Assembly (NCBI GenBank): GCA_943787795.1
Contig: CALSNU010000001.1
Span: 544,001-608,000 of the forward strand
Direction of reading: 5' to 3'
From: an uncultured bacterium
GTDB lineage: Bacteria > Planctomycetota > UBA1135 > GCA-002686595
DNA: 64,000 nucleotides
Part shown: positions 1-64,000 of the stretch, in pieces
Layout of the letters: each line of letters begins with the position of its first letter
Position numbering within the stretch: position 1 is the first letter of the stretch
Notes under the pieces: generated by a model
Databases searched by the model: none
The model's input: the letters and a program-made list of their open reading frames with translations, nothing else
What the model was told of the DNA's origin: nothing
Position numbers and translations under genes: made by a program

Positions 1-760
1 GCGCCTTGTCGAACACCTGCCACGCCGCCACGGAGTCGCGCTGGACGCCGGTGCCGGCCTCGCCAACCCGCTGCGCCACGAGCGCCAGACAGGGCTCGTT
101 GTACAGCGGAGAGATCCTCCGGAGCGTGTGGGCGGTGGGCATGGCCCGGTTGGCGAGGGCCATGGCGCGGAGCGCGGTCAGGTCCTCCATCCATGCGGCC
201 TCTGTGGCCGCGATCGTCTTCAGTCCGTTTCGGATCACGGTGACCGCGAGGTCCGAAGCTGCGGCGTCGATCGTGAGGGATCCGGGCTTAAGCGCGTCAC
301 CGCCTTCATTGAGCATGGCCTTGAGGTCTCCGAAGCCGGCTCCCGTGAGCTTCTCCCTGGCTTCCGGAGCCTCAAGGGCCGCGCGCTGACGATCTCGGCA
401 GCGCTGGAACTCGAAGTCCAGCACCTCGAGGTTGAGGTCCAGGCCCCAGGCGACCTCCACGAGGCCCCACCGCCCGGCTTCGCTGCGGACGTGGACGAGC
501 CCGAGGACCTGATCCCCACGCATGGGGACATAGAGGGTATGCCGGCCCAGCTCGTTGAAGTGAAGGGTGAAGGGGAGCCGCGCACCGATCTGGCGACGGG
601 CGCCCTGGTCCACCGTCCGGACGATCGATCGATAGCTCGTGGCCTTTGGAAAGAGGCTGTAGATCTGTCGGTTGGGATCGCGGAGCGCGCAAAACGCCTG
701 GGCGTGGGCGGCGCTGCAGAGCGTCGCGGCGATCAGGAGGTAGCTGAGGAAGCGAGTCAT
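1..760 (-). CDS. Secreted hypothetical protein, possibly FMN-binding-domain-like; partial, runs off the window's left edge
   Basis: Manual translation from ATG at 760: MTRFLSYLLIAATLCSAAHAQAFCALRDPNRQIYSLFPKATSYRSIVRTVD..., with an AHA|Q signal peptide and open to position 1. Absent from the ORF track because there is no stop in the window. Family call is from resemblance only. Confidence 0.7.
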   Translation of the reverse strand, partial: MTRFLSYLLIAATLCSAAHAQAFCALRDPNRQIYSLFPKATSYRSIVRTVDQGARRQIGARLPFTLHFNELGRHTLYVPMRGDQVLGLVHVRSEAGRWGLVEVAWGLDLNLEVLDFEFQRCRDRQRAALEAPEAREKLTGAGFGDLKAMLNEGGDALKPGSLTIDAAASDLAVTVIRNGLKTIAATEAAWMEDLTALRAMALANRAMPTAHTLRRISPLYNEPCLALVAQRVGEAGTGVQRDSVAAWQVFDKA

Positions 761-784
761 TGGAGTGGGCCTTGGGCGGTGGTC

Positions 785-1825
785 CTAGAAGCGGTAGCGG
801 AGCTGTAGGGTGAGGGAGCCGGGGTGTCCGCTACCCGGATCAAGGGGCTCGAGCACTTGCACGTACTGGGTGCTCAGCGACCACCCAACGGCGGGTTCCC
901 AGCGGACGCCCATGAGTGAGTTGAGCCCGGTCTCTCGGTCCTTGTCCGTCGCAACGACCTGGACCCAGGCGAGGATCGTCTCCTCCGGGTTGCGCCAGTT
1001 GACCTCCCCCAGGCCGCGCGTGATGTCCACCGAGTCATTGTCCTTGCCCGTGGAGAACTCGGCAAAGAAGCCCATCGGTCCGCGATAGACCTGGGCGTCG
1101 AGTCCGAAGCGAGTACGGGGCACGATCCCTCCCGGGGTTTGGAACTCTCCGTCCACGAAGGAGAGGCCAAAGACCTCGGCCCCGTCGCGCGGGGTACCAA
1201 GTCGGCCGCTGAGGACGCCGCTGCCGCCGTCGTCGCGATACTCGTTGCCCGAGCCGCGGCTCCAGGCGAACTCGTACTCGAGGGCAGCGAGGTCCCCGTT
1301 CACGGTCGCTCCCCAATCCGCCTTCAGGCCGAAGTTGCCGCCGTGGGTGTAGTCACGGAGCGTTCCGTTGGTGTTGATGGTCTGCTCAAGGCCGTAGGGG
1401 AGCTCGAAGTGCCCGACCCGAAGATTGAGCGCGCCGTCTTGCAGCAGCTTGAAGTTGACGTTCGCGATCCTCCAGATCAGCTCCCAGTCGTCCGGGCCGT
1501 CAAAGACCGGCGGGGTCGGCACGAGATCATTGGCCCGGGTCATGTACGGCTGGAACAGCAGCGTGGCCACGTCGCGGTTACCGCTCGTGAAGACCTTGTG
1601 CAGGTCCAGACCGAAGAAGCCGAGGGACTTCAGGTACCCAGTGTCATCGAAGACCCCTCGACCGCTGACGTCGAACTTCCAACGGAGGTTCTCTCTCCAG
1701 GCGTCGAGCCACGACGGCTCGCGGGTCGGCGTGAGTTGGACGAACTCATCTGGCAGGCCCGGCTGCGTTCCGGACTGTGGAGCGAGGCCGGCGGCCAGAA
1801 TCAACGTGATGGGCAGGAGGGTCAT
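785..1825 (-). CDS. Outer-membrane beta-barrel (porin-like) protein
   Basis: Signal peptide, amphipathic beta-strands, 'LNLRVGHFELPYGLE' porin-like motif, C-terminal 'LQLRYRF' BamA-type signature. Confidence 0.75.
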   Translation of the reverse strand: MTLLPITLILAAGLAPQSGTQPGLPDEFVQLTPTREPSWLDAWRENLRWKFDVSGRGVFDDTGYLKSLGFFGLDLHKVFTSGNRDVATLLFQPYMTRANDLVPTPPVFDGPDDWELIWRIANVNFKLLQDGALNLRVGHFELPYGLEQTINTNGTLRDYTHGGNFGLKADWGATVNGDLAALEYEFAWSRGSGNEYRDDGGSGVLSGRLGTPRDGAEVFGLSFVDGEFQTPGGIVPRTRFGLDAQVYRGPMGFFAEFSTGKDNDSVDITRGLGEVNWRNPEETILAWVQVVATDKDRETGLNSLMGVRWEPAVGWSLSTQYVQVLEPLDPGSGHPGSLTLQLRYRF

Positions 1826-2094
1826 GCTGGGCCACGGGTCGTGGAGTCGTCAGGGACTGTCGAGTCTTGGGCAGGTTTGGTCTCTCGGTCCAGGGACGAC
1901 ATCGTCGTTCAGGCGCCTGAAATGAAGAAGGGGGCAGGCTGAGCGGGAAATTTACTTGGAAGAAATGAGGTCGTCGGTCCGCTTCGGACCCGCGATGGGC
2001 AATCCTGTTTCACGGAGAGCGTGCGGAATAATGCCGAGGGCACCCGCATGCGCCGCTCCACTCCTGCACGGACTCTTCTGCTCCCACCGACTCC

Positions 2095-5000
2095 ATGTCC
2101 CTCCGGAACCTGCTCCTCGCCACCGTGGCCCTCGCGTCGGCCGTCGCCGCGTATCTCTTCCTCGCCGGGCCGCCCCCGGAGACCACGGTCGAGGTGAACC
2201 GGAATATCGTCCGGGAAGCGCCGGCGGAGGTCGCGGCCGAGGTGACCCTCGCGAACACATCCGAGGGCGGAGCGGTCCTCGGGCGCCGGGACGCTGCCGA
2301 GGCCGTGCTGGCGGCGGCGACCACCATCGATCATCCGTGGGGCGAGTTGCTGGCCGGGGTGACCGGTCGGATTGTCGAGGAGGACGGATCGCCAGTCGTC
2401 GCCATCCGAGTCGAGCTCCTGGAGGGAGACCTTGGTGCGCTTCTCGAGCCCCAATTCACTGCGATGGGACACGCGGATCTCTCCGCTGGGGAGTGCCTGA
2501 CCGATCCGGAAGGCCGCTTTCTGATCCCAGGTGCGGTGTCCAACGGTTTGCACGCCTTCGCCATCGACAGCGGCGGCGGCCGCTCGACCTTGCGCGTGGT
2601 GGAGCATGGGCTGGAGCCGGGCAGGCTCACGGACGTCGGAGACATCGTGCTGCCTCGCTGTGGAACGGTCACGGGCACCGTCTTTGATGAGGACGGTGAG
2701 CCGGTCCCCGGAGCGCGTGTCCGAATCGCGCCCATCCCGGAGATCGCGCTGCAGGGAACGGGCATCCTCGACCTGCGGGAGAAGTGCATGATCGCCGGCG
2801 CTGACGGCGGTGAGGCCCTGGGGGTCCAGCTCCCCGACTTCCTCATGGCGAACATGAAGCGCCTCCCGATCCCGACCACCACCACGGCCGAGGACGGGAC
2901 GTTCCGCCTGGAGGGCGTTCCTTTCGCGACGGTCTGCGGCGGCGTGGACAAGCCCGGCTACGTCGCGACGGTGATCTCCACCTTCACCATGAGTCAGGAG
3001 GAGCAGTCGGTGGGAGAGCTGGACCTCGAGGTCGGCCGCCGGGTGACCGGGCGGGTGATCGACGAGCTGGGCGAGCCGGTGGCGGGGGCCGAGGTCTGCG
3101 CAGGCGTGACCAGCATGCTCGCCCCCGTCGGAATCCTCCAGCCGACGAACGTGACCGCGGACGACGGGACCTTCGAGGTGATCGGGATCAGCGAGCTGGG
3201 GACCCCGATGGCGTCGGCGCGTCGTTCCGGCCGCGACTCCTGGGTGACCAAGAAGGGCAGCGGGAGCAACGCCGCCGTCGAGATCGTCCTCAGCGCGGCC
3301 GCCCGCCTCGTCGTGCGCGTCGAGGACGAGGAGGGTGAACCGGTCACCGGCGCCGACGTCAAGCTCCGGGAGCAGGACGGAAAGAACGAGGCCATCCCGG
3401 CGCTCGCCCTCTCCATGCTCAATATCCGCACCACCACCCCGCCTCCCTCCGTCAAGGAGCGCGAGCCGGGGATCTACGTCGTGGATGCGCTCGGTCTCGG
3501 GGAGTGGGTCGTGCGAGTGGAGTCCGAGCTGCACGCCCCAGCGGAGACGAAGATCAAGCACAGCTCGGAGGAGACCGAGTGCGTGATCACCTGCCGCCCG
3601 GCGCGGACCGTGACGGCGATGGTCCTCGACGCCGCGACGGGCCTGCCCATCGAGAACGCCTATGTGCGGGTCGCGGGCCAGAGCGACCGCCTCCTCGGGG
3701 GCTTCGCCGCCAGGTTCTCCGACGTCGAGGGCCGCGCGGTGCTCGGCCCGCTCCCGCTCGCGGGGGACAAGGCGCTGGATCAGTCCATGGGGTGGTTCAC
3801 CCTCGAGCCGATCATGACGGTCGAGCACCCGGCCTACGGCTCCGAGGGCAAGCTCTTGCCCAAGGAGAGCGACCAGGTGGTCTTCGAGATGACGCCGGCG
3901 TGCACCCTGAACGGACGGGTCACATGGGCGGGCTCAGCGCCGCTGGAGATCTACATGGTGTCGCTCGTACGGAGGCCCTCCGAGCGCGGAGTGGGGAGGC
4001 CTGGCAGCGACACCACGATGATGATGTCGATGATGATGTCCTCGCCCAGGACCACCCTGACCGACCTGGCCGGCGAGTTCCGGTTCAGCGGCCTCGCGGC
4101 CGGCAGCTACGAGATGATCCTCTCGCGGCGGTTCCTGGACAGCGATCCGCTCGAGTTCATCATCAAGCAGCAGGAGCCCGAGGTCGTCCTGACGCAGCCC
4201 GTGGAGATCGCGTCCGGCGACGAGAACTTCACCGAGATCGAGCTGGAGCCCGATGGAGAGGCCCCGCGGGCGATCTTCACCGGCCGCGTCGAGGTCAACG
4301 GAGAGGGCCTCGCTGGAGCGAAGGTCACCGTCACCCCCGGGAACCGGCGGAACAAGGAGCAGCCCGAGGAGATGGAGTTCCGCACCAACAGCAGCGGCGA
4401 GTTCCGGACCGACCCCCTCTCCACGAACGACTGGGTCAACATCGAGATCGTTGGGGACGTCCAGCTCCCCGGCGGCGCCGTGGAGGAGCGGGAGCTCTTC
4501 TCCGAGTGGAAGAAGCCCAACGTCGACGAGGACAAGAACCGCATCGAGGTGGTGCTCAACTTCGCCGAGGTGGTGATCGAGGTCCTCGACGCGGACACGG
4601 GATCGCCCGTCGCCGGCGCGGAGGTCACCATCGGTGGGCGGAGCCGCGGGGACTGGGGCGGGTTCAGAGGGTCGTTGGCCGTTGAGGCCACCGCGACGGT
4701 CAGGGCAGAGGGCTCCGGGACCGACGCCGATGGGCTCATCACGATCCAGGTGGAGCGCAAGGGCGAGCAGAGCGCGTCGGTCTCGCACCCGGAATACGAG
4801 GAGCTGAGGGCTCAGGTCACCCTGGACCCCGACGGCCCAGCGCCCCACGCGACGCTGCGGCTCCAGCGCTCCGTTCCTTGCGGCGGAAGAGCCGTCCTGC
4901 CGGAGAGCTTCATGGATTCTGATTCGCGCGGCTTCAGCATCCGGCGTGAGGGGCAACGGCGCGGCACCAAATACGTGTCGCTCGACGATGGGGAGGTGTT

Positions 5001-5133
5001 CTCGGTCAGTGGCCTCAAGCCGGGGACCTACACGGCCTCCGCGTGGTCCGGGCGCCGACGCACGAAGTCCCTGACCTTCGAGCTCGGCTCCCAGGGGAAC
5101 CAGAACCTGGTCCTGGAGTTCGAGGAGCGCTGA
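2095..5133 (+). CDS. Membrane-anchored protein with repeated carboxypeptidase-regulatory-like (Cna-B-like) domains
   Basis: N-terminal TM helix; repeated 'G.V.DE.G.PV.GA.V....T..DG.F' units over 1012 aa. Confidence 0.8.
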   Translation: MSLRNLLLATVALASAVAAYLFLAGPPPETTVEVNRNIVREAPAEVAAEVTLANTSEGGAVLGRRDAAEAVLAAATTIDHPWGELLAGVTGRIVEEDGSPVVAIRVELLEGDLGALLEPQFTAMGHADLSAGECLTDPEGRFLIPGAVSNGLHAFAIDSGGGRSTLRVVEHGLEPGRLTDVGDIVLPRCGTVTGTVFDEDGEPVPGARVRIAPIPEIALQGTGILDLREKCMIAGADGGEALGVQLPDFLMANMKRLPIPTTTTAEDGTFRLEGVPFATVCGGVDKPGYVATVISTFTMSQEEQSVGELDLEVGRRVTGRVIDELGEPVAGAEVCAGVTSMLAPVGILQPTNVTADDGTFEVIGISELGTPMASARRSGRDSWVTKKGSGSNAAVEIVLSAAARLVVRVEDEEGEPVTGADVKLREQDGKNEAIPALALSMLNIRTTTPPPSVKEREPGIYVVDALGLGEWVVRVESELHAPAETKIKHSSEETECVITCRPARTVTAMVLDAATGLPIENAYVRVAGQSDRLLGGFAARFSDVEGRAVLGPLPLAGDKALDQSMGWFTLEPIMTVEHPAYGSEGKLLPKESDQVVFEMTPACTLNGRVTWAGSAPLEIYMVSLVRRPSERGVGRPGSDTTMMMSMMMSSPRTTLTDLAGEFRFSGLAAGSYEMILSRRFLDSDPLEFIIKQQEPEVVLTQPVEIASGDENFTEIELEPDGEAPRAIFTGRVEVNGEGLAGAKVTVTPGNRRNKEQPEEMEFRTNSSGEFRTDPLSTNDWVNIEIVGDVQLPGGAVEERELFSEWKKPNVDEDKNRIEVVLNFAEVVIEVLDADTGSPVAGAEVTIGGRSRGDWGGFRGSLAVEATATVRAEGSGTDADGLITIQVERKGEQSASVSHPEYEELRAQVTLDPDGPAPHATLRLQRSVPCGGRAVLPESFMDSDSRGFSIRREGQRRGTKYVSLDDGEVFSVSGLKPGTYTASAWSGRRRTKSLTFELGSQGNQNLVLEFEER

Positions 5134-5197
5134 GCGGGCGGGCGGGGGCTGGCCCGACCGCTGATCCGACGGCTGGCCCCCGCCGGACTCGACCCCA

Positions 5198-6322
5198 TCA
5201 ACCGGGCGCGTCCAGCGAGGCCCTCATCAGGGCCTCGAACCAGCGTCCTGCGCAGTCCTCCCAGCGATGTTCGTGGCAGGGAGGGTGATCGGGAGGGTGA
5301 CCGGGAGGGTGGGCGATGGCGCTGACGGCGATGCACTCCATGATCGCGCGAGCAACCTCGTCCGGGTCGGCCGGGGAGAAGAAGGTGGCCCCATCGCCGC
5401 TGACCTCAAGGTGGGCAGGAATGGCGGAAGCCGCCACGGGGCAGCCCGCGCGGAGCGCCTCGGCGGGCCCGATCCCGAAACCCTCCAGGACAGAGGGAAA
5501 CACCGCGCAGGCGGCCGTGGAGTAGAGGCGCGCCAGCTCCTCATCGGAGACCGTGCCGAGCATCTCGATCTTGCTCGCCAGGCCTCGGTGCTCGGCGATA
5601 GCGAGGAGCCGGGGGGCCGAGTCACCCTTCGCTGCGCCTGCCAGAACGAGGCGCGGGAGCGCGGGGTAGCGGTCCATGGCCTCGATGATGAGGGCGAGGT
5701 TCTTTCGCGGCTCAAGGTGCCCGACGTGGAGCATGAACGGTGAGGAGCTTGGCGCCCGCGGCAGCAGGCGGAGGTGGTCCTCGCCGTTGCCGATGAGGTC
5801 CAGCCGCGAGGCGGCGGTGGGGAACTCCTCGGCGATGCGTGCTCGGACGGCGTCGCTCACGCAGAGGACCCGCTGCGCTCGGGTGACCGCGCTATCCAAA
5901 GTCCTGCGTCCGACGGCCCGGCGGGCGAGGCTCGTACCGCGGAAGTCGAGGCTGCGCAGGTCGTGGACGGTGAGGGTGTACGGGACAGGCAGGCCCGCCG
6001 GGGCCGGGAGGTGTCCGGTGTGAACCAGGTCGAACGGCGCGCCCAAACGAGCGGCCTCCCCAAGGCAGCGCCGCAGCGCCCGGCCTTCCTTGAGCGCCCG
6101 CATGAGCGCGGGCTGATAGGGGACGTCGCTTGGGACCCTGGCGATGTCGGAGGGGAGGTCCCAGCCCACCGGAGTCCGGCCCTCCATCACGGTCAGGCCT
6201 CCTCCGGCCCCGCGGAGGAGCCGCTCGAGCCGCGGGAGCAGCTCGGCATTGTGTCGCCGGACGCCACCCGCAGGTTGTCCGAGGCAGGCACCCGAGACGA
6301 GGACTCGGGGAGCCCGCGTCAA
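5198..6322 (-). CDS. Glycosyltransferase family 4 (GT-B)
   Basis: 'TVHDL', 'VGHLEPRKN', 'FPSVLEGFGIGPAEA' motifs. Start reassigned to TTG at 6322, which overlaps the upstream stop (TTGA). Confidence 0.85.
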   Translation of the reverse strand: MTRAPRVLVSGACLGQPAGGVRRHNAELLPRLERLLRGAGGGLTVMEGRTPVGWDLPSDIARVPSDVPYQPALMRALKEGRALRRCLGEAARLGAPFDLVHTGHLPAPAGLPVPYTLTVHDLRSLDFRGTSLARRAVGRRTLDSAVTRAQRVLCVSDAVRARIAEEFPTAASRLDLIGNGEDHLRLLPRAPSSSPFMLHVGHLEPRKNLALIIEAMDRYPALPRLVLAGAAKGDSAPRLLAIAEHRGLASKIEMLGTVSDEELARLYSTAACAVFPSVLEGFGIGPAEALRAGCPVAASAIPAHLEVSGDGATFFSPADPDEVARAIMECIAVSAIAHPPGHPPDHPPCHEHRWEDCAGRWFEALMRASLDAPG

Positions 6323-7305
6323 GCCAACGATCTCCAGAGCCGAACGAGGTCGTCCGCCGTCCGCTCCCAGGTGAAGTCCTCCGCGACTGCGCGCGTCATG
6401 AGCCGGTGCTGCGGGCTGGCGTGGATCGCCATGAGCAGGCCCCGGGAGACGGCCCCGGCGTCCCGCGCGTCGACCTCGATGGCCGTCCCCATCGCGGTCT
6501 TCGCCTGCACGGTCCTCGCGGCGGTCACGACCGGCCGACCGGATCGCATGGCCTCGAGGACAGGCAGGGCGAACCCCTCGGACTTCGACAGGACGGCGAG
6601 GCACCCGGAGGCCCGCACCAGGGCCGGGATGAAGCGCTCCTCCACCTCGCCAAGGAGGGTCAGGGAGCTGGAGCGGGCCCGCACAGCCTCGGCGTAGGGG
6701 GTCACTCTCCCAGTGGCGATCACGGGGAGCTTGGCGAGCTCAGCGCCCGCACAGATCCGGTCGAGGCGCTTCTTCTGGCGGTTCCCGAGCGAGAGAACGT
6801 AGGGCCCTTCAGGCAGCTCGGGGATGGCCTGCCGCAGCAGGTCGTCGGTCTCGTCCTTGGTGGATGTGAAGCGGTCGCTGACGCCCCAGGAGACGACGCG
6901 CAGACTCGGGTGAGCGCCGAGGTCGTCCGCGACGCCAATGGAAGGAACGCAGGTGGCCGCGGCCCAGCGCTTTCCGGCGGAGACCCAGAGCCTGTGGACC
7001 GGCCCCGCGTTCTCCCGGGCGCCGTGCTGCCACGGCGCCTCGTGGACCGTCTGGACGACGGGGACCGAGCAGCGCAGAGTGAAGGCCGAGGTGAACGAGT
7101 GGAGGACATCAGCCCGGACCGCCGCGACCGTCCGCGGGAGCGAGGTCTGGCGCCACGCAATGAGTCGACCTCGATCCGGGGGAGCGATGGGGACGACGCT
7201 GATGTCATCCCGTGCCTCCAGGGCTTCCAGGGTCGCACGGACCACGCGGGTCACTCCCGAGGGGAAGACTCGGGTGATGGGAGAAATATCGATCGCGACA
7301 CGCAT
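6319..7305 (-). CDS. Glycosyltransferase family 4 (GT-B)
   Basis: MRVAID start, 'TVHE', 'SEGFALPVLEAM', 'FTWERTA' motifs. Confidence 0.85.
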   Translation of the reverse strand: MRVAIDISPITRVFPSGVTRVVRATLEALEARDDISVVPIAPPDRGRLIAWRQTSLPRTVAAVRADVLHSFTSAFTLRCSVPVVQTVHEAPWQHGARENAGPVHRLWVSAGKRWAAATCVPSIGVADDLGAHPSLRVVSWGVSDRFTSTKDETDDLLRQAIPELPEGPYVLSLGNRQKKRLDRICAGAELAKLPVIATGRVTPYAEAVRARSSSLTLLGEVEERFIPALVRASGCLAVLSKSEGFALPVLEAMRSGRPVVTAARTVQAKTAMGTAIEVDARDAGAVSRGLLMAIHASPQHRLMTRAVAEDFTWERTADDLVRLWRSLA

Positions 7306-7369
7306 CAGTCGGAAGCCTTCCACGAACAACCCTACACTGGTCCGCTCCATTCCTGACGACGCAACCCAC

Positions 7370-7765
7370 ATGACGACCCTCACCTTGAGCCCGCTCCGAC
7401 GCCTGGCTCCGCTTCTCCTCGCGGTCAGCGTCCTTCCCGGCTGCTTCTTCAGCCGATCTCAGACGAATCCCGAGTTGAGCCCGGAGCTCGCGAGCCAGAT
7501 CATCCCCGCGCAGTCCACCGCCGCTGACGTGACTGAACTCCTGGGTGCACCGAACGAGGTCGTCCAGCTGGGGCTTCGGACGGCCTGGCGCTACGAGCAT
7601 ACGGTCGAGAAGCAGAGCGCTGCCTTCCTCGTGTTTCTCGGGCTGCGTGGTGTGGATACTCAGTCAGATCGCGTCTGGGTGTTCTTCGATAGCGAGGGCA
7701 ACGTGACGAACATCGGGACTCAGTTCCAGGCCTCTGAGGCCGAGTACGACGTCCCCATCTTCTGA
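7370..7765 (+). CDS. Lipoprotein, BamE/SmpA-like fold
   Basis: Lipobox 'VLPGC'; 'TAADVTELLGAP...WRY...VWVFFDSEGNV' pattern. Confidence 0.7.
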   Translation: MTTLTLSPLRRLAPLLLAVSVLPGCFFSRSQTNPELSPELASQIIPAQSTAADVTELLGAPNEVVQLGLRTAWRYEHTVEKQSAAFLVFLGLRGVDTQSDRVWVFFDSEGNVTNIGTQFQASEAEYDVPIF

Positions 7766-7767
7766 GC

Positions 7768-8214
7768 GTGTTGTCCAAGCCCCTCAAGTGCTCCGCGCTG
7801 CTTGCGCCGTTGTTGGCCTCCTGCGTGACCGGTGACTACAACCAGACCCGGGTCTACCAGCCCGTGTCGGAGGAGGCTGTGGCGGCGCTGGAGGTTGGTC
7901 GATCCGGGCTCGAGCAGGCGCTCGAGGATCTCGGGGCACCGCTCCAGGTCATCGAGCTCGGGGCGGGGGCTGCGCTGGCCTGGGGCTGGAAGGAGGCCAC
8001 GGACTGGAACGTCACCGGCTCGGCCAGCATCGGGAGCGTGCGCGGTCGTCTTCAGTTCGCCAACGCGGCCCTCGAGTTCCCGGGCGTGGTGCTCTTCTTC
8101 GACGGTGACTGGGTCCTCATGGCCAAGGAGAGAGGGTTCCTCTCCGAGCTCTTGCTGCGGCCCCAGCTCCCCCGTCTGGTCGAGGACGGCGGCGCCCCCG
8201 AGACCGGAGCCTGA
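7768..8214 (+). CDS. Lipoprotein, BamE/SmpA-like, probable paralog of the upstream gene
   Basis: Lipobox 'LLASC'; 'LEDLGAPLQV.ELG...W...VVLFFDGD'. Confidence 0.65.
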   Translation: MLSKPLKCSALLAPLLASCVTGDYNQTRVYQPVSEEAVAALEVGRSGLEQALEDLGAPLQVIELGAGAALAWGWKEATDWNVTGSASIGSVRGRLQFANAALEFPGVVLFFDGDWVLMAKERGFLSELLLRPQLPRLVEDGGAPETGA

Positions 8215-8226
8215 GAGGACCAGATC

Positions 8227-10269
8227 TTGTCTGCCTCCCAGTCTAGAACCGCCTGTCCGTTCGACTGCCCCGATACCTGCGGGATGGCCGTCGAGGTGGA
8301 CTCTGCCGGGGCGGTTACGCGGATCAGGGGGGAGCGTGAACACCAGTGGTCGAGGGGATCCCTGTGCGGGAAGACGGCCAGCTACGCGGACCTCATCCAC
8401 TCCCCTGACCGGCTCGACGTTCCGCTCATCCGGCGCCGCGGCGAACTGGTCCGCGCGACCTGGGACGAGGCCCTGGCGGCGATCGTGGAGGGCCTCGACG
8501 GGATCGCTGGACAGGACATTCTCGCGCTCAACTACGCAGGCAACATGGGTTTGGTCCAGCGCCGGTTTCCGATGCGCCTCATGCATGCACTCGGGGCGAC
8601 CTCCCACGACTACGGCGTGTGCGACGCCGCCGCCGAGGCGGGCTTCAGCGCCGTGAATGGTCGCTCCGTGGGACCCGACCTTGACGAGGAAGCGGCGCCT
8701 GGGCGCTGTGATTTCTTCCTCCTCTGGGGGAGTGACGCCAAGCGCACCTCGCCCCATCTCCTGCCGCGGCTCAAGGCGCTCGCGGCGGCGGGCGTCCCGG
8801 TCGTCGTCATCGACGTCTATCGCTCGGAGACGATCGAGGTGGTCGAGGCCTGGGGTGGTCGGGGGCTGATCCTGCACCCCGGTAGCGACGGCGCGCTCGC
8901 GCTGGGACTCGCCATGCGGGCCTTCGACGAGCGGGCGGCGGACCTGGCCTTCGTGAAGGACCGATGCGTCGGCGGCGCGGAGTTTCGCGCCGAGCTTGCG
9001 GGGTCCTGGCCCCTGGAGCGTATGACGCGTGAGACCGGGCTGAGCGAGGGGGAGATCAAGGAGCTCTCGGCGGCGCTCCACGGCGCGAAGTCGCCCCTCA
9101 TCAAGGCCGGCATTGGGTTCGCCCGGCGCCGGAACGGGGGAGAGAACATGCGGGCGGTCGCGAGCCTCGCGGCGACGCTGGGCTGGTCGGATCGACTGTT
9201 CTTTCAGACGGGCGATCACTTCGGGCTGGATGATCGGGTGATCTCGCGTCCTGAGATCCGCGTCGGCGCGCCGCCCGAGCCCGTCAGCCAGGTCGGCCTC
9301 GGCCGAACCCTCGCAGGCGGTCGGTTCCGCGCGGCCTTCGTCTGGGGCCACAACCCCGCAGCCACGCTCCCTGACTCACGCCGCGTGCGGCAAGGGCTCG
9401 CTCGGGACGATCTGTTCCTGGTGGTGCATGAGCTCTTCATGACAGAGACGGCGAAGCTGGCGGACGTTGTCCTGCCAGCGACTGCCGTCACCGAGCACTC
9501 GGATGTGTTCCGAAGCTACGGGCATCGCACTCTGCAGGTGGGGTGGAAGTGCAGCGCGCCCCCCGGGGAGCAACGCAGCAACGTCGACTGTTTCTCGGCC
9601 ATCGGGCGAGCCCTCGGGTTCACCGGGGCGGCGGGGTTCCCGGAGGAGGGGCGCGGCCCTGCCTTCGAGGTGGACGAGGCCGTGTTGGTCGGGGAGCTCC
9701 TGGCAGCGAACAGGGCACGCTTCACCGACGATGAGTACGGAAGAGCGGTGGCCGGTGAACCGGTGAAGCTGAGCCCCCGCATCCTCGAGGGCACGGGGAC
9801 GCCGTCCGGGAAGATCGAGCTCGTATCCGAGGAAGTGGAGGCGGCCGGCGGTTCACGTGTGGCCCGCTGGCGCCCGGATGACGGCGCGGGCATGGCGGGG
9901 ACCTTCCGGCTCCTCTCGACACCCTCGACCGCGACTCACAACTCAACCTTCATGCACGTGGCCCGGCATCGGGCGCGGCTCGGGGAGCCCCGTGTCCACG
10001 TGCACCCCTTGGACCTTGAGGCGACGGGCGTCGCCGCCGGTGAGCGGGTCTGTGTCCAGAGTGAATTCGGCTCGGTGACCCTCAGGGCCGTGCCCGATGA
10101 GGGCCTCCCGCGAAAGACGGTCCGGGTGGACGGGTTTGTGAACGAGGACTTGGTGCCGGAGGGCGTGGGCGTCAACGCCCTCGTGAGCCCGGTGACCTCG
10201 GACCTCGGGGGAGGAAACGTGCTCTACAGCACCCGAGTGGAGCTGCAACGGCCGAAGGAGAGCACATGA
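8227..10269 (+). CDS. Molybdopterin (bis-PGD) oxidoreductase with N-terminal 4Fe-4S cluster
   Basis: 'CPFDCPDTC...G.LCGK' Fe-S motif, 'VVHELFMTETAKLADVVLPA', C-terminal MGD-binding domain; no Tat signal seen. Confidence 0.9.
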   Translation: MSASQSRTACPFDCPDTCGMAVEVDSAGAVTRIRGEREHQWSRGSLCGKTASYADLIHSPDRLDVPLIRRRGELVRATWDEALAAIVEGLDGIAGQDILALNYAGNMGLVQRRFPMRLMHALGATSHDYGVCDAAAEAGFSAVNGRSVGPDLDEEAAPGRCDFFLLWGSDAKRTSPHLLPRLKALAAAGVPVVVIDVYRSETIEVVEAWGGRGLILHPGSDGALALGLAMRAFDERAADLAFVKDRCVGGAEFRAELAGSWPLERMTRETGLSEGEIKELSAALHGAKSPLIKAGIGFARRRNGGENMRAVASLAATLGWSDRLFFQTGDHFGLDDRVISRPEIRVGAPPEPVSQVGLGRTLAGGRFRAAFVWGHNPAATLPDSRRVRQGLARDDLFLVVHELFMTETAKLADVVLPATAVTEHSDVFRSYGHRTLQVGWKCSAPPGEQRSNVDCFSAIGRALGFTGAAGFPEEGRGPAFEVDEAVLVGELLAANRARFTDDEYGRAVAGEPVKLSPRILEGTGTPSGKIELVSEEVEAAGGSRVARWRPDDGAGMAGTFRLLSTPSTATHNSTFMHVARHRARLGEPRVHVHPLDLEATGVAAGERVCVQSEFGSVTLRAVPDEGLPRKTVRVDGFVNEDLVPEGVGVNALVSPVTSDLGGGNVLYSTRVELQRPKEST

Positions 10270-11129
10270 ACCTCGGACTCAAGGACCGCGCGATCTTCAT
10301 CTCGGGCGCCTCGGGAGGGATCGGCAGGGCGGTGGCCAGCGTCCTGGCGGAGGAAGGGGCCCAGCTGGTGCTCCACGGCAACCGCCAGGCGGAGGGGCTC
10401 TCCGGATGGCTGGCCCAGCAGCCCTGGCGTGACCGGGCGTCGATCGCCCGTGCGGACGTCCGCGATCCGGATGCCATGGAGCAGGTGATGGAGGTCGCGA
10501 GGGCGCGCCATGGGCGGCTCCACGGGTGCGTCGTGAACGCAGGAATCTGGCCCCCCGAGGACCAGCCGCTGGTGGATCTCGATCCCGAGCGCGTCGAGGC
10601 CGTCCTCGACGTGAACCTGAAGGGGGCCTTCTGGACGGCGCGGGGGTTCCTTCGGGCGCTGCGCTCTGGCGGCCCTGACCCGGCGGGCGCGGGCGCGTCG
10701 ATTGTCTTCACGGGCTCGACCGCGGCCAAGTTTGGGGAGCGCGGCCACGGGGACTACGCCGCCTCGAAGTCGGGGCTCTACGGGCTGATGCGCTCCCTCA
10801 AGAACGAGATCGTGGCCCTGGACCCCTACGGCCGCGTCAACGTCGTCGAGCCAGGCTGGACGGTCACGGAGATGACCGCAGAGAACCTGAAGGAGCCCGG
10901 CGTCGTGGAGCGGGTCGTGAGGACCATGCCGGTCCAGCAGCTCGCGAGGACGGACGACATTGCGAGGAGCATCGCCTGGGTCCTGTCTCCGACGGCCGCG
11001 CGTCACCTGACAGGGGAGACCCTCACCGTGGCGGGCGGCATGGAGGGGCGGGTGCTCTGGGAAGAGTCAGATGTGGATGCCTCTCGGGTCCAGCGAAGGC
11101 TAGAGTCCGATGGTGAAGCGCCGGCATGA
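10266..11129 (+). CDS. Short-chain dehydrogenase/reductase (SDR)
   Basis: 'SGASGGIG', 'VNAG', 'YAASK', 'VNVVEPG'; ATGA overlap with the upstream gene. Confidence 0.92.
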   Translation: MNLGLKDRAIFISGASGGIGRAVASVLAEEGAQLVLHGNRQAEGLSGWLAQQPWRDRASIARADVRDPDAMEQVMEVARARHGRLHGCVVNAGIWPPEDQPLVDLDPERVEAVLDVNLKGAFWTARGFLRALRSGGPDPAGAGASIVFTGSTAAKFGERGHGDYAASKSGLYGLMRSLKNEIVALDPYGRVNVVEPGWTVTEMTAENLKEPGVVERVVRTMPVQQLARTDDIARSIAWVLSPTAARHLTGETLTVAGGMEGRVLWEESDVDASRVQRRLESDGEAPA

Positions 11130-11232
11130 TCAGCGCTGAGCTTCCCACGTGATCCGACTGTCCGTTCCCATCGAGCCAGTCATTCGAGCCAGTCCCTTGC
11201 GGCTCGACTGAGGCTCCTTCAGACACCCCGCA

Positions 11233-11718
11233 GTGCTCATGCTCAAGAACTCACCTGAACCCTCGACCGGCACGCCCAGGCGTTGGCCGATTCACGTCGC
11301 CATCGTGGGCGCGCTTGTGGCCCTCGCCTGCTCGAGCCACAAGCACAGGACGATCGAGGATGTCGCCCTCGAGTCGAGCGGTCGATTCAAAGAGGTCCTC
11401 CAGGAGGTCGTGAGTGATCCCGCCCGCTCCACCCAGGCCGGAGCGGTCTTCGCCCGGTACCAGGCGCAGCAGCTGTCGTACGCCGCCGACATGGCCGACC
11501 TCAAGGCGGCGGCGCTGGCCAAGTACAACGCGTACGACACGACGGACGAGGAGTTCGACGCGCTCGCTGCCCAGCTCAAGAGCCGCCGCGAGGCGTTCCG
11601 GGACGAGATCTCGGACGACCTGGTCGAGCTGATGGGCGTCCTCGAGCCTGGCGAATGGACCGAGGCGATCAACGTGATGCTCGAAGAAGAGGACCGCTGG
11701 AAGGAGTTGAAGCAGTGA
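11233..11718 (+). CDS. Helical lipoprotein (Spy/CpxP/ZraP-like by resemblance)
   Basis: Lipobox 'ALAC'; all-helical pattern; C-terminal 'LEPGEW'. Confidence 0.65.
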   Translation: MLMLKNSPEPSTGTPRRWPIHVAIVGALVALACSSHKHRTIEDVALESSGRFKEVLQEVVSDPARSTQAGAVFARYQAQQLSYAADMADLKAAALAKYNAYDTTDEEFDALAAQLKSRREAFRDEISDDLVELMGVLEPGEWTEAINVMLEEEDRWKELKQ

Positions 11719-12125
11719 TGGAACAGCGCAGCAGCACCCAGGGATCAACGACGTCCTTCCACCAGGTCTTGATCATCATCTTCGGCTCCCTCTTCTTTGC
11801 TGGCGGAGGAGAGGCCCCACTGGCGGACCGAGTGGGAGACGCCGTCACGGACAGCGACCGGAGGGCCAAGGCGGTCGCCGCAGCCAGCGCCATCGAGGCG
11901 GCGCTGGGGAAGGACATCGACGCCGTCATCGATTGGCACGAGGACTTCTTCAAGGCCATCGGTGCGGCCGGGGTCGACGAGGCCAAGATCCGAGGGAAGA
12001 TCGACGAGATCATCGAGGACCTCGGGCAGTTCGAGCGGCAACAGTTGAGCCTCCGGAGCGACCTGCGAGCACAGCTCGAGCCCTCGGAGTGGTCCGAGGT
12101 CTTCGACGGAGGCGGGGGCGACTGA
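11718..12125 (+). CDS. Helical membrane-anchored or secreted protein, paralog-like to the upstream gene
   Basis: ATG at 11718 overlaps the upstream TGA; hydrophobic segment 'VLIIIFGSLFFAG'; C-terminal 'LEPSEW'. Confidence 0.65.
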   Translation: MEQRSSTQGSTTSFHQVLIIIFGSLFFAGGGEAPLADRVGDAVTDSDRRAKAVAAASAIEAALGKDIDAVIDWHEDFFKAIGAAGVDEAKIRGKIDEIIEDLGQFERQQLSLRSDLRAQLEPSEWSEVFDGGGGD

Positions 12126-12149
12126 CTCCCGGACCGACCTCCCCGTCGC

Positions 12150-12210
12150 CAGGCGGCAGCGCCAGGCGGCAGGCGGCAGGCGGCAGGGGCAGCGCCCGGC
12201 GGCAGCGCCC
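12150..12210. repeat. Low-complexity GGCGGCA-type tandem repeat between convergent genes
   Basis: caggcggcag/cggcagcgcc units repeated several times. Confidence 0.5.
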
Positions 12211-12240
12211 GGGGTTCTGGGGGCGCACGCGGAGTCCTGA

Positions 12241-13110
12241 TCAGGCGTCGCCGAAGCGAATCGGCTTGCGGACGGTCGCCTGGGCGGGCACCCCTGCGAG
12301 CATGGCCGGAGCGAAGCGCCACCCCTTGACCGCGCGGCGAGCGGCGTCGTCGAGGACGGCGTGGCCACTGGTGGTCTCCACGCTGACGCTGTCGACCGAG
12401 CCGTCCGCGGAAACCTCGACGAGCAGGACGACCGTGCCCTTCCAGCCTCGGCGAGCGGCCAGGGGCGGGTAGGCCGGCGGAACGCAGAGTCCCTCGAGCG
12501 GCTCCGGAGACGAGGGCGTTGACTCGGCGCCAGGGGGCTCCTCTTCGGGCTCTGGCGGCGCGAGCCGGGGAGGAACCGCGGCGGGGGGCGCGACGACGCC
12601 GGGCTCTTCAGTGGCCGAGGGCTCACGAGCGGCTGAGACCCGCGGGAAGACCACAGACTCGAGCAGGTTGCTGGTGATCGGGACAGCCGCGCGGGGCGGG
12701 TGGGCCTCGATGGGCGGGGCGGGCTCCTCGGGCAGGGCCAATGGCTCCTCGGGGATCTCGGCCTCGCTGCTCGTCGGGGTGATGACCTCGACCTCCTCGG
12801 AGGGCTCTGGCTCGACCTGGGGTGCGGGCGCGGAGAACTGCGCGAGGAACTCGTGCCCCTGCTGGGCGTCGCTGGGAGTCGCCCACGGGCGCAGGGTCAG
12901 AGCGAGGGTCGCCACCAGAGCTCCGTGGACGGCCAGGGAGAGGCCGAAGCTTGAACCGAATCCAGCGCCCCCGCCCGCGGAGCCGCCTGCGGCATTGCCC
13001 AGCGACGCCGCGTCTCCCAGGGAGGCCGTATGGCCCAACGAGGAGGGGTCGCCCGGAGGCGGGGAGGCCTCGGCGCGTACGGCGGTGGGGGAGGGGTCGG
13101 GAGGAGTCAT
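12241..13110 (-). CDS. tonB: Energy transducer TonB family protein
   Basis: TM helix with 'SLAVH', Pro/Glu-rich linker, C-terminal 'PAYP..A.RRG..G.V.L.V.V..DG.V......SSG...LD.AA..AV..W.F.PA'. Confidence 0.88.
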   Translation of the reverse strand: MTPPDPSPTAVRAEASPPPGDPSSLGHTASLGDAASLGNAAGGSAGGGAGFGSSFGLSLAVHGALVATLALTLRPWATPSDAQQGHEFLAQFSAPAPQVEPEPSEEVEVITPTSSEAEIPEEPLALPEEPAPPIEAHPPRAAVPITSNLLESVVFPRVSAAREPSATEEPGVVAPPAAVPPRLAPPEPEEEPPGAESTPSSPEPLEGLCVPPAYPPLAARRGWKGTVVLLVEVSADGSVDSVSVETTSGHAVLDDAARRAVKGWRFAPAMLAGVPAQATVRKPIRFGDA

Positions 13111-13246
13111 GGCCCGGCAGCGGATTGAACGTGAAGCACGTCTTGCAGCCCATGAATTCTGCGGCTTCTGCAAACTTCTGCCACCGGATCTCGTTCCGGC
13201 GCGGCCTGCCAGCTGTCTCCACCGCCCCAGCGCACTCCAACGTCCC

Positions 13247-15558
13247 ATGGTCTACCCCGTCCTACTGGCCCTCTTGCTGCCTGCCGCTGGCGCTGGCCCG
13301 GCCTGGGCCCAGGAAGCGCCGCCGGTGCCTTCCCTCGGCGAGACCGCCGGGCCGGAGGGGCCCGCGGCCGCCCGGCCCGACCCGCGCGGATCGGAAGCGG
13401 ATGACCAGGAAGCGGATGACGGGGGTGCTCGGGCCCAGCAGCCGGCCCAGCAGCCGGCCCAGGCCGGAGCGCTCAGCCGGAGACTCAGCCGCGGACCCAG
13501 CCGCGGACCCAGCCGCGGACTCAGGCGGGCGCTACCTTCGACCTGGAGACGCTCGTGGTGACCCCCTCCAGGCGCGAACAGGCCATGCTGGATGTGCCCT
13601 ACTCGGTGGACTTTGTCTCCGAGGAGAGGCTCGAGCAGGCGCGGTCCCTCCCCCAGGCGCTACGGGACGTACCGGGTGTGATGGTGCAAGAGACCGGGCC
13701 GGCCCAGGGGTCACCCTACATCCGAGGCTTCACAGGCTTCCGCACGCTGACGCTCATCGACGGCATCCGTCTCAACAACTCGGTCTTCCGAGACGGGCCG
13801 AACCAGTACGCGGGGACCATCGACCCCTTCTCGCTGAGCGGGATCGAGGTGGTCAAGGGACCGAGCTCCGTGCTCTACGGCTCCGACGCTATCGGCGGCA
13901 CCGTCAACGCCCTGACCAAGGACCCGGAGATCTGGGACCGCCCTGTTGGCGGTGAGGTCTTCGTCCGGGCGGCGGACGCGGCCAACTACGTGATGAGCCG
14001 CGTGGAGCTCGGCGGCGCCATCGGGGATCGGACCGCGTGGCGCCTCGGGGGCACCCTCAAGGACCTGGGAGACATGACCGCGGGGGAGCCTTCCGGAGAG
14101 CTCCCCAACACGGGCTACGACGAGTGGGACGGGGACTTCAAGGCGCAGCATCTGGTGGATGACCTCACGACGCTGACCTTCGCGGCCCAGCACGTGGACA
14201 TTGACGACGCGCCGCGGACGCACCGGACCGTCTTTGCGGTGCCCTTCGAGGGCAGCGCGGTGGGGACCGATCTGCGCCGGGACCTGGACCAGGAGCGCAC
14301 GCTCACCTACTTCCGTTACGACCGAGCGGCGGCGTCGGAGGGAGACTGGGAGCTCCGCTCGATCGTCAGCTACCAGAGCCAGGAGGAGCGCCGGGAGCGA
14401 GAGCGCACCGGCGACCGGTTCGACGAGCAGGGCTTCGACGTCGGGACCCTCGGCCTGCAATTCAGCGGCAGCCGCGCCACCTCCTTCGGCTCGGTGACCG
14501 CGGGCCTCGAGTGGTACCACGACGAGGTGGACTCCTTCCTGAACCGCTTCGCCGACCAGACGCCGGCGGACGATATCCAGGGGCCTGTGGCGGACGACGC
14601 CAGCTACGACCTCGGGGGCCTCTTCGCAGAGGCGGCCTTCGATGTGCTCGAGTCAACGACCGTGACGGCCGGCGCGCGGGCGACCTATGCCGCGGCGGAC
14701 GCCAACGAGGTCCGCGACCCCGTGACCAACACCCAGACGGAGTTGGAGGATGACTGGGCCGCGCTCACGGGCTCCCTGCGCTTCGAGACGCGGGTGGTGG
14801 AGAACGAGGCCGCGACCGTGGCCCTGTTCGGGGGCATCTCCCAGGGCTTCCGGGCGCCGAACCTCAGCGACCTCACGCGCTTCGACTCGGCCCGCTCCAA
14901 CGAGTTCGAGGTCCCGAGTCCGGGCCTGGACCCCGAGCGTTTCATCAGCTACGAGCTCGGCCTCAAGCACGCCACAGACCAGCTCTCGCTCCAGCTCGCG
15001 GCGTTCCTCACCGACGGCGACGACATCATCCAGCGCTTCCCGACCGGCAACGTGAACGGGGCGGGCGAGATCGAGATCACCAAGGCCAACGTCGGGGAGT
15101 CGCGCATCGGCGGCGTCGAGCTCGGGGCGGCCTTCCGCGTGGCCGACGAATGGACGGCCTTCGGGAACATCGCCTGGCTCGATGGCCAGGAGGACTACAT
15201 CGGCGGTCCCGGGGATCCGGTCGAGCGGGCGGTCCCCTCGCGGCTCATGCCACTCATGGGCCAGCTCGGGCTGCGCTTCGCCCCGGAGGACCAGCCCTTC
15301 ACGGCCGAGCTGCGCTGGATCCACTCGGAGGACGCAGATCGTCTGTCACCCCGAGATGAGGGGGACACGACACGGATCCCGCCGGGCGGGACCCCCGGCT
15401 ATGACGTGTTCAACCTCTCGGGAACCTACCGCTTCGCCTCTGGCGTGAGCGGTCAGCTGGCCCTCGAGAACATCACGGACGAGGATTACCGGGTGCATGG
15501 ATCCGGGCAGAACCGGCCTGGCCGAAACCTCCTGGTTGGCCTCCGCTGGTCCTTCTGA
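13247..15558 (+). pseudogene. TonB-dependent receptor with an apparent frameshift in the N-terminal linker (pseudogene or sequence error)
   Basis: Signal peptide (ATG 13247, MVYPVLLALLLPAAGAGPAWA|QE) is in a different frame from the TonB box (DLETLVVTPSR, from 13540), plug ('IRGF','LIDG','IEVVKGPSSVLYG') and barrel (ends LRWSF). The receptor frame has stops at 13402 and 13417. Confidence 0.75.
13430..13525 (+). repeat. 12-bp tandem repeats (CAGCCGGCCCAG / CAGCCGCGGACC) in the receptor linker
   Basis: Read directly from the sequence; encodes QQPA and QPRT repeats. Confidence 0.75.
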
Positions 15559-15564
15559 GGGACC

Positions 15565-16812
15565 TCACCTGCGCGAGCTGGGACCCATCGGGGCGTTCAC
15601 CCGAAGGCTCGCTTCTTCCGGGTCACCCTTGTCGCCCCGTTTGCCGTCCTCGCCGCCGCCGTGGGGCGCCTCGATCCAGGGAGCCGCCGCGTAGGGACGG
15701 AGGACGGTAGCCCGCTCCTTCGTGCCGGCTTGCCGCCACCAGCGATCGGTGTGCACCTCCTCGGTCCGGCCATCCCGGTACTCGAGCTCGAGGACGGCGG
15801 AGATGCTGGCGGGGCCGACGTCGCTCTCGCAGGTCGCGCTCAATCGGTGGGGCTTGCCGTCCCTGAGCCGCTCGAGCGCGGACCCCGGGAGCTCGACCTC
15901 CAGGTGGTCCGGCGCGTCCTTGCCCCCCGCGAAGACCTCTCCATCGAGGGCGAAGCTGAGCTCGCCGGTGCTCGTCGCCTTCAGCACCGCGCGCTTGAGC
16001 TCCGCCGTGGCCTTGAGGCGGCGCTCCAGCTCCACGCGCTTCGCAGCGGGCTTGCCCGCGGCCCTGATCCACTTGCGAGGGACCTCCTCGGTGGGGGGCA
16101 GGCGCAGGAGGCGAATGTTGCGATAGAGGACCTTCATCGGAGGCCCCTGGTGGAGCTGCAGGGCCAGGAGCCCCTCGAGCGCGGCCTTGTCCGTGCGGTC
16201 GTCCAGCTCACAGGTCAGCGTGCCGTCCACCCACAGCTTGATCCGGCGGCCTTCGGCTCGGATGCGATAGGTGTGCCAGCCCGGACCGCGTCCGATGTCC
16301 TTCATGGAGTCGGGGTCCGCGAGGAGGTCGTAGTCGCTGTTGGGCCCGTTCGCCAGGAGGCTCGTCGAGCGGCGGACCAGGACGCCGCGGCCGCCTTGCT
16401 CGTAGATGCCCCCGATCCAGTTGGGCCCGTCCTCCAGGTCCGCCTGGTAGCCCACGACGTTCCACTCGCCCTTGAGAGCGCTCCTGAACTGAACGCCGGA
16501 GTTCCCCCGCATGACCATGAACTCAAGCGACAGGTCGAAGTCGGCGAAGCTCGCCTCGTGCACGATGAATGAGGAGCGCGTGCAGGGGTTCTCCGGGGTC
16601 GACTCTCCGACGAGCATGCCGTCCTGCACCGACCAGAACCTTGGGTCACCAGACCACTGCTCGGGGGAGAGGTTCAGCGCCTTCGGCTCTTCCTCCTGGT
16701 GGAGCGCTTCGGCCCCGATGGGTCCGGGTCCCGGAGAGGCGACGCGGTCGGTGGCGTGCGCAGCGAAGGGAGACGGTGCCTGGAGGGCGAGGAGCGTCAG
16801 GTGGATCAGCAT
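15565..16812 (-). CDS. DUF1080 (3-keto-disaccharide hydrolase-like) secreted protein with a C-terminal beta-sandwich domain
   Basis: 'W.V.DG.L.G','F.DF.L..EF','NSGVQFR','GYQAD','G..ALQLH.G....V.YRNI'. Confidence 0.85.
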   Translation of the reverse strand: MLIHLTLLALQAPSPFAAHATDRVASPGPGPIGAEALHQEEEPKALNLSPEQWSGDPRFWSVQDGMLVGESTPENPCTRSSFIVHEASFADFDLSLEFMVMRGNSGVQFRSALKGEWNVVGYQADLEDGPNWIGGIYEQGGRGVLVRRSTSLLANGPNSDYDLLADPDSMKDIGRGPGWHTYRIRAEGRRIKLWVDGTLTCELDDRTDKAALEGLLALQLHQGPPMKVLYRNIRLLRLPPTEEVPRKWIRAAGKPAAKRVELERRLKATAELKRAVLKATSTGELSFALDGEVFAGGKDAPDHLEVELPGSALERLRDGKPHRLSATCESDVGPASISAVLELEYRDGRTEEVHTDRWWRQAGTKERATVLRPYAAAPWIEAPHGGGEDGKRGDKGDPEEASLRVNAPMGPSSRR

Positions 16813-16858
16813 GTCGCGAGTCTAGCGCAAGGCGCCGCCGATCCGCGCAGGCGGCGGC

Positions 16859-18124
16859 TCACCTGATCTGCCGCGCGCCCTTGATCAGGGCGAGCAGGGC
16901 CAGGGCGGCGACCACGGCCTCCGTCATGAATGTGGCGATGGCGGCGCCGTCCATGCCTCGGGGGGGGACCAGGAGGGCGTTGCCAAGCAGGTTCACGGCG
17001 AGTCCTGCGGAGGCGATGCCCAGGAGAGTCTGGGATCGGCCAGCGGCCACGACCGCGGTCATCAACGGCGCGCCGACGTGCACGGCGAAGGCCGCCGCGA
17101 GGAGCCAGAGGAGGCTGTGTGAGGCCACGAGGAATCCCTCGCCAAAGAGGCCGAGGAGCGTCTCTCTCAGGGGGATCAAGCCGAGGGCGACCACGAGCCC
17201 CAGCGCCGTCGACGCGCCCGCGAGCCGCAGCGCCGCCGCCAGGCCCTTGCCCTCGGCGTGGGCCCGCGCGAGCCAGGGTAGCGCGGCGGAGGACGCGAAC
17301 ACGCCGCCCATGATGGCGAGGCTCATGATCCTCACCGCCACGTTGTAGTGGCCGACGGCCTCGTCCCCCTCGAGCGCCCGGACGAAGACGTTGTCCACGT
17401 GGAAGTAGAGCTGTTGGAAGACGGCCGCGGCGCCCATGGGGATCGAAGCGGCCAGGAAGGAGCCGATGGGAGCCGGGTCGACGCCTCTCACGGACGGGAG
17501 CCCTCGCCGGCCTGCCAGGTGGAGCGAGAGGTTGCCGAGGGTGCTGCCCGCGGCGATCGCAAGCAGGAAGGGCATCGGACGGTCTTCGCCGGTCTCCCGC
17601 AGGACGAGAACGAAGAGCAGGCTCGCCGCGGCCGCGCCCGCGCGCACCAGGACCGGCGAGCGCCAGGCGATCCGACTCTTCCAGCCAAGGGTCGAGAGCT
17701 CGAGGACGTGGCTGAAGTGATAGAGCGCAGCGAGGGCGAGGTAGATCCCATCGCCTGCCTCGAAGGTGGCCGCCACGCCGGCGACCGTCAGGACGACCGC
17801 GGAAGCGGAGAGGGTCCGGGCGCGCCGGGCGGTGCGCAGGTTGGGGGCCGCGGCGGCGGGATCCGCGGCTGCGCGCTGGAGCGAGATCTGGCCCGCGCCA
17901 AAGTCCACCACCCCGTCGAGGACGAGGAACACGGCGAGCCAGAAGGTGAGGCGTCCGAAGTCTGCGTCGGAGAGATGGCCCGTCAGGGCCAAGAGGGTCA
18001 GGAGGGTGCAGCCCGAGCCGACGAGCCGGCCACCGATGAGCCAGGATGCGGCGCCCCACACGCGCCGAGGCACGCGCAGAGGCGCCTCGGACGGGTCCTG
18101 GGGGGAGGCGTCAGCGATCGGCAC
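16859..18124 (-). CDS. Polysaccharide flippase (Wzx/MATE-like)
   Basis: About 12 hydrophobic segments; 'L...DFG', 'D..FV..L.G..AVGHY.VA.R', 'LVP..G..GAAIAT'. Confidence 0.85.
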   Translation of the reverse strand: MPIADASPQDPSEAPLRVPRRVWGAASWLIGGRLVGSGCTLLTLLALTGHLSDADFGRLTFWLAVFLVLDGVVDFGAGQISLQRAAADPAAAAPNLRTARRARTLSASAVVLTVAGVAATFEAGDGIYLALAALYHFSHVLELSTLGWKSRIAWRSPVLVRAGAAAASLLFVLVLRETGEDRPMPFLLAIAAGSTLGNLSLHLAGRRGLPSVRGVDPAPIGSFLAASIPMGAAAVFQQLYFHVDNVFVRALEGDEAVGHYNVAVRIMSLAIMGGVFASSAALPWLARAHAEGKGLAAALRLAGASTALGLVVALGLIPLRETLLGLFGEGFLVASHSLLWLLAAAFAVHVGAPLMTAVVAAGRSQTLLGIASAGLAVNLLGNALLVPPRGMDGAAIATFMTEAVVAALALLALIKGARQIR

Positions 18125-18145
18125 GGCGCGGTGTACGGTACAGGC

Positions 18146-19327
18146 ATGGCTCGACTCCTACTCGCCCTGGTCTCCGGCTTCATCCTCGTCTCGCTCGCCC
18201 CGCTGCCGGACTCGATCTCCGCGGCGCTGACCGCGCCCAGCGCGCAGGAGGGGTGTCGCCGGTGCGACAAGCGTGGCGTCGTCCCATGCGGTAAGCACTC
18301 CGAGGAGATCCTCGCGGCCGAGGGGCGGGTGCACTTCTGCTCGGTGGTCGCGGGCTGCAAGGAGTGCGGCGGCGCGCTGGTCGTGGACTGCAAGCGATGC
18401 GAAGGGGGGCCGGAGAACGCCGCCATGGAGGCGCGCCGCGTGGCGGTGGCGGAGTGGATGAAGCAGAACGAGATCGAGGCGCACTTCGGCCGCCCCGTGG
18501 CCCGCTGCGAGACCGATCACTGCGAACTGGTCTTCGACCTGAAGGGGTCGTTCAAGGTCGGCCGCACGAAGATCGACGCCCACGAGCTGATGCACCTCGT
18601 GGCGGACGACACCAGCCATGTCTGCCAGCGGGTTGTGGAGCACCATGGCGTCGAGGAGGAGGACATCTTCGCCAAGATGCGCATGTGGATCTGGGAGTCG
18701 GCGGACGACCACAAGTCGGCGGTGGAGACCTTCATGCACACGAGCGCGCGCGGTGACTTCAAGATGCTCGGGAAGGACCCGGTCTTCTCCGTCTGGAGAG
18801 AGCCCGGGCTGTTCTCGTCGCCCGGCGCGATCCGCACCGTGTTCACGCACAACGTGGGTCACATGATGATCTCGAACATGTTCAGAGAGCGCGACGTCGG
18901 GCCGATCGGCGGCGGCTGGTACGACGCGGGCGCGGGGCACTGGTACGAGTACGACCGCTTCGACAGCAGCGTGCAGTACTGCATCGAGGAGGCGACGGCT
19001 CTCTCGAGCTTCGCGGACGGCGTGTGGCGCGCCGCCATGCGCAAGCTCGTCGCCCGGTCGGACGAACCGCTGCTTCCCCCGCTTCTGGATGTCCCCACCA
19101 CGGCGATGAACGTCCAGCAGCAGGCGATCTGCTGGTCCTTCTACGACTGGATCGTGGCCAATCATCAGGACAAGATGCGGCTGGTCCTGCGGGACCTGAA
19201 GCAGAAGAAGCCGACCCGGGAGGTCATGCGCGAGCACTTCGGCGTGGGGGTCCTCCAGGCGGAGGAGGCCTGGAAGCAGTGGGTGCTTGACACCTATCCC
19301 ACGCGGGAGAAGAAGAAGCGGCGATGA
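18146..19327 (+). CDS. Secreted protein with a Cys-rich (CxxC) N-terminal domain and a degenerate gluzincin-like domain
   Basis: Signal peptide; CRRC, CKEC, CKRC; 'HNVGH...WYDAGAGHWYE'. Confidence 0.7.
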   Translation: MARLLLALVSGFILVSLAPLPDSISAALTAPSAQEGCRRCDKRGVVPCGKHSEEILAAEGRVHFCSVVAGCKECGGALVVDCKRCEGGPENAAMEARRVAVAEWMKQNEIEAHFGRPVARCETDHCELVFDLKGSFKVGRTKIDAHELMHLVADDTSHVCQRVVEHHGVEEEDIFAKMRMWIWESADDHKSAVETFMHTSARGDFKMLGKDPVFSVWREPGLFSSPGAIRTVFTHNVGHMMISNMFRERDVGPIGGGWYDAGAGHWYEYDRFDSSVQYCIEEATALSSFADGVWRAAMRKLVARSDEPLLPPLLDVPTTAMNVQQQAICWSFYDWIVANHQDKMRLVLRDLKQKKPTREVMREHFGVGVLQAEEAWKQWVLDTYPTREKKKRR

Positions 19328-19941
19328 CCGAAGCCAGTCAGCTCCCCGTCTCGCCCGGGGCTCCGTTCACCGCCCGGTGCGGCCCCTCCGAGCTCCGGCC
19401 TATCCGCCGTGACGACGCCGCCGACCTCTTCCCCCAGATTCACGGGCAGCCCGGCGTGATCCAGTGGCTCTCGTGGTCGGGCCCCGAGCGCGTCTGGGAC
19501 CTCGAGGAGCGCTACTCGGCCTGGCGTACCGGCGCGGCCGACGAGCCGGCCTACATGTTCGCCGTCGTCGACGCCGCGGACGGCTCCGTGATCGGGGAGG
19601 CGAGCCTGCGCTTCGACGATCACCCAGGTGTGGGCGAGCTGGGCTATTGGTTGGGGGAGGAGCACCACGGCAAGGGCCACGGGAGGGCGACGGTCGAGCT
19701 CCTCACGCGGGCCGGGTTCGAGCGCTTCGGGGCCTTCGCCCTGACCGCGCGGGTCAAGGAGGGGAACGAGGCGTCCATCGCCGTACTAGGAGGTGCCGGG
19801 TACCAGGCGGTGCGCGCGCCGCGGGTGGAGGGCGACGACGAGGACCCGCCCATCGCCTGGATCTTCTCGACGACGCGACGGGGGGACGGGCGCAGGTCGC
19901 CGCGGCCCGCCGTGGAGTTCCTACTCACAAACTCTGGCTGA
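19324..19941 (+). CDS. GNAT acetyltransferase (RimJ/RimL-like)
   Basis: 'GELGYWLGEEHHGKGHG', 'N.ASI.VL...G'; ATGA overlap. Confidence 0.85.
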   Translation: MTEASQLPVSPGAPFTARCGPSELRPIRRDDAADLFPQIHGQPGVIQWLSWSGPERVWDLEERYSAWRTGAADEPAYMFAVVDAADGSVIGEASLRFDDHPGVGELGYWLGEEHHGKGHGRATVELLTRAGFERFGAFALTARVKEGNEASIAVLGGAGYQAVRAPRVEGDDEDPPIAWIFSTTRRGDGRRSPRPAVEFLLTNSG

Positions 19942-20059
19942 GCGCCTACCGCAGCCCGGCTGGGGCTGCGCCTACACTTGAGGGAGCCTCCGGCCGTGGG
20001 AGGGACTCGATTCTCGCTTCTCCGGGAAGGTCAAACCGGCTCTGTCGTCGCCCATTCAG

Positions 20060-21823
20060 ATGGCTCCCTCCAAGAACCTGACCCTGCTCCTCACCGCTAC
20101 CGCTTTGGTCGCCGCGGGGTACATCCTGAGCGGCGGCATCGGGCGGGGCGCGGAGCCCCTGAGCGCGGGGCCGTGGGAGCCCGTGGAGCGGGCCGGGGGA
20201 GAGCCCGACGCGGGCGTTGGGCTGACGGGATCCTCGGACGAGGACTCGAGCCGCGTCGTCCTCGCGGAACTGGCGAGCGAGTCCGAGGTGCCGGCTGGGG
20301 CAGGATCGGGATCAGGGACCACGGTCATCTACCCGCTCGAGGTGGAGCTGACCCTCTTGCTTCGGGGCACGGTGGAGGTCCCCGACGACGTCATGCCCAT
20401 CGGCGCAGACGCCACGGCGGGGCTCCAGGGATCCTTGGTTGGCGACAACGGGAACCCTGCGCCGGGCATCGTTGAGTTCATCTATGGGCCGAACACGGGC
20501 CGCAAGATCCAGGCGGGTGCGCAGGGGCGCTTTGGCGCGAGTGACCTGCTGCAGGGGGCCTCGATCGTCAAGGTCACCGCGCCGGGGGGCAAGGTGGCGG
20601 TGCGCGAGGTGGTGCTGGCTCAGCTCTCGATGACGGAGCTTCACATCAGCTTTGCCAGCGTCGCCTCGGTCGCGGGGACGATCACGGACGGCGCGGGGGA
20701 GCCCCTCGAGGCGGCTGAGGTGCGCTCGGATGGTCGGGTCGTGTACACAGACCCTGACGGCGTCTTTCGACTCGGCGCGGTGCCGGCGGGCAAGGTGCTG
20801 GTCACCGTCCGCAAGCCGGGCTACGCGACCACCCGGCGGGCGGTCGGTGTTGGGTTCAGGCAGCGGGTTCAGCCGGCCGACTTCAAGATCGCGCTGGGAG
20901 AAGCGGCGACGCTGGAGGTCGGCCTCGCCCGCTCTCTCGGGTCGATCGCTCCGGGCTATGCGATCCTGACGCCGACCGCCGGTTCGGGAGGCGCTGCGGT
21001 TCCTGGGGGCGGCTTCCCGTGGTACGAGGTCAACCCTGTGGAGATTCCCCGCGGGGGGCGCGGTGTCGTCACCGGGCTCCCGCTGGGCGCGGTGGCCGTA
21101 CGAGTCTTCAAGGACGGTGCCCTGGCGATCCCGCCCTCCAAGAACGTGCGGTTGAAGACGGGGGCCGCCAACGTGGTGATCATCGACCTCGAGCCAGCCC
21201 CGGCGGTTCGTGGCGTGGTGCTCGACGGGGGAGAGCCGGTCAAGAACGCTCGGGTCACCGTCGAGGCCGCCGATCGCACCACCGCCTCATCCAAGATCCT
21301 GGGCCAGCGCAGTCCCCGGACCTTCCTCGAGGTGGTCATGCCGCCGATCCCAGGGGCGTTCCAGGCGCTCCGCACGGACAGTCGTGGGCGGTTCGAGTTC
21401 TCGCCACACCCTGCGGCGCTGACCGCCTACTACGTGACCGCGACGACAAAGGACGGGACGCGCAGCGGGGTCGGCGTCGTCAAACAGGGGACCAAAGAGG
21501 TCACCGTGAGCCTGCAGGACGCGGAGGTGCTCACGGGTGAGGTGGAGGTGAACCTCCCAGGCCGCTTTCAGGGGCTACCGGTCGAGGTCCGTATTCAGGG
21601 CGCTCCCGAGGGGGAGCAGGTGCTCGGGGCTGGAGCGGAGCTGATCCTGGGCGACCTTGAGCGGGGGACGTGGAGGGTGACCGCGAGCTGGCGAGGGGTC
21701 CAGGTCGTGCCCGGGACCGTGCTCGAGGTGGGAGAAGAGCGAGCCAGGGTCCGGGGCAGCCTGCCCTCCGGGGCGATCCAGGGGCAGACTGCTGAGGAGC
21801 GGCTCCGGGTCCGGGGATCTTGA
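20060..21823 (+). CDS. Membrane-anchored protein with carboxypeptidase-regulatory-like domains
   Basis: N-terminal TM helix; 'GTITDGAGEPLEAAEV..TDPDGVF', 'GVVLDGGEPVKNARV..TDSRGRF'. Confidence 0.75.
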   Translation: MAPSKNLTLLLTATALVAAGYILSGGIGRGAEPLSAGPWEPVERAGGEPDAGVGLTGSSDEDSSRVVLAELASESEVPAGAGSGSGTTVIYPLEVELTLLLRGTVEVPDDVMPIGADATAGLQGSLVGDNGNPAPGIVEFIYGPNTGRKIQAGAQGRFGASDLLQGASIVKVTAPGGKVAVREVVLAQLSMTELHISFASVASVAGTITDGAGEPLEAAEVRSDGRVVYTDPDGVFRLGAVPAGKVLVTVRKPGYATTRRAVGVGFRQRVQPADFKIALGEAATLEVGLARSLGSIAPGYAILTPTAGSGGAAVPGGGFPWYEVNPVEIPRGGRGVVTGLPLGAVAVRVFKDGALAIPPSKNVRLKTGAANVVIIDLEPAPAVRGVVLDGGEPVKNARVTVEAADRTTASSKILGQRSPRTFLEVVMPPIPGAFQALRTDSRGRFEFSPHPAALTAYYVTATTKDGTRSGVGVVKQGTKEVTVSLQDAEVLTGEVEVNLPGRFQGLPVEVRIQGAPEGEQVLGAGAELILGDLERGTWRVTASWRGVQVVPGTVLEVGEERARVRGSLPSGAIQGQTAEERLRVRGS

Positions 21824-21926
21824 GGAGCCAGGTGCGGGGGCCCTCGGGAACCCGGTGCCTGGATCCTGAGGAAGGCGGCCGCTGAGCGCGAGCCGGGGTA
21901 CGCCCGGGAGGCTAAGATCGCGCCCC

Positions 21927-23477
21927 ATGACCTCCCAAGCGCCGAACGTTCTTCGCCTCGACGGCGCCTCCCTGTCGCTCGAGGACCTCGAACCGCTCGT
22001 CCGCGGCGAGCAGATGAGGGTCGAGATCGACCCGGCCTGCCACGGTGGGATCCAGGCTTCGCGTGCCATGGTCGACGCGCACGTCGAGGCGGGCGACGTG
22101 GTGTACGGGCTGACCACCGGCTTCGGACGCCTCAAGAACGTCGCGGTGGCCGGAGAGGATCTCGCGGAGCTGCAGCGCAACCTGATCCTCTCTCACTGCG
22201 TCGGCATCGGCGAGCCCATGCCGATTCGGGAGGTGCGGATCGCCCAGGTCCTGCGCCTGAACAGCCTCCTCCGCGGGGTCTCCGGCGTGCGCCTCGAGCT
22301 GGTGGAGCACCTCGCGGCGGTGTTCAACGCGGAGTTCGTTCCGGTCGTTCCCCAGCAGGGATCGGTGGGAGCGAGCGGCGATCTGGCTCCGCTGTCACAT
22401 ATGGCGGGGGCGATGATGGGTTCTGGCGAGGCCTGGGTTCGCGGCCGCCGGATGAACGCGGCCGACGGGCTCCAGGAGGCGGGCCTTGAGCCGCTTGCCC
22501 TCGAGGCCAAGGAGGGCCTGGCCCTGATCAATGGTACGGAGATCATGAAGGCCTCCGCCGTGGTGAGCGTTGTTCGGGCGAGCAACCTCTCGCGCGCCGC
22601 CGACGCCATCGCCTCCCTCTCCATCGAGGCCCTCCATGGGAGCGACCGGCCCTTCCAGGACCTCCTCGCGCGGCTCAAGAACAGCGAGGGGCAGCGCCGC
22701 ACCGCGAGCAACGTCCGGGCCTGCCTCTCCAGCTCCGAGGTCATCGCCTCCCACACGGACTGTGACCGCGTCCAAGACCCCTACTCGTTGCGCTGTGTCC
22801 CCCAGATCCACGGCGCAGTGAAGACCGCCCTCGCGCACGTGACCGAGGTCCTTCGCGCGGAGCTCAACGCGGTCACCGATAACCCCCTCGTGGTGCCCGA
22901 GACCGGCGAGGTCTTCAGCGCAGGGCTCTTCCACGGCCAGCCCCTCTCGATGATCCTCGACTATCTGGGGCTGAGCGTCTGCACCCTGGCCAACGTCTCC
23001 GAGAGGCGCGTGGAGCAGCTGGTGAACCCCGACCTCTCGGGGCTGCCAGCGTTCCTCTCGCCTGACCCCGGCCTCCACTCCGGCCTGATGATCGCCCAGT
23101 ACTCTGCGGCGGCGCTCGCGAGCGAGAACAAGGTCTACGCCCACCCCGCCTCGGTGGACACGGTGCCCACGAGCGCGAACCAGGAGGACCACGTCTCCAT
23201 GGGGGTAACCGCGGCTCGCAAGTGCCGGACCATCATCGATAACGTGGAGGCCGTGCTGGGAATCGAGCTGGTCTGCGGCGCACAGGCGAGAGAGTTCACG
23301 CTCGAGCTACGCGCGGGCCTCGGCGCGCAGGCGGCCTACCGCGCCGCCCGGGCGGTCATCGAGCCCCTGAAGGAGGACCGCTACCTTGAGCCGGACCTCC
23401 GCGCGGCGCGGGAGTGCATCGCCTCAGGCGCGCTCGTCGGCGCGGTGGAGGAGGCCGTCGGCCCGCTCCTCCCATGA
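21927..23477 (+). CDS. hutH: Histidine ammonia-lyase
   Basis: MIO motif 'GSVGASGDLAPL', 'VYG.TTGFG', 'LILSH' (HAL-type), 'QDPYSLRC.PQ', 'NQEDHVSM'. Confidence 0.92.
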   Translation: MTSQAPNVLRLDGASLSLEDLEPLVRGEQMRVEIDPACHGGIQASRAMVDAHVEAGDVVYGLTTGFGRLKNVAVAGEDLAELQRNLILSHCVGIGEPMPIREVRIAQVLRLNSLLRGVSGVRLELVEHLAAVFNAEFVPVVPQQGSVGASGDLAPLSHMAGAMMGSGEAWVRGRRMNAADGLQEAGLEPLALEAKEGLALINGTEIMKASAVVSVVRASNLSRAADAIASLSIEALHGSDRPFQDLLARLKNSEGQRRTASNVRACLSSSEVIASHTDCDRVQDPYSLRCVPQIHGAVKTALAHVTEVLRAELNAVTDNPLVVPETGEVFSAGLFHGQPLSMILDYLGLSVCTLANVSERRVEQLVNPDLSGLPAFLSPDPGLHSGLMIAQYSAAALASENKVYAHPASVDTVPTSANQEDHVSMGVTAARKCRTIIDNVEAVLGIELVCGAQAREFTLELRAGLGAQAAYRAARAVIEPLKEDRYLEPDLRAARECIASGALVGAVEEAVGPLLP

Positions 23478-24547
23478 ACGGCGATGCTCACCGGACGGAC
23501 GACGTCCGCGTCTCTGATCTGCAGCCGCTCATCTCGCCGGCGATCCTCGCCGCGGAGATCCCTGTATCAGCCCGCGCGGCAGGGATCGTGACGGCGGCCC
23601 GCCGCGAGATCGAGGAGATCCTCTCCGGCGCCTCTGATCGACTCCTCGCGGTCGTGGGGCCCTGCTCGATCCATGATCCCGACGCGGCGCGGGAGTATGC
23701 GGCGCTCCTGCACGCCACGGCCTCACGGCTTCGCGACGACCTGCTGGTGGTGATGCGCGTCTACTTCGAGAAGCCTCGAACCCGCGTCGGTTGGAAGGGC
23801 CTGATCAGCGACCCCGACATCGACGGGAGCTTTCGAATCAACCGAGGCCTCCGGATCGCGCGCGAGCTTCTCGCGGACCTCGCCGACCTAGGGCTGCCCG
23901 CGGGGAGCGAGTTCCTCGACACGATCTCGCCCCAGTTCTTCGCGGACCTCGTTTCCTGGGGGGCCATCGGCGCCAGGACCGCCGAGAGTCAGGTGCACAG
24001 GGAGCTCGCCTCCGGGCTCTCCATGCCCGTCGGATTCAAGAACAGCACCTCTGGAGATCTCGAGCCGGCGATCCACGCCGTCGGGGCGGCGCAGCATCCG
24101 CACCGGTTCCTCTCGGTGACCAAGCAGGGCATCTCCGCCATCGTCGCGACTCGCGGGAACCCGTCGTGCCACCTGATCCTCCGCGGCGCCCACGGCGGGC
24201 CGAACCATGACGAGGCGTCCGTGCGGGGAGCCGCCGCCAGGCTGGATGAGCTCGGGCTTCGGACGCGGCTCATGGTGGACTGTAGCCACGGCAACAGCCG
24301 CAAGGACCACGCTCAACAGCCAGGCGTCGCCGCGGAGGTGGCTCGCCAGATCCGCGCCGGATCCAAGGACATCGCTGGAGTCATGATCGAGAGCAACCTG
24401 GTGGAGGGGCGGCAGGCACCCGAGGCGTCGCCCCGACTCCACGGGGTGAGCATCACGGACGCCTGTCTCGGCTGGGGTGAGACCGTCCCGATGCTCGAGG
24501 ATCTGGCGGCGGCGGTGCGAGCCCGCCGCGAGGCCGCGATCAGCTGA
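23474..24547 (+). CDS. aroG: 3-deoxy-7-phosphoheptulonate (DAHP) synthase, class I-alpha (AroF/G/H family)
   Basis: 'VVGPCSIHD','MRVYFEKPRT.VGWKG','GAIGART.ESQ.HRELASGLS','DCSHGNS','GVSITDAC'; ATG at 23474 overlaps the hutH stop. Confidence 0.93.
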   Translation: MNGDAHRTDDVRVSDLQPLISPAILAAEIPVSARAAGIVTAARREIEEILSGASDRLLAVVGPCSIHDPDAAREYAALLHATASRLRDDLLVVMRVYFEKPRTRVGWKGLISDPDIDGSFRINRGLRIARELLADLADLGLPAGSEFLDTISPQFFADLVSWGAIGARTAESQVHRELASGLSMPVGFKNSTSGDLEPAIHAVGAAQHPHRFLSVTKQGISAIVATRGNPSCHLILRGAHGGPNHDEASVRGAAARLDELGLRTRLMVDCSHGNSRKDHAQQPGVAAEVARQIRAGSKDIAGVMIESNLVEGRQAPEASPRLHGVSITDACLGWGETVPMLEDLAAAVRARREAAIS

Positions 24548-25538
24548 GGGCTGGCGCCGCGGCGGCCTCCAGGCGGGCGAGGAACCCTTCGGTGTCGCTG
24601 TCCCTCAGCCAGCGCTCGCGGCCCTGGGCGTCGCCCACTAGCCCTCCTGCCTCCCAGTACTGGAGGAGCTGCTTCACCCGGCCCACGGCGGCGCGACGGG
24701 GCGCGCCGAGTGACTCCAGAACCTGAGCGTACTCGTGGAGGAAGGCCGCGGCCTCCGAGCGGGAGACCTCACGGCCAGAGAAGATCCACGGGTCCCGGAG
24801 CGCGCCGCGGCCGACCATCACGAAGGCGCAGCCGGTCTCCACCTGCATGCGCTCGAGGTCGGAGTGCAGCCAGGCGCTCCCGTTGCCGGCGACGGGGATC
24901 GACACGGCCTCCACCGCGCGGCGGATGCGCGACCAGTAGACCTCCTCCTGGTAGCCCTCCCGTCGGGTGCGGCAATGGATCGTCAGCATCGCGGCGCCGC
25001 CGGCCTCGGCGGCCCTCGCCAGCGCCTCCACGTCGCGGTCATGGTCAAAGCCGGCGCGGATCTTGGCCGTGACCGGGGTGCGGCCTCCGACGCCCTGCAC
25101 CGCGGCTCGGACCGAGGCCTCCACGCCCGCCGGGTCCTTGAGGGCCGCGGCACCGGCGCAGCCCTTGAGGGCGCCGCGGGCGGGGCAACCGAAGTTGAGG
25201 TCGAGGACTGGGACCCCGAGGTCCGCCGCGTTCGAGGCCGAGCCGATCAGGCATTCGAGGTCGCTGCCCATGAGCTGGATGCCCACGGGGATCTGGAACC
25301 TGCGGGTGCCCAGGTGCTTGTGCATCTCGCGCTTGGCGACCGGGCGATCGATGACGCGCACGAACTCGGTGAAGGCGCCGCCCAGGTCCGCTGGAGCGTG
25401 GCGCGCGAGGACGATGTCCCGGAACGACGGGGCGGTCACGCCCTCCATGGGCGCGAGCAGCCACGGTGAGGTGAAGGGCAGGCCCTCCACGACGGGGGCT
25501 GCGGGCGCGGGGGCGCCCTCGGTCGCGACGGTGTTCAC
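24540..25538 (-). CDS. dus: tRNA-dihydrouridine synthase (DusC-like)
   Basis: 'LAPMEGVT','DLNFGCP','TAKIRAG','IHCRT','VMVGRGAL..PWIF'; start approximate. Confidence 0.9.
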   Translation of the reverse strand: MNTVATEGAPAPAAPVVEGLPFTSPWLLAPMEGVTAPSFRDIVLARHAPADLGGAFTEFVRVIDRPVAKREMHKHLGTRRFQIPVGIQLMGSDLECLIGSASNAADLGVPVLDLNFGCPARGALKGCAGAAALKDPAGVEASVRAAVQGVGGRTPVTAKIRAGFDHDRDVEALARAAEAGGAAMLTIHCRTRREGYQEEVYWSRIRRAVEAVSIPVAGNGSAWLHSDLERMQVETGCAFVMVGRGALRDPWIFSGREVSRSEAAAFLHEYAQVLESLGAPRRAAVGRVKQLLQYWEAGGLVGDAQGRERWLRDSDTEGFLARLEAAAAPALS

Positions 25539-25619
25539 GGGGGGAAGTCTAGTGGCTCTGGCGGGGTCGAGGGGGAGAGTGGGCGGGTCCGCGGGCGCCC
25601 GTGTCTTAGACTCACCGTC

Positions 25620-26672
25620 ATGTGGCTCAACGAGAACCTGCAGCCGGGCGACTGGCAGGGCACCTTCCCCGACCTCGACGTGGCGGCGGCGGCGGAACGC
25701 ATCCGCGAGGTGCTCGCACCGACCCCCTTGGTGCGCCTCCCTGGGTCGATCCCGGGCGCCCTGGACCTTCGGGGCAAGCTCGAGAACCGGCAGGAGACCG
25801 GCTCCTTCAAGGCCCGCGGCGCGCTGAACAACATGCTGCGGCTCACGGACGAGGAGCGCGCGCGCGGCGTGGTGGCGTCCAGCTCGGGGAACCACGGCCG
25901 GGCGCTGGCCTGGGCCGCTCGCCGGGTGGGGGTCCCGGCCACCGTGGTCATGCCGAAGGACGCTTACCCGAATAAGATCGAGGCTTGCCGCGAGGAGGAG
26001 GCCGAGGTGGTGCTGGCCGCCGATCGCTGGCAGGCGGATGTGGTGGCGGAGCAGCTCGCCGGCGAAGGCCGGCTCTGGGTGCACCCCTACGATCGACCGG
26101 GCACCGTCGAGGGGGCGGGGACAGTCGGGCTCGAGCTCGCCTCGGACTGGCCTGAGGTGGAGGTCGTGATCATGTGCATCGGCGGGGGCGGGCTGAGCGC
26201 GGGCTCCGCGCTGGCCCTGCGGCGGGCGCTCGGCGAGGGGGTCGTGCTGCTGGGCGCGGAGCCCACCGGCGCGGCGGCGATGGTGGCCGCCCAGCGCGAG
26301 GGGAAGAGCGTTCACCTCGACACCATCACCAGCCAGGTCCAGGGCCTCACCACCACCTACGCGGGCCACCTCAACGTGGACCTCTGCCGCGCGACCCTCG
26401 ACGGCATCTTGACCGTGGATGACGCCGCGATCTACGCCGGCCAGCGGCGGCTCGTGAACGACGACGCCGGGTGCGGCTGGGCGGCGGAGGTCGTCGAGCC
26501 CGCGGGCGCCGCGGCTTACGCTGCGGCCCTCTCCACGGACTTCTGCGACCTGGTGAGCGCGGCGCGAATCCGCCGCGGCCTCTCCACCGAGCCGCGTGGA
26601 GCGATGCGGGTCGCGGTCACCATCTCGGGGGGCAACCCCGCCCCCGCGCAGCTTGCGGAGCAGCGAGCGTGA
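25620..26672 (+). CDS. PLP-dependent threonine/serine dehydratase family protein (no regulatory domain)
   Basis: 'KLEN.Q.TGSFKARGA','SSGNHG','GGGGL','ISGGN'. Confidence 0.88.
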   Translation: MWLNENLQPGDWQGTFPDLDVAAAAERIREVLAPTPLVRLPGSIPGALDLRGKLENRQETGSFKARGALNNMLRLTDEERARGVVASSSGNHGRALAWAARRVGVPATVVMPKDAYPNKIEACREEEAEVVLAADRWQADVVAEQLAGEGRLWVHPYDRPGTVEGAGTVGLELASDWPEVEVVIMCIGGGGLSAGSALALRRALGEGVVLLGAEPTGAAAMVAAQREGKSVHLDTITSQVQGLTTTYAGHLNVDLCRATLDGILTVDDAAIYAGQRRLVNDDAGCGWAAEVVEPAGAAAYAAALSTDFCDLVSAARIRRGLSTEPRGAMRVAVTISGGNPAPAQLAEQRA

Positions 26673-28843
26673 GGCGGCGCCTCGGACTCCTGTCGATGGT
26701 GCTTGCCGCGAGCTGCGGCGGTGGAGGCGACGGCGAGGTCAAGCGGCCCCCGGCGAAGGCCTGGGGCCTGCCTGGCGGCGTGGCCGCGTCCGGGCTCGGC
26801 GAAGAGGTGCGGGCCTCGAGCGACTGCGTGCTGATGCTCGTGCTCGACGGCGTCTCCCGCGCGGACCTGGAGCGGGACGACCTCGAGCTCCCGAACCTCG
26901 AGTCTCTGGCTGCCGGCGCGGTCCGCTACGGGGACGCGATCGCGGTCTCCACGGGCGGTAACTCCGGGCTCGCCTCCCTGCTCACCGGCCGGTACCCGCC
27001 GGAGCACGGCGTCGGCTCCATGCGCACGCCCATGTTCGCCCGGCTCTCGGAGGAGGAGCGCACCCTGGCCGAGGGCTTCCACGACCTGGGCTGGCGGACG
27101 GTGGCCTCCCTGCCCGAGGCGCGGCAGTCCCGCGGGATCTCGGGCTTCGAGCAGGGCTTCGACGGGTTCGACGCGCCGCGCCTCGGCGAGGCCGCACGCG
27201 ACGCCCTCGGCGTCTCCATCGGCGCCCGTGACCTCCTGGCGGGGCCGCTCCTTGAGCCCGGCCTCGGGGTCTTCGGCCTGGTGGTCTTCGGGGCGCCGCT
27301 GGGGCCGGCCAAGGCGGATCCCGAACAGCTCATGGGCGCCGCGCCGCTGATCGGCGAGCGCCTCGCCTCCGTCGCGGCGGAGCGAGCGGAGGTGGCGCGG
27401 GAGCTGCAGCGTCTGGACGGGACGGCCGAGGCGGCCCGGGAGCTCGTCCGCATGCTCGGCCGGGCGCGGGGGAGCGACGCGTGGGAGCTGCTCGAGCGCG
27501 CCGTTCGGGACGCGCAGCTACTGGAGATCGATCGCGCGGTGGGGCGGCTGCTGGAGCAGGTGGAGGTCGCCGGCCGGGGCGAAGACTGCACCGTGGTCCT
27601 CTGCGCCACCCGCGGCCTCCTCCGCCGGCCGACGGAGCTCACCGTGGGTCGGCGCTTCGCGACCGAGCTGCTCGAGGTCCCGCTTTGGATCCGGTGGGCG
27701 CGGGGCCAGGGGAGCGAGGCGCCGGTCGTCGAGACCGTCTCGGTGCTCGAGTCCAGCCGCGCGCTGGATCGCGCCTTCGATCTGGGCTTGGAGCCCTCGT
27801 TCTACCCTTCGGTGGGGTCGGCCTACACCTCCTCCGCTGGCCTCGACGCCCACGCCTTCGTGGCGCCGGCCCGACAGGAGGAGCGACTGGGGATTCAGTC
27901 CAGCGCGCAGGCCTTCGATCGGGCGGGAGGGGTGTCGACCCTGGAGCTTCGGCCCCTGCTCCACGACGACCCGTTCACCGCCTACACCAGCCTCCCGGAG
28001 CTCGAGTTCTGGTGGACCGGCGGTGAGGAACCTCCGGCTGTGCGCTGGGAGAGCGGCGCGCACCTCGCGCTCGACGTTCAGGCCGGCGGCGCGCCGGCGC
28101 GAAAGGGTCGCCTGACGTTCGACCCCTCGAGTCGGGGGGCGGCGTGGGGTCGACTTCGACTCGGTGGGCGCGGGGCGTCGCTGCGGGTCTCCCTTGAACC
28201 CCGGCGCCGCGGGGCCAAGGCGTCCGGCGCTCTGGTCCCGGACGCCGTGCTCCTGGGGGGGCCCACGCTGGCGCAAGGGTCGACGCTCTACCTCGAGGGC
28301 GGGGGGGGCGAGGCCGTCGATCCGGAGGCGCCGCAGGGGCCTTGGCTCCGGCTCGAGAAGGAACGCAGCGTCTGGTGGCGGGCCCGGGTGGAGGGTGCGG
28401 GGCCCGCAGAGGTGCTGGTGGGCTGCTGGCCGCCCCGGGATCTCTGGGACGGGCTGGAGGTCGAGGCCTCCGCGCCGGTTCGGCGTGTCGAGGTCCCCGG
28501 CCGCCCGGACCTGGTGAAGCTGGTGGGGGAGGCGCCGTTCGACTTCGCGGTCCGCAAGGAGGCCAGGGAGCGGTTCGCCCTCAGCTGCTCGGTGGGAGGG
28601 AGTGACCTGGCGCCCGACCGCATCTCGGTGGACGGCGAGGGTCTCGGGGGGCCCGACGGGTTCGCGTTCCGCCTGGACCACTGGAAGGTGCCGCCGAGGT
28701 GGCCGGGCCCCAACGTGGAGGACCTGGGGGACGGAGTGCTGTACATCAGGGAACGAGACGGGCACCCCACGTCCCCGTGGGTGAGCGAGGGCTTCACCCT
28801 CGACCAGCTGCGCTTCCTACGCACGCTGCCCCTGGGCGAGTAG
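26669..28843 (+). CDS. Lipoprotein with a sulfatase/alkaline-phosphatase-like domain (catalytic motif degenerate) and a C-terminal extension
   Basis: Lipobox 'LAASC'; 'LVLDG', 'ASLLTGRYPPEHGV', 'TLAE', 'GFEQGFD.F', 'ID..VGRLL', 'VPL.IRW'; GTGA overlap. Confidence 0.7.
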   Translation: MRRRLGLLSMVLAASCGGGGDGEVKRPPAKAWGLPGGVAASGLGEEVRASSDCVLMLVLDGVSRADLERDDLELPNLESLAAGAVRYGDAIAVSTGGNSGLASLLTGRYPPEHGVGSMRTPMFARLSEEERTLAEGFHDLGWRTVASLPEARQSRGISGFEQGFDGFDAPRLGEAARDALGVSIGARDLLAGPLLEPGLGVFGLVVFGAPLGPAKADPEQLMGAAPLIGERLASVAAERAEVARELQRLDGTAEAARELVRMLGRARGSDAWELLERAVRDAQLLEIDRAVGRLLEQVEVAGRGEDCTVVLCATRGLLRRPTELTVGRRFATELLEVPLWIRWARGQGSEAPVVETVSVLESSRALDRAFDLGLEPSFYPSVGSAYTSSAGLDAHAFVAPARQEERLGIQSSAQAFDRAGGVSTLELRPLLHDDPFTAYTSLPELEFWWTGGEEPPAVRWESGAHLALDVQAGGAPARKGRLTFDPSSRGAAWGRLRLGGRGASLRVSLEPRRRGAKASGALVPDAVLLGGPTLAQGSTLYLEGGGGEAVDPEAPQGPWLRLEKERSVWWRARVEGAGPAEVLVGCWPPRDLWDGLEVEASAPVRRVEVPGRPDLVKLVGEAPFDFAVRKEARERFALSCSVGGSDLAPDRISVDGEGLGGPDGFAFRLDHWKVPPRWPGPNVEDLGDGVLYIRERDGHPTSPWVSEGFTLDQLRFLRTLPLGE

Positions 28844-28853
28844 TCTCTGCCCC

Positions 28854-29657
28854 GTGAAGCGCATCATCCTCTGTCGACCCGCCGGCCCCCGCAATGTGGG
28901 CGCCGTCCTCCGCGCGGCCCTGAACTTTGGTCCGGCCGAGGTCGTGATCAAGGGGCTCGGCCGCCCGTCGCTGTTGGTCCACCCTGACTTCGAGCTCATG
29001 TCCCACGGCGGCGAGGACGCCAGGTCCGCCATCAAGGTGGTCGAGACCATGGAGGAGGCCCTGGAGGGATGCCACCACGCGGTGGCCTTCACCGCCCGCG
29101 CGAGGAAGAAGGAGCGGCGGGTGAACTGGCGCGAGCGCGCGCCGGAGCTCGCGCCCATGGGCGACGACGAGGAACAGCGGCTCGCGCTGATCTTCGGCAG
29201 CGAGGAGAGCGGCCTGACCCGGGAGGAGGCGGCGGTGGCGCAGGAGCTCGCTCACCTACGGACCGCGCCCGCGCACACCTCACTCAACCTGGCTCAGGCG
29301 GTGACGGTGGTGCTGCACAGCCTGTTCACCGGGGACGAGGTGCACCAGCGGGAGCCCAAGCCCAAGCGCCTGGACCAGCGCGAGCGGACCTTCCTCAAGG
29401 AGCGGATGACCGAAGTGCTCGCGGGAGAGGTGGCGTTCACGGAGTCCGCCGCGAAGGACATCACGGGGGCGATCGAGCGCATGGTCACCCGCGCCCCGCT
29501 TGAGCCCCGGGACGCGCGAGCCTGGCACATCATCCTCCGATCGCTGGGTTCCTCCGCGACGCCGTCCGAGTTCGGCCTCGAGGAGCAGCCCAGGGACGCA
29601 AGGCGCCGCGACGCCCTCGAGCGAAACGAGCGGCGCCGCGGCGGCGATGACGGCTGA
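28854..29657 (+). CDS. trmJ: SPOUT RNA methyltransferase, TrmJ/LasT family
   Basis: 'P..PRNVGAV.RA..NFG','ALIFGSEESGL','SLNLAQAV'. Confidence 0.85.
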   Translation: MKRIILCRPAGPRNVGAVLRAALNFGPAEVVIKGLGRPSLLVHPDFELMSHGGEDARSAIKVVETMEEALEGCHHAVAFTARARKKERRVNWRERAPELAPMGDDEEQRLALIFGSEESGLTREEAAVAQELAHLRTAPAHTSLNLAQAVTVVLHSLFTGDEVHQREPKPKRLDQRERTFLKERMTEVLAGEVAFTESAAKDITGAIERMVTRAPLEPRDARAWHIILRSLGSSATPSEFGLEEQPRDARRRDALERNERRRGGDDG

Positions 29658-29684
29658 TAGCCGTTCCTGAGGGGATGACCGTGG

Positions 29685-30902
29685 TTACTGGAAGGTGATC
29701 CCGATCGAGCTGGAGAAGTTCGAGGAGGCCGCGCCACCGGGGGCGGCGTCCCTGTGCCAGAACTGCCAGTTCTGCCGGTCACCGGGCACGAGCACGGTCG
29801 AGCCGCCGCCTGCCACGGGGATCGACGCGAGGTCCGGCTGGAAGAAGACGGACCCCAGCCCGGCGTTGAGCACCTGCGTTGAGTAACGGCCTGCGGCGCC
29901 GAGGCAGAGGTTGCCGAGGGAGCCGCCGGGGTTGGCGGCGAAGCCGGTGGCGGGGGAGGTGATGAAGTAGCCCAGGGAGTTGAGCGGGAGGTCGACGACG
30001 TAGAGCCTGACGTCGTTGTCGATGGCGATCGGGCTGCCAGAGGCGCACAGCGTCGCGGGGCTCCCGGAGCTGTTCACGGCGCCGGCGCATCCCTGCTCCC
30101 CGAGCAACGGGAAGAGGTTGACGTCTCCGAAGCAGGCCGTGAGCGCGTAGGCGCTGAAGCCCTCACCGTTCTTCAGGAACACACGGATGACGACCGCCTC
30201 GGCTGCGGAGGGGTTGGTGGTGTTGACGTACATCACGGACTCGTTGTCCGTGGTCGAGCTTGAGCTGGCGAGGACGTTGCCGGTGCAGGTCCCGCCCTGG
30301 AACTCGAGGATCTCGACGTCGATGTCTCCGAGCGAATGGTCGAAGAGCAGGTCGACCTGGATCTGCACGTCGGCCCGCTGCAGTCGCGCGACGAAGTAGT
30401 CCTCATCGCAGCCCGTGACGACGAGGTTCGGAGTCGTGAAGTCCGTGATCGCGATGAGGGATCCGCTCTGGCAGTCATCGTTGTCCTCGAACGGGTCATC
30501 CACGACCTCGACCAGGTCAATGTTCAGCTCGTAGGGCGCAGCGTTCGCGGCGAGGTCCTCCACGAGGACGACCATCTGCCTGGGAGCGCCGCCGCAGTCG
30601 AAGTAGTCCAGGGGCTGTCCGGAGGCCGTAGCGAGGGGAGCGCCGCACCCGAGCTCGAAGAGCGTCAGCGTGGGGGTCGCCGCGGATGAGATGGCCTCGA
30701 TCTGGATGGAGGCGTTGGCCGGGACGTCAAAGGCGAAGTAGTCGGGGTCGGGTCCCAGGGTCAGGTTCGGCGTCGTCCCCGGGAGGACGAGCGGCGGAGC
30801 GGCGCAATCGTCATTGGGCTCGAAAGCGTCCTGTGGGAGGCACAAGGAGACTGACTGGAGGGCGATGGCAACCGTGGCAGCGGCGCAGACTCTGTGAAAC
30901 AT
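29685..30902 (-). CDS. Secreted protein with two PPC-like/Ca-binding beta domains and a conserved C-terminal domain
   Basis: Signal peptide; repeated 'D.FE.NDDC' and 'D.DYF' motifs; C-terminal 'C....NSSG...LCLG...QFWHRD...SNFS'. Confidence 0.75.
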   Translation of the reverse strand: MFHRVCAAATVAIALQSVSLCLPQDAFEPNDDCAAPPLVLPGTTPNLTLGPDPDYFAFDVPANASIQIEAISSAATPTLTLFELGCGAPLATASGQPLDYFDCGGAPRQMVVLVEDLAANAAPYELNIDLVEVVDDPFEDNDDCQSGSLIAITDFTTPNLVVTGCDEDYFVARLQRADVQIQVDLLFDHSLGDIDVEILEFQGGTCTGNVLASSSSTTDNESVMYVNTTNPSAAEAVVIRVFLKNGEGFSAYALTACFGDVNLFPLLGEQGCAGAVNSSGSPATLCASGSPIAIDNDVRLYVVDLPLNSLGYFITSPATGFAANPGGSLGNLCLGAAGRYSTQVLNAGLGSVFFQPDLASIPVAGGGSTVLVPGDRQNWQFWHRDAAPGGAASSNFSSSIGITFQ

Positions 30903-31106
30903 GAACTCGGAGTGTGGTGGGGGGAGCGGCATGCTCCGAAGGTGAACTCGCCGAAGGCTAGTCGGGTATTGGACTCGGTGCGGCGGATTGGGCCAGAGGC
31001 TTGTGCCGGGGTGCAAGAATGAGATGGGAGAGGCCCAAATCGGGCAGGATGAGGGCTCATTTGAGGGTGGAGACGCCCCCCTGCGGACTAGGATGGGTCC
31101 AGATTC

Positions 31107-31673
31107 ATGGTCCATCTCAGCCGCATTTACACCAAGTCAGGCGACACCGGTACGACCCAGCTGGGCGACGGATCCACCCTCCCCAAGCACCACCTGAGGG
31201 TCTCGGCTTACGGGAACATCGATGAGCTGAACAGCGTCATCGGGATGATGCTGGTACGCGACGTCGAGGGTCCCACGGCGACCCGACTCCGCCAGGTCCA
31301 GAACGACCTCTTCGACGTGGGCTCCGACCTCTGTGTTCCAGGGGAAGCGGGCGAAAAGCTCCGGATCACGGCGTCCTACGCCGAGCGACTGGAGGCGTGG
31401 ATCGATGAGGTGAACAAGCGGTTGACGCCGATTGACTCCTTCGTGCTTCCCGGCGGCTCCTCCGCAGCGGCATGGCTCCATATGGCCCGTACGGTCTGCC
31501 GGCGCACGGAGCGCTCGATCGTCGAACTCTTCGCCCGCGAAGAGGGCGGGCGCGTGAACGGGGAGGTCCTGAAGTACGTGAACCGGCTCTCGGACCTCTT
31601 CTTCGTCCTCGCGAGAGAGGCCAACGACGGCGGGAAGAGCGACGTGCTCTGGGTGCCAGGTCAGAACGGCTGA
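31107..31673 (+). CDS. pduO: ATP:cob(I)alamin adenosyltransferase (PduO type)
   Basis: 'IYTKSGD.G.T','AYG.IDELNS','FVLPGG','RTVCRR.ER','Y.NRLSD..F..AR'. Confidence 0.93.
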   Translation: MVHLSRIYTKSGDTGTTQLGDGSTLPKHHLRVSAYGNIDELNSVIGMMLVRDVEGPTATRLRQVQNDLFDVGSDLCVPGEAGEKLRITASYAERLEAWIDEVNKRLTPIDSFVLPGGSSAAAWLHMARTVCRRTERSIVELFAREEGGRVNGEVLKYVNRLSDLFFVLAREANDGGKSDVLWVPGQNG

Positions 31674-31722
31674 GCGTCCCGATTCGGGATCGCGACACCT
31701 CGAAGACGGCACCGACATTCTG

Positions 31723-32340
31723 ATGGGCTTTCCGCTGGACCATGCAACGCCGACGGCCTGGGTCTCCCTCGTCGAGCGAGAGCCCGAGAGGCTCCTTGAA
31801 GATCACGCCCACTGCGAGTTGAAGGCGGCCTCATCGGCCCACGCGCTGATCGCCAAGAACCCTGAACACAGCGAGCTGGTCCAGGACCTCGCTGATATCG
31901 CGATCGAGGAGCTGGAGCACTTCAAGGTCGTGGTGTCCGAGCTCGAGGCCCGCGGCGGCCGCCTCGGAGAGCAGACGGAGAACCGGTACGCGGCCTCGTT
32001 GCATCGCCGCTCTGCCGAGAGCCGGCAGAGCCTGGTGCTGGATCGGCTCGTGATCGCCCACCTGATCGAGGCCCGCAGCCTGGAGCGCTTCCACCTCCTC
32101 GCGGAGCACTCCACGGACTCGCGACTCCGGGAGCTCTTTGCCGAGCTCCTCCCCTCGGAGGCCGCGCACCAGGGCTTCTATGCCAAGGCCGCGCGGAGCC
32201 TCTTCGGCCGAGAGCAGGCGGAGGCGCGCATCGCCCACCTGCGGCGGGTCGAGGGGGAGGTCATCTCGACGCTCCCGTTCTCTTACACGGTGCATTCGGG
32301 AATGGTCGGCGCGCCGAGTCTGTCGCCAGCGGAGCGATGA
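31723..32340 (+). CDS. miaE: tRNA-(ms2io6A) hydroxylase MiaE
   Basis: 'L.DHAHCELKAA','EELEHF','IEARS.ERF','SEA.H', C-terminal 'VHS'. Confidence 0.9.
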   Translation: MGFPLDHATPTAWVSLVEREPERLLEDHAHCELKAASSAHALIAKNPEHSELVQDLADIAIEELEHFKVVVSELEARGGRLGEQTENRYAASLHRRSAESRQSLVLDRLVIAHLIEARSLERFHLLAEHSTDSRLRELFAELLPSEAAHQGFYAKAARSLFGREQAEARIAHLRRVEGEVISTLPFSYTVHSGMVGAPSLSPAER

Positions 32341-32618
32341 GCGGGTCCCCATCGGAGGCGCGCCTCGTCCTCCTCGAGGGGCGGGTGCAGGGCGTGGGCT
32401 TTCGCTGGCATGCCCGGTTGGAGGCGCGGGCGCTGCAGGTCGCCGGGTGGGTGCGGAACCTCGAGGACGGAGGGGTTGAGGCGCATTGTGAGGGGGACCC
32501 GGATCGGGTCGAAGAGCTCCTCGGTTGGCTCGAGATGGGGCCCGCTGGGGCCAGGGTCGACCGGGTCGATGTTCGTCGCGCCGAGGTCGAGGGCCATGGC
32601 GGGTTCGAGATCCGATGA
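32337..32618 (+). CDS. acyP: Acylphosphatase
   Basis: 'GRVQGVGFR','GWVRN..DG.VE','GP..ARV'. Confidence 0.93.
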   Translation: MSGSPSEARLVLLEGRVQGVGFRWHARLEARALQVAGWVRNLEDGGVEAHCEGDPDRVEELLGWLEMGPAGARVDRVDVRRAEVEGHGGFEIR

Positions 32619-32678
32619 TCGGGCGACGAGCAAGCTCTGGCCGTGACCTGGGGCAGCGCCGGGCCTAGGCTTCTCTGC

Positions 32679-34340
32679 ATGGCTCTTCACGTCGCTTGGC
32701 TGCTGCTCGCCGGGCTCCTGCTGCCGCAGGAGGTCGCTCCGGCACGCCCCGAGGACCTCACCCCGGCGAGCTGGAACACCGAGGGCGAGCTCCTCCCCGC
32801 GGTCGAGCTGCCCCGGATCGACGGCCGAGGGACAGTCAACCTCGGCGAGCTCCGCGGCCGCAAGCTCCTCTTGATCCACTTCGCCTCCTGGTGAGCAGGG
32901 TGCCGGAGGGACGTGCCGGTCTGGTACGAGAGAGTGCGGCCCTTGGTCGAGGCCGGCGCGCTGCAGATCATCGGCATCGTCCAGGAACAGCATCCGGATC
33001 GTGCGCAGCTCTATCAGCAGTGGAAGGGGCTGGACTTCCCGATCCTCTGGGATCCGTTTGGCCTCTCGGGCGTGGAGGCGGTGCCGGACCTGACCGCCGT
33101 CGACGAGCACGGGGTCATCCGCATCGCCCGGCCAGCCCCTAAGCTGTTCGAGACGCAGTTCATGGAGGGCTTCATGGGCAGGAGCTTCGAGGCGAGTGAA
33201 GGGGAGCCTGTGCCAGCGACCTTCTTCCAGGTGAACGCGTCGGCGCGCCTGCGGGGGGACCTCTCGACGGAGGATCGGGCGCGGAGAGCGATGGCCCGCC
33301 TGATGCTGGCGGGGCCAACGGCCCGCACGATCGACGGCGAGGTCGATGCGCTGGCGTCGGCGGCGGTCGAGGGGCAGCCTCGCGATCGGTTCCGCGCGGG
33401 GGTCGGCCTGCGGATGCGGTTCGACGGGCCGCAGGCGCGTGCCGCAGACCTCCAGCGCTCCATCGACGCCTGGTTCTCTGCGCTCATGGCCTCGCCGAAC
33501 CAGTACATCTGGCGGCGCCGGATTCAGCAGTGGGGCCCAGCGCTGGACAAGCCCTACGCCTTCTACGACTGGGTGGGCGTCGCCCGGGCGGACATCCAAG
33601 CCCGCGGTGAGCGTCCCGTGCGGCTCCTCGCTTCGCTCTCAGGTGCCGAGCGAGCCCAGAGCTCGCGGGCGGTCCCGGTGCTGCGCAGTGGGGCCGTGGA
33701 GCCCGACCCCGAGGACCGGATCACCCTGGACTCCGGGAGGCTCGTGCGCCTCGAGCATGCGGTGGCCTTGAATACCGCGGTGGTGGGACCGCGGATCCGC
33801 GTCCCTCGGGGATCGCTCCGGCTTCACGTGGTCCTTCGGCCGCGTCAGGGGGCCACCTGGCCGGTGGACGCGGACCCGCCGGTGCTCTGGTTGGAGCCGG
33901 GCGAGGGATGGCTGCTGGCCAGCTCGCTCGTCCCCTTTCAGGCCCCAGGCGTCGGTGGAGAGGGACGCCCCCTGATCGCGGACCTGGAACTCTCGACCCC
34001 GCTGAGGATGCTGGCGCCGCCGGACCCCAGCGCCCCACCCCCCGCGGCGACGGCGACGCTCCGCGGCTATGTGCTCTATTCCGTCTGCGAGGCGGACGGA
34101 ACCTGCGTCTTCCGGCGACAGGAGCTGGAGGCGGTCGTCCGCTTCCCCGATCCGCGGCGCGGAGATTCACCTGCGGACGAGGCCCAGGGGGACGAGGCCC
34201 ACGGGGATGAGGCCCAGCGGGGCGAGACGCAGCGGGGCGAGGCGCAGCGGGACGAGACGCAGCGGGGCGAGACGCAGCCGGACAAGGCGCAGGCGGACGG
34301 GGGTGATGGGGAGAGCCAGAAGGGGGGCGCGGATCGGTGA
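32679..34340 (+). CDS. Selenoprotein: secreted TlpA/redoxin (UxxC) + helical domain + DsbD-N-like C-terminal domain; TGA 32892-32894 read as Sec
   Basis: ORFs 32643-32894 and 32913-34340 are in frame and joined by TGA GCA GGG TGC: 'LRGRKLLLIHFASW-U-AGC-RRDVPVW', matching the TlpA 'F.A.WCxxC' motif; SECIS-like hairpin downstream. Confidence 0.88.
32912..32928 (+). promoter_or_regulatory. Putative bacterial SECIS element
   Basis: Stem CGTGCC/GGTACG (one G-U pair), loop GGTCT, with 23 nt between the UGA and the loop. Confidence 0.8.
34176..34295 (+). repeat. 15-bp coding tandem repeat, 8 units (DEAQG/GETQR)
   Basis: gacgaggcccagggg ... ggcgagacgcagcgg units at the selenoprotein C-terminus. Confidence 0.85.
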
Positions 34341-35350
34341 CGATGAGCGGGCCCCGAAGGACGCTTCTCCTGATCGCGATGGCCATGGGCGCCTGCGCTG
34401 GGCCGAGCTCTGATCCGGCGCACCGGGTCCGCGGGCCGATCGCCGCGCGGATCCTCCAGCCCGCTGCGCTGATCTTTCCGTCGCCGCGCCCGGCGCGGGC
34501 GAGCCTCCCGTCGAGCGGAGACGGGCGTGCGCTCATCGACCTTCAGTACTCGTCCATCTTCGAACAGAACGCGAGCGCTGCTGGCGCCGCGAACTTCGAT
34601 GGTGAGGTCGGGCGTCTGGCAGCCAACATTCTCCTCGGCTTCGGTGAGGGCGTCGCTCTGGGTCTGGAGCCCTCCCTCTTGTTTGCCTCCAGCGGCTTCC
34701 TTGACGCGACGGTGGACGCGTTCCACCAGCTGACAGGCCTCCCTGGAGGAGGTCGGGAGAACGCTCCTCGGGACCAATACGGGATGTCGCTGGAGCGGGG
34801 TGGCGTCACCGCGTGGTCCCTCGAGGAGGACGAGCTCCTCCTCGGCGATCTTCCGCTCACGGCGATGATGACCGTGATCGACGAGGGACCGGGCCAGCCC
34901 GGTATCGCGGCGCGCTTCACCGTGGAGTTACCCACCGGGAGCGAGTCCCGCGGCTCGGGGAGCGGCGGCTGGGATACCGCGGCGGGGGTGGTGCTCGAGA
35001 AGTCCTCAGGCCGCTGGACGTTCACAGGCCACCTCGACGGTGTCCGGGTGGACACGCCGCGCGGGTTCCTCGACGCCGGGCTCGACGTGGACTACCTCCT
35101 CTTCGCGGGCACCGGTGTCGAGTACCGGTGGTCCGACGAGACCTCGCTGCTCCTCCAGCTCCAGTACCGCTCCCCGTTGACCACTGACCTTCCCCTCGAG
35201 GAGATCGATCGCGAGATCATGGACGTTGGCGTGGGCGTGGCCCACGACCTGAGCCGTGAGAGCGCGCTCACGATCTCGTTCCATGAGGACGCGGTCGCGG
35301 CCTCGGGCCCCGACTTCACCCTGTACTTCGGCCTCACGTTCGGCTTCTAG
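34337..35350 (+). CDS. Outer-membrane beta-barrel lipoprotein, DUF3187-like
   Basis: Lipobox-like 'MGAC'; 'GFLD..VD.FH...GLP.G.R', 'LPTG', C-terminal 'PDFTLYFGLTFGF'; GTGA overlap with the selenoprotein gene. Confidence 0.7.
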   Translation: MTMSGPRRTLLLIAMAMGACAGPSSDPAHRVRGPIAARILQPAALIFPSPRPARASLPSSGDGRALIDLQYSSIFEQNASAAGAANFDGEVGRLAANILLGFGEGVALGLEPSLLFASSGFLDATVDAFHQLTGLPGGGRENAPRDQYGMSLERGGVTAWSLEEDELLLGDLPLTAMMTVIDEGPGQPGIAARFTVELPTGSESRGSGSGGWDTAAGVVLEKSSGRWTFTGHLDGVRVDTPRGFLDAGLDVDYLLFAGTGVEYRWSDETSLLLQLQYRSPLTTDLPLEEIDREIMDVGVGVAHDLSRESALTISFHEDAVAASGPDFTLYFGLTFGF

Positions 35351-35363
35351 CCGGACGGGGGCT

Positions 35364-36512
35364 TCAGTCCGCGATCAGCTCCGCCACGGCCTCGGCGTGG
35401 CGGGCGCCGTCCTCTTCACCGACCTCCATGAGGCACCGAATGTAGTCACCCTGGAAGAGGATCGTCGAGAGGAGCTCCTGGGACCTCGCGCGGCGGGTAC
35501 CCCAGCGCCTCGTGAGGAATCGGAAGGTGCCCGGGAGCCTTGGCTCGAATTCGTTCGCGAGGCTCGCGATATCCCTCGAGGGCCGGATCACGAGGCACTT
35601 GATGGGCCGCAGGTGCGAACGTTGCTCAGGCGGGAGCTTCTCGACCAGGCCGTTGATGCGCTCGAGGTGCATGGCGTCCTGATCGAGCACGTCGAGGAAC
35701 GTGGCGCTCATCAGGTTGCCCAGGATCTGCGCGGCGCGCGGCGGCCCCTTGAAGCGCGGCTCGCGCGCCTCTGCCTGGGAGGGGCGAAAGCGCGTGGAGA
35801 TGGCCAAGACCCGGTCCGCGCCGAGGTGGACCGCGGGGGCGAGGGGCGCGGTGAGGCGGACGCCTCCGTCGCCGTACCACTCTCCGTCGACCTCCACGGG
35901 CGCAAAGAAGAGGGGGAGGGCCGCCGAGGCGAGGATGTGGTTGACCCGGAGGTTGGTCCGGACGCTGTGGCGCAGGGGCCGCTCCCAGTTCCTGAATTCT
36001 CTGCCGGCGGTGAACGAGACCGTCTGCCCGGTGGAGTAACGAAGGGCGATCAGGGCGATCGCCTTGAGCCTGCCGGAGTCGAGATTGGCCTGGATCCCGG
36101 GCAGCCCCTGTCCCCCGAAGGACCTCTCCAGGAAGCGACGGAGCGGCGTGCTGTCGACCATCCCGTCCAGGGGTTGGAGCGTGGGCGCCCAGCCGGTGGC
36201 GAGCCGCATGCCGATACAGGCGGCTCGATGGAGGAGCGCGAGCCCGCGCGTCTCGAAGACCGAGTTCACGTCAATGCCGCGCCACAGGGCCTGGAGGTGC
36301 TCGGCGGCCTCCTCGAAGGTGGCCTCGCTGTTGCCGAGGTGCGCCGCGTTGATCGCCCCGGCGGAGATGCCGGTCAGGATCGAGGGGGCGAGATCCGGGT
36401 GCGCCCTCGCGAGCCCGCGCAGCACCCCGACCTGGTACGCGGCCCTCGCGCCGCCGCCGAAGAGGGTCAGGGCGAGCCCGTGCTGCGGCACATCTTGGCT
36501 GGGGCTGGACAT
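35364..36512 (-). CDS. Patatin-like phospholipase
   Basis: 'GGGARAAYQ.G', 'GISAG', 'DGG'. Confidence 0.9.
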   Translation of the reverse strand: MSSPSQDVPQHGLALTLFGGGARAAYQVGVLRGLARAHPDLAPSILTGISAGAINAAHLGNSEATFEEAAEHLQALWRGIDVNSVFETRGLALLHRAACIGMRLATGWAPTLQPLDGMVDSTPLRRFLERSFGGQGLPGIQANLDSGRLKAIALIALRYSTGQTVSFTAGREFRNWERPLRHSVRTNLRVNHILASAALPLFFAPVEVDGEWYGDGGVRLTAPLAPAVHLGADRVLAISTRFRPSQAEAREPRFKGPPRAAQILGNLMSATFLDVLDQDAMHLERINGLVEKLPPEQRSHLRPIKCLVIRPSRDIASLANEFEPRLPGTFRFLTRRWGTRRARSQELLSTILFQGDYIRCLMEVGEEDGARHAEAVAELIAD

Positions 36513-36633
36513 CGGATGACAAGCGTGGCGGGGACACGGTCGGCCCGGCGTCGCTCATCACAGTCTGCGGCCCAGGAGGCCGCTTCCGGAACCTCGAACA
36601 GGGCGAAAGGGGTGGGGGCGCCTGCCCCCGAGC

Positions 36634-36975
36634 TCAACGCTCGAGCCGGACCTCCAGCGCGCCGCCGCCGTTGATCTCCCGGACCCCGGTCACGCCCAGC
36701 CGCTGCCCCTCGGGCCCCTGGAGCCAGCGGGTCATGGCGGGCTTGAGGATCCCGTTGCCCCCCTTGCTCCCGTAGCCCTGACCCGTGATCACCTGAACCG
36801 GGCTCCTCCGGACCGCGCGGCAGCGCGTCAGCTCCTCCAGGAGCCTCCGCTCGGCTTGCTGGACCGTGCAGCCGTGAAGGTCCACCTCGTGGATGGCCGG
36901 AGCTTCCTCCTGCTCGCGGCCTCGATCCAGATCTGGATCGAACCGGCGTCTGCGGTTTCGATTCCCGGAGGCCAT
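36634..36975 (-). CDS. Stand-alone Smr-domain protein
   Basis: 'VDLHG.T...A','VITG.G..S..G..ILK','NGGGAL.V.L'. Confidence 0.88.
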   Translation of the reverse strand: MASGNRNRRRRFDPDLDRGREQEEAPAIHEVDLHGCTVQQAERRLLEELTRCRAVRRSPVQVITGQGYGSKGGNGILKPAMTRWLQGPEGQRLGVTGVREINGGGALEVRLER

Positions 36976-37073
36976 GTCTCCTATATCGGCCAGGATGGTC
37001 CCAGAATAACGCCCCGGTCGGTGGAATCAGTGCCACCGAGAACCGTCGACCTCAGTCACCCCGCACAAGAGCG

Positions 37074-37295
37074 ATGACCCTCCCCCGCCTTAGCCAAGCC
37101 CTCCTGGCCCTCCTCGCCCTCCCGATCTTCGTCGCCTGCGCCTCGAACGAGACCTCCGCCCCCGCGCCCGTGGGCACGGAGGTGAAGGCGAGCGTTGAGA
37201 CCCAGGAGCTCGATCCGAACGACCCCAACGTCGAGCAGTGCCCGGTGACGGGCGCGCTCCAGCTCAAGTCGGACTCGGGCAAGAGCCCGCACTGA
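37074..37295 (+). CDS. Small lipoprotein with a 'CPVTG' motif
   Basis: Lipobox 'FVAC'; 73 aa. Confidence 0.6.
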   Translation: MTLPRLSQALLALLALPIFVACASNETSAPAPVGTEVKASVETQELDPNDPNVEQCPVTGALQLKSDSGKSPH

Positions 37296-37441
37296 GCCTC
37301 CCCGCGCCGCGCCTCCTGGCGGCGGATTGCCAAGGCCAGCCCAGTCGGCCCGATCAGCCTGGTCAGCCCGGGCGGCGACGTGGCTCACCGCCCCTGTCGG
37401 ACGGGTGGGGTCGAACGAGCGTCGCGGGCAGGCTTCGGGAC

Positions 37442-38392
37442 TCAGCTGGCGAGCGCCGCGGCGATGCAGGCGACGTCCACGATGTCCTCGGCGCTGCAGC
37501 CGCGAGAGAGGTCCATGAAGGGACGCTCGAGACCCTGAACGAGCGGGCCGAGTGCCGTCGCGCCCGCGAGGCGCTGGGTCAGCTTGTAGGCAATGTTTCC
37601 GGCGTCCAGGTCCGGGAAGATCAGCACGTTGGCCTGACCGCCGAGGGGCGATCGGGGGGCCTTGCGCTCGGCGACGGCTGGCACGATGGCCGCGTCGACC
37701 TGGAGCTCCCCATCGCTCGTCAGCGCTGGCGAGCGCTCCTTGAGCATCGCGGCGGCGGCGCGCACCTTGTCCACATGCGGGTGCTCCGCTGAGCCCTTGG
37801 TCGAGAACGAGAGGAGCGCGACCTTGGGTGCCTCGCCAACCAGACGCCTGTGACTCTCCGCCGTGGCGATGGCGATGTCCACCAGCTGCTCTGCGCTGGG
37901 GTCCGGGACGACACCGCAGTCACCATAGGTGAGGGCGCGGTCCGGGAAGACCATCAGGAAGCAGGACGAGAGCGTCTTCATCCCGCGCTGGAGGCCGATC
38001 ACCTGAAGCCCGGCGCGCAGGACGTCGGCGGTCGCCGCTTCCGACCCGGCGACCCCGCCCGCGCAGTCGCCTGAAGCCACGAGCGCGGCGCCAAAGGTGA
38101 GTGGGTCGCGCATTCGCTCCGCGGCCTCTTCAGGCGTCATGCCCTTGGCCTTACGGCGTTCGTGGAGCGCCGCGGCGAATCCCTCCGCACGGCTGTCTCG
38201 GAGCGGGTCGACGACCTCCACCCCGGCGGGCACGTTCCCCATCCCCCGAGAGGCCACGAGGACCGGCTGCACGAGGCCCTCCCCGGCGAGCCGCGTCGCC
38301 GCCTGGACCACGCGCTCGTCCGAGGCCTCGGGCAAGACCACCCTGGCGTTCGAGCGGCGGGCGCGCTCGCGGAGCTCGAGGAGCAGGTCCAC
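37442..38392 (-). CDS. pta: Phosphate acetyltransferase (short form)
   Basis: 'VVLPE..D.RV','DC.V.PDP..EQL','[10 protein letters not shown]','DGELQ.DAA','[11 protein letters not shown]','DLSRG'. Confidence 0.92.
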
Positions 38393-38394
38393 GG

Positions 38395-38739
38395 TCAGCG
38401 CTCCACGCTCTGGAGGACCTCGTCGGGGATATCCATCTCCATCCGGAGGAGCGCGAGCCCGTGGGTCTTGCCCTGGGCATCGGTCTTCAAGGATGCCGAG
38501 CCTCCGCCGCCGAGGCTGTCCTCGAGCAGGAAGTTGAGCACGCCCATGTTGGGGGCCTCGAAGCGGCGGACGCCGCCGTGGTTGATGCCCTTGAAGTGCT
38601 CCTGGACGACCTCCTCGGTGAGGGCGTCGCGGAGGAACCTGTAGGCGGCTTCGGAGCGCGCGATGACCCCGACGTTGGAGCCCTCGCCCTTGTCACCCGA
38701 GCGGGCGTAGGCGATCTGGTCGAGCGTGGCGTGAGTCAT
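38395..38739 (-). CDS. AtuA-like small ferredoxin-fold protein
   Basis: 'A.ARSGDKG..SN.G.IA','V.RFE.P....LNF','LGGGG..SL..D.QGK'. Confidence 0.85.
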
Positions 38740-40127
38740 GACGGCCCTCCGGGCTGCAGCTCGTGGACGGAGACGGTGGAGCTGACCTTGGTCTTGTCGA
38801 GCAGCGCCGGCCAGTAGCCGATGATCTCGGTGGCCTTGGGCCTGCCGCCGGCGAAGCCCGTGACGCCCGGCGGCCCGCTGGTGACCAGCGGGACGAGCTC
38901 GGAGCCGAAGCGGTTGACCTTCGCCCGGTCGGGCCCCTTCACGCCGAGCCGCAGGACGACCTCGGAGGGCTCATCGCTCCCCGGGACCGCGACGCCTTCG
39001 TGGCAGACGTTGGCGCCGACGAACTCGACAAGCCGCTCCTCCGCGGCGTATTCGAACCCGTCGTACTTCAGACGATCCCAGACAATCTCGCTCGCCAGGC
39101 GGGCCTTGGCCAGGGCGTCGGGGCCAGAGATGGTGAGCTGCCCCACGGACTTCCAGCCGTCCTGGAAGCTCATCGACACCTTGTAGGTGGGGGTGGCGGG
39201 GGCGCCCTTCACACCGCTGATGCGGACGCGGTCGTTGCCCTCATCGTCGATATGGAAGGACGTGAAGTCCGCCACGACGTCGGGGGTGATGTAGTTGGCC
39301 GGGTCGCCCATCTCATAGCTGAGCTGGTGGACGACGGTATCCCGGGAGACGCGCCCGCCGGTGCCCTCATGCTTGGTGACGGTGAAGGTCCCGTCAGGGC
39401 AGGCCTCGACGATCGGGTAGCCGATCATCGCCATGTTCTCGATCGACTTCCAGTCGGTGTAGTTCCCGCCGGTGCACTGAGCGCCGCACTCGAGGATGTG
39501 CCCCGCGACGGTGCCTGCCGCGAGCTGATCCAGGTCAGCCTCGGTCCAGCCAAACTCGTGGATCAGCGGGCCGATGACGAGGCCCGGGTCCGTGCCGCGG
39601 CCCGTGATCACGATATCGGCGCCCTGGTTCAACGCCTCGGCGATGGGGAAGGCGCCGAGGTAGACGTTGGCGCTGGTGACGTTATCGCGGACCGGGGCGA
39701 GGGGCTCCCCCGTGTCCATGTTGGTGAAGGCCTCGCCGCCGCCCATGAGCCCGTCGAGCTCGTCAAGGATGTCATCGCCCTCGACCACGGCGACCTTGAC
39801 GCCCTCCAGTCCGTGCTTGCGAACGACCTCAAGGACGGCGTCCTTGCAGGCCATCGGGTTCACACCGCCGGCGTTGGCGACGATCTTCACGCCCTTCTCC
39901 ATGGCCTTCGGCAGGACCCGGTCCAGGAGCGTCACGAAGTCAGTCGCGTAGCCCTTGGAGGGGTCGCGCGTCTTCAGCTTCTGCATGATGCTCATGGTCA
40001 CCTCGGCGAGGTAGTCGAGCGTCAGGTAGTCGAGGGGGCCCTCCTCGATGAGTCGAACGGGGCCGAGGATCGAGTCTCCCCAGAAGCCCTGGCCGTTGGC
40101 GATGAGGACCTTGTCCTTGGATTTCAT
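38736..40127 (-). CDS. atuA: Acyclic terpene utilization AtuA family protein (DUF1446)
   Basis: 'IANGQGFWGD','DYLAE.TM','NAGG.NP','ANVYLG','GR..D','AGH..ECG.Q..GGN','Y.TPDV.ADF'. Confidence 0.88.
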   Translation of the reverse strand: MKSKDKVLIANGQGFWGDSILGPVRLIEEGPLDYLTLDYLAEVTMSIMQKLKTRDPSKGYATDFVTLLDRVLPKAMEKGVKIVANAGGVNPMACKDAVLEVVRKHGLEGVKVAVVEGDDILDELDGLMGGGEAFTNMDTGEPLAPVRDNVTSANVYLGAFPIAEALNQGADIVITGRGTDPGLVIGPLIHEFGWTEADLDQLAAGTVAGHILECGAQCTGGNYTDWKSIENMAMIGYPIVEACPDGTFTVTKHEGTGGRVSRDTVVHQLSYEMGDPANYITPDVVADFTSFHIDDEGNDRVRISGVKGAPATPTYKVSMSFQDGWKSVGQLTISGPDALAKARLASEIVWDRLKYDGFEYAAEERLVEFVGANVCHEGVAVPGSDEPSEVVLRLGVKGPDRAKVNRFGSELVPLVTSGPPGVTGFAGGRPKATEIIGYWPALLDKTKVSSTVSVHELQPGGPS

Positions 40128-40225
40128 GGCACGCAGTGGATGGGGATCGGGTGGCGTTACCGCGATCCGGGCCGACGAGTCTACCCTCTAGGCCCCCGGC
40201 GCTCCCGCCGCTGGGGCCCCCTCTC

Positions 40226-40819
40226 ATGCGCACTCTCTTGCTCACCGGCTTCGAGCCCTTCCTGGATGTCCAGTTGAACCCCAGCGGTGAGGTGGCGCTC
40301 CAGCTGGACGGCGTCCGGCTTCAGGACAGCCGCGGTGTCGCCCTCGAGGTCCGCGGCAGGGTCCTCCCAGTGGCGTTTGAGCGGGCTCCTGGGGAGCTGG
40401 AGTCGGCCCTCAGGGGCCTCGGCGAGGGGGTCGCCGCGATCGTCTCGTTGGGGGTGCATCGGGGGCCGGCGTTCCGGCTCGAAGAGAGGGCCCGGGCCGT
40501 GTTCCATAGCGACCAGCCCGACAATGACGGCCGGGTGGGGGGCGGGGTCCGGCTCGAAGGCCCGGCGGAGCGTCGGACCTCTCTGGACCTGGACCGCTGT
40601 GAGCTCTGGCTGCGGGCGGCGGGCGCAGGGAAGGTCACTCGGTCCGATGACGCCGGGGGGTACCTCTGTGAGCGGATCTACCGGGCGGGCCTGGACGAGG
40701 CCTCGCGTCTGGATCTTCCGGCCCTGTTCCTGCATGTCCCTCCGGCGGAGCGCATGGGGGTCGAAGCCCAAGCGGGGGTGGTCCGAGGCTTCTTGGACGC
40801 GCTCGCGCGAGAACTCTGA
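40226..40819 (+). CDS. pcp: Pyroglutamyl-peptidase I (C15)
   Basis: 'LLTGFEPF....NPS','LE..A','S.DAG.YLCE','F.HVP'. Confidence 0.88.
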   Translation: MRTLLLTGFEPFLDVQLNPSGEVALQLDGVRLQDSRGVALEVRGRVLPVAFERAPGELESALRGLGEGVAAIVSLGVHRGPAFRLEERARAVFHSDQPDNDGRVGGGVRLEGPAERRTSLDLDRCELWLRAAGAGKVTRSDDAGGYLCERIYRAGLDEASRLDLPALFLHVPPAERMGVEAQAGVVRGFLDALAREL

Positions 40820-40886
40820 GGACCAGAGCAGGCCCAGAGCGGGTGGCCTCGCGCAGGCTGGGCAGCTGGGGCCCTGAACAGGCAAC

Positions 40887-40920
40887 GCCCCCCCCGCCCC
40901 TTGTGGGGGGCGAGGGGGGC
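40887..40920. terminator. GC-rich hairpin between convergent genes (possible terminator)
   Basis: GCCCCCCCCGCCCC-TTGT-GGGGGGCGAGGGGGGC imperfect inverted repeat; no clear U-tract. Confidence 0.4.
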
Positions 40921-41004
40921 GTGAAAGTGGCAAGAGGTACGGTGCGCTGGCTCCCCGTGGAGCCTCCCTCTACGGAGCGCGCCGCCGTCCATCGCCTCTC
41001 AGGC

Positions 41005-42072
41005 TCACTCGGTCTCCATGCTCGTCTTGATGTTGCCTGACATGGCCATCTCCATGCCGAGGTCCATGGACTGTCCGCCCATGTCCATGCCCATCGCCAT
41101 GTCCATTCCGACGTCGAGATCGGCCTGGAGCGTCATGCTGTGCGCGTGGCCCGCCTCGACATTCCAGAGCAGCTCACCCGTGCCTTCAAGGCTCATGGTG
41201 AGGTCCATGCGGTCGACGGTCATCTCGGCGGGAAGCTCCTCGCTCCCCATGGCCTCGGCGGCCATTTCGGACATGTCTGCGGAGGCCGAGATCTCCATCT
41301 CCAGCTCGATCACGGCGACGCTCGTGCCGTCAACGTCGCGCATCTCGACGAACTTGCCGGTGGCTGAACCCTCGACGGCGTCGTCGAAGAACTGGCGGAA
41401 GTCCGACATCATCGCCGGGTCAGGACCCATGCCTGCCTGGGCTCCGTCCACTTCCAGGTCGATCTTGAGGTCGCCGCCAGGCGCCATCACATCCACGAGA
41501 CCCATGAGGTCGATATCGTACGACTCGCCCTCGGCGAGCTCCCCGTCGGGAAGCAGCGCGCGGTAGTCCATGTCCTCGGAGAGGTTCTCGAGGAGATCGG
41601 CGTCGCCCTCTTCACCCTCGGGGAAGGAAAGCTCGTACTCACCGTCTTCGTCGTTCCACGTGAAGATGACGGTGGAGCCTTCGAGCTCGGAGGTGCCTGA
41701 GCCGTTCGGCGACTGGCTCTCCTCTTCACCCATCATGTTGATGACGACGTCCATCTCGAGCTCGGAGCCGACGGCGTCGTAGCTGCGGGAGAGCTTCTTC
41801 GGCTGGCCGGCGGCAAGCGCCACGTACTCGTCGGTGACGGTCGTGGTGGCGACCATCTCCATGCTCATCTCGATGTCCGGCATCATCGGGCTCGGCTCAC
41901 CGTTCATGGTCATCGCCATGTCGTCCATCTCCATGGTCGTGGTCGAGATGAAGGTCTTGGTGAGGGACGAGCCGGCCTTGGGGGCGAACTCGATCTTCGC
42001 GGCCTCGGTGCCGGAGAAAGCGAAGAGGGCGGGGATGGCCACGGCAGTGGCGAGGGCGAATTGGGTGCGCAT
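41005..42072 (-). CDS. Secreted, acidic, Met-rich beta-sheet protein of unknown function
   Basis: Signal peptide MRTQFALATAVAIPALFAF; alternating-Met strands. Confidence 0.75.
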   Translation of the reverse strand: MRTQFALATAVAIPALFAFSGTEAAKIEFAPKAGSSLTKTFISTTTMEMDDMAMTMNGEPSPMMPDIEMSMEMVATTTVTDEYVALAAGQPKKLSRSYDAVGSELEMDVVINMMGEEESQSPNGSGTSELEGSTVIFTWNDEDGEYELSFPEGEEGDADLLENLSEDMDYRALLPDGELAEGESYDIDLMGLVDVMAPGGDLKIDLEVDGAQAGMGPDPAMMSDFRQFFDDAVEGSATGKFVEMRDVDGTSVAVIELEMEISASADMSEMAAEAMGSEELPAEMTVDRMDLTMSLEGTGELLWNVEAGHAHSMTLQADLDVGMDMAMGMDMGGQSMDLGMEMAMSGNIKTSMETE

Positions 42073-42383
42073 TCGAGAGGTCGTTGCTTTGGGGAAGAGG
42101 GGACGATCGCTGTAGCAGCGCGATCGAGACCGGGGGGGGCGGGCAGTCAGCGGGCCCGCGTGGTGAGGCCTACGCCGCTTCTCGGCCGCATATTCATGCG
42201 CCTGAGGCCTCTCCCGCGCCTCAACTTTTCCCGGCAACTTGGGCCAAAAGGGCCCCTGGTGGGGCCTGGACCCAATGGCTGGCGGTTGGACGTTGCCTGG
42301 CCACAACAAGACGGCCCCCGGCGAGCTGGAGCTCCCCGGGGGCCGTGTCAGGGCGCGCTGCAGGCGCCCGAGCCAACCAGGCC

Positions 42384-45300
42384 TCAGTCGCCGAAGGAGA
42401 TCTGGAGGGCGTCCGACGTGTTGGACGTCACCTGCCCGGCGGCCGAATCACGGTGCCACATCTGGAAGTTCCAGGTGCTCCCACCAGTGATCTGCTGACC
42501 GTTGGTGAAGGGATCGGTGAAGTCGACCCGGTAGGACGCGAGCCCGAGCAGCGGATCGGACTGGACCGGGGGGAGGCGGAACTGAGAGCCACCGACACAC
42601 AGGATGCCCTGGCTACCGCTGATCGGCACCTGGGTCTGCTGGTCCCCGAAGAAGAAGAGCCCGAACGAGCCCGCGGGCATGCTCGAGGCGCTTAGGAAGA
42701 AGTTGTTCTCCGAGACTCGCACGCTCCCGTTGAAGTCGATGCGAGTTGTCAAACCGGTCGAGTTGGGGTTGGCCGCGCAGTAGCGGACAGGGTCCGGGAT
42801 GGAGCTGCCGAGCCCGACAATCTCGATGTCGTCAATGGCGGCCTCGACGATCGAGCCGGAGCCGAGGTCCGAAGCGATGAAGCGGAGCTGCATGCTGGCT
42901 GTCGGCGTCACGATGGAGGAGAGGTCGAAGCTCGCCTGGATCCAGCCGCCGTCCGTTCCGGCTCCGGTGGGGCCAACGCTCTCGACATCAACCCATGAAG
43001 CGCCGCCATCGGCGCTGACCTCCACCTCGAAGATGTCGGCGTTCGGCGAGGCTCCCGCGGTGTTGGAATACCACCGCCAGTAGCTGACCTCGACAGAGTT
43101 CAGGCCGTCCGCGTTGAAGAGGGGGCTCAGCAGGGTGGTGATCCCGCCGTCCACGTCGTTCTCGCCCACGCTGCCGCCCGGAGAACCCTGGCCGGTGAAC
43201 CAGCAGTTCGTGCCGACAGGCGAGTGGTCGTCCTCGGATTGGGCGGCGGTGCCGATCGGGTTGCCGAGCGTCCATTGGCCAGTGGTGGCCGTATCGCCCG
43301 GTGCGCCGCCGACGAAGCCGTCAGCCCCGGCCTCGAACTCGGTCACGATGATGGGGCTGATCTCCCCGACGCGGAAGACCAGCGGCGAGCTCTCGCCTCC
43401 CTCCGGGAAGGACTTGCTCGTGCCGGTACTCTCCGTGGCGTTCACGTAGTACTCGACGCGTGACGGAGAGAGCTGGCCGGGGATGCCGGCCGCAAACGTA
43501 TCGCCGACCGTGTTGGACATGGGGATGGCCGTGAAGCCACCGGTCCCGTTCACGCGGTAGCGCAGCTCGGCGCCCGTGAGCGCCCCTCCGAAGTTGGAGA
43601 CAATGTCGGCCTCGACGACGTAGGGCCCTGCCTCGTCGGGAGTGTCGCCGAGGGCGGTCACGTCGTTGATCGAAATGAGCTGGAGAGCGACGCCGGGGAA
43701 ACCCTGCTGGGTGAACCCTCCGTCGATCTGCGCGTAGTTCGGCGTGCCGTTGTTGATGTTGCCGTCGTCGTCATCGAGGGTCAGCCACTGGGACTCGATG
43801 ATCGAGCGGATCTGCGTCTGGTTGTAGCTGTTGAGCCACCCCAGGAAGAGAGAGTTGGCCTGAAGGCTGCCGGCAGCCGTCCCGAGGGGGCCGCTCTTCA
43901 GTGCCTGACGAACCTTCCAGGCCGCGCCCATCCAGACCTCGCCGTTGGCGTGGACTCCGTTGTAGCAGCCGCCGTTGTTGTCGCCGCAGAACTGGCGGGT
44001 GTTGTTGCCGTTCCGCACGGACCCTCCGCCGGTGGTGAAGAAGCGCCCGACGACGCTGTCGTCGTAGCAGTACATGGCGAACACGTCACCGTTGCCCTCG
44101 CCCATGCCGTCGTTGCCGTTGCCGGTGCCGTAGCGCACGTTGAGCCAGTGCCCCTGCTCGTGGGCGACGACGGTGCTGAAGGCCGTGTTGTTGCAGCCGC
44201 CTCCAGCGAGGTAGTAGTTCGTGGACGAGCCGTTGAAGAACGCGTTGCAGCTGCTGTTGAGGTTGACGTTGGCCGTCGCGCGGAAGTCCGCGGTGGGGTC
44301 CGTCGGGAAGGTGTCGCGGATGAAGTCGCGGAGCACGTTGAGGTGCAGCTGCGTGTTGGCCTGTGAGGTCAGAGGCTGGGTCGGGTTCGGGTTCATCAGC
44401 AGGTCGTTCTGCTGGTTCGGCTGCACGCCCTGGAAGGTGATCGAGTAGTCGGCACCCGTGTCGTTGTTGATGTTGGTGAACTCTCCGAAGTAGTCCACCG
44501 TCAGGTCGAGGGGGGTGTTCACTCCAGTGATCGTGAAGTTGCCGTCACGGTCCGTCTCCACCGTGCCTGCGCTGCTGGTGATGCGCGTCCGCGGCATCGC
44601 GATGGGCGTCGGCGGGTTCGCGCTACGGTCTGCGCTGAGCCCCGGCGTCGCGTTGGCGCGGACCGTGCCGAAGACGTCGAAGTTGTGGATGGTGTTCTCA
44701 CTCTTGATGACGTTCCTTCCGGTCGCGTCGATCGAGTAGCGGCGGCCGATGGGCTGGTCCACACCGTTGTCGAACGTGGCGTCGATCTCCCACGCCAGGT
44801 CCCAGCTCTTCACCTCGCCGCGCTCGGAGTGCGCGTGGACGAGACGTGAATCTCCCATCTGGTTCGGCTGGAGGCCAAACTCATCCTTGAAGGCCCGCGC
44901 CGCCACGAGGGCGGCGAAGCCCGCGCCGGTGGTCGGCTTACCGCTGGGGCTCGTCAGGGTCGCCGCCGCGGTGCAGTGCACCGAGAGGAGCCGTCCGCTC
45001 ATGTCGAACAGGACGTTGACGGCGCCGTCTTCCACGGGGACTCCGTTGACGACCTGCTCGAACCGCACCGTGATCTTGTCCGTGGAGTTCACCTGCCCGA
45101 GGGGCATGAACCGGAAGCGCTCCTCCACCAGTTGGTCCGACTCGATCCCGTGCATCTGGTAGGTCTGCTCGACCCAGTAGCGGGCGAGGGAGAACCACTC
45201 CACGGGCTCGGAGGTGTTCGGCTCGACCGGGGACACCGCGTTTCCACCGAACAGCATCTCCAGGGTGCCCGTCCGTGGGTTGGACAGGAGGCGCCAGGAG

Positions 45301-45461
45301 TCGCCGTGTTCCGCTCGCCAGTTGGCAAGGAGCGTCTCAGGGCTGGAGGTGAACTCGGTCGGCTGGTTCAGCGACTGTGCGGTCGCGGGGGCTGCGAAGA
45401 ATGCCGCGGCGAGAGCAACGCTGGTGATGGGAGCGATCATGCCTGGGATGGAAGGAGTCAA
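42384..45461 (-). CDS. Secreted M4/M36-like metallopeptidase (FTP/PepSY prodomain) with C-terminal beta domains and the conserved C-terminal domain
   Basis: Signal peptide; 'VRFEQVVNGVPV' (FTP); 'CNAFF', 'HEQGH', 'GMGEG.GD', 'VHANG' thermolysin-like motifs. Confidence 0.85.
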   Translation of the reverse strand: MTPSIPGMIAPITSVALAAAFFAAPATAQSLNQPTEFTSSPETLLANWRAEHGDSWRLLSNPRTGTLEMLFGGNAVSPVEPNTSEPVEWFSLARYWVEQTYQMHGIESDQLVEERFRFMPLGQVNSTDKITVRFEQVVNGVPVEDGAVNVLFDMSGRLLSVHCTAAATLTSPSGKPTTGAGFAALVAARAFKDEFGLQPNQMGDSRLVHAHSERGEVKSWDLAWEIDATFDNGVDQPIGRRYSIDATGRNVIKSENTIHNFDVFGTVRANATPGLSADRSANPPTPIAMPRTRITSSAGTVETDRDGNFTITGVNTPLDLTVDYFGEFTNINNDTGADYSITFQGVQPNQQNDLLMNPNPTQPLTSQANTQLHLNVLRDFIRDTFPTDPTADFRATANVNLNSSCNAFFNGSSTNYYLAGGGCNNTAFSTVVAHEQGHWLNVRYGTGNGNDGMGEGNGDVFAMYCYDDSVVGRFFTTGGGSVRNGNNTRQFCGDNNGGCYNGVHANGEVWMGAAWKVRQALKSGPLGTAAGSLQANSLFLGWLNSYNQTQIRSIIESQWLTLDDDDGNINNGTPNYAQIDGGFTQQGFPGVALQLISINDVTALGDTPDEAGPYVVEADIVSNFGGALTGAELRYRVNGTGGFTAIPMSNTVGDTFAAGIPGQLSPSRVEYYVNATESTGTSKSFPEGGESSPLVFRVGEISPIIVTEFEAGADGFVGGAPGDTATTGQWTLGNPIGTAAQSEDDHSPVGTNCWFTGQGSPGGSVGENDVDGGITTLLSPLFNADGLNSVEVSYWRWYSNTAGASPNADIFEVEVSADGGASWVDVESVGPTGAGTDGGWIQASFDLSSIVTPTASMQLRFIASDLGSGSIVEAAIDDIEIVGLGSSIPDPVRYCAANPNSTGLTTRIDFNGSVRVSENNFFLSASSMPAGSFGLFFFGDQQTQVPISGSQGILCVGGSQFRLPPVQSDPLLGLASYRVDFTDPFTNGQQITGGSTWNFQMWHRDSAAGQVTSNTSDALQISFGD

Positions 45462-45852
45462 AAGGAATCGCTTCTGCTCTCTTGGGAGCGCTCGGGAGGA
45501 ACGCGGAGGCGGAAGGAATGGAGTACATGAGGGTGACGCAGGGCTTGGAATCGGTGTTCCAGAAAGGACGAGGTGATTCGTTCAGAGATCGTTAACGACC
45601 CGGATCTCGTGTGCCTGCTGCGGCAGGGTGGCGCACGCCCAAGCGTCCGCCTTTGAAGTGTTCCCGCACTACCTCGGCTGTGTCGTGGCTCTCGCCGAGC
45701 ATCTCTGATTCAATCCCAAGCCGGGGCAGTATCTGCCCCCATGTGCACCCGTCGCGGCCAGGAAATGGACTGCGGGTGCCACGCCTTCGATGGCCCGTGC
45801 CGTGCACTGGCCCACAGGAACGACACCCGAAGACCCCAGCAGCGAGCCCAAG

Positions 45853-46083
45853 ATGGACGTCCAGATCGAGTACTGCACCCAGTGAAACTACGCCTCGCAG
45901 GCAGCCGGTCTGGCTGCTGAACTCGAGAGCTCGTTCGACGGCGCCAGCGTGACCCTCGTGGAGGGGAGCGGAGGCCGATTCGAGGTGACCGTCGACGGGA
46001 AGCTCCTCTTCTCGAAGGCCGCCCTGGACCGTTTCCCGGCCTACCAGGAAATCCCGAAGCTCATCTTCGAAGCCGCCTCCTGA
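45853..46083 (+). CDS. SelW/Rdx-family selenoprotein (CxxU); TGA 45883-45885 read as Sec
   Basis: Manual translation: MDVQIEYCTQ-U-NYASQAAGLAAELESSFDGASVTLVEGSGGRFEVTVDGKLLFSKAALDRFPAYQEIPKLIFEAAS* (76 aa), with Rdx motifs 'I.YC..U.Y', 'G..G.FEV.VDG.L.FSK....RFP'. Absent from the ORF track. Confidence 0.93.
45901..45917 (+). promoter_or_regulatory. Putative bacterial SECIS element
   Basis: Perfect stem GCAGCC/GGCTGC, loop GGTCT, with 21 nt between the UGA and the loop. Confidence 0.82.
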
Positions 46084-46198
46084 CAGGCCGATGCCGCCCC
46101 CTGACAGGGGGAAGTTGAGGCCGCTCGCTCTGACGCCTCGCCCCGCGCTCCCGCGGACCACGCTGTGGACCCGCCGGGACACTCTGAATCACCGAATC

Positions 46199-47689
46199 AT
46201 GCAGACAGCTCAATCGCCGCGCCGGCGGCGACTCCCCGCCCGCTTCCTCAGCTCCTCGAAGCACTCGGACCCGCCCCGGTTCACCAAGGTCGTGGCCACG
46301 ATTGGTCCTGCTTCCGAAGACCATCTGGTGGAGCTGATCGAGGCCGGTATGTCGGTGGCTCGCCTCAACTTCAGCCACGGCTCGGCCGAGGATCACCGAA
46401 GCCGGATGGAGAAGATCCGGGAGGCGTCCACCGCGCTGATGACCCCGGTGGCCGTTCTGGCGGACCTCCCCGGTCCGAAGATGCGTACGGGGATGTTTCC
46501 CGACGGCGCCATTCAGCTGAATGACGGGGACGTCGTGCAGGTGAAACCCGGGCAGGGAATGGCCGGGCCTGGCGAGGTCCTGGTCGGCGTCGACGACCTC
46601 CTGGAGGCCGTCCAGGCCGGACACCGGATCGTGCTCGCGGACGGCCAGGTGCTCCTCGAGGCCCTCAGCGTGGGGGAGGAATCCGTGGAGGCGCGCGTGC
46701 TCCGGGCGGGACCGGTGGGCAACCGAAAGGGCGTCCACCTCCCGGACTCCAACGTCCGGTACGACCTCCCCACGGACGAGGATCGAGAGCTGATCAAGCT
46801 CGCGTGTGAGCTGGGCGTCGACATGCTCGGGATCAGCTTCGTGGGCAACGCCAGCGAGCTGGAGGAGATCCGAGGCCTGGCGCCGGGGATCCAGCTCGTC
46901 TCCAAGATCGAGCGCAAAGCCGCGCTGAGGAACCTGGACTCGATTCTCGAGGCCACGGATGGGCTGATGGTGGCTCGCGGGGACCTGGGCGTGGAGCTCG
47001 ACCTCGAGCAGCTCCCTCTCGTTCAAAAGGAGATCCTGCGCCGCTCCGTGCTGGCGGGTGTCTACTCGATCACCGCGACCGAGATGCTGGAGTCGATGAT
47101 CGAGGCTGGGAGGCCCACCCGCGCTGAGGTCACTGACGTGGCCAACGCGGTCCTCGACGGGACCGACGCGGTGATGCTCTCCGCGGAGACGGCGGTGGGG
47201 AAGCACCCCAGAGAGGCCGTGGCGACCATGGCCCGGATTGCTAGGGTTGCCGAGCAGTCCGGGATCTACGCGCGCCGGCCCAGGCTCTCGGCGGCTCCCG
47301 AGAAGAGCTACTTCTCGCGCGCCACGGCCATGGCGGCGGTCCACGTTGCAAATCAGGTGGACGTGGACCGGATCGTCTGCTTCTCCGAGACGGGCAACAC
47401 CGTTCGCCTGCTCTCGAGGTTTCGGCCAGACGCCGAGATCGTGGCCCTCAGCCCGCGTCCGGACACGGTCCGTCAGATGGCGGTCTTGGCCCACGTCCGG
47501 CCGCTGCTCTTCCGCCAGGAGCCGACCCTGGAGGCGATGATCGACACGGCGGCGGACCTGCTCCTGGCAAGGCAGATCGTCAAGATGGGAGACCGGGTGG
47601 TGTTCGTGGGGGGCGTGCCTGTAGGCTTCGCTCGGAGCACCAACGTGCTCAAACTCCATCGCATCGGCGAAGATTCCCGCTTCGCCTGA
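46199..47689 (+). CDS. pyk: Pyruvate kinase
   Basis: 'TKVVATIGP','ARLNFSHG','DLPGPKMR','SKIE','MVARGDLG','PTRAEV.DVANA..DG.DAVMLS.ETA.G'; start approximate. Confidence 0.93.
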   Translation: MQTAQSPRRRRLPARFLSSSKHSDPPRFTKVVATIGPASEDHLVELIEAGMSVARLNFSHGSAEDHRSRMEKIREASTALMTPVAVLADLPGPKMRTGMFPDGAIQLNDGDVVQVKPGQGMAGPGEVLVGVDDLLEAVQAGHRIVLADGQVLLEALSVGEESVEARVLRAGPVGNRKGVHLPDSNVRYDLPTDEDRELIKLACELGVDMLGISFVGNASELEEIRGLAPGIQLVSKIERKAALRNLDSILEATDGLMVARGDLGVELDLEQLPLVQKEILRRSVLAGVYSITATEMLESMIEAGRPTRAEVTDVANAVLDGTDAVMLSAETAVGKHPREAVATMARIARVAEQSGIYARRPRLSAAPEKSYFSRATAMAAVHVANQVDVDRIVCFSETGNTVRLLSRFRPDAEIVALSPRPDTVRQMAVLAHVRPLLFRQEPTLEAMIDTAADLLLARQIVKMGDRVVFVGGVPVGFARSTNVLKLHRIGEDSRFA

Positions 47690-47833
47690 CGTTCCTTCCG
47701 CCCGCAGGGCTTTCTGCGGACCCCGACTCGGGTCGACGCGCCTCTCTCCAGTGAGGTCGACCTCGGGGTCCGTGCATCCCGGTTATTCCGTCCGTCCCCT
47801 TCATGCTGAATCGCTTCCAGTTCGCCCGTCTGC

Positions 47834-49156
47834 GTGGATTCCGACGCGGCAAGAAGCGTGCAGCCGAGGCCGAGGAGGCGAGGAGGAGCAGGGAGAAGAA
47901 CGAGGGCCGCGGCGCTGGACCCTTCGGTGACCCGTGAGGGGTTGCCGGGGCAGACCACCGCGGGGAGCTCGGAGACTCCGCTCGAGCGCTCCGGCGGGCC
48001 CTCTGGGCGCAGGTCCGGGGACGAGCGGATCGAGGGGCTCCTGCGCCGACACCAGGAGCAACGGGGGCTCGAGGCGCCTGAGTCCCTCCACAGAAGCAAC
48101 GGCGGGGCGGCCGCCCCGGCCTCGCCCGCTCCCTCGGGCGCTCCCGCCGAGGTTGTCCCGGTGGAACAGGCGGTGAAGACGTCCACCGAGGCAGACTCGG
48201 GCGCGGCGGAGCGAACACGAATCGTGGGTGCCGTTCTGCCGGCAGCTCCCGCGCCCAACGGAATCTCGGCCCCCGAGAACGTCACGAAGACCGCCCGAAA
48301 GCCGGCACTGGAGCCCGCCCCGGCAGAGCAGCGAGTCCGCCTTGTGGAGGGCCTGAAAGCCACCACTACGGCCCGGGTCGTGTGTATCGCGAGCGGGAAG
48401 GGGGGCACCGGGAAGAGCGTCATTGCCTCGAACCTCGCCCTGCTGCGTGCCCGCCAGGGCGAGCGTGTGCTCCTGATCGACTTCGACGCAGGGCTCGCCA
48501 ACGCGCACCTGCTCCTCGGGTTGGCGCCACCCCACGACGTGGGCCATGTCATGGAGGGGACGGTCTCCGCGCGAGAAGCCCTCGTGGAGGGACCCCACGG
48601 CCTGAAGCTCCTCGCCGGCGGCGTCGGGCGGCAGTCGCTGATCGATCCCACCCGGCGTGAACTCGACCGTCTCTTCAAGGCCCTCCGGCCCCTCGAGGAT
48701 GACTTCGACCTCATCGTGATCGACCATGGGGCTGGGCTCAGCTACAGCACCGTCGCCCACCTCGCTGCGGCGAGCACCCTGGTCCTGGTCACCAATCACG
48801 AGGTGACCGCGCTCTCGGATGGCTACGCCCTCTACAAGCGGGCCAAGCTGGTCAACCCCGAGATCCGGGTTGGGCTGGTGGTGAACCGGGCTCCAGACGA
48901 GCGCCTGGCGATGGACGCCTGGAATCGCTTCCGCGGCGCCTCCCACAAGTTCCTCGGGCACGCGCCTGAATTGATCGGGTGGGTACCGGCTGATCCGGTG
49001 ATCTCGCAGGCGGTGCAGCTCCGCAAGCCCGCCGTGCTCTCCTTCCCCGAGAGCGCCGCAGCCAAGGCTATCGGCAAGGTGGCCTCCTGGGCGCCGATGG
49101 ACCACGCCCGCACGACCACACCCTTCTACGTGAAGGCGCGCCGGGCCCTCCGCTAG
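47834..49156 (+). CDS. MinD/FleN(FlhG)-like ATPase with a low-complexity N-terminal extension
   Basis: Deviant Walker A 'ASGKGGTGKS','LIDFDAGLAN','IDHGAG','DGYA..K','VVNR'; start uncertain. Confidence 0.85.
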   Translation: MDSDAARSVQPRPRRRGGAGRRTRAAALDPSVTREGLPGQTTAGSSETPLERSGGPSGRRSGDERIEGLLRRHQEQRGLEAPESLHRSNGGAAAPASPAPSGAPAEVVPVEQAVKTSTEADSGAAERTRIVGAVLPAAPAPNGISAPENVTKTARKPALEPAPAEQRVRLVEGLKATTTARVVCIASGKGGTGKSVIASNLALLRARQGERVLLIDFDAGLANAHLLLGLAPPHDVGHVMEGTVSAREALVEGPHGLKLLAGGVGRQSLIDPTRRELDRLFKALRPLEDDFDLIVIDHGAGLSYSTVAHLAAASTLVLVTNHEVTALSDGYALYKRAKLVNPEIRVGLVVNRAPDERLAMDAWNRFRGASHKFLGHAPELIGWVPADPVISQAVQLRKPAVLSFPESAAAKAIGKVASWAPMDHARTTTPFYVKARRALR

Positions 49157-49289
49157 GGGTGGCGAACAGCGCCCATTTGGGGCATCCTCCGACCGGGCCG
49201 CGTGCGTCCCTGGGCCCCGCCCATCCCTCATTTCGAGGACCGCGGGATTCTCCCCGTGAAATCGCACGCCTTCGCCCACCGCTCCTCGG

Positions 49290-50231
49290 ATGATGGAGCC
49301 ATCCATGGAGGAAACGTACGCAGCCAGGGTCCCCGTATACGCCTTCGTCAACCAGAAGGGCGGCTGCGGCAAGACCACCACCGCGGTCCACCTCGCCGGG
49401 GCGCTCGCCGCCCGGGGTGAGCGTGTGCTGCTGGTGGACCTCGATCCCCAGGCTCACGCGACCATGGGCCTCGGCTGCTCCCCGGACCGCCCGACGGTGA
49501 CCGAGGTGCTCATGGGAGACGCCCTGCTCTCAGAGGCCGTCGCGCCGGCTCCGGGCGGGATCACCCTGCTCCCCGCCGAGCCTCGGCTGGCGGAGTTCGA
49601 GGAGATCAGCGGCCGCCTGATTCATCCGGAGCGCCGGCTCGCGCGGGCGCTGGACGAGGCGTATCGCGCGGGGGTCCGCTTTGACCACGTGCTCCTGGAT
49701 TGCTCACCGCGAGCTGACGGCGTCCTCTGCGCCAACGCCCTCTACGCCAGCAGCCACACCCTGCTCATCGTCGAGACCGGCGCCTTCGCTCTCCAGGGAG
49801 CGATCCAGGCGCTCAAGGTGCTCGACGAGGTCGCTGAGAATCAGGGGCGCGCCCCGGCGCTTCGTGTGGTGGGGACCATGTTTGATCGCCGGACGCGCTT
49901 CGCCCGCGAGCTTCTCGTCGCGCTCCACTCGCGCTTCGGCGACGCGCTCTTCGACACGGTCATCCGCACCAGCGTTCGCCTCCGCGAGGCTCCCGCCCTG
50001 GGCCTTCCGGTCCAGGAGCTTGACCCGACCTGCCGTGCAGCTGCTGACTTCGATGCTCTCGCGGAGGAGATCATGGCGCTCGAGGGTCCGGGTCAAATCC
50101 AATCGAAGGACCGGCCGCAGACCCCGCAATCCGCGCGCTCGGATCTCATGGAGTACGAACTCCGCCCGCTCTCACCGGAGCCGGCGCCCCCCGCGTCGCC
50201 AGCTGACCGTCCGTCCGCCCAACCTTCCTGA
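49290..50231 (+). CDS. ParA/Soj-family ATPase (no adjacent parB)
   Basis: 'NQKGGCGKTT','DLDPQ','LDCSP','TMFDRRT','IRTSVRLREAP..G.P'. Confidence 0.9.
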   Translation: MMEPSMEETYAARVPVYAFVNQKGGCGKTTTAVHLAGALAARGERVLLVDLDPQAHATMGLGCSPDRPTVTEVLMGDALLSEAVAPAPGGITLLPAEPRLAEFEEISGRLIHPERRLARALDEAYRAGVRFDHVLLDCSPRADGVLCANALYASSHTLLIVETGAFALQGAIQALKVLDEVAENQGRAPALRVVGTMFDRRTRFARELLVALHSRFGDALFDTVIRTSVRLREAPALGLPVQELDPTCRAAADFDALAEEIMALEGPGQIQSKDRPQTPQSARSDLMEYELRPLSPEPAPPASPADRPSAQPS

Positions 50232-50250
50232 CCTGTCGCACGTCGTACTG

Positions 50251-52794
50251 ATGGACGCCCTCGCCCTCCTTTGCACCCTCCACGCGGACGGTCCCAGCTC
50301 TCTGAAGCGTCTTCGCTCCAGGGGGTGCGCGGACCTCTCGACGCTGCTGTCGAGGACTCCGGATGCCGTCGCCGAGGATCTCTCGATCGAGCGTCCGGCT
50401 GCCCGTCGACTGATTCGCGAGGCGCGCCTGCTTGCCGACCGTGTCGGGATCAGCGCTCTCGAGGTGGAGGAGGCTCCGCCGACCGCCGAGGCGCCGGCGC
50501 CGGCCCGCGCCCTCATCCAGGATTCTTCCCAGCAGCCCGCGAGCGCCGGCGGACTCGACTCAGTGGATCGAGCCCTGGTCGAGCGCATCACGCGCCCCGC
50601 GCCGACGCGTCCCGGGGATCCGAGCTCCCAGCCTGAGGAACCCGGAGATCTCCAGGGCCCGGCTGCGGCTCCGGCTGCGGCTCCGGCTCCGGCTGAGGGC
50701 TCGGCTGAGGGCTCGGCTGAGGGCTCGGCTGAGAGCATGGCTGGGAGCTCGAGCGAGAGCCCGGCCGAGGGGCCGACGGCAGACGCCGGTGTTTCTGCCT
50801 CTCTGCCCGATTGGCTGGAGGGGCCTGCGGTGCCCCACGCAGACGATCCGTTCAGCGTCCCTGGCGCCGACTTTGGCCCGGCGGTCTTCGGATCCGAAGG
50901 TGTCCCGGCCGCTGTGGACCCGGCCGCTGTGGACCCGGCCGCTGTGGATCCAGCCGCTGTGGCATCTGCCGCGCCGGCCGGATCGGCGGTGGGCCAGAGC
51001 GAGGGTGACTCCTCCGAGGAGCCAGCCGCGGAGGTGACGTTCGAGGAGGCCCCGGGGGAATTCGCGACGGCTGAGGCGGTAGGTTCGGAGGCGAACGACG
51101 CGATCTTGGAGGACCAGGATGTCCCGCTGGAAGAAGCGGGTCCTCTGGTGCCCGCGCTGGAGCCGTTGGCCCAGGGGCTCCTCCCCGGCGTGGCGGCGCT
51201 CTCGTCCGATGAGATCGCCGAGGCGCTCGACCGCGCGCTCCCGTACACCGACCTCGACCAAGCGCCGGCAGCAGCCTCGCCGGCGCCCCGGGACACGGCG
51301 GAGCCACGGGTCTTCGGGGCCTCCGTGTTCGGAGCGTCGGTCTTCGAGGATGCCGAGTCCGAGGAGGCCGCCCCTGAAGGAGGGGCCTGCGAGCAACCGG
51401 TCACGGGCGGAGCGCCTGATGGCTCCGTCGAGGTGAGCAGGGCCGATCTTGCGGCGGACTCCATTGCGGAGTCCGCACCTGAGCCCGCTGCTGAATTGAC
51501 TGCTGAGTCCGCCGCTGAGATCGCTGCCGGGCCCGCTCCCGAAGGCACCGGCGATCATCGGGAAGTCGAGGATCACGTGGTTCATCCGTGGGCTGCCGAC
51601 TTGGAGTCGGTCGAGCCAGGCCGTGACGCGCAGCAGACGCCGCCGACGACGTGGGCCGACGTCTCCAGTCCGGAACTTGCCGACGTTGAGAAGGACGCAC
51701 CCGTCCCGATTCCTGCGATCGCCGAGGAGGTCTCGGCGGCCTCCACGGCGGCGCTGCCGGGGATGGACGAGGCGTTGATTGAAGACATGGAGCGCCTCGG
51801 CATCTGCTCATTCGCGGACCTGAGCACAGCTGAGAGCCTCGCGCTCACCCGCGGGCTCGGCGTGACCTTCGCGCAGGCTCGCCGGCTCCGTTTCCTCGCG
51901 AGGCGCGCCGAGGCCGAGGGCGAAGCCTGGCCAGTGATCTCGTCTCCCTCGACTGCCGCCCTGGAGTCCGCCGCGGATCAACCCGAAGAGGTTGCTGCGC
52001 CGCAACTGGAACAGGCGGGCACGGAGCCTGAGGCCTCGACGGTTCCGGTCCCCGAGACCCCAGTGTTGGAGACCCCAGCGGGGGAGGTTTCATCGGTCGA
52101 GATTCCAGAGGCCGGGACTTCAGTGGCCGAGGTCCCTGTAGCTGAGGTCCCTCTAGCCGAGGTCCCTGTCGCCGAGACGCTGGACCCAGAGCCGGCGCCC
52201 TTCGCCGCCGACATCTTCGACGACGAGCCTCGAGGCGAGGGCGCCCCGGCGCTTGAACTGGACGTGGTCGGGGACCCCCTCGAGGACCTGCCGCATCTCG
52301 TCCTCGATGCTCCCCAGAGCCGCCCGTTTGCGGCGGAGATCAACGAGCAGGAGGAGGTCGCCGAGGTGCCCAAGCCCGAGCGTGAGCCCGAGCCCGAGTC
52401 CCAGGTGGAAGCGGATCTCGAGGTCGCTCGCGAGCCGGAGTCCGCCAGTCCCCGCGAGGCCGCCCACCTCGACGGCGCGCCGTCTTTCGTGGACCAGCCC
52501 ACCCCGGTGGCGGAGCTGGAGCAGCAGGGGGTGCGGGTCGATCCCTCGGAGGTGCAGGCGCGCCCCCGCTTCGGGGACCAGTTTGCTCGCGCGGCCCAGG
52601 CGCGGCGCGCATCGTCGAAGCCGGGGAAGACCGTCCTCGGCTGGAACTTCGAGATTCCCCGCCCAGGCCCAGAGACGCTCCCGCTGGCTTCGATCACGGC
52701 CAACCTGTCTGCGGACCCCGAGAAGGTCGACGGGGCGGACGGTGGGTCCGCGCCGGGGGACGCCGACTCGGGTGGCCCCTTCGCCGACGCCTGA
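50251..52794 (+). CDS. Large acidic Ala/Pro/Glu-rich disordered protein with two helix-hairpin-helix-like domains
   Basis: ATG at 50251; 'LHADGPSSLKRLRSRGCADLSTL...ARRLIREAR' and 'LPGMDEALIEDMERLGICSFADL...ARRLRFLAR' resemble RadA-N/NusA-C HhH modules. Confidence 0.75.
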   Translation: MDALALLCTLHADGPSSLKRLRSRGCADLSTLLSRTPDAVAEDLSIERPAARRLIREARLLADRVGISALEVEEAPPTAEAPAPARALIQDSSQQPASAGGLDSVDRALVERITRPAPTRPGDPSSQPEEPGDLQGPAAAPAAAPAPAEGSAEGSAEGSAESMAGSSSESPAEGPTADAGVSASLPDWLEGPAVPHADDPFSVPGADFGPAVFGSEGVPAAVDPAAVDPAAVDPAAVASAAPAGSAVGQSEGDSSEEPAAEVTFEEAPGEFATAEAVGSEANDAILEDQDVPLEEAGPLVPALEPLAQGLLPGVAALSSDEIAEALDRALPYTDLDQAPAAASPAPRDTAEPRVFGASVFGASVFEDAESEEAAPEGGACEQPVTGGAPDGSVEVSRADLAADSIAESAPEPAAELTAESAAEIAAGPAPEGTGDHREVEDHVVHPWAADLESVEPGRDAQQTPPTTWADVSSPELADVEKDAPVPIPAIAEEVSAASTAALPGMDEALIEDMERLGICSFADLSTAESLALTRGLGVTFAQARRLRFLARRAEAEGEAWPVISSPSTAALESAADQPEEVAAPQLEQAGTEPEASTVPVPETPVLETPAGEVSSVEIPEAGTSVAEVPVAEVPLAEVPVAETLDPEPAPFAADIFDDEPRGEGAPALELDVVGDPLEDLPHLVLDAPQSRPFAAEINEQEEVAEVPKPEREPEPESQVEADLEVAREPESASPREAAHLDGAPSFVDQPTPVAELEQQGVRVDPSEVQARPRFGDQFARAAQARRASSKPGKTVLGWNFEIPRPGPETLPLASITANLSADPEKVDGADGGSAPGDADSGGPFADA
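50659..50961 (+). repeat. Coding tandem repeats (12-bp SAEG/PAAA units; 15-bp PAAVD units)
   Basis: ggctgagggctc about x3-4; ccggccgctgtggac x3. Confidence 0.75.
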
Positions 52795-52857
52795 GTCCGC
52801 CTCTCAGCGCGTATACTCCTGGGCCTCCGCGGTCCCTCCTTACCGCGGAAGCCCTCG

Positions 52858-54102
52858 ATGAACAGCCTCATCAGCGAATCCCGCGGTCGGCCCGGTGACG
52901 ACCCCATCTTCACCATCAACGCCGCGGCGAACGCCCGTCGGGCGCAGGGCGAGCTCGTCATCAACGCGAGCCTCGGGGCCCTGCTCGACGACGATGGCGG
53001 CCTCTCCGTGATGCCCACGGTCTTCGAGGCCTTCCAGGCGGTCCCCGCCCAGCAGGCTGCCGCGTACGCTCCGATCGCGGGGGACCCTCCGTTCCTCGAG
53101 GCCGTGCGTCGCGACGCCTTCGGAGACGGCCCGATGTTCGAGAACTCCGTCGCAGCAGCGACGCCGGGTGGCACCGGCGCGCTCCTCAACGCGATGATGA
53201 ACTTCCTCGAGCCCGGGCAGTCGCTCTACACGTCCAGCTACTACTGGAGCCCGTATCGGATCATCGCGGGTCACAACCGTCGGGGGGTTGAGACCTTCCC
53301 GATGTTCGACGGAGCGGGAGCCTTCAATCTGGAGGCCTTCGAGGAGGGGCTCGTCGCGCAGCTGAGCCGCCAGGGCCGAGCCCTCGTGATCCTCAACTTC
53401 CCGTGCCACAACCCGACGGGGTACACCCTCGATGAGGAGGAGTGGCGAGGCGTCGCTGCGGCCCTCGGACGGGCGTCAGAGCATGGCGCCGTGGCGCTGG
53501 TGGTCGACCTCGCCTACGCCGCCTTCGGGACCCAGTCGCCCTCGGTCTGGGTTGACGCCATGGAGACGGTGTGTGACCGCGTGGCCGTGCTCGCCGCGTG
53601 GACAGCCTCCAAGTCGTTCGCCCAGTACGGTGCACGCGTTGGAGCGCTCATCGCCTCGATCCCCGACCCCGACCATCGAACGGACGTCGCGAACGCCATC
53701 TCCTACACCTGCCGGGGCTCGTGGTCCAACTGCAACCACCTGGGGCTGCTGGCGGTCAGCGACCTCCTGACCGATGACGGCCTGCGGGCCAGGGTCGAAG
53801 GGGAGCGGAGGGCGCTCGTGGGCCAGCTGTCCGAACGAGTGAACGCCTTCAACACCGCCGCGAAGGCTCGCGGCCTGAACTACCCGCGCTACGAGGGCGG
53901 CTTCTTCGTCTCCGTCTTCACCCCTGATGCAGCCGAGACCGCCAGGGTCGCCGCTGACGATGGGGTCTACGTGGTTCCCATGGACGGCGCAGTCCGGCTC
54001 GCCCTGTGCGCCGTCTCCTGCGCGGACGTCCCGCGCCTGGTCGAAGCGGTGGCGCGTGGAGTCGATGCGGCAAACCACTCCAAGGACACGGCCCATGCCT
54101 GA
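52858..54102 (+). CDS. PLP-dependent aminotransferase class I/II (aspartate aminotransferase-like)
   Basis: 'TPGGTGAL','P.HNPTGY','D.AY','SKSF..YG.R.G'. Confidence 0.88.
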   Translation: MNSLISESRGRPGDDPIFTINAAANARRAQGELVINASLGALLDDDGGLSVMPTVFEAFQAVPAQQAAAYAPIAGDPPFLEAVRRDAFGDGPMFENSVAAATPGGTGALLNAMMNFLEPGQSLYTSSYYWSPYRIIAGHNRRGVETFPMFDGAGAFNLEAFEEGLVAQLSRQGRALVILNFPCHNPTGYTLDEEEWRGVAAALGRASEHGAVALVVDLAYAAFGTQSPSVWVDAMETVCDRVAVLAAWTASKSFAQYGARVGALIASIPDPDHRTDVANAISYTCRGSWSNCNHLGLLAVSDLLTDDGLRARVEGERRALVGQLSERVNAFNTAAKARGLNYPRYEGGFFVSVFTPDAAETARVAADDGVYVVPMDGAVRLALCAVSCADVPRLVEAVARGVDAANHSKDTAHA

Positions 54103-54937
54103 CACGATGACCCAGAGCGAGCAGGGCAGAACTCCGGAGGATCTACGCCTCCAGGAGTCCATTGGCGTGGAGCACGGCTACGGGCCTCGCGTCCACATTC
54201 TCGAGGATGCCTGGACGGCCGCCGCCACGGCGAAGATCAGCTCTCCTGATTGCACGCACACCGAGCTGGTCCAGGCCGTCCGTGCCCTGACGGCCCGCCT
54301 CGCCACCGCGGCCTTCGGGCGCGAGCTCCCGACTGAGCGTCGGGCTGTGACCACCCGCATGGCCGAGAAGCACGGGGCGCTCGGGACGTGGCAGGGTGAC
54401 GCTCTCGATCCAGCGGCCGAGATCATCGTCCTCGACGTCATACGCGGCGGCATCATCCCGTCCCAGACCTGCTTCGAGCTGCTCAGTCTGGTGCACCCGA
54501 TCGAGCGCCTGCGGCTTGACCACCTCAACATGCAGCGGGTGGCAGGGGACGACGGTCGGGTGGATCGGGTCGAGCTCACCGGCAGCAAGGTCGGCGGATC
54601 CATCGAGGGCTCGACCCTCGTTATCCCGGATCCCATGGGGGCGACCGGTGGGACCATTCTCCGCGCCCTCGATCACCTGAGGGCGTCCCATGGGATGCCG
54701 TCGAGACTCATTCTCATCCCGCTCATCTGCACCCCTGAGTTCCTGAACGCGGTGCTGGCGATGGATGTGGACCTCTCGGTCTACACGGCCCGCGTGGATC
54801 GCGGCATGTCGACGCCCGAGGTCCTGGCCTCCCCGCTGGGGGCTCGCTGGGCAGAGGAGCGGGGTCTGGACGATGAGGACTACATCGTTCCCGGCGCTGG
54901 CGGGGTCGGCGAAGTCCTGAACCACTCGTGGGCCTGA
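54095..54937 (+). CDS. Uracil phosphoribosyltransferase-like protein (divergent)
   Basis: 'IRGG', PRPP loop 'IPDPMGATGGT', C-terminal 'L....YIVPG.G..GE'. Confidence 0.75.
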   Translation: MPDTMTQSEQGRTPEDLRLQESIGVEHGYGPRVHILEDAWTAAATAKISSPDCTHTELVQAVRALTARLATAAFGRELPTERRAVTTRMAEKHGALGTWQGDALDPAAEIIVLDVIRGGIIPSQTCFELLSLVHPIERLRLDHLNMQRVAGDDGRVDRVELTGSKVGGSIEGSTLVIPDPMGATGGTILRALDHLRASHGMPSRLILIPLICTPEFLNAVLAMDVDLSVYTARVDRGMSTPEVLASPLGARWAEERGLDDEDYIVPGAGGVGEVLNHSWA

Positions 54938-55047
54938 GACCAGGGCCTTCTCACAGCGGCTCCGTACCGCTAGGCTTCCCGCGTCCAACGGGATCCGCGG
55001 AACGAAAACGCTCCCGAACCACCCGAACCAGCTAACAGGAGAGATCA

Positions 55048-55380
55048 ATGGCTTACGTCGTCGCCGAACCGTGCGTGAAGTGCAAGTACACCGACTGTGT
55101 CGACGTGTGCCCCGTCGACTGCTTCACGGAGGGCGAGAACTTCCTCGCTATCAACCCCGATGAGTGCATCGATTGTGGCGCCTGCGTCCCCGAGTGCCCG
55201 ACGGAGGCCATCTTCGAGGAGACCGAGGTCCCCGAGAAGTGGGCCGAGTACGTCGACCTGAACGCCAAGCTCGCGGGCTCCTGGCCCTCGATCACCGAGA
55301 AGAAGGACGCGCTGCCGGAAGCAGACGAGTTCAAGGACGTCGAGGAGAAGCGCGAGCTCCTCTCTGAATCGCCCGCCTGA
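55048..55380 (+). CDS. fdxA: 7Fe ferredoxin (FdxA type)
   Basis: '[16 protein letters not shown]','CIDCG.C.PECP..AI'; AGGAGA RBS upstream. Confidence 0.95.
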
Positions 55381-55405
55381 TCACCGCCCGACCGGTGTCC
55401 GGAAC

Positions 55406-55447
55406 AACAGGCCGGCGTCTCGTCCATGGACGGGGCGCCGGCCTGTT
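55406..55447 (+). terminator. Probable intrinsic terminator after fdxA
   Basis: AACAGGCCGGCGTCTCGTCC-AT-GGACGGGGCGCCGGCCTGTT long inverted repeat ending in TGTTT. Confidence 0.7.
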
Positions 55448-55726
55448 TCATGGGTTCTTCGAGCCTGCTGAAACTCGGCTGAAGGAGCTCGCCGCACGGG
55501 TCGGCCGTACGGGTCGGCCGGGCGGGTCGGCCGGGCGGGCGACGGGTCAGCTAGGCGGGCCAGCCTGGGAGATCCACCGGGGAGACCTGCCCGGAAGGCC
55601 AGCCGGCGAGGTCTGCCGGAAGGCCAGCCAGCGAGGCCAGCCGGCGAGGGTCAGCCGGCGGGGTCAGCTGGGAGTCGCAGCACGGGCGAGCCCCTCCGGG
55701 ATGTCGCCAGGAAGGCTGCCGATGCG

Positions 55727-57472
55727 TCAGCCCGCAGAGGCGCCGCTGGTCTCTCCCCAGAGCTCCGAGAGGATCGCGCTCGACCGTTCGGCCACGGCGC
55801 GGACGACCTCCGGATCGAAGGGGTCGCCCAGGCCCGCGTCCCTCACCAGGGTGCGGAAGCTCTTCGATCCGCCGGTCTCGCACAGCCTCTGGTAGGCGCT
55901 CCACGCTGCGGCAGCATCGCGGAGCGAGAGCTCCATGAGCTGCAGGGCGACCAGCTCGGCGAGGACGTAGTCGATGTAGTAGAAGGGGTACTGGTAGACG
56001 TGCAGCTGGGCCTGCCAGGCGGCGCCGTCCTTTCCGTGGGGGATGTCCCCCCAGTCGCGCCAGGGGAGGTAGCGCCGTTCGACCTCGGCCCACATCGCGT
56101 GCCGCTTCAGCGCCGGCGCCTCAGGCTCTTCATACACGCGGTGCTGGAAGTGATCGATCGCGCATCCGTACGGCAGGAAGGCGATCTGCTGGGCGAGATG
56201 TTCGGCCCGGAATCGGGGAGCAGCCTCCCCGAAGAAGAGCTCCATCCAGGGCCATGAGAGGAACTCGAGGGACATGGAGTGGATCTCGGCGGTCTCGGAC
56301 GTGCACCGCCGCTGGTCGCCGAGTTCGAGAGCTCGGTGGCTGCTGAATCCCTGGTAGGCGTGCCCCATCTCGTGGGTGAACACCCGGGCGTCGCCGGCCG
56401 TCCCGTTGAAGTTGGCGAAGATGAACGGCATGCCCAGGGACGGAAGGAAGGAGCAGAAGCCACCGGCCCCCTTGCCCTCGCGCGCGGCCAGGTCGAGCAG
56501 GCCGTCGGCGCGCATCCGGTCGAAGAGCTCGCCGAGGTGCGTGCCCGCCGTGCGGTCCACGTCGCGGAACATCTCCGCGGCCCGGTCCTCCATCCAGGGC
56601 GCGTCGCCCCCAGGTGTGGGCGACTCCCCGGGCCCCTGAACCCCCTCGTCGAAGATCGAGAGGCCCTCGAGGCCCAGGGACTCTGCTTGCCTGGAGCGGA
56701 TCGTCTCGACGAGCGGGACGACGTGCTGCTCGACCGCGGACCGGAAGCGGGCGACCTCGGCGGGCCCGTAGTCCGTGCGGCGCATCCGGTCATAGGCGAG
56801 CTCGGTGAAGGACCCCAGGCCGAGCTTGTTGGCGATCCCGTGGCGGACCCTGACGAGGTCGTCGAACTGCCCGTCCAGGGCTTCGCGGTGCTCTGCGAAC
56901 CAGCCCCAGCGCGCGGCGGCGGCGGCGCGGCGCGTCTCGCGGTCGGGGCTCGTCAGGAAGGCCGCCACGGCGGGCAGCGTCCGAGACTCGCCCTGGAACT
57001 CGACCCGCGCCCCTCCGGTGAGGGCCATCGCATCGCTCTGGAGGCGCTGCTCTTCGGCGAGCTCGTCGCCGATCACGGGGTCGAAGCTCCTGAGTTCACA
57101 GGACCAGCGCTCCAGGACGGCCTCACCGAAGCGGGCGGCGAGCGCTGCGGTGAGGGTCGAGTCCAGCGCAGCGAGGGCCGCGAGGAACACCCGCCGTGTC
57201 TCCGCCAGTGCCGCGGCCGAGGCGTCGAGCCGGGCCTTCGCTTCGCGCGCCACCGCATCGCCCGTGTCCTGCCGGAAGCGGATCGACTGCGATGCGCTCC
57301 AGGTTTGCTGCGCGGCCATGGTCCCGTCCCAGTCGAGGACGGCCTGGATGGCCTCCCCAGGTGTGACGGACGAGCCGAGGCGCTCGGAGGCCGCCTGTGC
57401 CAGCCGCAGAGACTCGTCGAGGTCGAAGGGGGTCCCCGCGAGGGGGAGGGTCGAGTCGGGAGCCTTGGTCAT
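55727..57472 (-). CDS. M3 family oligoendopeptidase (PepF-like)
   Basis: 'GK..GGFC','PFIFANFNGT..D...FTHEMGHA.Q','E.AEIHSM..E','YPFYYIDY'. Confidence 0.92.
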   Translation of the reverse strand: MTKAPDSTLPLAGTPFDLDESLRLAQAASERLGSSVTPGEAIQAVLDWDGTMAAQQTWSASQSIRFRQDTGDAVAREAKARLDASAAALAETRRVFLAALAALDSTLTAALAARFGEAVLERWSCELRSFDPVIGDELAEEQRLQSDAMALTGGARVEFQGESRTLPAVAAFLTSPDRETRRAAAAARWGWFAEHREALDGQFDDLVRVRHGIANKLGLGSFTELAYDRMRRTDYGPAEVARFRSAVEQHVVPLVETIRSRQAESLGLEGLSIFDEGVQGPGESPTPGGDAPWMEDRAAEMFRDVDRTAGTHLGELFDRMRADGLLDLAAREGKGAGGFCSFLPSLGMPFIFANFNGTAGDARVFTHEMGHAYQGFSSHRALELGDQRRCTSETAEIHSMSLEFLSWPWMELFFGEAAPRFRAEHLAQQIAFLPYGCAIDHFQHRVYEEPEAPALKRHAMWAEVERRYLPWRDWGDIPHGKDGAAWQAQLHVYQYPFYYIDYVLAELVALQLMELSLRDAAAAWSAYQRLCETGGSKSFRTLVRDAGLGDPFDPEVVRAVAERSSAILSELWGETSGASAG

Positions 57473-57488
57473 AGGTGGTCGGGTCGGA

Positions 57489-58970
57489 TCAGGTGAGGCT
57501 CTGGACGAGGCGGTCGAGCGGTGGCCGCGCGCTCGCGATGAGCTCAGGGAGCAGGCGCGGGATGGACCGAGAGAGGCGGGCCGCTCGCCGCGGGCTCCCA
57601 TAGAAGGCGAGCAGAGCGCGTCGCCGGAGCGCCGGGAAGTCATCGTGTTCGTCCCCGTCGCTGGTGGTCCAGGCGGGCCCGAGGTCCACGTCGCGTCCCG
57701 GAAGGAAGGCCGCCGTGTGGGCGGCGGTGTTCTGGGCCCAACGGATCGTGGCAGCCACCTCGCCGGCGGTCTCGGTGGGCAGCCCGAGTCGGAGCTCAAG
57801 GTGGACCAGCGCTCCGCTCGACGCCTGGACTCGCTCGATACCCGCCCCGGCGGCGCGCAGGTCGATGTTGGACTTGAGGAGCCGCTGCAGGCGCCGGGAG
57901 GCCGTCACCGCCTGGATCGGGAAGCGGCGCACTCCCGCGGCGAGGAAGGCCTCGACGACCTCGGGCGTGAGGCCGTCGCCACGGAGCCCCCGCGGAAACT
58001 CGAGCGAGAGCGAGGCTCGCCCCGGAGCGCCGCGCAACCTCGCGACCGCGCGAGCGATCTCGGCTGCGCGCTCTGGGCGTCCATCGAAGCCGTGGTCGGC
58101 GATGAGGATCCGGCGTACGCCCCGGCGATGGACCAGGTCCCGGATCTCCGCGACGACGTCTCGGACGCTGCGGTCCCTGGCGGACGAACCGAAGGACTGG
58201 TGGCAGGTCCGGCAGCCGGGCGCGCAGGCCCGAGAGGTTCGGACGGTGGCCGACCGAAGCGTCCGGCGATTCGACCAGGCCGGCATCAGGATCCCCTTCT
58301 CGCCGCCGCGTGCGGCGTAGCGCTTCAGGTCGACCAGGTCCCACGCGGGGGCGCCTTGCACCCTGGCGGGCGCTGCGGGGGGGCCACTGAGCAGCGTCCC
58401 CGCGGGGCCATGCCAGCGGGCCCCGGGCACACTCGCCCAGCCCTGCTCCGTCGAGGGCCGGCCGTCACCGGCGCGGCGCTCCAGGGCGACCTCGAGGGCC
58501 CGGGGCAGGGTCTCGTCGGCCTCTCCGATCAGGGCCAGATCTGCCGCTCCGGCCGCCAGCACCGAGGCCGCATGGTCCGGGCGGTCGCCCACGAGGGCGA
58601 TCCGAACGGGGCCCTGGCCCGTGTCGAGGCGTCGCCCCACCCCGATCAGGTCGTCGAGGCCTCCCTCGCCGTGGCGGCCCCCCGCCAGCACCAGGGCAGC
58701 GGCTCCGGCGGCGCGGAGGCGATCGGCAACGGCGGCCTCTCCGAGGCGCTCAAGCCCGCGGTCAAGCACCCCGAACCGATCCACCCCGAGCTGCCTGAGG
58801 GCCTCGTCGGAGCGAACGGCGCCTGCGACGCCGAGGAGCTCCGCGGGGGCGAGGGTCGCGCCGTCCCTGGCCTCCTGCGCCGTGGCCGCATCGGTCAAGA
58901 CGAAGGTGACACGGAGGTGCCCGTGCGGATCTTGACCGACCACCTCGGACCCTTGGCGAGCTGCACCCAT
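57489..58970 (-). CDS. B12-binding-like / radical SAM protein (divergent)
   Basis: 'TSRACAPGCRTC' (CxxxCxxC); upstream 'D....GEA..T'; 'RSV..V..EI', 'GLPTET'. Confidence 0.75.
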   Translation of the reverse strand: MGAARQGSEVVGQDPHGHLRVTFVLTDAATAQEARDGATLAPAELLGVAGAVRSDEALRQLGVDRFGVLDRGLERLGEAAVADRLRAAGAAALVLAGGRHGEGGLDDLIGVGRRLDTGQGPVRIALVGDRPDHAASVLAAGAADLALIGEADETLPRALEVALERRAGDGRPSTEQGWASVPGARWHGPAGTLLSGPPAAPARVQGAPAWDLVDLKRYAARGGEKGILMPAWSNRRTLRSATVRTSRACAPGCRTCHQSFGSSARDRSVRDVVAEIRDLVHRRGVRRILIADHGFDGRPERAAEIARAVARLRGAPGRASLSLEFPRGLRGDGLTPEVVEAFLAAGVRRFPIQAVTASRRLQRLLKSNIDLRAAGAGIERVQASSGALVHLELRLGLPTETAGEVAATIRWAQNTAAHTAAFLPGRDVDLGPAWTTSDGDEHDDFPALRRRALLAFYGSPRRAARLSRSIPRLLPELIASARPPLDRLVQSLT

Positions 58971-59045
58971 GGGGTGAGCTTAGGGATCGAGCGGGGGGCG
59001 AAACCAGCCCCGAGCGGGACGACTCTGAAGGACCCCCGTTCGAGC

Positions 59046-60923
59046 TCAGAGACCCGAGTGGTTGATCGCCTCGACGGCGCTTCGAAGTCCGCTCAGTTCG
59101 AACGAAGTCCCGAGCACCATGTCGGCTCCGTCGGCGGCGCTCCAGATCGTGATCTGGGCAGGCTCGTCCTCCGCTCGGCGCCGCATCTCACGGATGGAGA
59201 CTGGCGGCGCCTCCCCCGCGTGGAGGGATCGGAGGTTCGCGATGTCTGCGATGAGTTGGATGACATCCGAGTGGTGAACCTGAACGTCCTCGTAGTCCTC
59301 CACGATCTCGGCAGCCTCCGCGATCCGCCGGTCGACGGGAGCTTCGCTGCTGAACTCTCGGATCCGTTGGACGGTGGCCGGGGTGTCCCCACCAAGGAGG
59401 AGGAGCACGTGGTCACCGGACGTGGCCACTTTCAGGTGGAGCTTCGAGTCGCCGAGGTAGGTCTTGAAGGCCTCTCGCATGGCGGCCCGTCCATCGAAGT
59501 CGATTCGGCGGGTATCGAAGCGGACGGCGTAGTCCTCCACGAGGGTCTCGTCGATGATGCTGCGAACGGGGAGCGCCATCTCGAAGCCCCAGGAGTCCAG
59601 GTCGCACTTTGCGAGCATCAGCGAGATGGCCTCGCGGGTGCGCGCGGGGTCGGAGGAGATGAGATAGACCGCGGCGAAGGCGCGGCTCGGCCCCATCTCG
59701 AAGGAGACCGCGGCGGCGCCCTCGAAGCTCCGCAGCATCTTGAGCAGCGCGGCCTGGATCGCATCCTGGGCGGCGGACCCCATCTCCAGGGTGGGGTGAG
59801 CGAGGTTCCGGGCGTCCGTACCGTGGATCAGCTCGGACTGGCAGATCACGCTCCAGGTGGACTTGAGCTTGGCGAGCACGTCCTCTGGTTCGAACGAGAC
59901 GATCCGGGCGAAGGGGTCCGATCCGTAGACATGCCGGCTGAGACCCTCGAGGACCCGGGACTCGATGTTCGGTCCGGGGTACTGGGCATCGAAGACGTCA
60001 CCACACTCCACGAGGCGAACGTGGGCGGTGACCCGATCGGCCTCCAGCTCCAGGCCGAACGTGACCTCGGCGGAGCCGAGCAGGGTCTCGAAGAGCACCT
60101 CGGGATCGAGCTGCGTGAGCTCGTTGCTCGCCATGTAGGGTCGGGCGATCCGGTACTGTTCGTTGATCTCATCGGTCGCCGACGAGAGGTACGGACCGAG
60201 GATCTCGATCGCGGCCTCGGTGCCCATGCGGCCGCGCATGAAGCCTTGGGGGAGCTTCTTGGTGACCTCGGCTGACCCGCGCGCCTCGGGGGTGGCGGCC
60301 AGGTCCTCGTGCTGGATGAGGAGGTAGTCCCCCGGGCAGCGAGTCGCGGTGAACTGCTCGGCGGCCATGGCCGCGATCGAGCGCACGAGGGGGGCCTCGT
60401 CGGCGGCGGGCAGGATGAGGACGGTGGACAGTTGATCTGTTCCAGGGATCGGGGCGAGGGCCAGCGCGAACGGGTGTGACGCGCTCATCCTCTGCACGTC
60501 GACCCCCGCGCTCAGGAACGGCGTGAGCATGTCCCTGGGCTCCCACTCCACGAGGCCGTCCATGTCGCCCTCTGAGCGGAAGCGGAGCACGGCCTCCTCG
60601 AGAGCGTCCATCGAGGCGAACTCCACGTAGGCCGTGGCTGTGTTCGGCACGAGGTCGACCAGGTTGACCTCCTCTCGCTCGACGTCGAGCACTCCGGTCG
60701 CCTCCCCGGACCCGGTCATCGCGCCGGGGTCGGACGGGCGGGCCTCGGAGGTGATCGGCTGCACGATGGGGGCCGACGAGCTCGTCGTCTGATCGGAGCC
60801 CTCATCGGAGCCACCGCATCCACCCAGGAGCGCGAGCGAGGCGATCGCCGCGCTGAAGGTGGCGAGAGACTTGGCCGGAGGGACGCCGGTCATGTGATTG
60901 GGAGTGGGGATGGGGTTGAGCAT
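59046..60923 (-). CDS. Large lipoprotein of unknown function
   Basis: Lipobox 'LLGGC'; long ORF with typical codon usage; start uncertain (60923 or 60893). Confidence 0.7.
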   Translation of the reverse strand: MLNPIPTPNHMTGVPPAKSLATFSAAIASLALLGGCGGSDEGSDQTTSSSAPIVQPITSEARPSDPGAMTGSGEATGVLDVEREEVNLVDLVPNTATAYVEFASMDALEEAVLRFRSEGDMDGLVEWEPRDMLTPFLSAGVDVQRMSASHPFALALAPIPGTDQLSTVLILPAADEAPLVRSIAAMAAEQFTATRCPGDYLLIQHEDLAATPEARGSAEVTKKLPQGFMRGRMGTEAAIEILGPYLSSATDEINEQYRIARPYMASNELTQLDPEVLFETLLGSAEVTFGLELEADRVTAHVRLVECGDVFDAQYPGPNIESRVLEGLSRHVYGSDPFARIVSFEPEDVLAKLKSTWSVICQSELIHGTDARNLAHPTLEMGSAAQDAIQAALLKMLRSFEGAAAVSFEMGPSRAFAAVYLISSDPARTREAISLMLAKCDLDSWGFEMALPVRSIIDETLVEDYAVRFDTRRIDFDGRAAMREAFKTYLGDSKLHLKVATSGDHVLLLLGGDTPATVQRIREFSSEAPVDRRIAEAAEIVEDYEDVQVHHSDVIQLIADIANLRSLHAGEAPPVSIREMRRRAEDEPAQITIWSAADGADMVLGTSFELSGLRSAVEAINHSGL

Positions 60924-61212
60924 GACGGTTTCAACATGGGTCATCGGGTCGCGATTCGTCGGGACTGAACGCGGACCCAGGGGCCACGCCGTGTGTCCAG
61001 CTATGGGACTCGAGGCGCCCGGGGCCGCCCGGATTCGTCGTGCTGCGGGGCCGGGCAGCCGGGGAGCGGTCTGCGGACCAGCTGGGGCTCCAGGGCCAAG
61101 TGGGGAGCACTCGTGGGGAGCACTCCTGAGGGCACTCCAGGCGCAGTCCTGGCCCTTTCACGGGTGTGGACCGGGGCGTAGGAGGGGGGCGCGGGGCTAT
61201 CGTGGGGCGGTC

Positions 61213-62784
61213 ATGGTGAAGCGCTCCCTCTTGATCCTCTCGGTGCTGATCGCTCAGCCGCCCGAACTACTCCAGGCGGCCTCCGGCTCGCCGGCTCGGC
61301 CCTCAGCTCCGCTCGAGGTGGCTCAGGACCTCGGGAAGCTCGCCGAAGGCCTCGACAGCACGAAGCCGAGGGTCCGGCACGGTGCGGTGGACGCCCTCGC
61401 GGATGTGGGGACCCCCGAGGCGTGGTCCCTGATCCTCGAGCGAGGCCTGAGCGACCCCAACTCGAGGGTCGCGGACTCGGCGCAGCTGCGGCTGGGAGCG
61501 GCGCCCGTCTCGCCTGAGCTCCTCGGCCTCCTCGAGTCGCGCAGCGGCCTCGGATCCCGGAGGGCCATGTGCCGCGTGCGGGTGGCCCAGGCCCTCGGAG
61601 GGATGCCGGGAGAGGTTCCCGCCCGGCTCCTTGAGCGCGCCCTCAAGGATAAGGAGCCGGAGGTGAGATGCGCCCTCGCAGCCGCCGTGGAGCAGCGCTC
61701 GGACTCCGGAGCGGATTCGATCTCCGGCGGAGCCGCGGACATGAAGCGGCTCCTCAAGGCGCTCGACCGGGTAGCGACCCGCGACCGCGACCCGCGGACC
61801 CGATCGGCCGGGTTGCTGGCGCTCGTGGCGTTCTCGGAGGCCCAGGGGATCGGGGAGGAGGAGGCGCAGGGCGCGACCACCGATGCGCTGGCGAGTGACG
61901 ATCCGCTGCTGGTCTCCGCGGCGGTGCATACGGCGGCGGAGCGGCTGAGCGCCGCCGACCTGGAGGGCATCCTCTGGGCGAAGCGGGGCGGGCACGCTTC
62001 GTTCATGGCTGCGGTCACCGCGCTCGAGGGGAGGGCGGATCGCGAGAGCGCGCAGCTCCTCATCCGGCGGCTCGGGGACGAGCAGGCGCCCCTTCGACCC
62101 GCGGCCGCATGGGGCATCGTGCGTGCCCTGCGCGAGATCTCCGGGCTCTCGATCGCAGGCTCTGCGAAGCGCTGGCAGCAGTGGGCCGACGGGCTGGCAG
62201 CGGGCAAGGTCACCCCCGTGGAGCGACGACCGACGACGGATGACGGGCCCACGACCACGGCGCTGTACGGCCTCAAGATCCGCGGCGACCGGGTGGCGTT
62301 CCTGGTCGACATGTCAGGCTCCATGTGGGTGGACCACCAGGGAGCCCCTCGAAAAGAGGCGGTCGACGCCGAGCTCGCCAGGGCCCTGCGAGCGCTGCCG
62401 CCCACCGCCCGCTTTGACCTGGTGCCATACTCGAAGCAACCCGCGCCCTGGCGGGGGGAGCTCGTCGACGCGACGCCCAAGAACGTGGAGCGAGCCGTCA
62501 AGGCCTTCCGCGGTTGCGGGTTGAAGGGGGTCGGGGATCTCTGGGGAGCCCTCGAGTCGGTCCTGGTGGACCCCGAGGTCGACACCGTGGTGATCCTGAC
62601 GGACGGCGCGCCGTCCGGCGGAGACCGATGGAACATCGAGCTGATGGGGCGCCTCCTGGGGGACGAGAAGCGCCTCCGGCACGTGGATCTTCAGATGGTG
62701 CTGTTCGGGTCCAGCAAGGGGCTGAAGCGGCGCTGGATTGAGGTGCTGGACGGCCTGGGCGGTTCGGTCCTGAGCATCGATTGA
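61213..62784 (+). CDS. Secreted HEAT-repeat + vWA domain protein
   Basis: Signal peptide; HEAT-like 'L.D....VR..A..AL' repeats; MIDAS 'DMSGSM' and 'ILTDG.P'. Confidence 0.85.
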   Translation: MVKRSLLILSVLIAQPPELLQAASGSPARPSAPLEVAQDLGKLAEGLDSTKPRVRHGAVDALADVGTPEAWSLILERGLSDPNSRVADSAQLRLGAAPVSPELLGLLESRSGLGSRRAMCRVRVAQALGGMPGEVPARLLERALKDKEPEVRCALAAAVEQRSDSGADSISGGAADMKRLLKALDRVATRDRDPRTRSAGLLALVAFSEAQGIGEEEAQGATTDALASDDPLLVSAAVHTAAERLSAADLEGILWAKRGGHASFMAAVTALEGRADRESAQLLIRRLGDEQAPLRPAAAWGIVRALREISGLSIAGSAKRWQQWADGLAAGKVTPVERRPTTDDGPTTTALYGLKIRGDRVAFLVDMSGSMWVDHQGAPRKEAVDAELARALRALPPTARFDLVPYSKQPAPWRGELVDATPKNVERAVKAFRGCGLKGVGDLWGALESVLVDPEVDTVVILTDGAPSGGDRWNIELMGRLLGDEKRLRHVDLQMVLFGSSKGLKRRWIEVLDGLGGSVLSID

Positions 62785-62929
62785 TCGGGCGGGGACGGAG
62801 CCCGAAAGGGGAGCCCTAGAGAAGAGCTCGTTGGGGCCGAGGTGCGGGTCGAGAGGGGGCTTGATTGGGTCGGTCGCGGGTCCACCGGGGAGCCGCTTCT
62901 GGCAGACTGTTCGCCAACTCCGAACCGTC

Positions 62930-63766
62930 ATGAGCCTCCGAGAAGATCTACAAGCGTCCGCCGAGGACATGCCCCACGGCAAGGTCCGCTACGCCGCCTG
63001 CGAGGGCGTCGCCCTTCTGACCCTCACCAATCCGCCCGCCAACGGCTACTCCTTCGAGATGATGAAGGACCTGGACGAGGCGATCTTGCGGGCCCGCTTT
63101 GACGGGGACGTCCACGCGATCGTTCTCGCCGGTGAAGGCGAGAAGTTCTTCTGCGCGGGTGCCGACATCTCGATGCTCGAGTCGGTGACGCCGACCTTCA
63201 AGTACGCCTTCTGCCTGCACGCCAACGAGACGATGTTGCGGCTTGAGCACACGCCCAAGATCGTCATCGCCGCGCTCGGCGGCCACTGCGTCGGCGGCGG
63301 CCTTGAGATCGCGATGAGCGCGGACCTGCGCTACGCGAGGCGGGGATCCGGCAAGTGTGGCCTGCCGGAGGTCGCGCTCGGTGTGCTCCCCGGCACAGGC
63401 GGGACCCAACGCATGGCCCGGGCGGTGGGGGCCTCCAAGGCCATCGAGCTCATGGCTGCCGGAGCGACTTTCGACTACGACGAGGCCGAGCGCCTCGGCC
63501 TCATCAACGGTCAGCTCGACGCAGCGGATGACGCAGCGTTCCTCGACGACGTCCTGGAGCGAGCTACGGGCTATTGCCCTCCGCACCGAGCACCTATGGC
63601 GGTGGGCCTGATCAAGCGCGCCGTCCAGAGCGGCGTGGACCTGCCCTTGGAGTCCGGGCTCGCCCTCGAGCGCGAGCTCCAGCAGCGGCTCTTCACGTCC
63701 GAGGACGCCAAGGAGGGCATCTCCGCCTTCGTCGAGAAGCGCGGGGCCCAGTTCAAGGGCTCGTGA
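62930..63766 (+). CDS. Enoyl-CoA hydratase/isomerase family protein
   Basis: 'FCAGADI','GHCVGGGLEIA','GLPEV.LG..PG.GGTQR','SEDAKEG..AF.EKR'. Confidence 0.92.
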   Translation: MSLREDLQASAEDMPHGKVRYAACEGVALLTLTNPPANGYSFEMMKDLDEAILRARFDGDVHAIVLAGEGEKFFCAGADISMLESVTPTFKYAFCLHANETMLRLEHTPKIVIAALGGHCVGGGLEIAMSADLRYARRGSGKCGLPEVALGVLPGTGGTQRMARAVGASKAIELMAAGATFDYDEAERLGLINGQLDAADDAAFLDDVLERATGYCPPHRAPMAVGLIKRAVQSGVDLPLESGLALERELQQRLFTSEDAKEGISAFVEKRGAQFKGS

Positions 63767-63768
63767 CC

Positions 63769-64000
63769 ATGCGCGCGGTCCACGTCACGCGCCACGGCGG
63801 CCCGGAGGTCCTCGAGCTTGTGGATCTGCCGGTCCCCGAGCCTGGCCCTGGCGAGGTCCGCGTCAGAGTGGCGGCGATCTCGTTGAACCACCTGGACCTG
63901 TGGGTGCGCCGTGGGATGCCCGGGGTTGAGATCCCGATGCCGCACGTGCCCGGCTGCGACGGTACAGGGACGGTGGACACGCTCGGCCCGGGCACGGAGG
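63769..64000 (+). CDS. Zinc-binding alcohol dehydrogenase / quinone oxidoreductase (MDR) family; partial, runs off the right edge
   Basis: Manual translation: MRAVHVTRHGGPEVLELVDLPVPEPGPGEVRVRVAAISLNHLDLWVRRG...PHVPGCDGTG. Confidence 0.88.
   Translation, partial: MRAVHVTRHGGPEVLELVDLPVPEPGPGEVRVRVAAISLNHLDLWVRRGMPGVEIPMPHVPGCDGTGTVDTLGPGTE

Follow-up and report, generated by a model that had tools for sequence, protein, structure and literature searches.

A very probable read-through selenoprotein from an uncultured Planctomycetota bacterium that joins a thioredoxin domain, TPR-like helices and a probably DsbD-N-related domain

Introduction

The nearest kin of the gene described here are the UGC-TlpA selenoproteins, which have its first two domains and the same hairpin in common with it and lack the third domain. 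For 19 of 19 members of the present family the highest-ranking NCBIfam model is NF041054 (ResA-like WAxxUGC), although the query, at 49.7 bits, stays below the cut-off of 300 and aligns to profile positions 84-201 of 354. Two NF041054-like loci, L302 and L303, both below the NF041054 cut-off, match the thioredoxin domain of our profile with 43 and 70 bits, respectively, and L303 also matches the helical part weakly (11 bits). In both, the sequence runs ASW/GSW-U-GCR-x-x-(V/L)P(V/G)W, and the same hairpin follows at a distance from the UGA that is 3 nt shorter. The motif of these kin is U-G-C, whereas that of the present family is U-x-x-C (159 of 159 loci), one residue longer, and is accompanied by an Ig-like Cys-pair domain.

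Predicted UxxC selenoproteins of the redoxin, Prx-like and isomerase-like kinds (PF08534, PF00578, cd02966) likewise have Sec at the first CxxC position of a thioredoxin fold. Table 1 of PMC13188914 (119 rows) consists of single-domain rows, none of which names a fusion of TPR-like and DsbD-N-like parts, and it is by these row descriptions that we set the family apart from the selenoproteins listed there. However, a GOS read in the supplement of PMC2398784 encodes a W-U-PYC redoxin whose tail is DsbD-N-like by eye. Fusions of a Sec-redoxin with nDsbD may therefore not be confined to the present family. Our literature search found no description of a three-domain family of thioredoxin, helical and DsbD-like parts.

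In design, the nearest proteins are SOQ1 from Arabidopsis and human NHLRC2, in which a Trx-like domain, a repeat scaffold and an nDsbD-like domain whose Cys pair sits in the last hairpin are combined (10.1101/2021.03.16.435614). The terminal domains of the query resemble theirs in fold, with Z scores of 10.3 (7djk) and 9.4 (6gc1) for the N-terminal domain and 7.6 (7djl) for the C-terminal domain. However, the NHL beta-propeller that lies between these domains is absent from the query, whose middle part consists of TPR-like helices, and the motif is U-A-G-C instead of CCINC. As there is no sign that the proteins descend as a whole from one ancestor, we regard SOQ1 and NHLRC2 as analogues.

The last comparison is with the N-domain of DsbD and ScsB (Pfam DsbD_N, PF11412) and its TlpA/CcmG partners, where the N-domain likewise has an Ig-like fold and a Cys pair at the tip of the last hairpin. 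Here, however, the domain falls below the family cut-off, most members have C-x6-C, and a Trp stands against the Tyr of the H-x-Y strand. The N-domain of DsbD/ScsB is fused to a membrane domain, whereas here the corresponding domain is fused to a soluble thioredoxin.

Results

The window is a stretch of 64,000 nucleotides from an uncultured Planctomycetota bacterium, and the following features are referred to below.

32679..34340, + strand: whole gene, 553 aa with Sec72, terminating at TGA 34338-34340
32679..32744, + strand: probable signal peptide (about residues 1-22), hydrophobic N-terminus
32766..33194, + strand: TlpA/ResA/CcmG-type thioredoxin domain (about residues 30-172), from Pfam and fold matches
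32892..32894, + strand: in-frame TGA, very probably Sec72, first position of U-A-G-C; Cys75 at 32901-32903
32912..32928, + strand: SECIS-type hairpin, 6-bp stem, 5-nt loop GGUCU, second loop G invariant
33267..33602, + strand: TPR-like helical domain (about residues 197-308), helices in the AlphaFold2 model
33504-33506, + strand: Tyr276, in the helical domain
33555-33557, + strand: Tyr293, in the helical domain
33693..34160, + strand: Ig-like, probably DsbD-N-related domain (residues 339-494), model pLDDT 92.2
34086-34088, + strand: Cys470, tip of the last beta-hairpin
34104-34106, + strand: Cys476, tip of the last beta-hairpin
34161..34337, + strand: variable low-complexity tail, 15-bp (pentapeptide) repeats, GETHR match
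34337..35350, + strand: DUF3187 beta-barrel gene (neighbour), Pfam DUF3187 86.9 bits

The UGA codon and the read-through product

A sequence-only reading of this DNA had joined two ORFs across a UGA codon, and the coordinates are as it claimed: ORF 32679(32643)-32894 and ORF 32913-34340 share one frame, and only the TGA and 18 nt lie between them. With the TGA read as U, the translation runs HFASW-U-AGC-RRDVPVW, which agrees with the proposal that the codon stands for the attacking residue in a W-U-x-x-C motif of TlpA type. The same reading had called for a look at this position in homologues. A TGA with a Cys three codons downstream was found in 159 of 160 loci, the 160th lacking the region, and in all 159 readable loci, from at least six phyla, the codon is TGA, never TAA or TAG, without an indel. 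The changes within the six codons from the TGA to the GTG of the second ORF are mostly at third positions, and the Cys codon is TGY in 80 of 80, which shows that these spacer codons are translated. The TGA region is identical (0 differing letters) in contigs X4 and X5, which come from two DNA runs of other studies, and X17, an RNA-library contig that stops 11 nt past the codon, is also identical at the TGA. Since the letters agree in independent runs, the TGA is not a sequencing error. The RNA-library contigs span parts of the gene and may be DNA.

An alternative code with UGA as Trp or Gly was considered and rejected: the gene has 13 TGG codons and 32892 as its sole internal TGA, the genome has tRNA-Trp(CCA) as well as tRNA-Sec, and TGA terminates both the gene and its neighbours.

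True Cys orthologues, with CxxC and the C-terminal pair, numbered 0 among 258 proteins and 0 among 159 loci, where one search pattern asked for Cys and the scope was the best 80 of 431 loci, the best 80 of at least 499 loci and, among representatives at E<=1e-30, the best 150 of 420. Distant Cys versions may exist outside these best-ranked loci and representatives. A weak search with the N-terminal region yielded 83 candidates and no Cys version among them, and the only database protein with Cys at the Sec position, P0132, has Ser at +3. As had been foreseen, standard annotation splits the gene, and 249 of the 258 retrieved family proteins begin after the codon. Judged from these sequence comparisons, the UGA is almost certainly recoded to Sec72.

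The hairpin and the selenocysteine machinery

The SECIS predicted downstream of the UGA corresponds to a covarying hairpin whose loop begins 24 nt past the UGA (23 nt spacer). Its pairing holds in 99.2% of 474 cells with 10 two-sided changes; none of 500 shuffles reached this value, and slid controls gave 17-45%. Part of the hairpin conservation is explained by amino-acid constraint. The energy is -9.5 kcal/mol for the consensus, -7.2 for the 6-bp stem alone and -22.1 with the lower stem, and the hairpin alone shows no extra stability over shuffles (z -1.05 to -2.08). The bSECIS model demands a loop of 3-9 nt, a stem of 4-16 bp, G in the first two loop positions, a distance of 16-37 nt from the UGA and an energy of at most -7.5 kcal/mol (PMC13188914). 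With a 5-nt loop, a 6-bp stem, GG and 23 nt, the hairpin fits this model, its energy being borderline (-7.2 versus -7.5).

The genome has tRNA-Sec (69 bits), selA, selB and selD, all over the curated cut-offs, so the machinery that the sequence-only reading wished to see is present. The selD of this genome itself has an in-frame TGA. selA is over the cut-off in 58 of 60 relatives; the gene adjoins selB in 6 of 79 loci and lies with selA in 5 and with tRNA-Sec in 3 of 10 loci scanned. No promoter- or terminator-like sites were found in 30900-35500.

The N-terminus and the thioredoxin domain

The N-terminus of the query is hydrophobic (Kyte-Doolittle maximum 2.66 over 11 residues), as it is for 72 of 76 homologues, compared with 3 of 76 control windows, which is in line with the signal peptide first noticed in the letters. 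The mature query contains no 19-residue hydrophobic window (maximum 0.93). The product is probably a single exported (periplasmic) chain, as proposed. In the AlphaFold2 model of residues 30-496, with Cys in place of Sec (pLDDT 94.5, pTM 0.93), the N-terminal domain has the TlpA/ResA fold expected of a TlpA/redoxin domain, with 3gl3 (Z 12.3, rmsd 2.0 over 132), ResA 2f9s (Z 11.8) and CcmG 1kng (Z 11.2) as best folds, and its Pfam matches to AhpC-TSA (31.9 bits) and Redoxin (30.1 bits) are both over the cut-off. Val135-Pro136 occupies the cis-Pro position, P136 being present in 148 of 153 Sec members, and the fold suggests cis geometry for this bond.

The helical domain and its co-loss with selenocysteine

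The middle domain, including the segment NQYIWRRRIQQWGPALDKPYAFYDW given earlier as part of a helical region, is all-helical in the model. Pfam TPR_2 matches 14 of 31 members at E<=0.05, the query being without a Pfam TPR match, and TPR families occur in about 10% of the members among Atlas neighbours.

Tyr276 and Tyr293 are both present in 153 of 153 Sec members and in none of the 11 Sec-less paralogues. In the 153 Sec members, 54 columns are at least 95% conserved, and only U72, G74, Y276, Y293, C470 and C476 of these are kept in at most a quarter of the paralogues, a small set with several long branches for which a quick tree needs at least three changes. An intact C470/C476 pair is found in 0 of the 10 Sec-less paralogues that have the C-domain; C476 is lost in 10 of 10, and D351 and W404 are each kept in 10 of 10. 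Conversely, the phylum sample contains 22 Sec copies whose C-domain is complete, and 4 of these have lost the pair and keep U, C75 and both Tyr. The second copy in G085 (L299), which looks damaged at its 5' end, was not counted. Considering that the two Tyr are gone from all Sec-less paralogues and are kept where the pair is lost, we suggest that Sec together with Tyr276 and Tyr293 is likely to form the catalytic core. Loss of the pair from 4 of the 22 copies makes it more likely that the DsbD-N-like domain would be a built-in recharger of this core.

Coevolution without the paralogues places N274-T349 at rank 3 and E133-S272 at rank 15 of all pairs, and no strong direct pair links the thioredoxin and Ig domains (best z 4.4, rank 136). 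Couplings of Y276-C476 and Y293-C476 were rejected as evidence of contact, as they vanish once the paralogues are removed. In a complex model of the helical and Ig domains alone, the two pack against each other with a score of 0.70 versus 0.00 for the best control, the runs agreeing to at least 85% and the partner having a pLDDT of at least 78. The pass mark for this score was attained by 116 of 157 solved pairs and by 2 of 215 mismatched ones, and two halves of a single protein usually pass. The Cys hairpin, Y276 and Y293 lie outside the confidently placed interface residues, which carries no weight either way.

The C-terminal domain and the tail

The likeness of the C-terminal domain to DsbD-N, proposed from the Cys pair, is supported by profile comparison. 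Its alignment with DsbD_N (hhalign) reaches 93.6% with a score of 46.8 over 130 columns and both Cys in register, against at most 19.5 for 40 block-shuffled controls and 14.6 for the reversed one. With the Cys masked, the profile gives 73.9% (34.7), close to the NEW3 control at 68.4% (31.8, 82 columns). C476 is in register with C109 of DsbD, which forms the bond to thioredoxin partners (10.1101/2021.03.16.435614). However, Pfam DsbD_N gives 11.8 bits against a cut-off of 25 (best member E 0.015), and at E<=1 it matches 4 of 65 members, whereas the NEW3 Ig domain matches 7 of the 65. The fold search is not decisive by itself: 7djl is at rank 4 (rmsd 3.3 over 106), with 6c29 at Z 6.8 and 1jpe at Z 6.5, and unrelated Ig domains reach Z 8.3; Foldseek found nothing at E<=0.001 and 6dps at rank 14. 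Searching solved structures with the C-domain sequence gave nothing useful. The Atlas search offered DsbD_N as a lead only (0.80), with low recognition. Relationship to DsbD-N is probable on these comparisons. The C-x5-C of YSVCEADGTC holds for the query (C470-x5-C476), but the family mostly has C-x6-C (129 of 154). The metagenome loci L166, L185 and L213, with early stops, and the cut locus L137 were left out of this Cys-pair count. Beyond this domain, homologues have other low-complexity tails or none.

The beta-barrel neighbour

Translational coupling to the downstream barrel gene, also claimed, is only partly borne out. The 4-nt overlap exists only if the start is GTG 34337, but an in-frame ATG lies at 34343. 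A DUF3187 gene is found alongside in at least 16 of 79 loci (a lower bound, as ORFs overlapping the gene were filtered out), and no such neighbour was seen in the listed loci of other phyla. Because it is seen only among Planctomycetota loci, the link looks lineage-specific and is probably not functional.

Discussion

We propose a mechanism in which helical segment 272-282 would pack against the cis-Pro loop of the thioredoxin domain and Sec72 would work with Tyr276 and Tyr293. Sec72 would reduce an oxidised substrate (candidates are a protein disulfide, a sulfenic acid and a sulfoxide) and would then form a selenenylsulfide with Cys75, which C476/C470 of the same chain or of a neighbouring subunit would re-reduce. 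The pair itself might be recharged by a membrane protein of the DsbD/ScsB type; the genome encodes a DsbD_TM protein with N-terminal DsbD_N-type domains, and nDsbD reduces periplasmic Trx-like domains (PMC6210582). The third domain would then be an accessory, replaceable by the cell's own nDsbD, and the UGC-type relatives that have the first two domains without it count in favour of this. We rate the whole scheme, with electrons passing from the DsbD-N-like domain to Sec72, as an even call. SOQ1, the one tested fusion of its kind that we met in the literature, has the opposite electron direction and speaks against it.

That direction is the basis of another explanation, in which DsbD would reduce U72/C75, these would reduce C470/C476, and the Ig pair would act on the substrate, e.g., methionine sulfoxide, with the helices as a scaffold. 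The Trx domain of SOQ1 reduces its nDsbD-like C-terminal domain in vitro, and its lumenal domains have Msr activity (10.1101/2024.11.01.621559); the SOQ1 C-terminal domain is among the best folds for the C-domain, nDsbD normally acts on TlpA-type domains (PMC6210582), and the pair is never kept without Sec, as if Sec fed it. However, if catalysis took place at the pair, one would expect neither the Sec copies that have lost it and keep U, C75, Y276 and Y293 nor the UGC-type relatives without the C-domain, and the scaffold is helical, unlike the NHL propeller of SOQ1. We therefore consider this explanation rather unlikely.

Exported beta-hairpins often bear structural disulfides. C470-C476 could accordingly be such a disulfide, or an independent site in an Ig-like binding domain, with the Sec domain reduced directly by DsbD and no relay. 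The unrelated Ig domains among the best folds, the smaller profile lead over NEW3 once the Cys are masked, the lack of strong thioredoxin-to-Ig coevolution and the dispensability of the pair in the four Sec copies all agree with this. However, a structural disulfide should not disappear along with Sec, as the pair does in 10 of 10 paralogues that keep D351 and W404 and belong to at least two to three lineages, and the DsbD_N alignment spans the whole domain with both Cys in register. We regard the absence of a relay as unlikely.

We also considered a wider version of the proposed mechanism, which as a whole is unlikely. It would make the protein a self-recharging, nearly selenium-obligate periplasmic repair enzyme, a convergent bacterial counterpart of SOQ1/NHLRC2 within a periplasmic electron network of marine Planctomycetota. 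Its active site, Sec with two Tyr of the TPR-like helices, would be a new one and would reduce sulfoxides or oxidised groups like them, the Tyr pair resembling Tyr82/Tyr134 of MsrA. In the network, DsbD itself and many TlpA-like partners would use selenium.

A small-molecule substrate (a peroxide or a halogenated compound), as for glutathione peroxidases and deiodinases, is very unlikely. The strand next to the active site leads into E103-Q104-H105 and R108, all of them invariant and reminiscent of the E-x-H motif of deiodinases. Weak matches to NCBIfam deiodinase_rel were obtained for 3 of 19 members (best E 1.7e-4), and in L092 the gene lies downstream of one with an FGSYT-U-PPF motif that is deiodinase-like by eye. 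However, all 11 Sec-less paralogues retain E103 and 8 of the 11 retain H105, so these residues are not tied to Sec, and the motif spacing and best folds are TlpA-like.

Finally, a true stop at the TGA, with two polypeptides of 71 aa and 475 aa (from GTG 32913), a pseudogene or an assembly error as the alternatives, would explain the database proteins that start after the codon and the GGAGGG just upstream of the GTG, but it is highly improbable, as it would cut the thioredoxin fold at the nucleophile, the GGAGGG, with its end 2 nt from the GTG, shows no conservation, and the invariant TGA, the spacer codons conserved as amino acids, the covarying hairpin and the identical independent runs all oppose it.

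The family adds a large missing member group to the bacterial selenoproteome. As it has almost no Cys version, it would tend to escape searches based on Sec/Cys pairs. It could also serve as a soluble single-chain model of electron transfer between thioredoxin and nDsbD in the arrangement of SOQ1 and human NHLRC2, and the co-loss pattern points to residues worth probing. As far as shown, the chemistry is not of a new kind. Matching stretches number 431 in one-genome-per-species data, records come from at least six phyla, and the family occurs in 24 of the 201 genomes sampled from the phylum. Database entries are cut-short "hypothetical" or "tetratricopeptide repeat" proteins. It is worth mentioning that one carrier, Saltatorellus ferox Poly30 (L063), is cultured.

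Reading frame and selenocysteine recoding

The open reading frames at 32679-32894 and 32913-34340 share a single frame, with TGA 32892 and six codons between them, and read-through of both gives 553 residues that include HFASW-U-AGC-RRDVPVW, YSVCEADGTC and the helical-region motif, in agreement with the sequence-only reading. Contigs of two DNA runs from other studies and one RNA-library contig carry the same TGA codon with 0 differing letters, and it is therefore not an assembly error, which had been named as one way in which the reading could fail. The runs containing the stretch are marine, and the named close homologues are Planctomycetota. The expectation that standard annotation would split the gene was borne out, since 249 of the 258 family proteins from databases begin downstream of the TGA, while the remaining 9 include the complete N-terminus.

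Judged from sequence evidence, TGA 32892 is a selenocysteine codon. The machinery that was to be sought in the source genome is present: tRNA-Sec scored 69 bits (gathering score 47), and selA, selB and selD are each above the cut-off, selD having an in-frame TGA of its own. Among relatives, selA exceeded the cut-off in 58 of 60, the two misses being genomes that are 78% and 83% complete. W-TGA-x-x-C was found in 30/30 best loci (own genome and relatives), in 80/80 loci of one-genome-per-species data and in 79/80 metagenome loci, the remaining one lacking the region; the last two sets were retrieved by patterns not covering the TGA site. An even phylum sample added 23 further genomes with the family, with U in all. 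The TGA is kept in 159/159 loci with the region, which are not 159 independent events because the sets partly overlap. As to the Cys that was to be looked for opposite it, there is no CxxC orthologue among the 9 full-N-terminus proteins, in which position 72 is Ser or Asp in 8 and Cys, with Ser at 75, in one.

From the TGA to the database start, codons vary mainly at the third position, and TGY is found at Cys75 in 80/80. A hairpin with a stem of 6 bp follows, its 5-nt loop beginning 24 nt after the UGA and having G invariant at position 2. Pairing holds in 99.2% of 474 cells with 10 two-sided changes, compared with 0/500 shuffles as high and 17-45% in slid controls. The hairpin matches the bacterial SECIS model, as given in the available text of PMC13188914, except for its stem-alone energy (-7.2 kcal/mol), and z-scores for single-sequence stability are not significant. 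The gene adjoins selB in 6/79 loci, with selA too in 5, and tRNA-Sec was detected in 3/10 scanned loci of the selB-adjacent kind.

Domain architecture

The protein is probably exported, because 72/76 homologues have a hydrophobic N-terminus compared with 3/76 control windows. AlphaFold2 modeled residues 30-496, with Cys replacing Sec, at a pLDDT of 94.5 and pTM of 0.93. The first domain is TlpA/ResA/CcmG-like. The middle one is helical, with TPR matches in 14/31 aligned members and none in the query. The last is an Ig-like sandwich whose last hairpin is closed in the model by C470 and C476. The C-x5-C pair reported earlier is real in the query (YSVCEADGTC) but is not the family rule: the pair is present in 154/155 loci whose long open frame reaches its position, spaced x6 in 129, x5 in 24 and x7 in 1.

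The earlier assignment of this domain as DsbD-N-like probably stands. Profile comparison with 30 DsbD_N domains of the phylum, a profile that retrieves ScsB and DsbD structures, gave 93.6% across 130 columns and aligned the two cysteines, but the domain is not a member of Pfam DsbD_N, and fold searches leave it unseparated from other Ig domains (unrelated Ig chains up to Z 8.3; SOQ1 C-terminal domain, 7.6; ScsB-alpha, 6.8; DsbD-alpha, 6.5). If ungapped, the fold-alignment ends place C476 on SOQ1 C1012 and DsbD C109 (numbering from the available text of 10.1101/2021.03.16.435614). Since the profile score was 46.8 against at most 19.5 for shuffled controls, yet 31.8 for the NEW3 Ig control and 34.7 with the cysteines masked, we consider DsbD-N ancestry likely, though unproven.

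Coevolution calculated without paralogues connects the 272-282 segment with the cis-Pro loop of the thioredoxin domain (E133-S272) as well as with the linker next to the Cys hairpin (N274-T349, T349-R479), with no strong direct thioredoxin-to-Ig pair. In the complex model the helical domain packs on the Ig domain (0.70 versus 0.00 for the best control), a mark reached by 116/157 solved and 2/215 mismatched pairs and one that tends to be cleared by two halves of the same protein; runs agreed at 85% or more, with partner pLDDT of at least 78.

Sec-less paralogues and the proposed mechanism

We compared 153 Sec members with 11 paralogues (the 9 full-N-terminus database proteins plus L045 and L046 from relatives). 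Out of 54 columns conserved at 95% or more, only U72, G74, Y276, Y293, C470 and C476 are retained by at most a quarter of the paralogues. Both tyrosines are present in 153/153 Sec members and 0/11 paralogues, C476 is found in 0/10 paralogues, and none of the 9 database proteins has the C-terminal pair; invariant E103 is not lost along with Sec. A quick tree of 79 rows, with several paralogues on long branches, implies at least three changes of the Sec/Sec-less label. Redox-dead-looking paralogues (loci L044, L045 and L046 of genomes G011, G025 and G020; proteins P0127, P0132, P0158, P0168, P0176, P0187, P0197 and P0243) retain the domains without Sec, both tyrosines and the pair, and are possibly binding proteins or partner subunits. 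G011 and G025 also have a Sec copy.

As the most likely scheme we suggest that Sec72, Y276 and Y293 would form a catalytic core that reduces an oxidized periplasmic substrate, that the fused C476/C470 pair would re-reduce the U72-C75 bond, and that a DsbD/ScsB-type protein of the source genome would recharge the pair. The gene for the last is the following:

Contig C2 (L134:1054-3348, minus strand, continuing through a TGA): DsbD/ScsB-type protein with two N-terminal DsbD_N-type Ig domains with C-x4-C, one of which passes the Pfam DsbD_N cut-off; the C-terminal thioredoxin domain contains Sec as well (GHT-U-VVC)

Gene prediction programs would truncate it at the TGA. According to the available text of PMC6210582, nDsbD reduces Trx-like periplasmic domains. 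We infer every step of this scheme and regard the whole as having roughly an even chance. The resemblance of the two tyrosines proposed as essential to MsrA Tyr82/Tyr134 is no more than a lead.

The chief competing reading takes the direction of the plant protein SOQ1, from thioredoxin through the C-domain to substrate, which was demonstrated in vitro for SOQ1 along with methionine sulfoxide reductase activity (available text of 10.1101/2024.11.01.621559 and 10.1101/2021.03.16.435614). Sec copies without the pair speak against it, and we think it unlikely, though a serious contender. The phylum sample held 18 Sec copies with the pair, 4 without (L276, L290, L291 and L296, in all of which U, C75 and the two tyrosines remain) and 1 cut; loss is thus asymmetric, as Sec-less copies have no pair yet some pair-less copies keep Sec. 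That C470-C476 is a structural disulfide taking no part in a relay is a somewhat weaker candidate, and small-molecule chemistry is improbable. A true stop at the TGA is scarcely credible.

Relation to known families

Table 1 of PMC13188914 (119 families) includes the UGC-TlpA family and generic rows for UxxC redoxins and Prx-like proteins, and none of its rows joins TPR-like and DsbD-N-like domains; the protein is not covered by any NCBIfam model. In two loci resembling the WAxxUGC family of NCBIfam, the thioredoxin domain is homologous and the hairpin recurs 3 nt closer to the UGA; they have a TPR-like tail, matched by the profile in one of them, but no Ig domain. The accessible portions of the Haft and Gwadz preprint, BSepDB and the GOS paper, and a term search of deep-Sep, gave no mention of the three-domain family. 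The GOS sequence supplement has no EQHP or IWRRR match and one W-U-PYC redoxin read whose tail is DsbD-N-like by eye. Database entries for members may already exist under generic family names.

Gene neighborhood

The Sec gene is preceded by the following genes and followed by a DUF3187 barrel gene:

31107-31673: putative PduO-type cobalamin adenosyltransferase (by eye)
31723-32340: miaE
32337-32618: acylphosphatase

The barrel gene adjoins in at least 16/79 loci but did not turn up in the loci listed for other phyla, and the proposed coupling is therefore probably local gene order. At 34145-34339, 15-bp tandem repeats encode a GDEA(Q/H)/GETQR-type pentapeptide tail, and close relatives have other repeats there. 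Records titled Paracoccaceae and Alcaligenaceae (L066, L115) also carry the gene; mis-binning or mis-titling is likely, because L066 has the gene order of Saltatorellus and clusters with it (support 97).

Other selenoprotein candidates

An uncurated codon-usage scan of several contigs points to a large selenoproteome in the source genome.

Candidates from the scan (contig, sign and position; labels assigned by eye)
TlpA-like W/R-U-x-P-C: C1+189924, C1+753692, C2-496831, C4+789560, C6+69376
Other UxxC: C6+70103, C7+99960, C8+38656
CxxU: C4-327374
FdhA-like: C4-645494
Two TGA in one frame: C4-265626, C4-265386

On contig C6, an exported protein (L133:1414-3057) contains a domain resembling DsbD_N, which scores 24.3 bits when the frame is read through; this frame runs on through SGYI-U-IC for 300 more residues without a Pfam match, so that the gene may be a second fusion of Sec and DsbD-N-like parts. 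A Phycisphaerales record (L092:87-7353) holds a selenium island of selB, selA, tRNA-Sec, an FGSYT-U-PPF gene, a Sec-family gene and then an AhpC-TSA gene. By eye, the FGSYT-U-PPF product is deiodinase-like, and the exported AhpC-TSA protein (HW-U-PFC) has an N-terminal part like the query C-domain without its cysteines.
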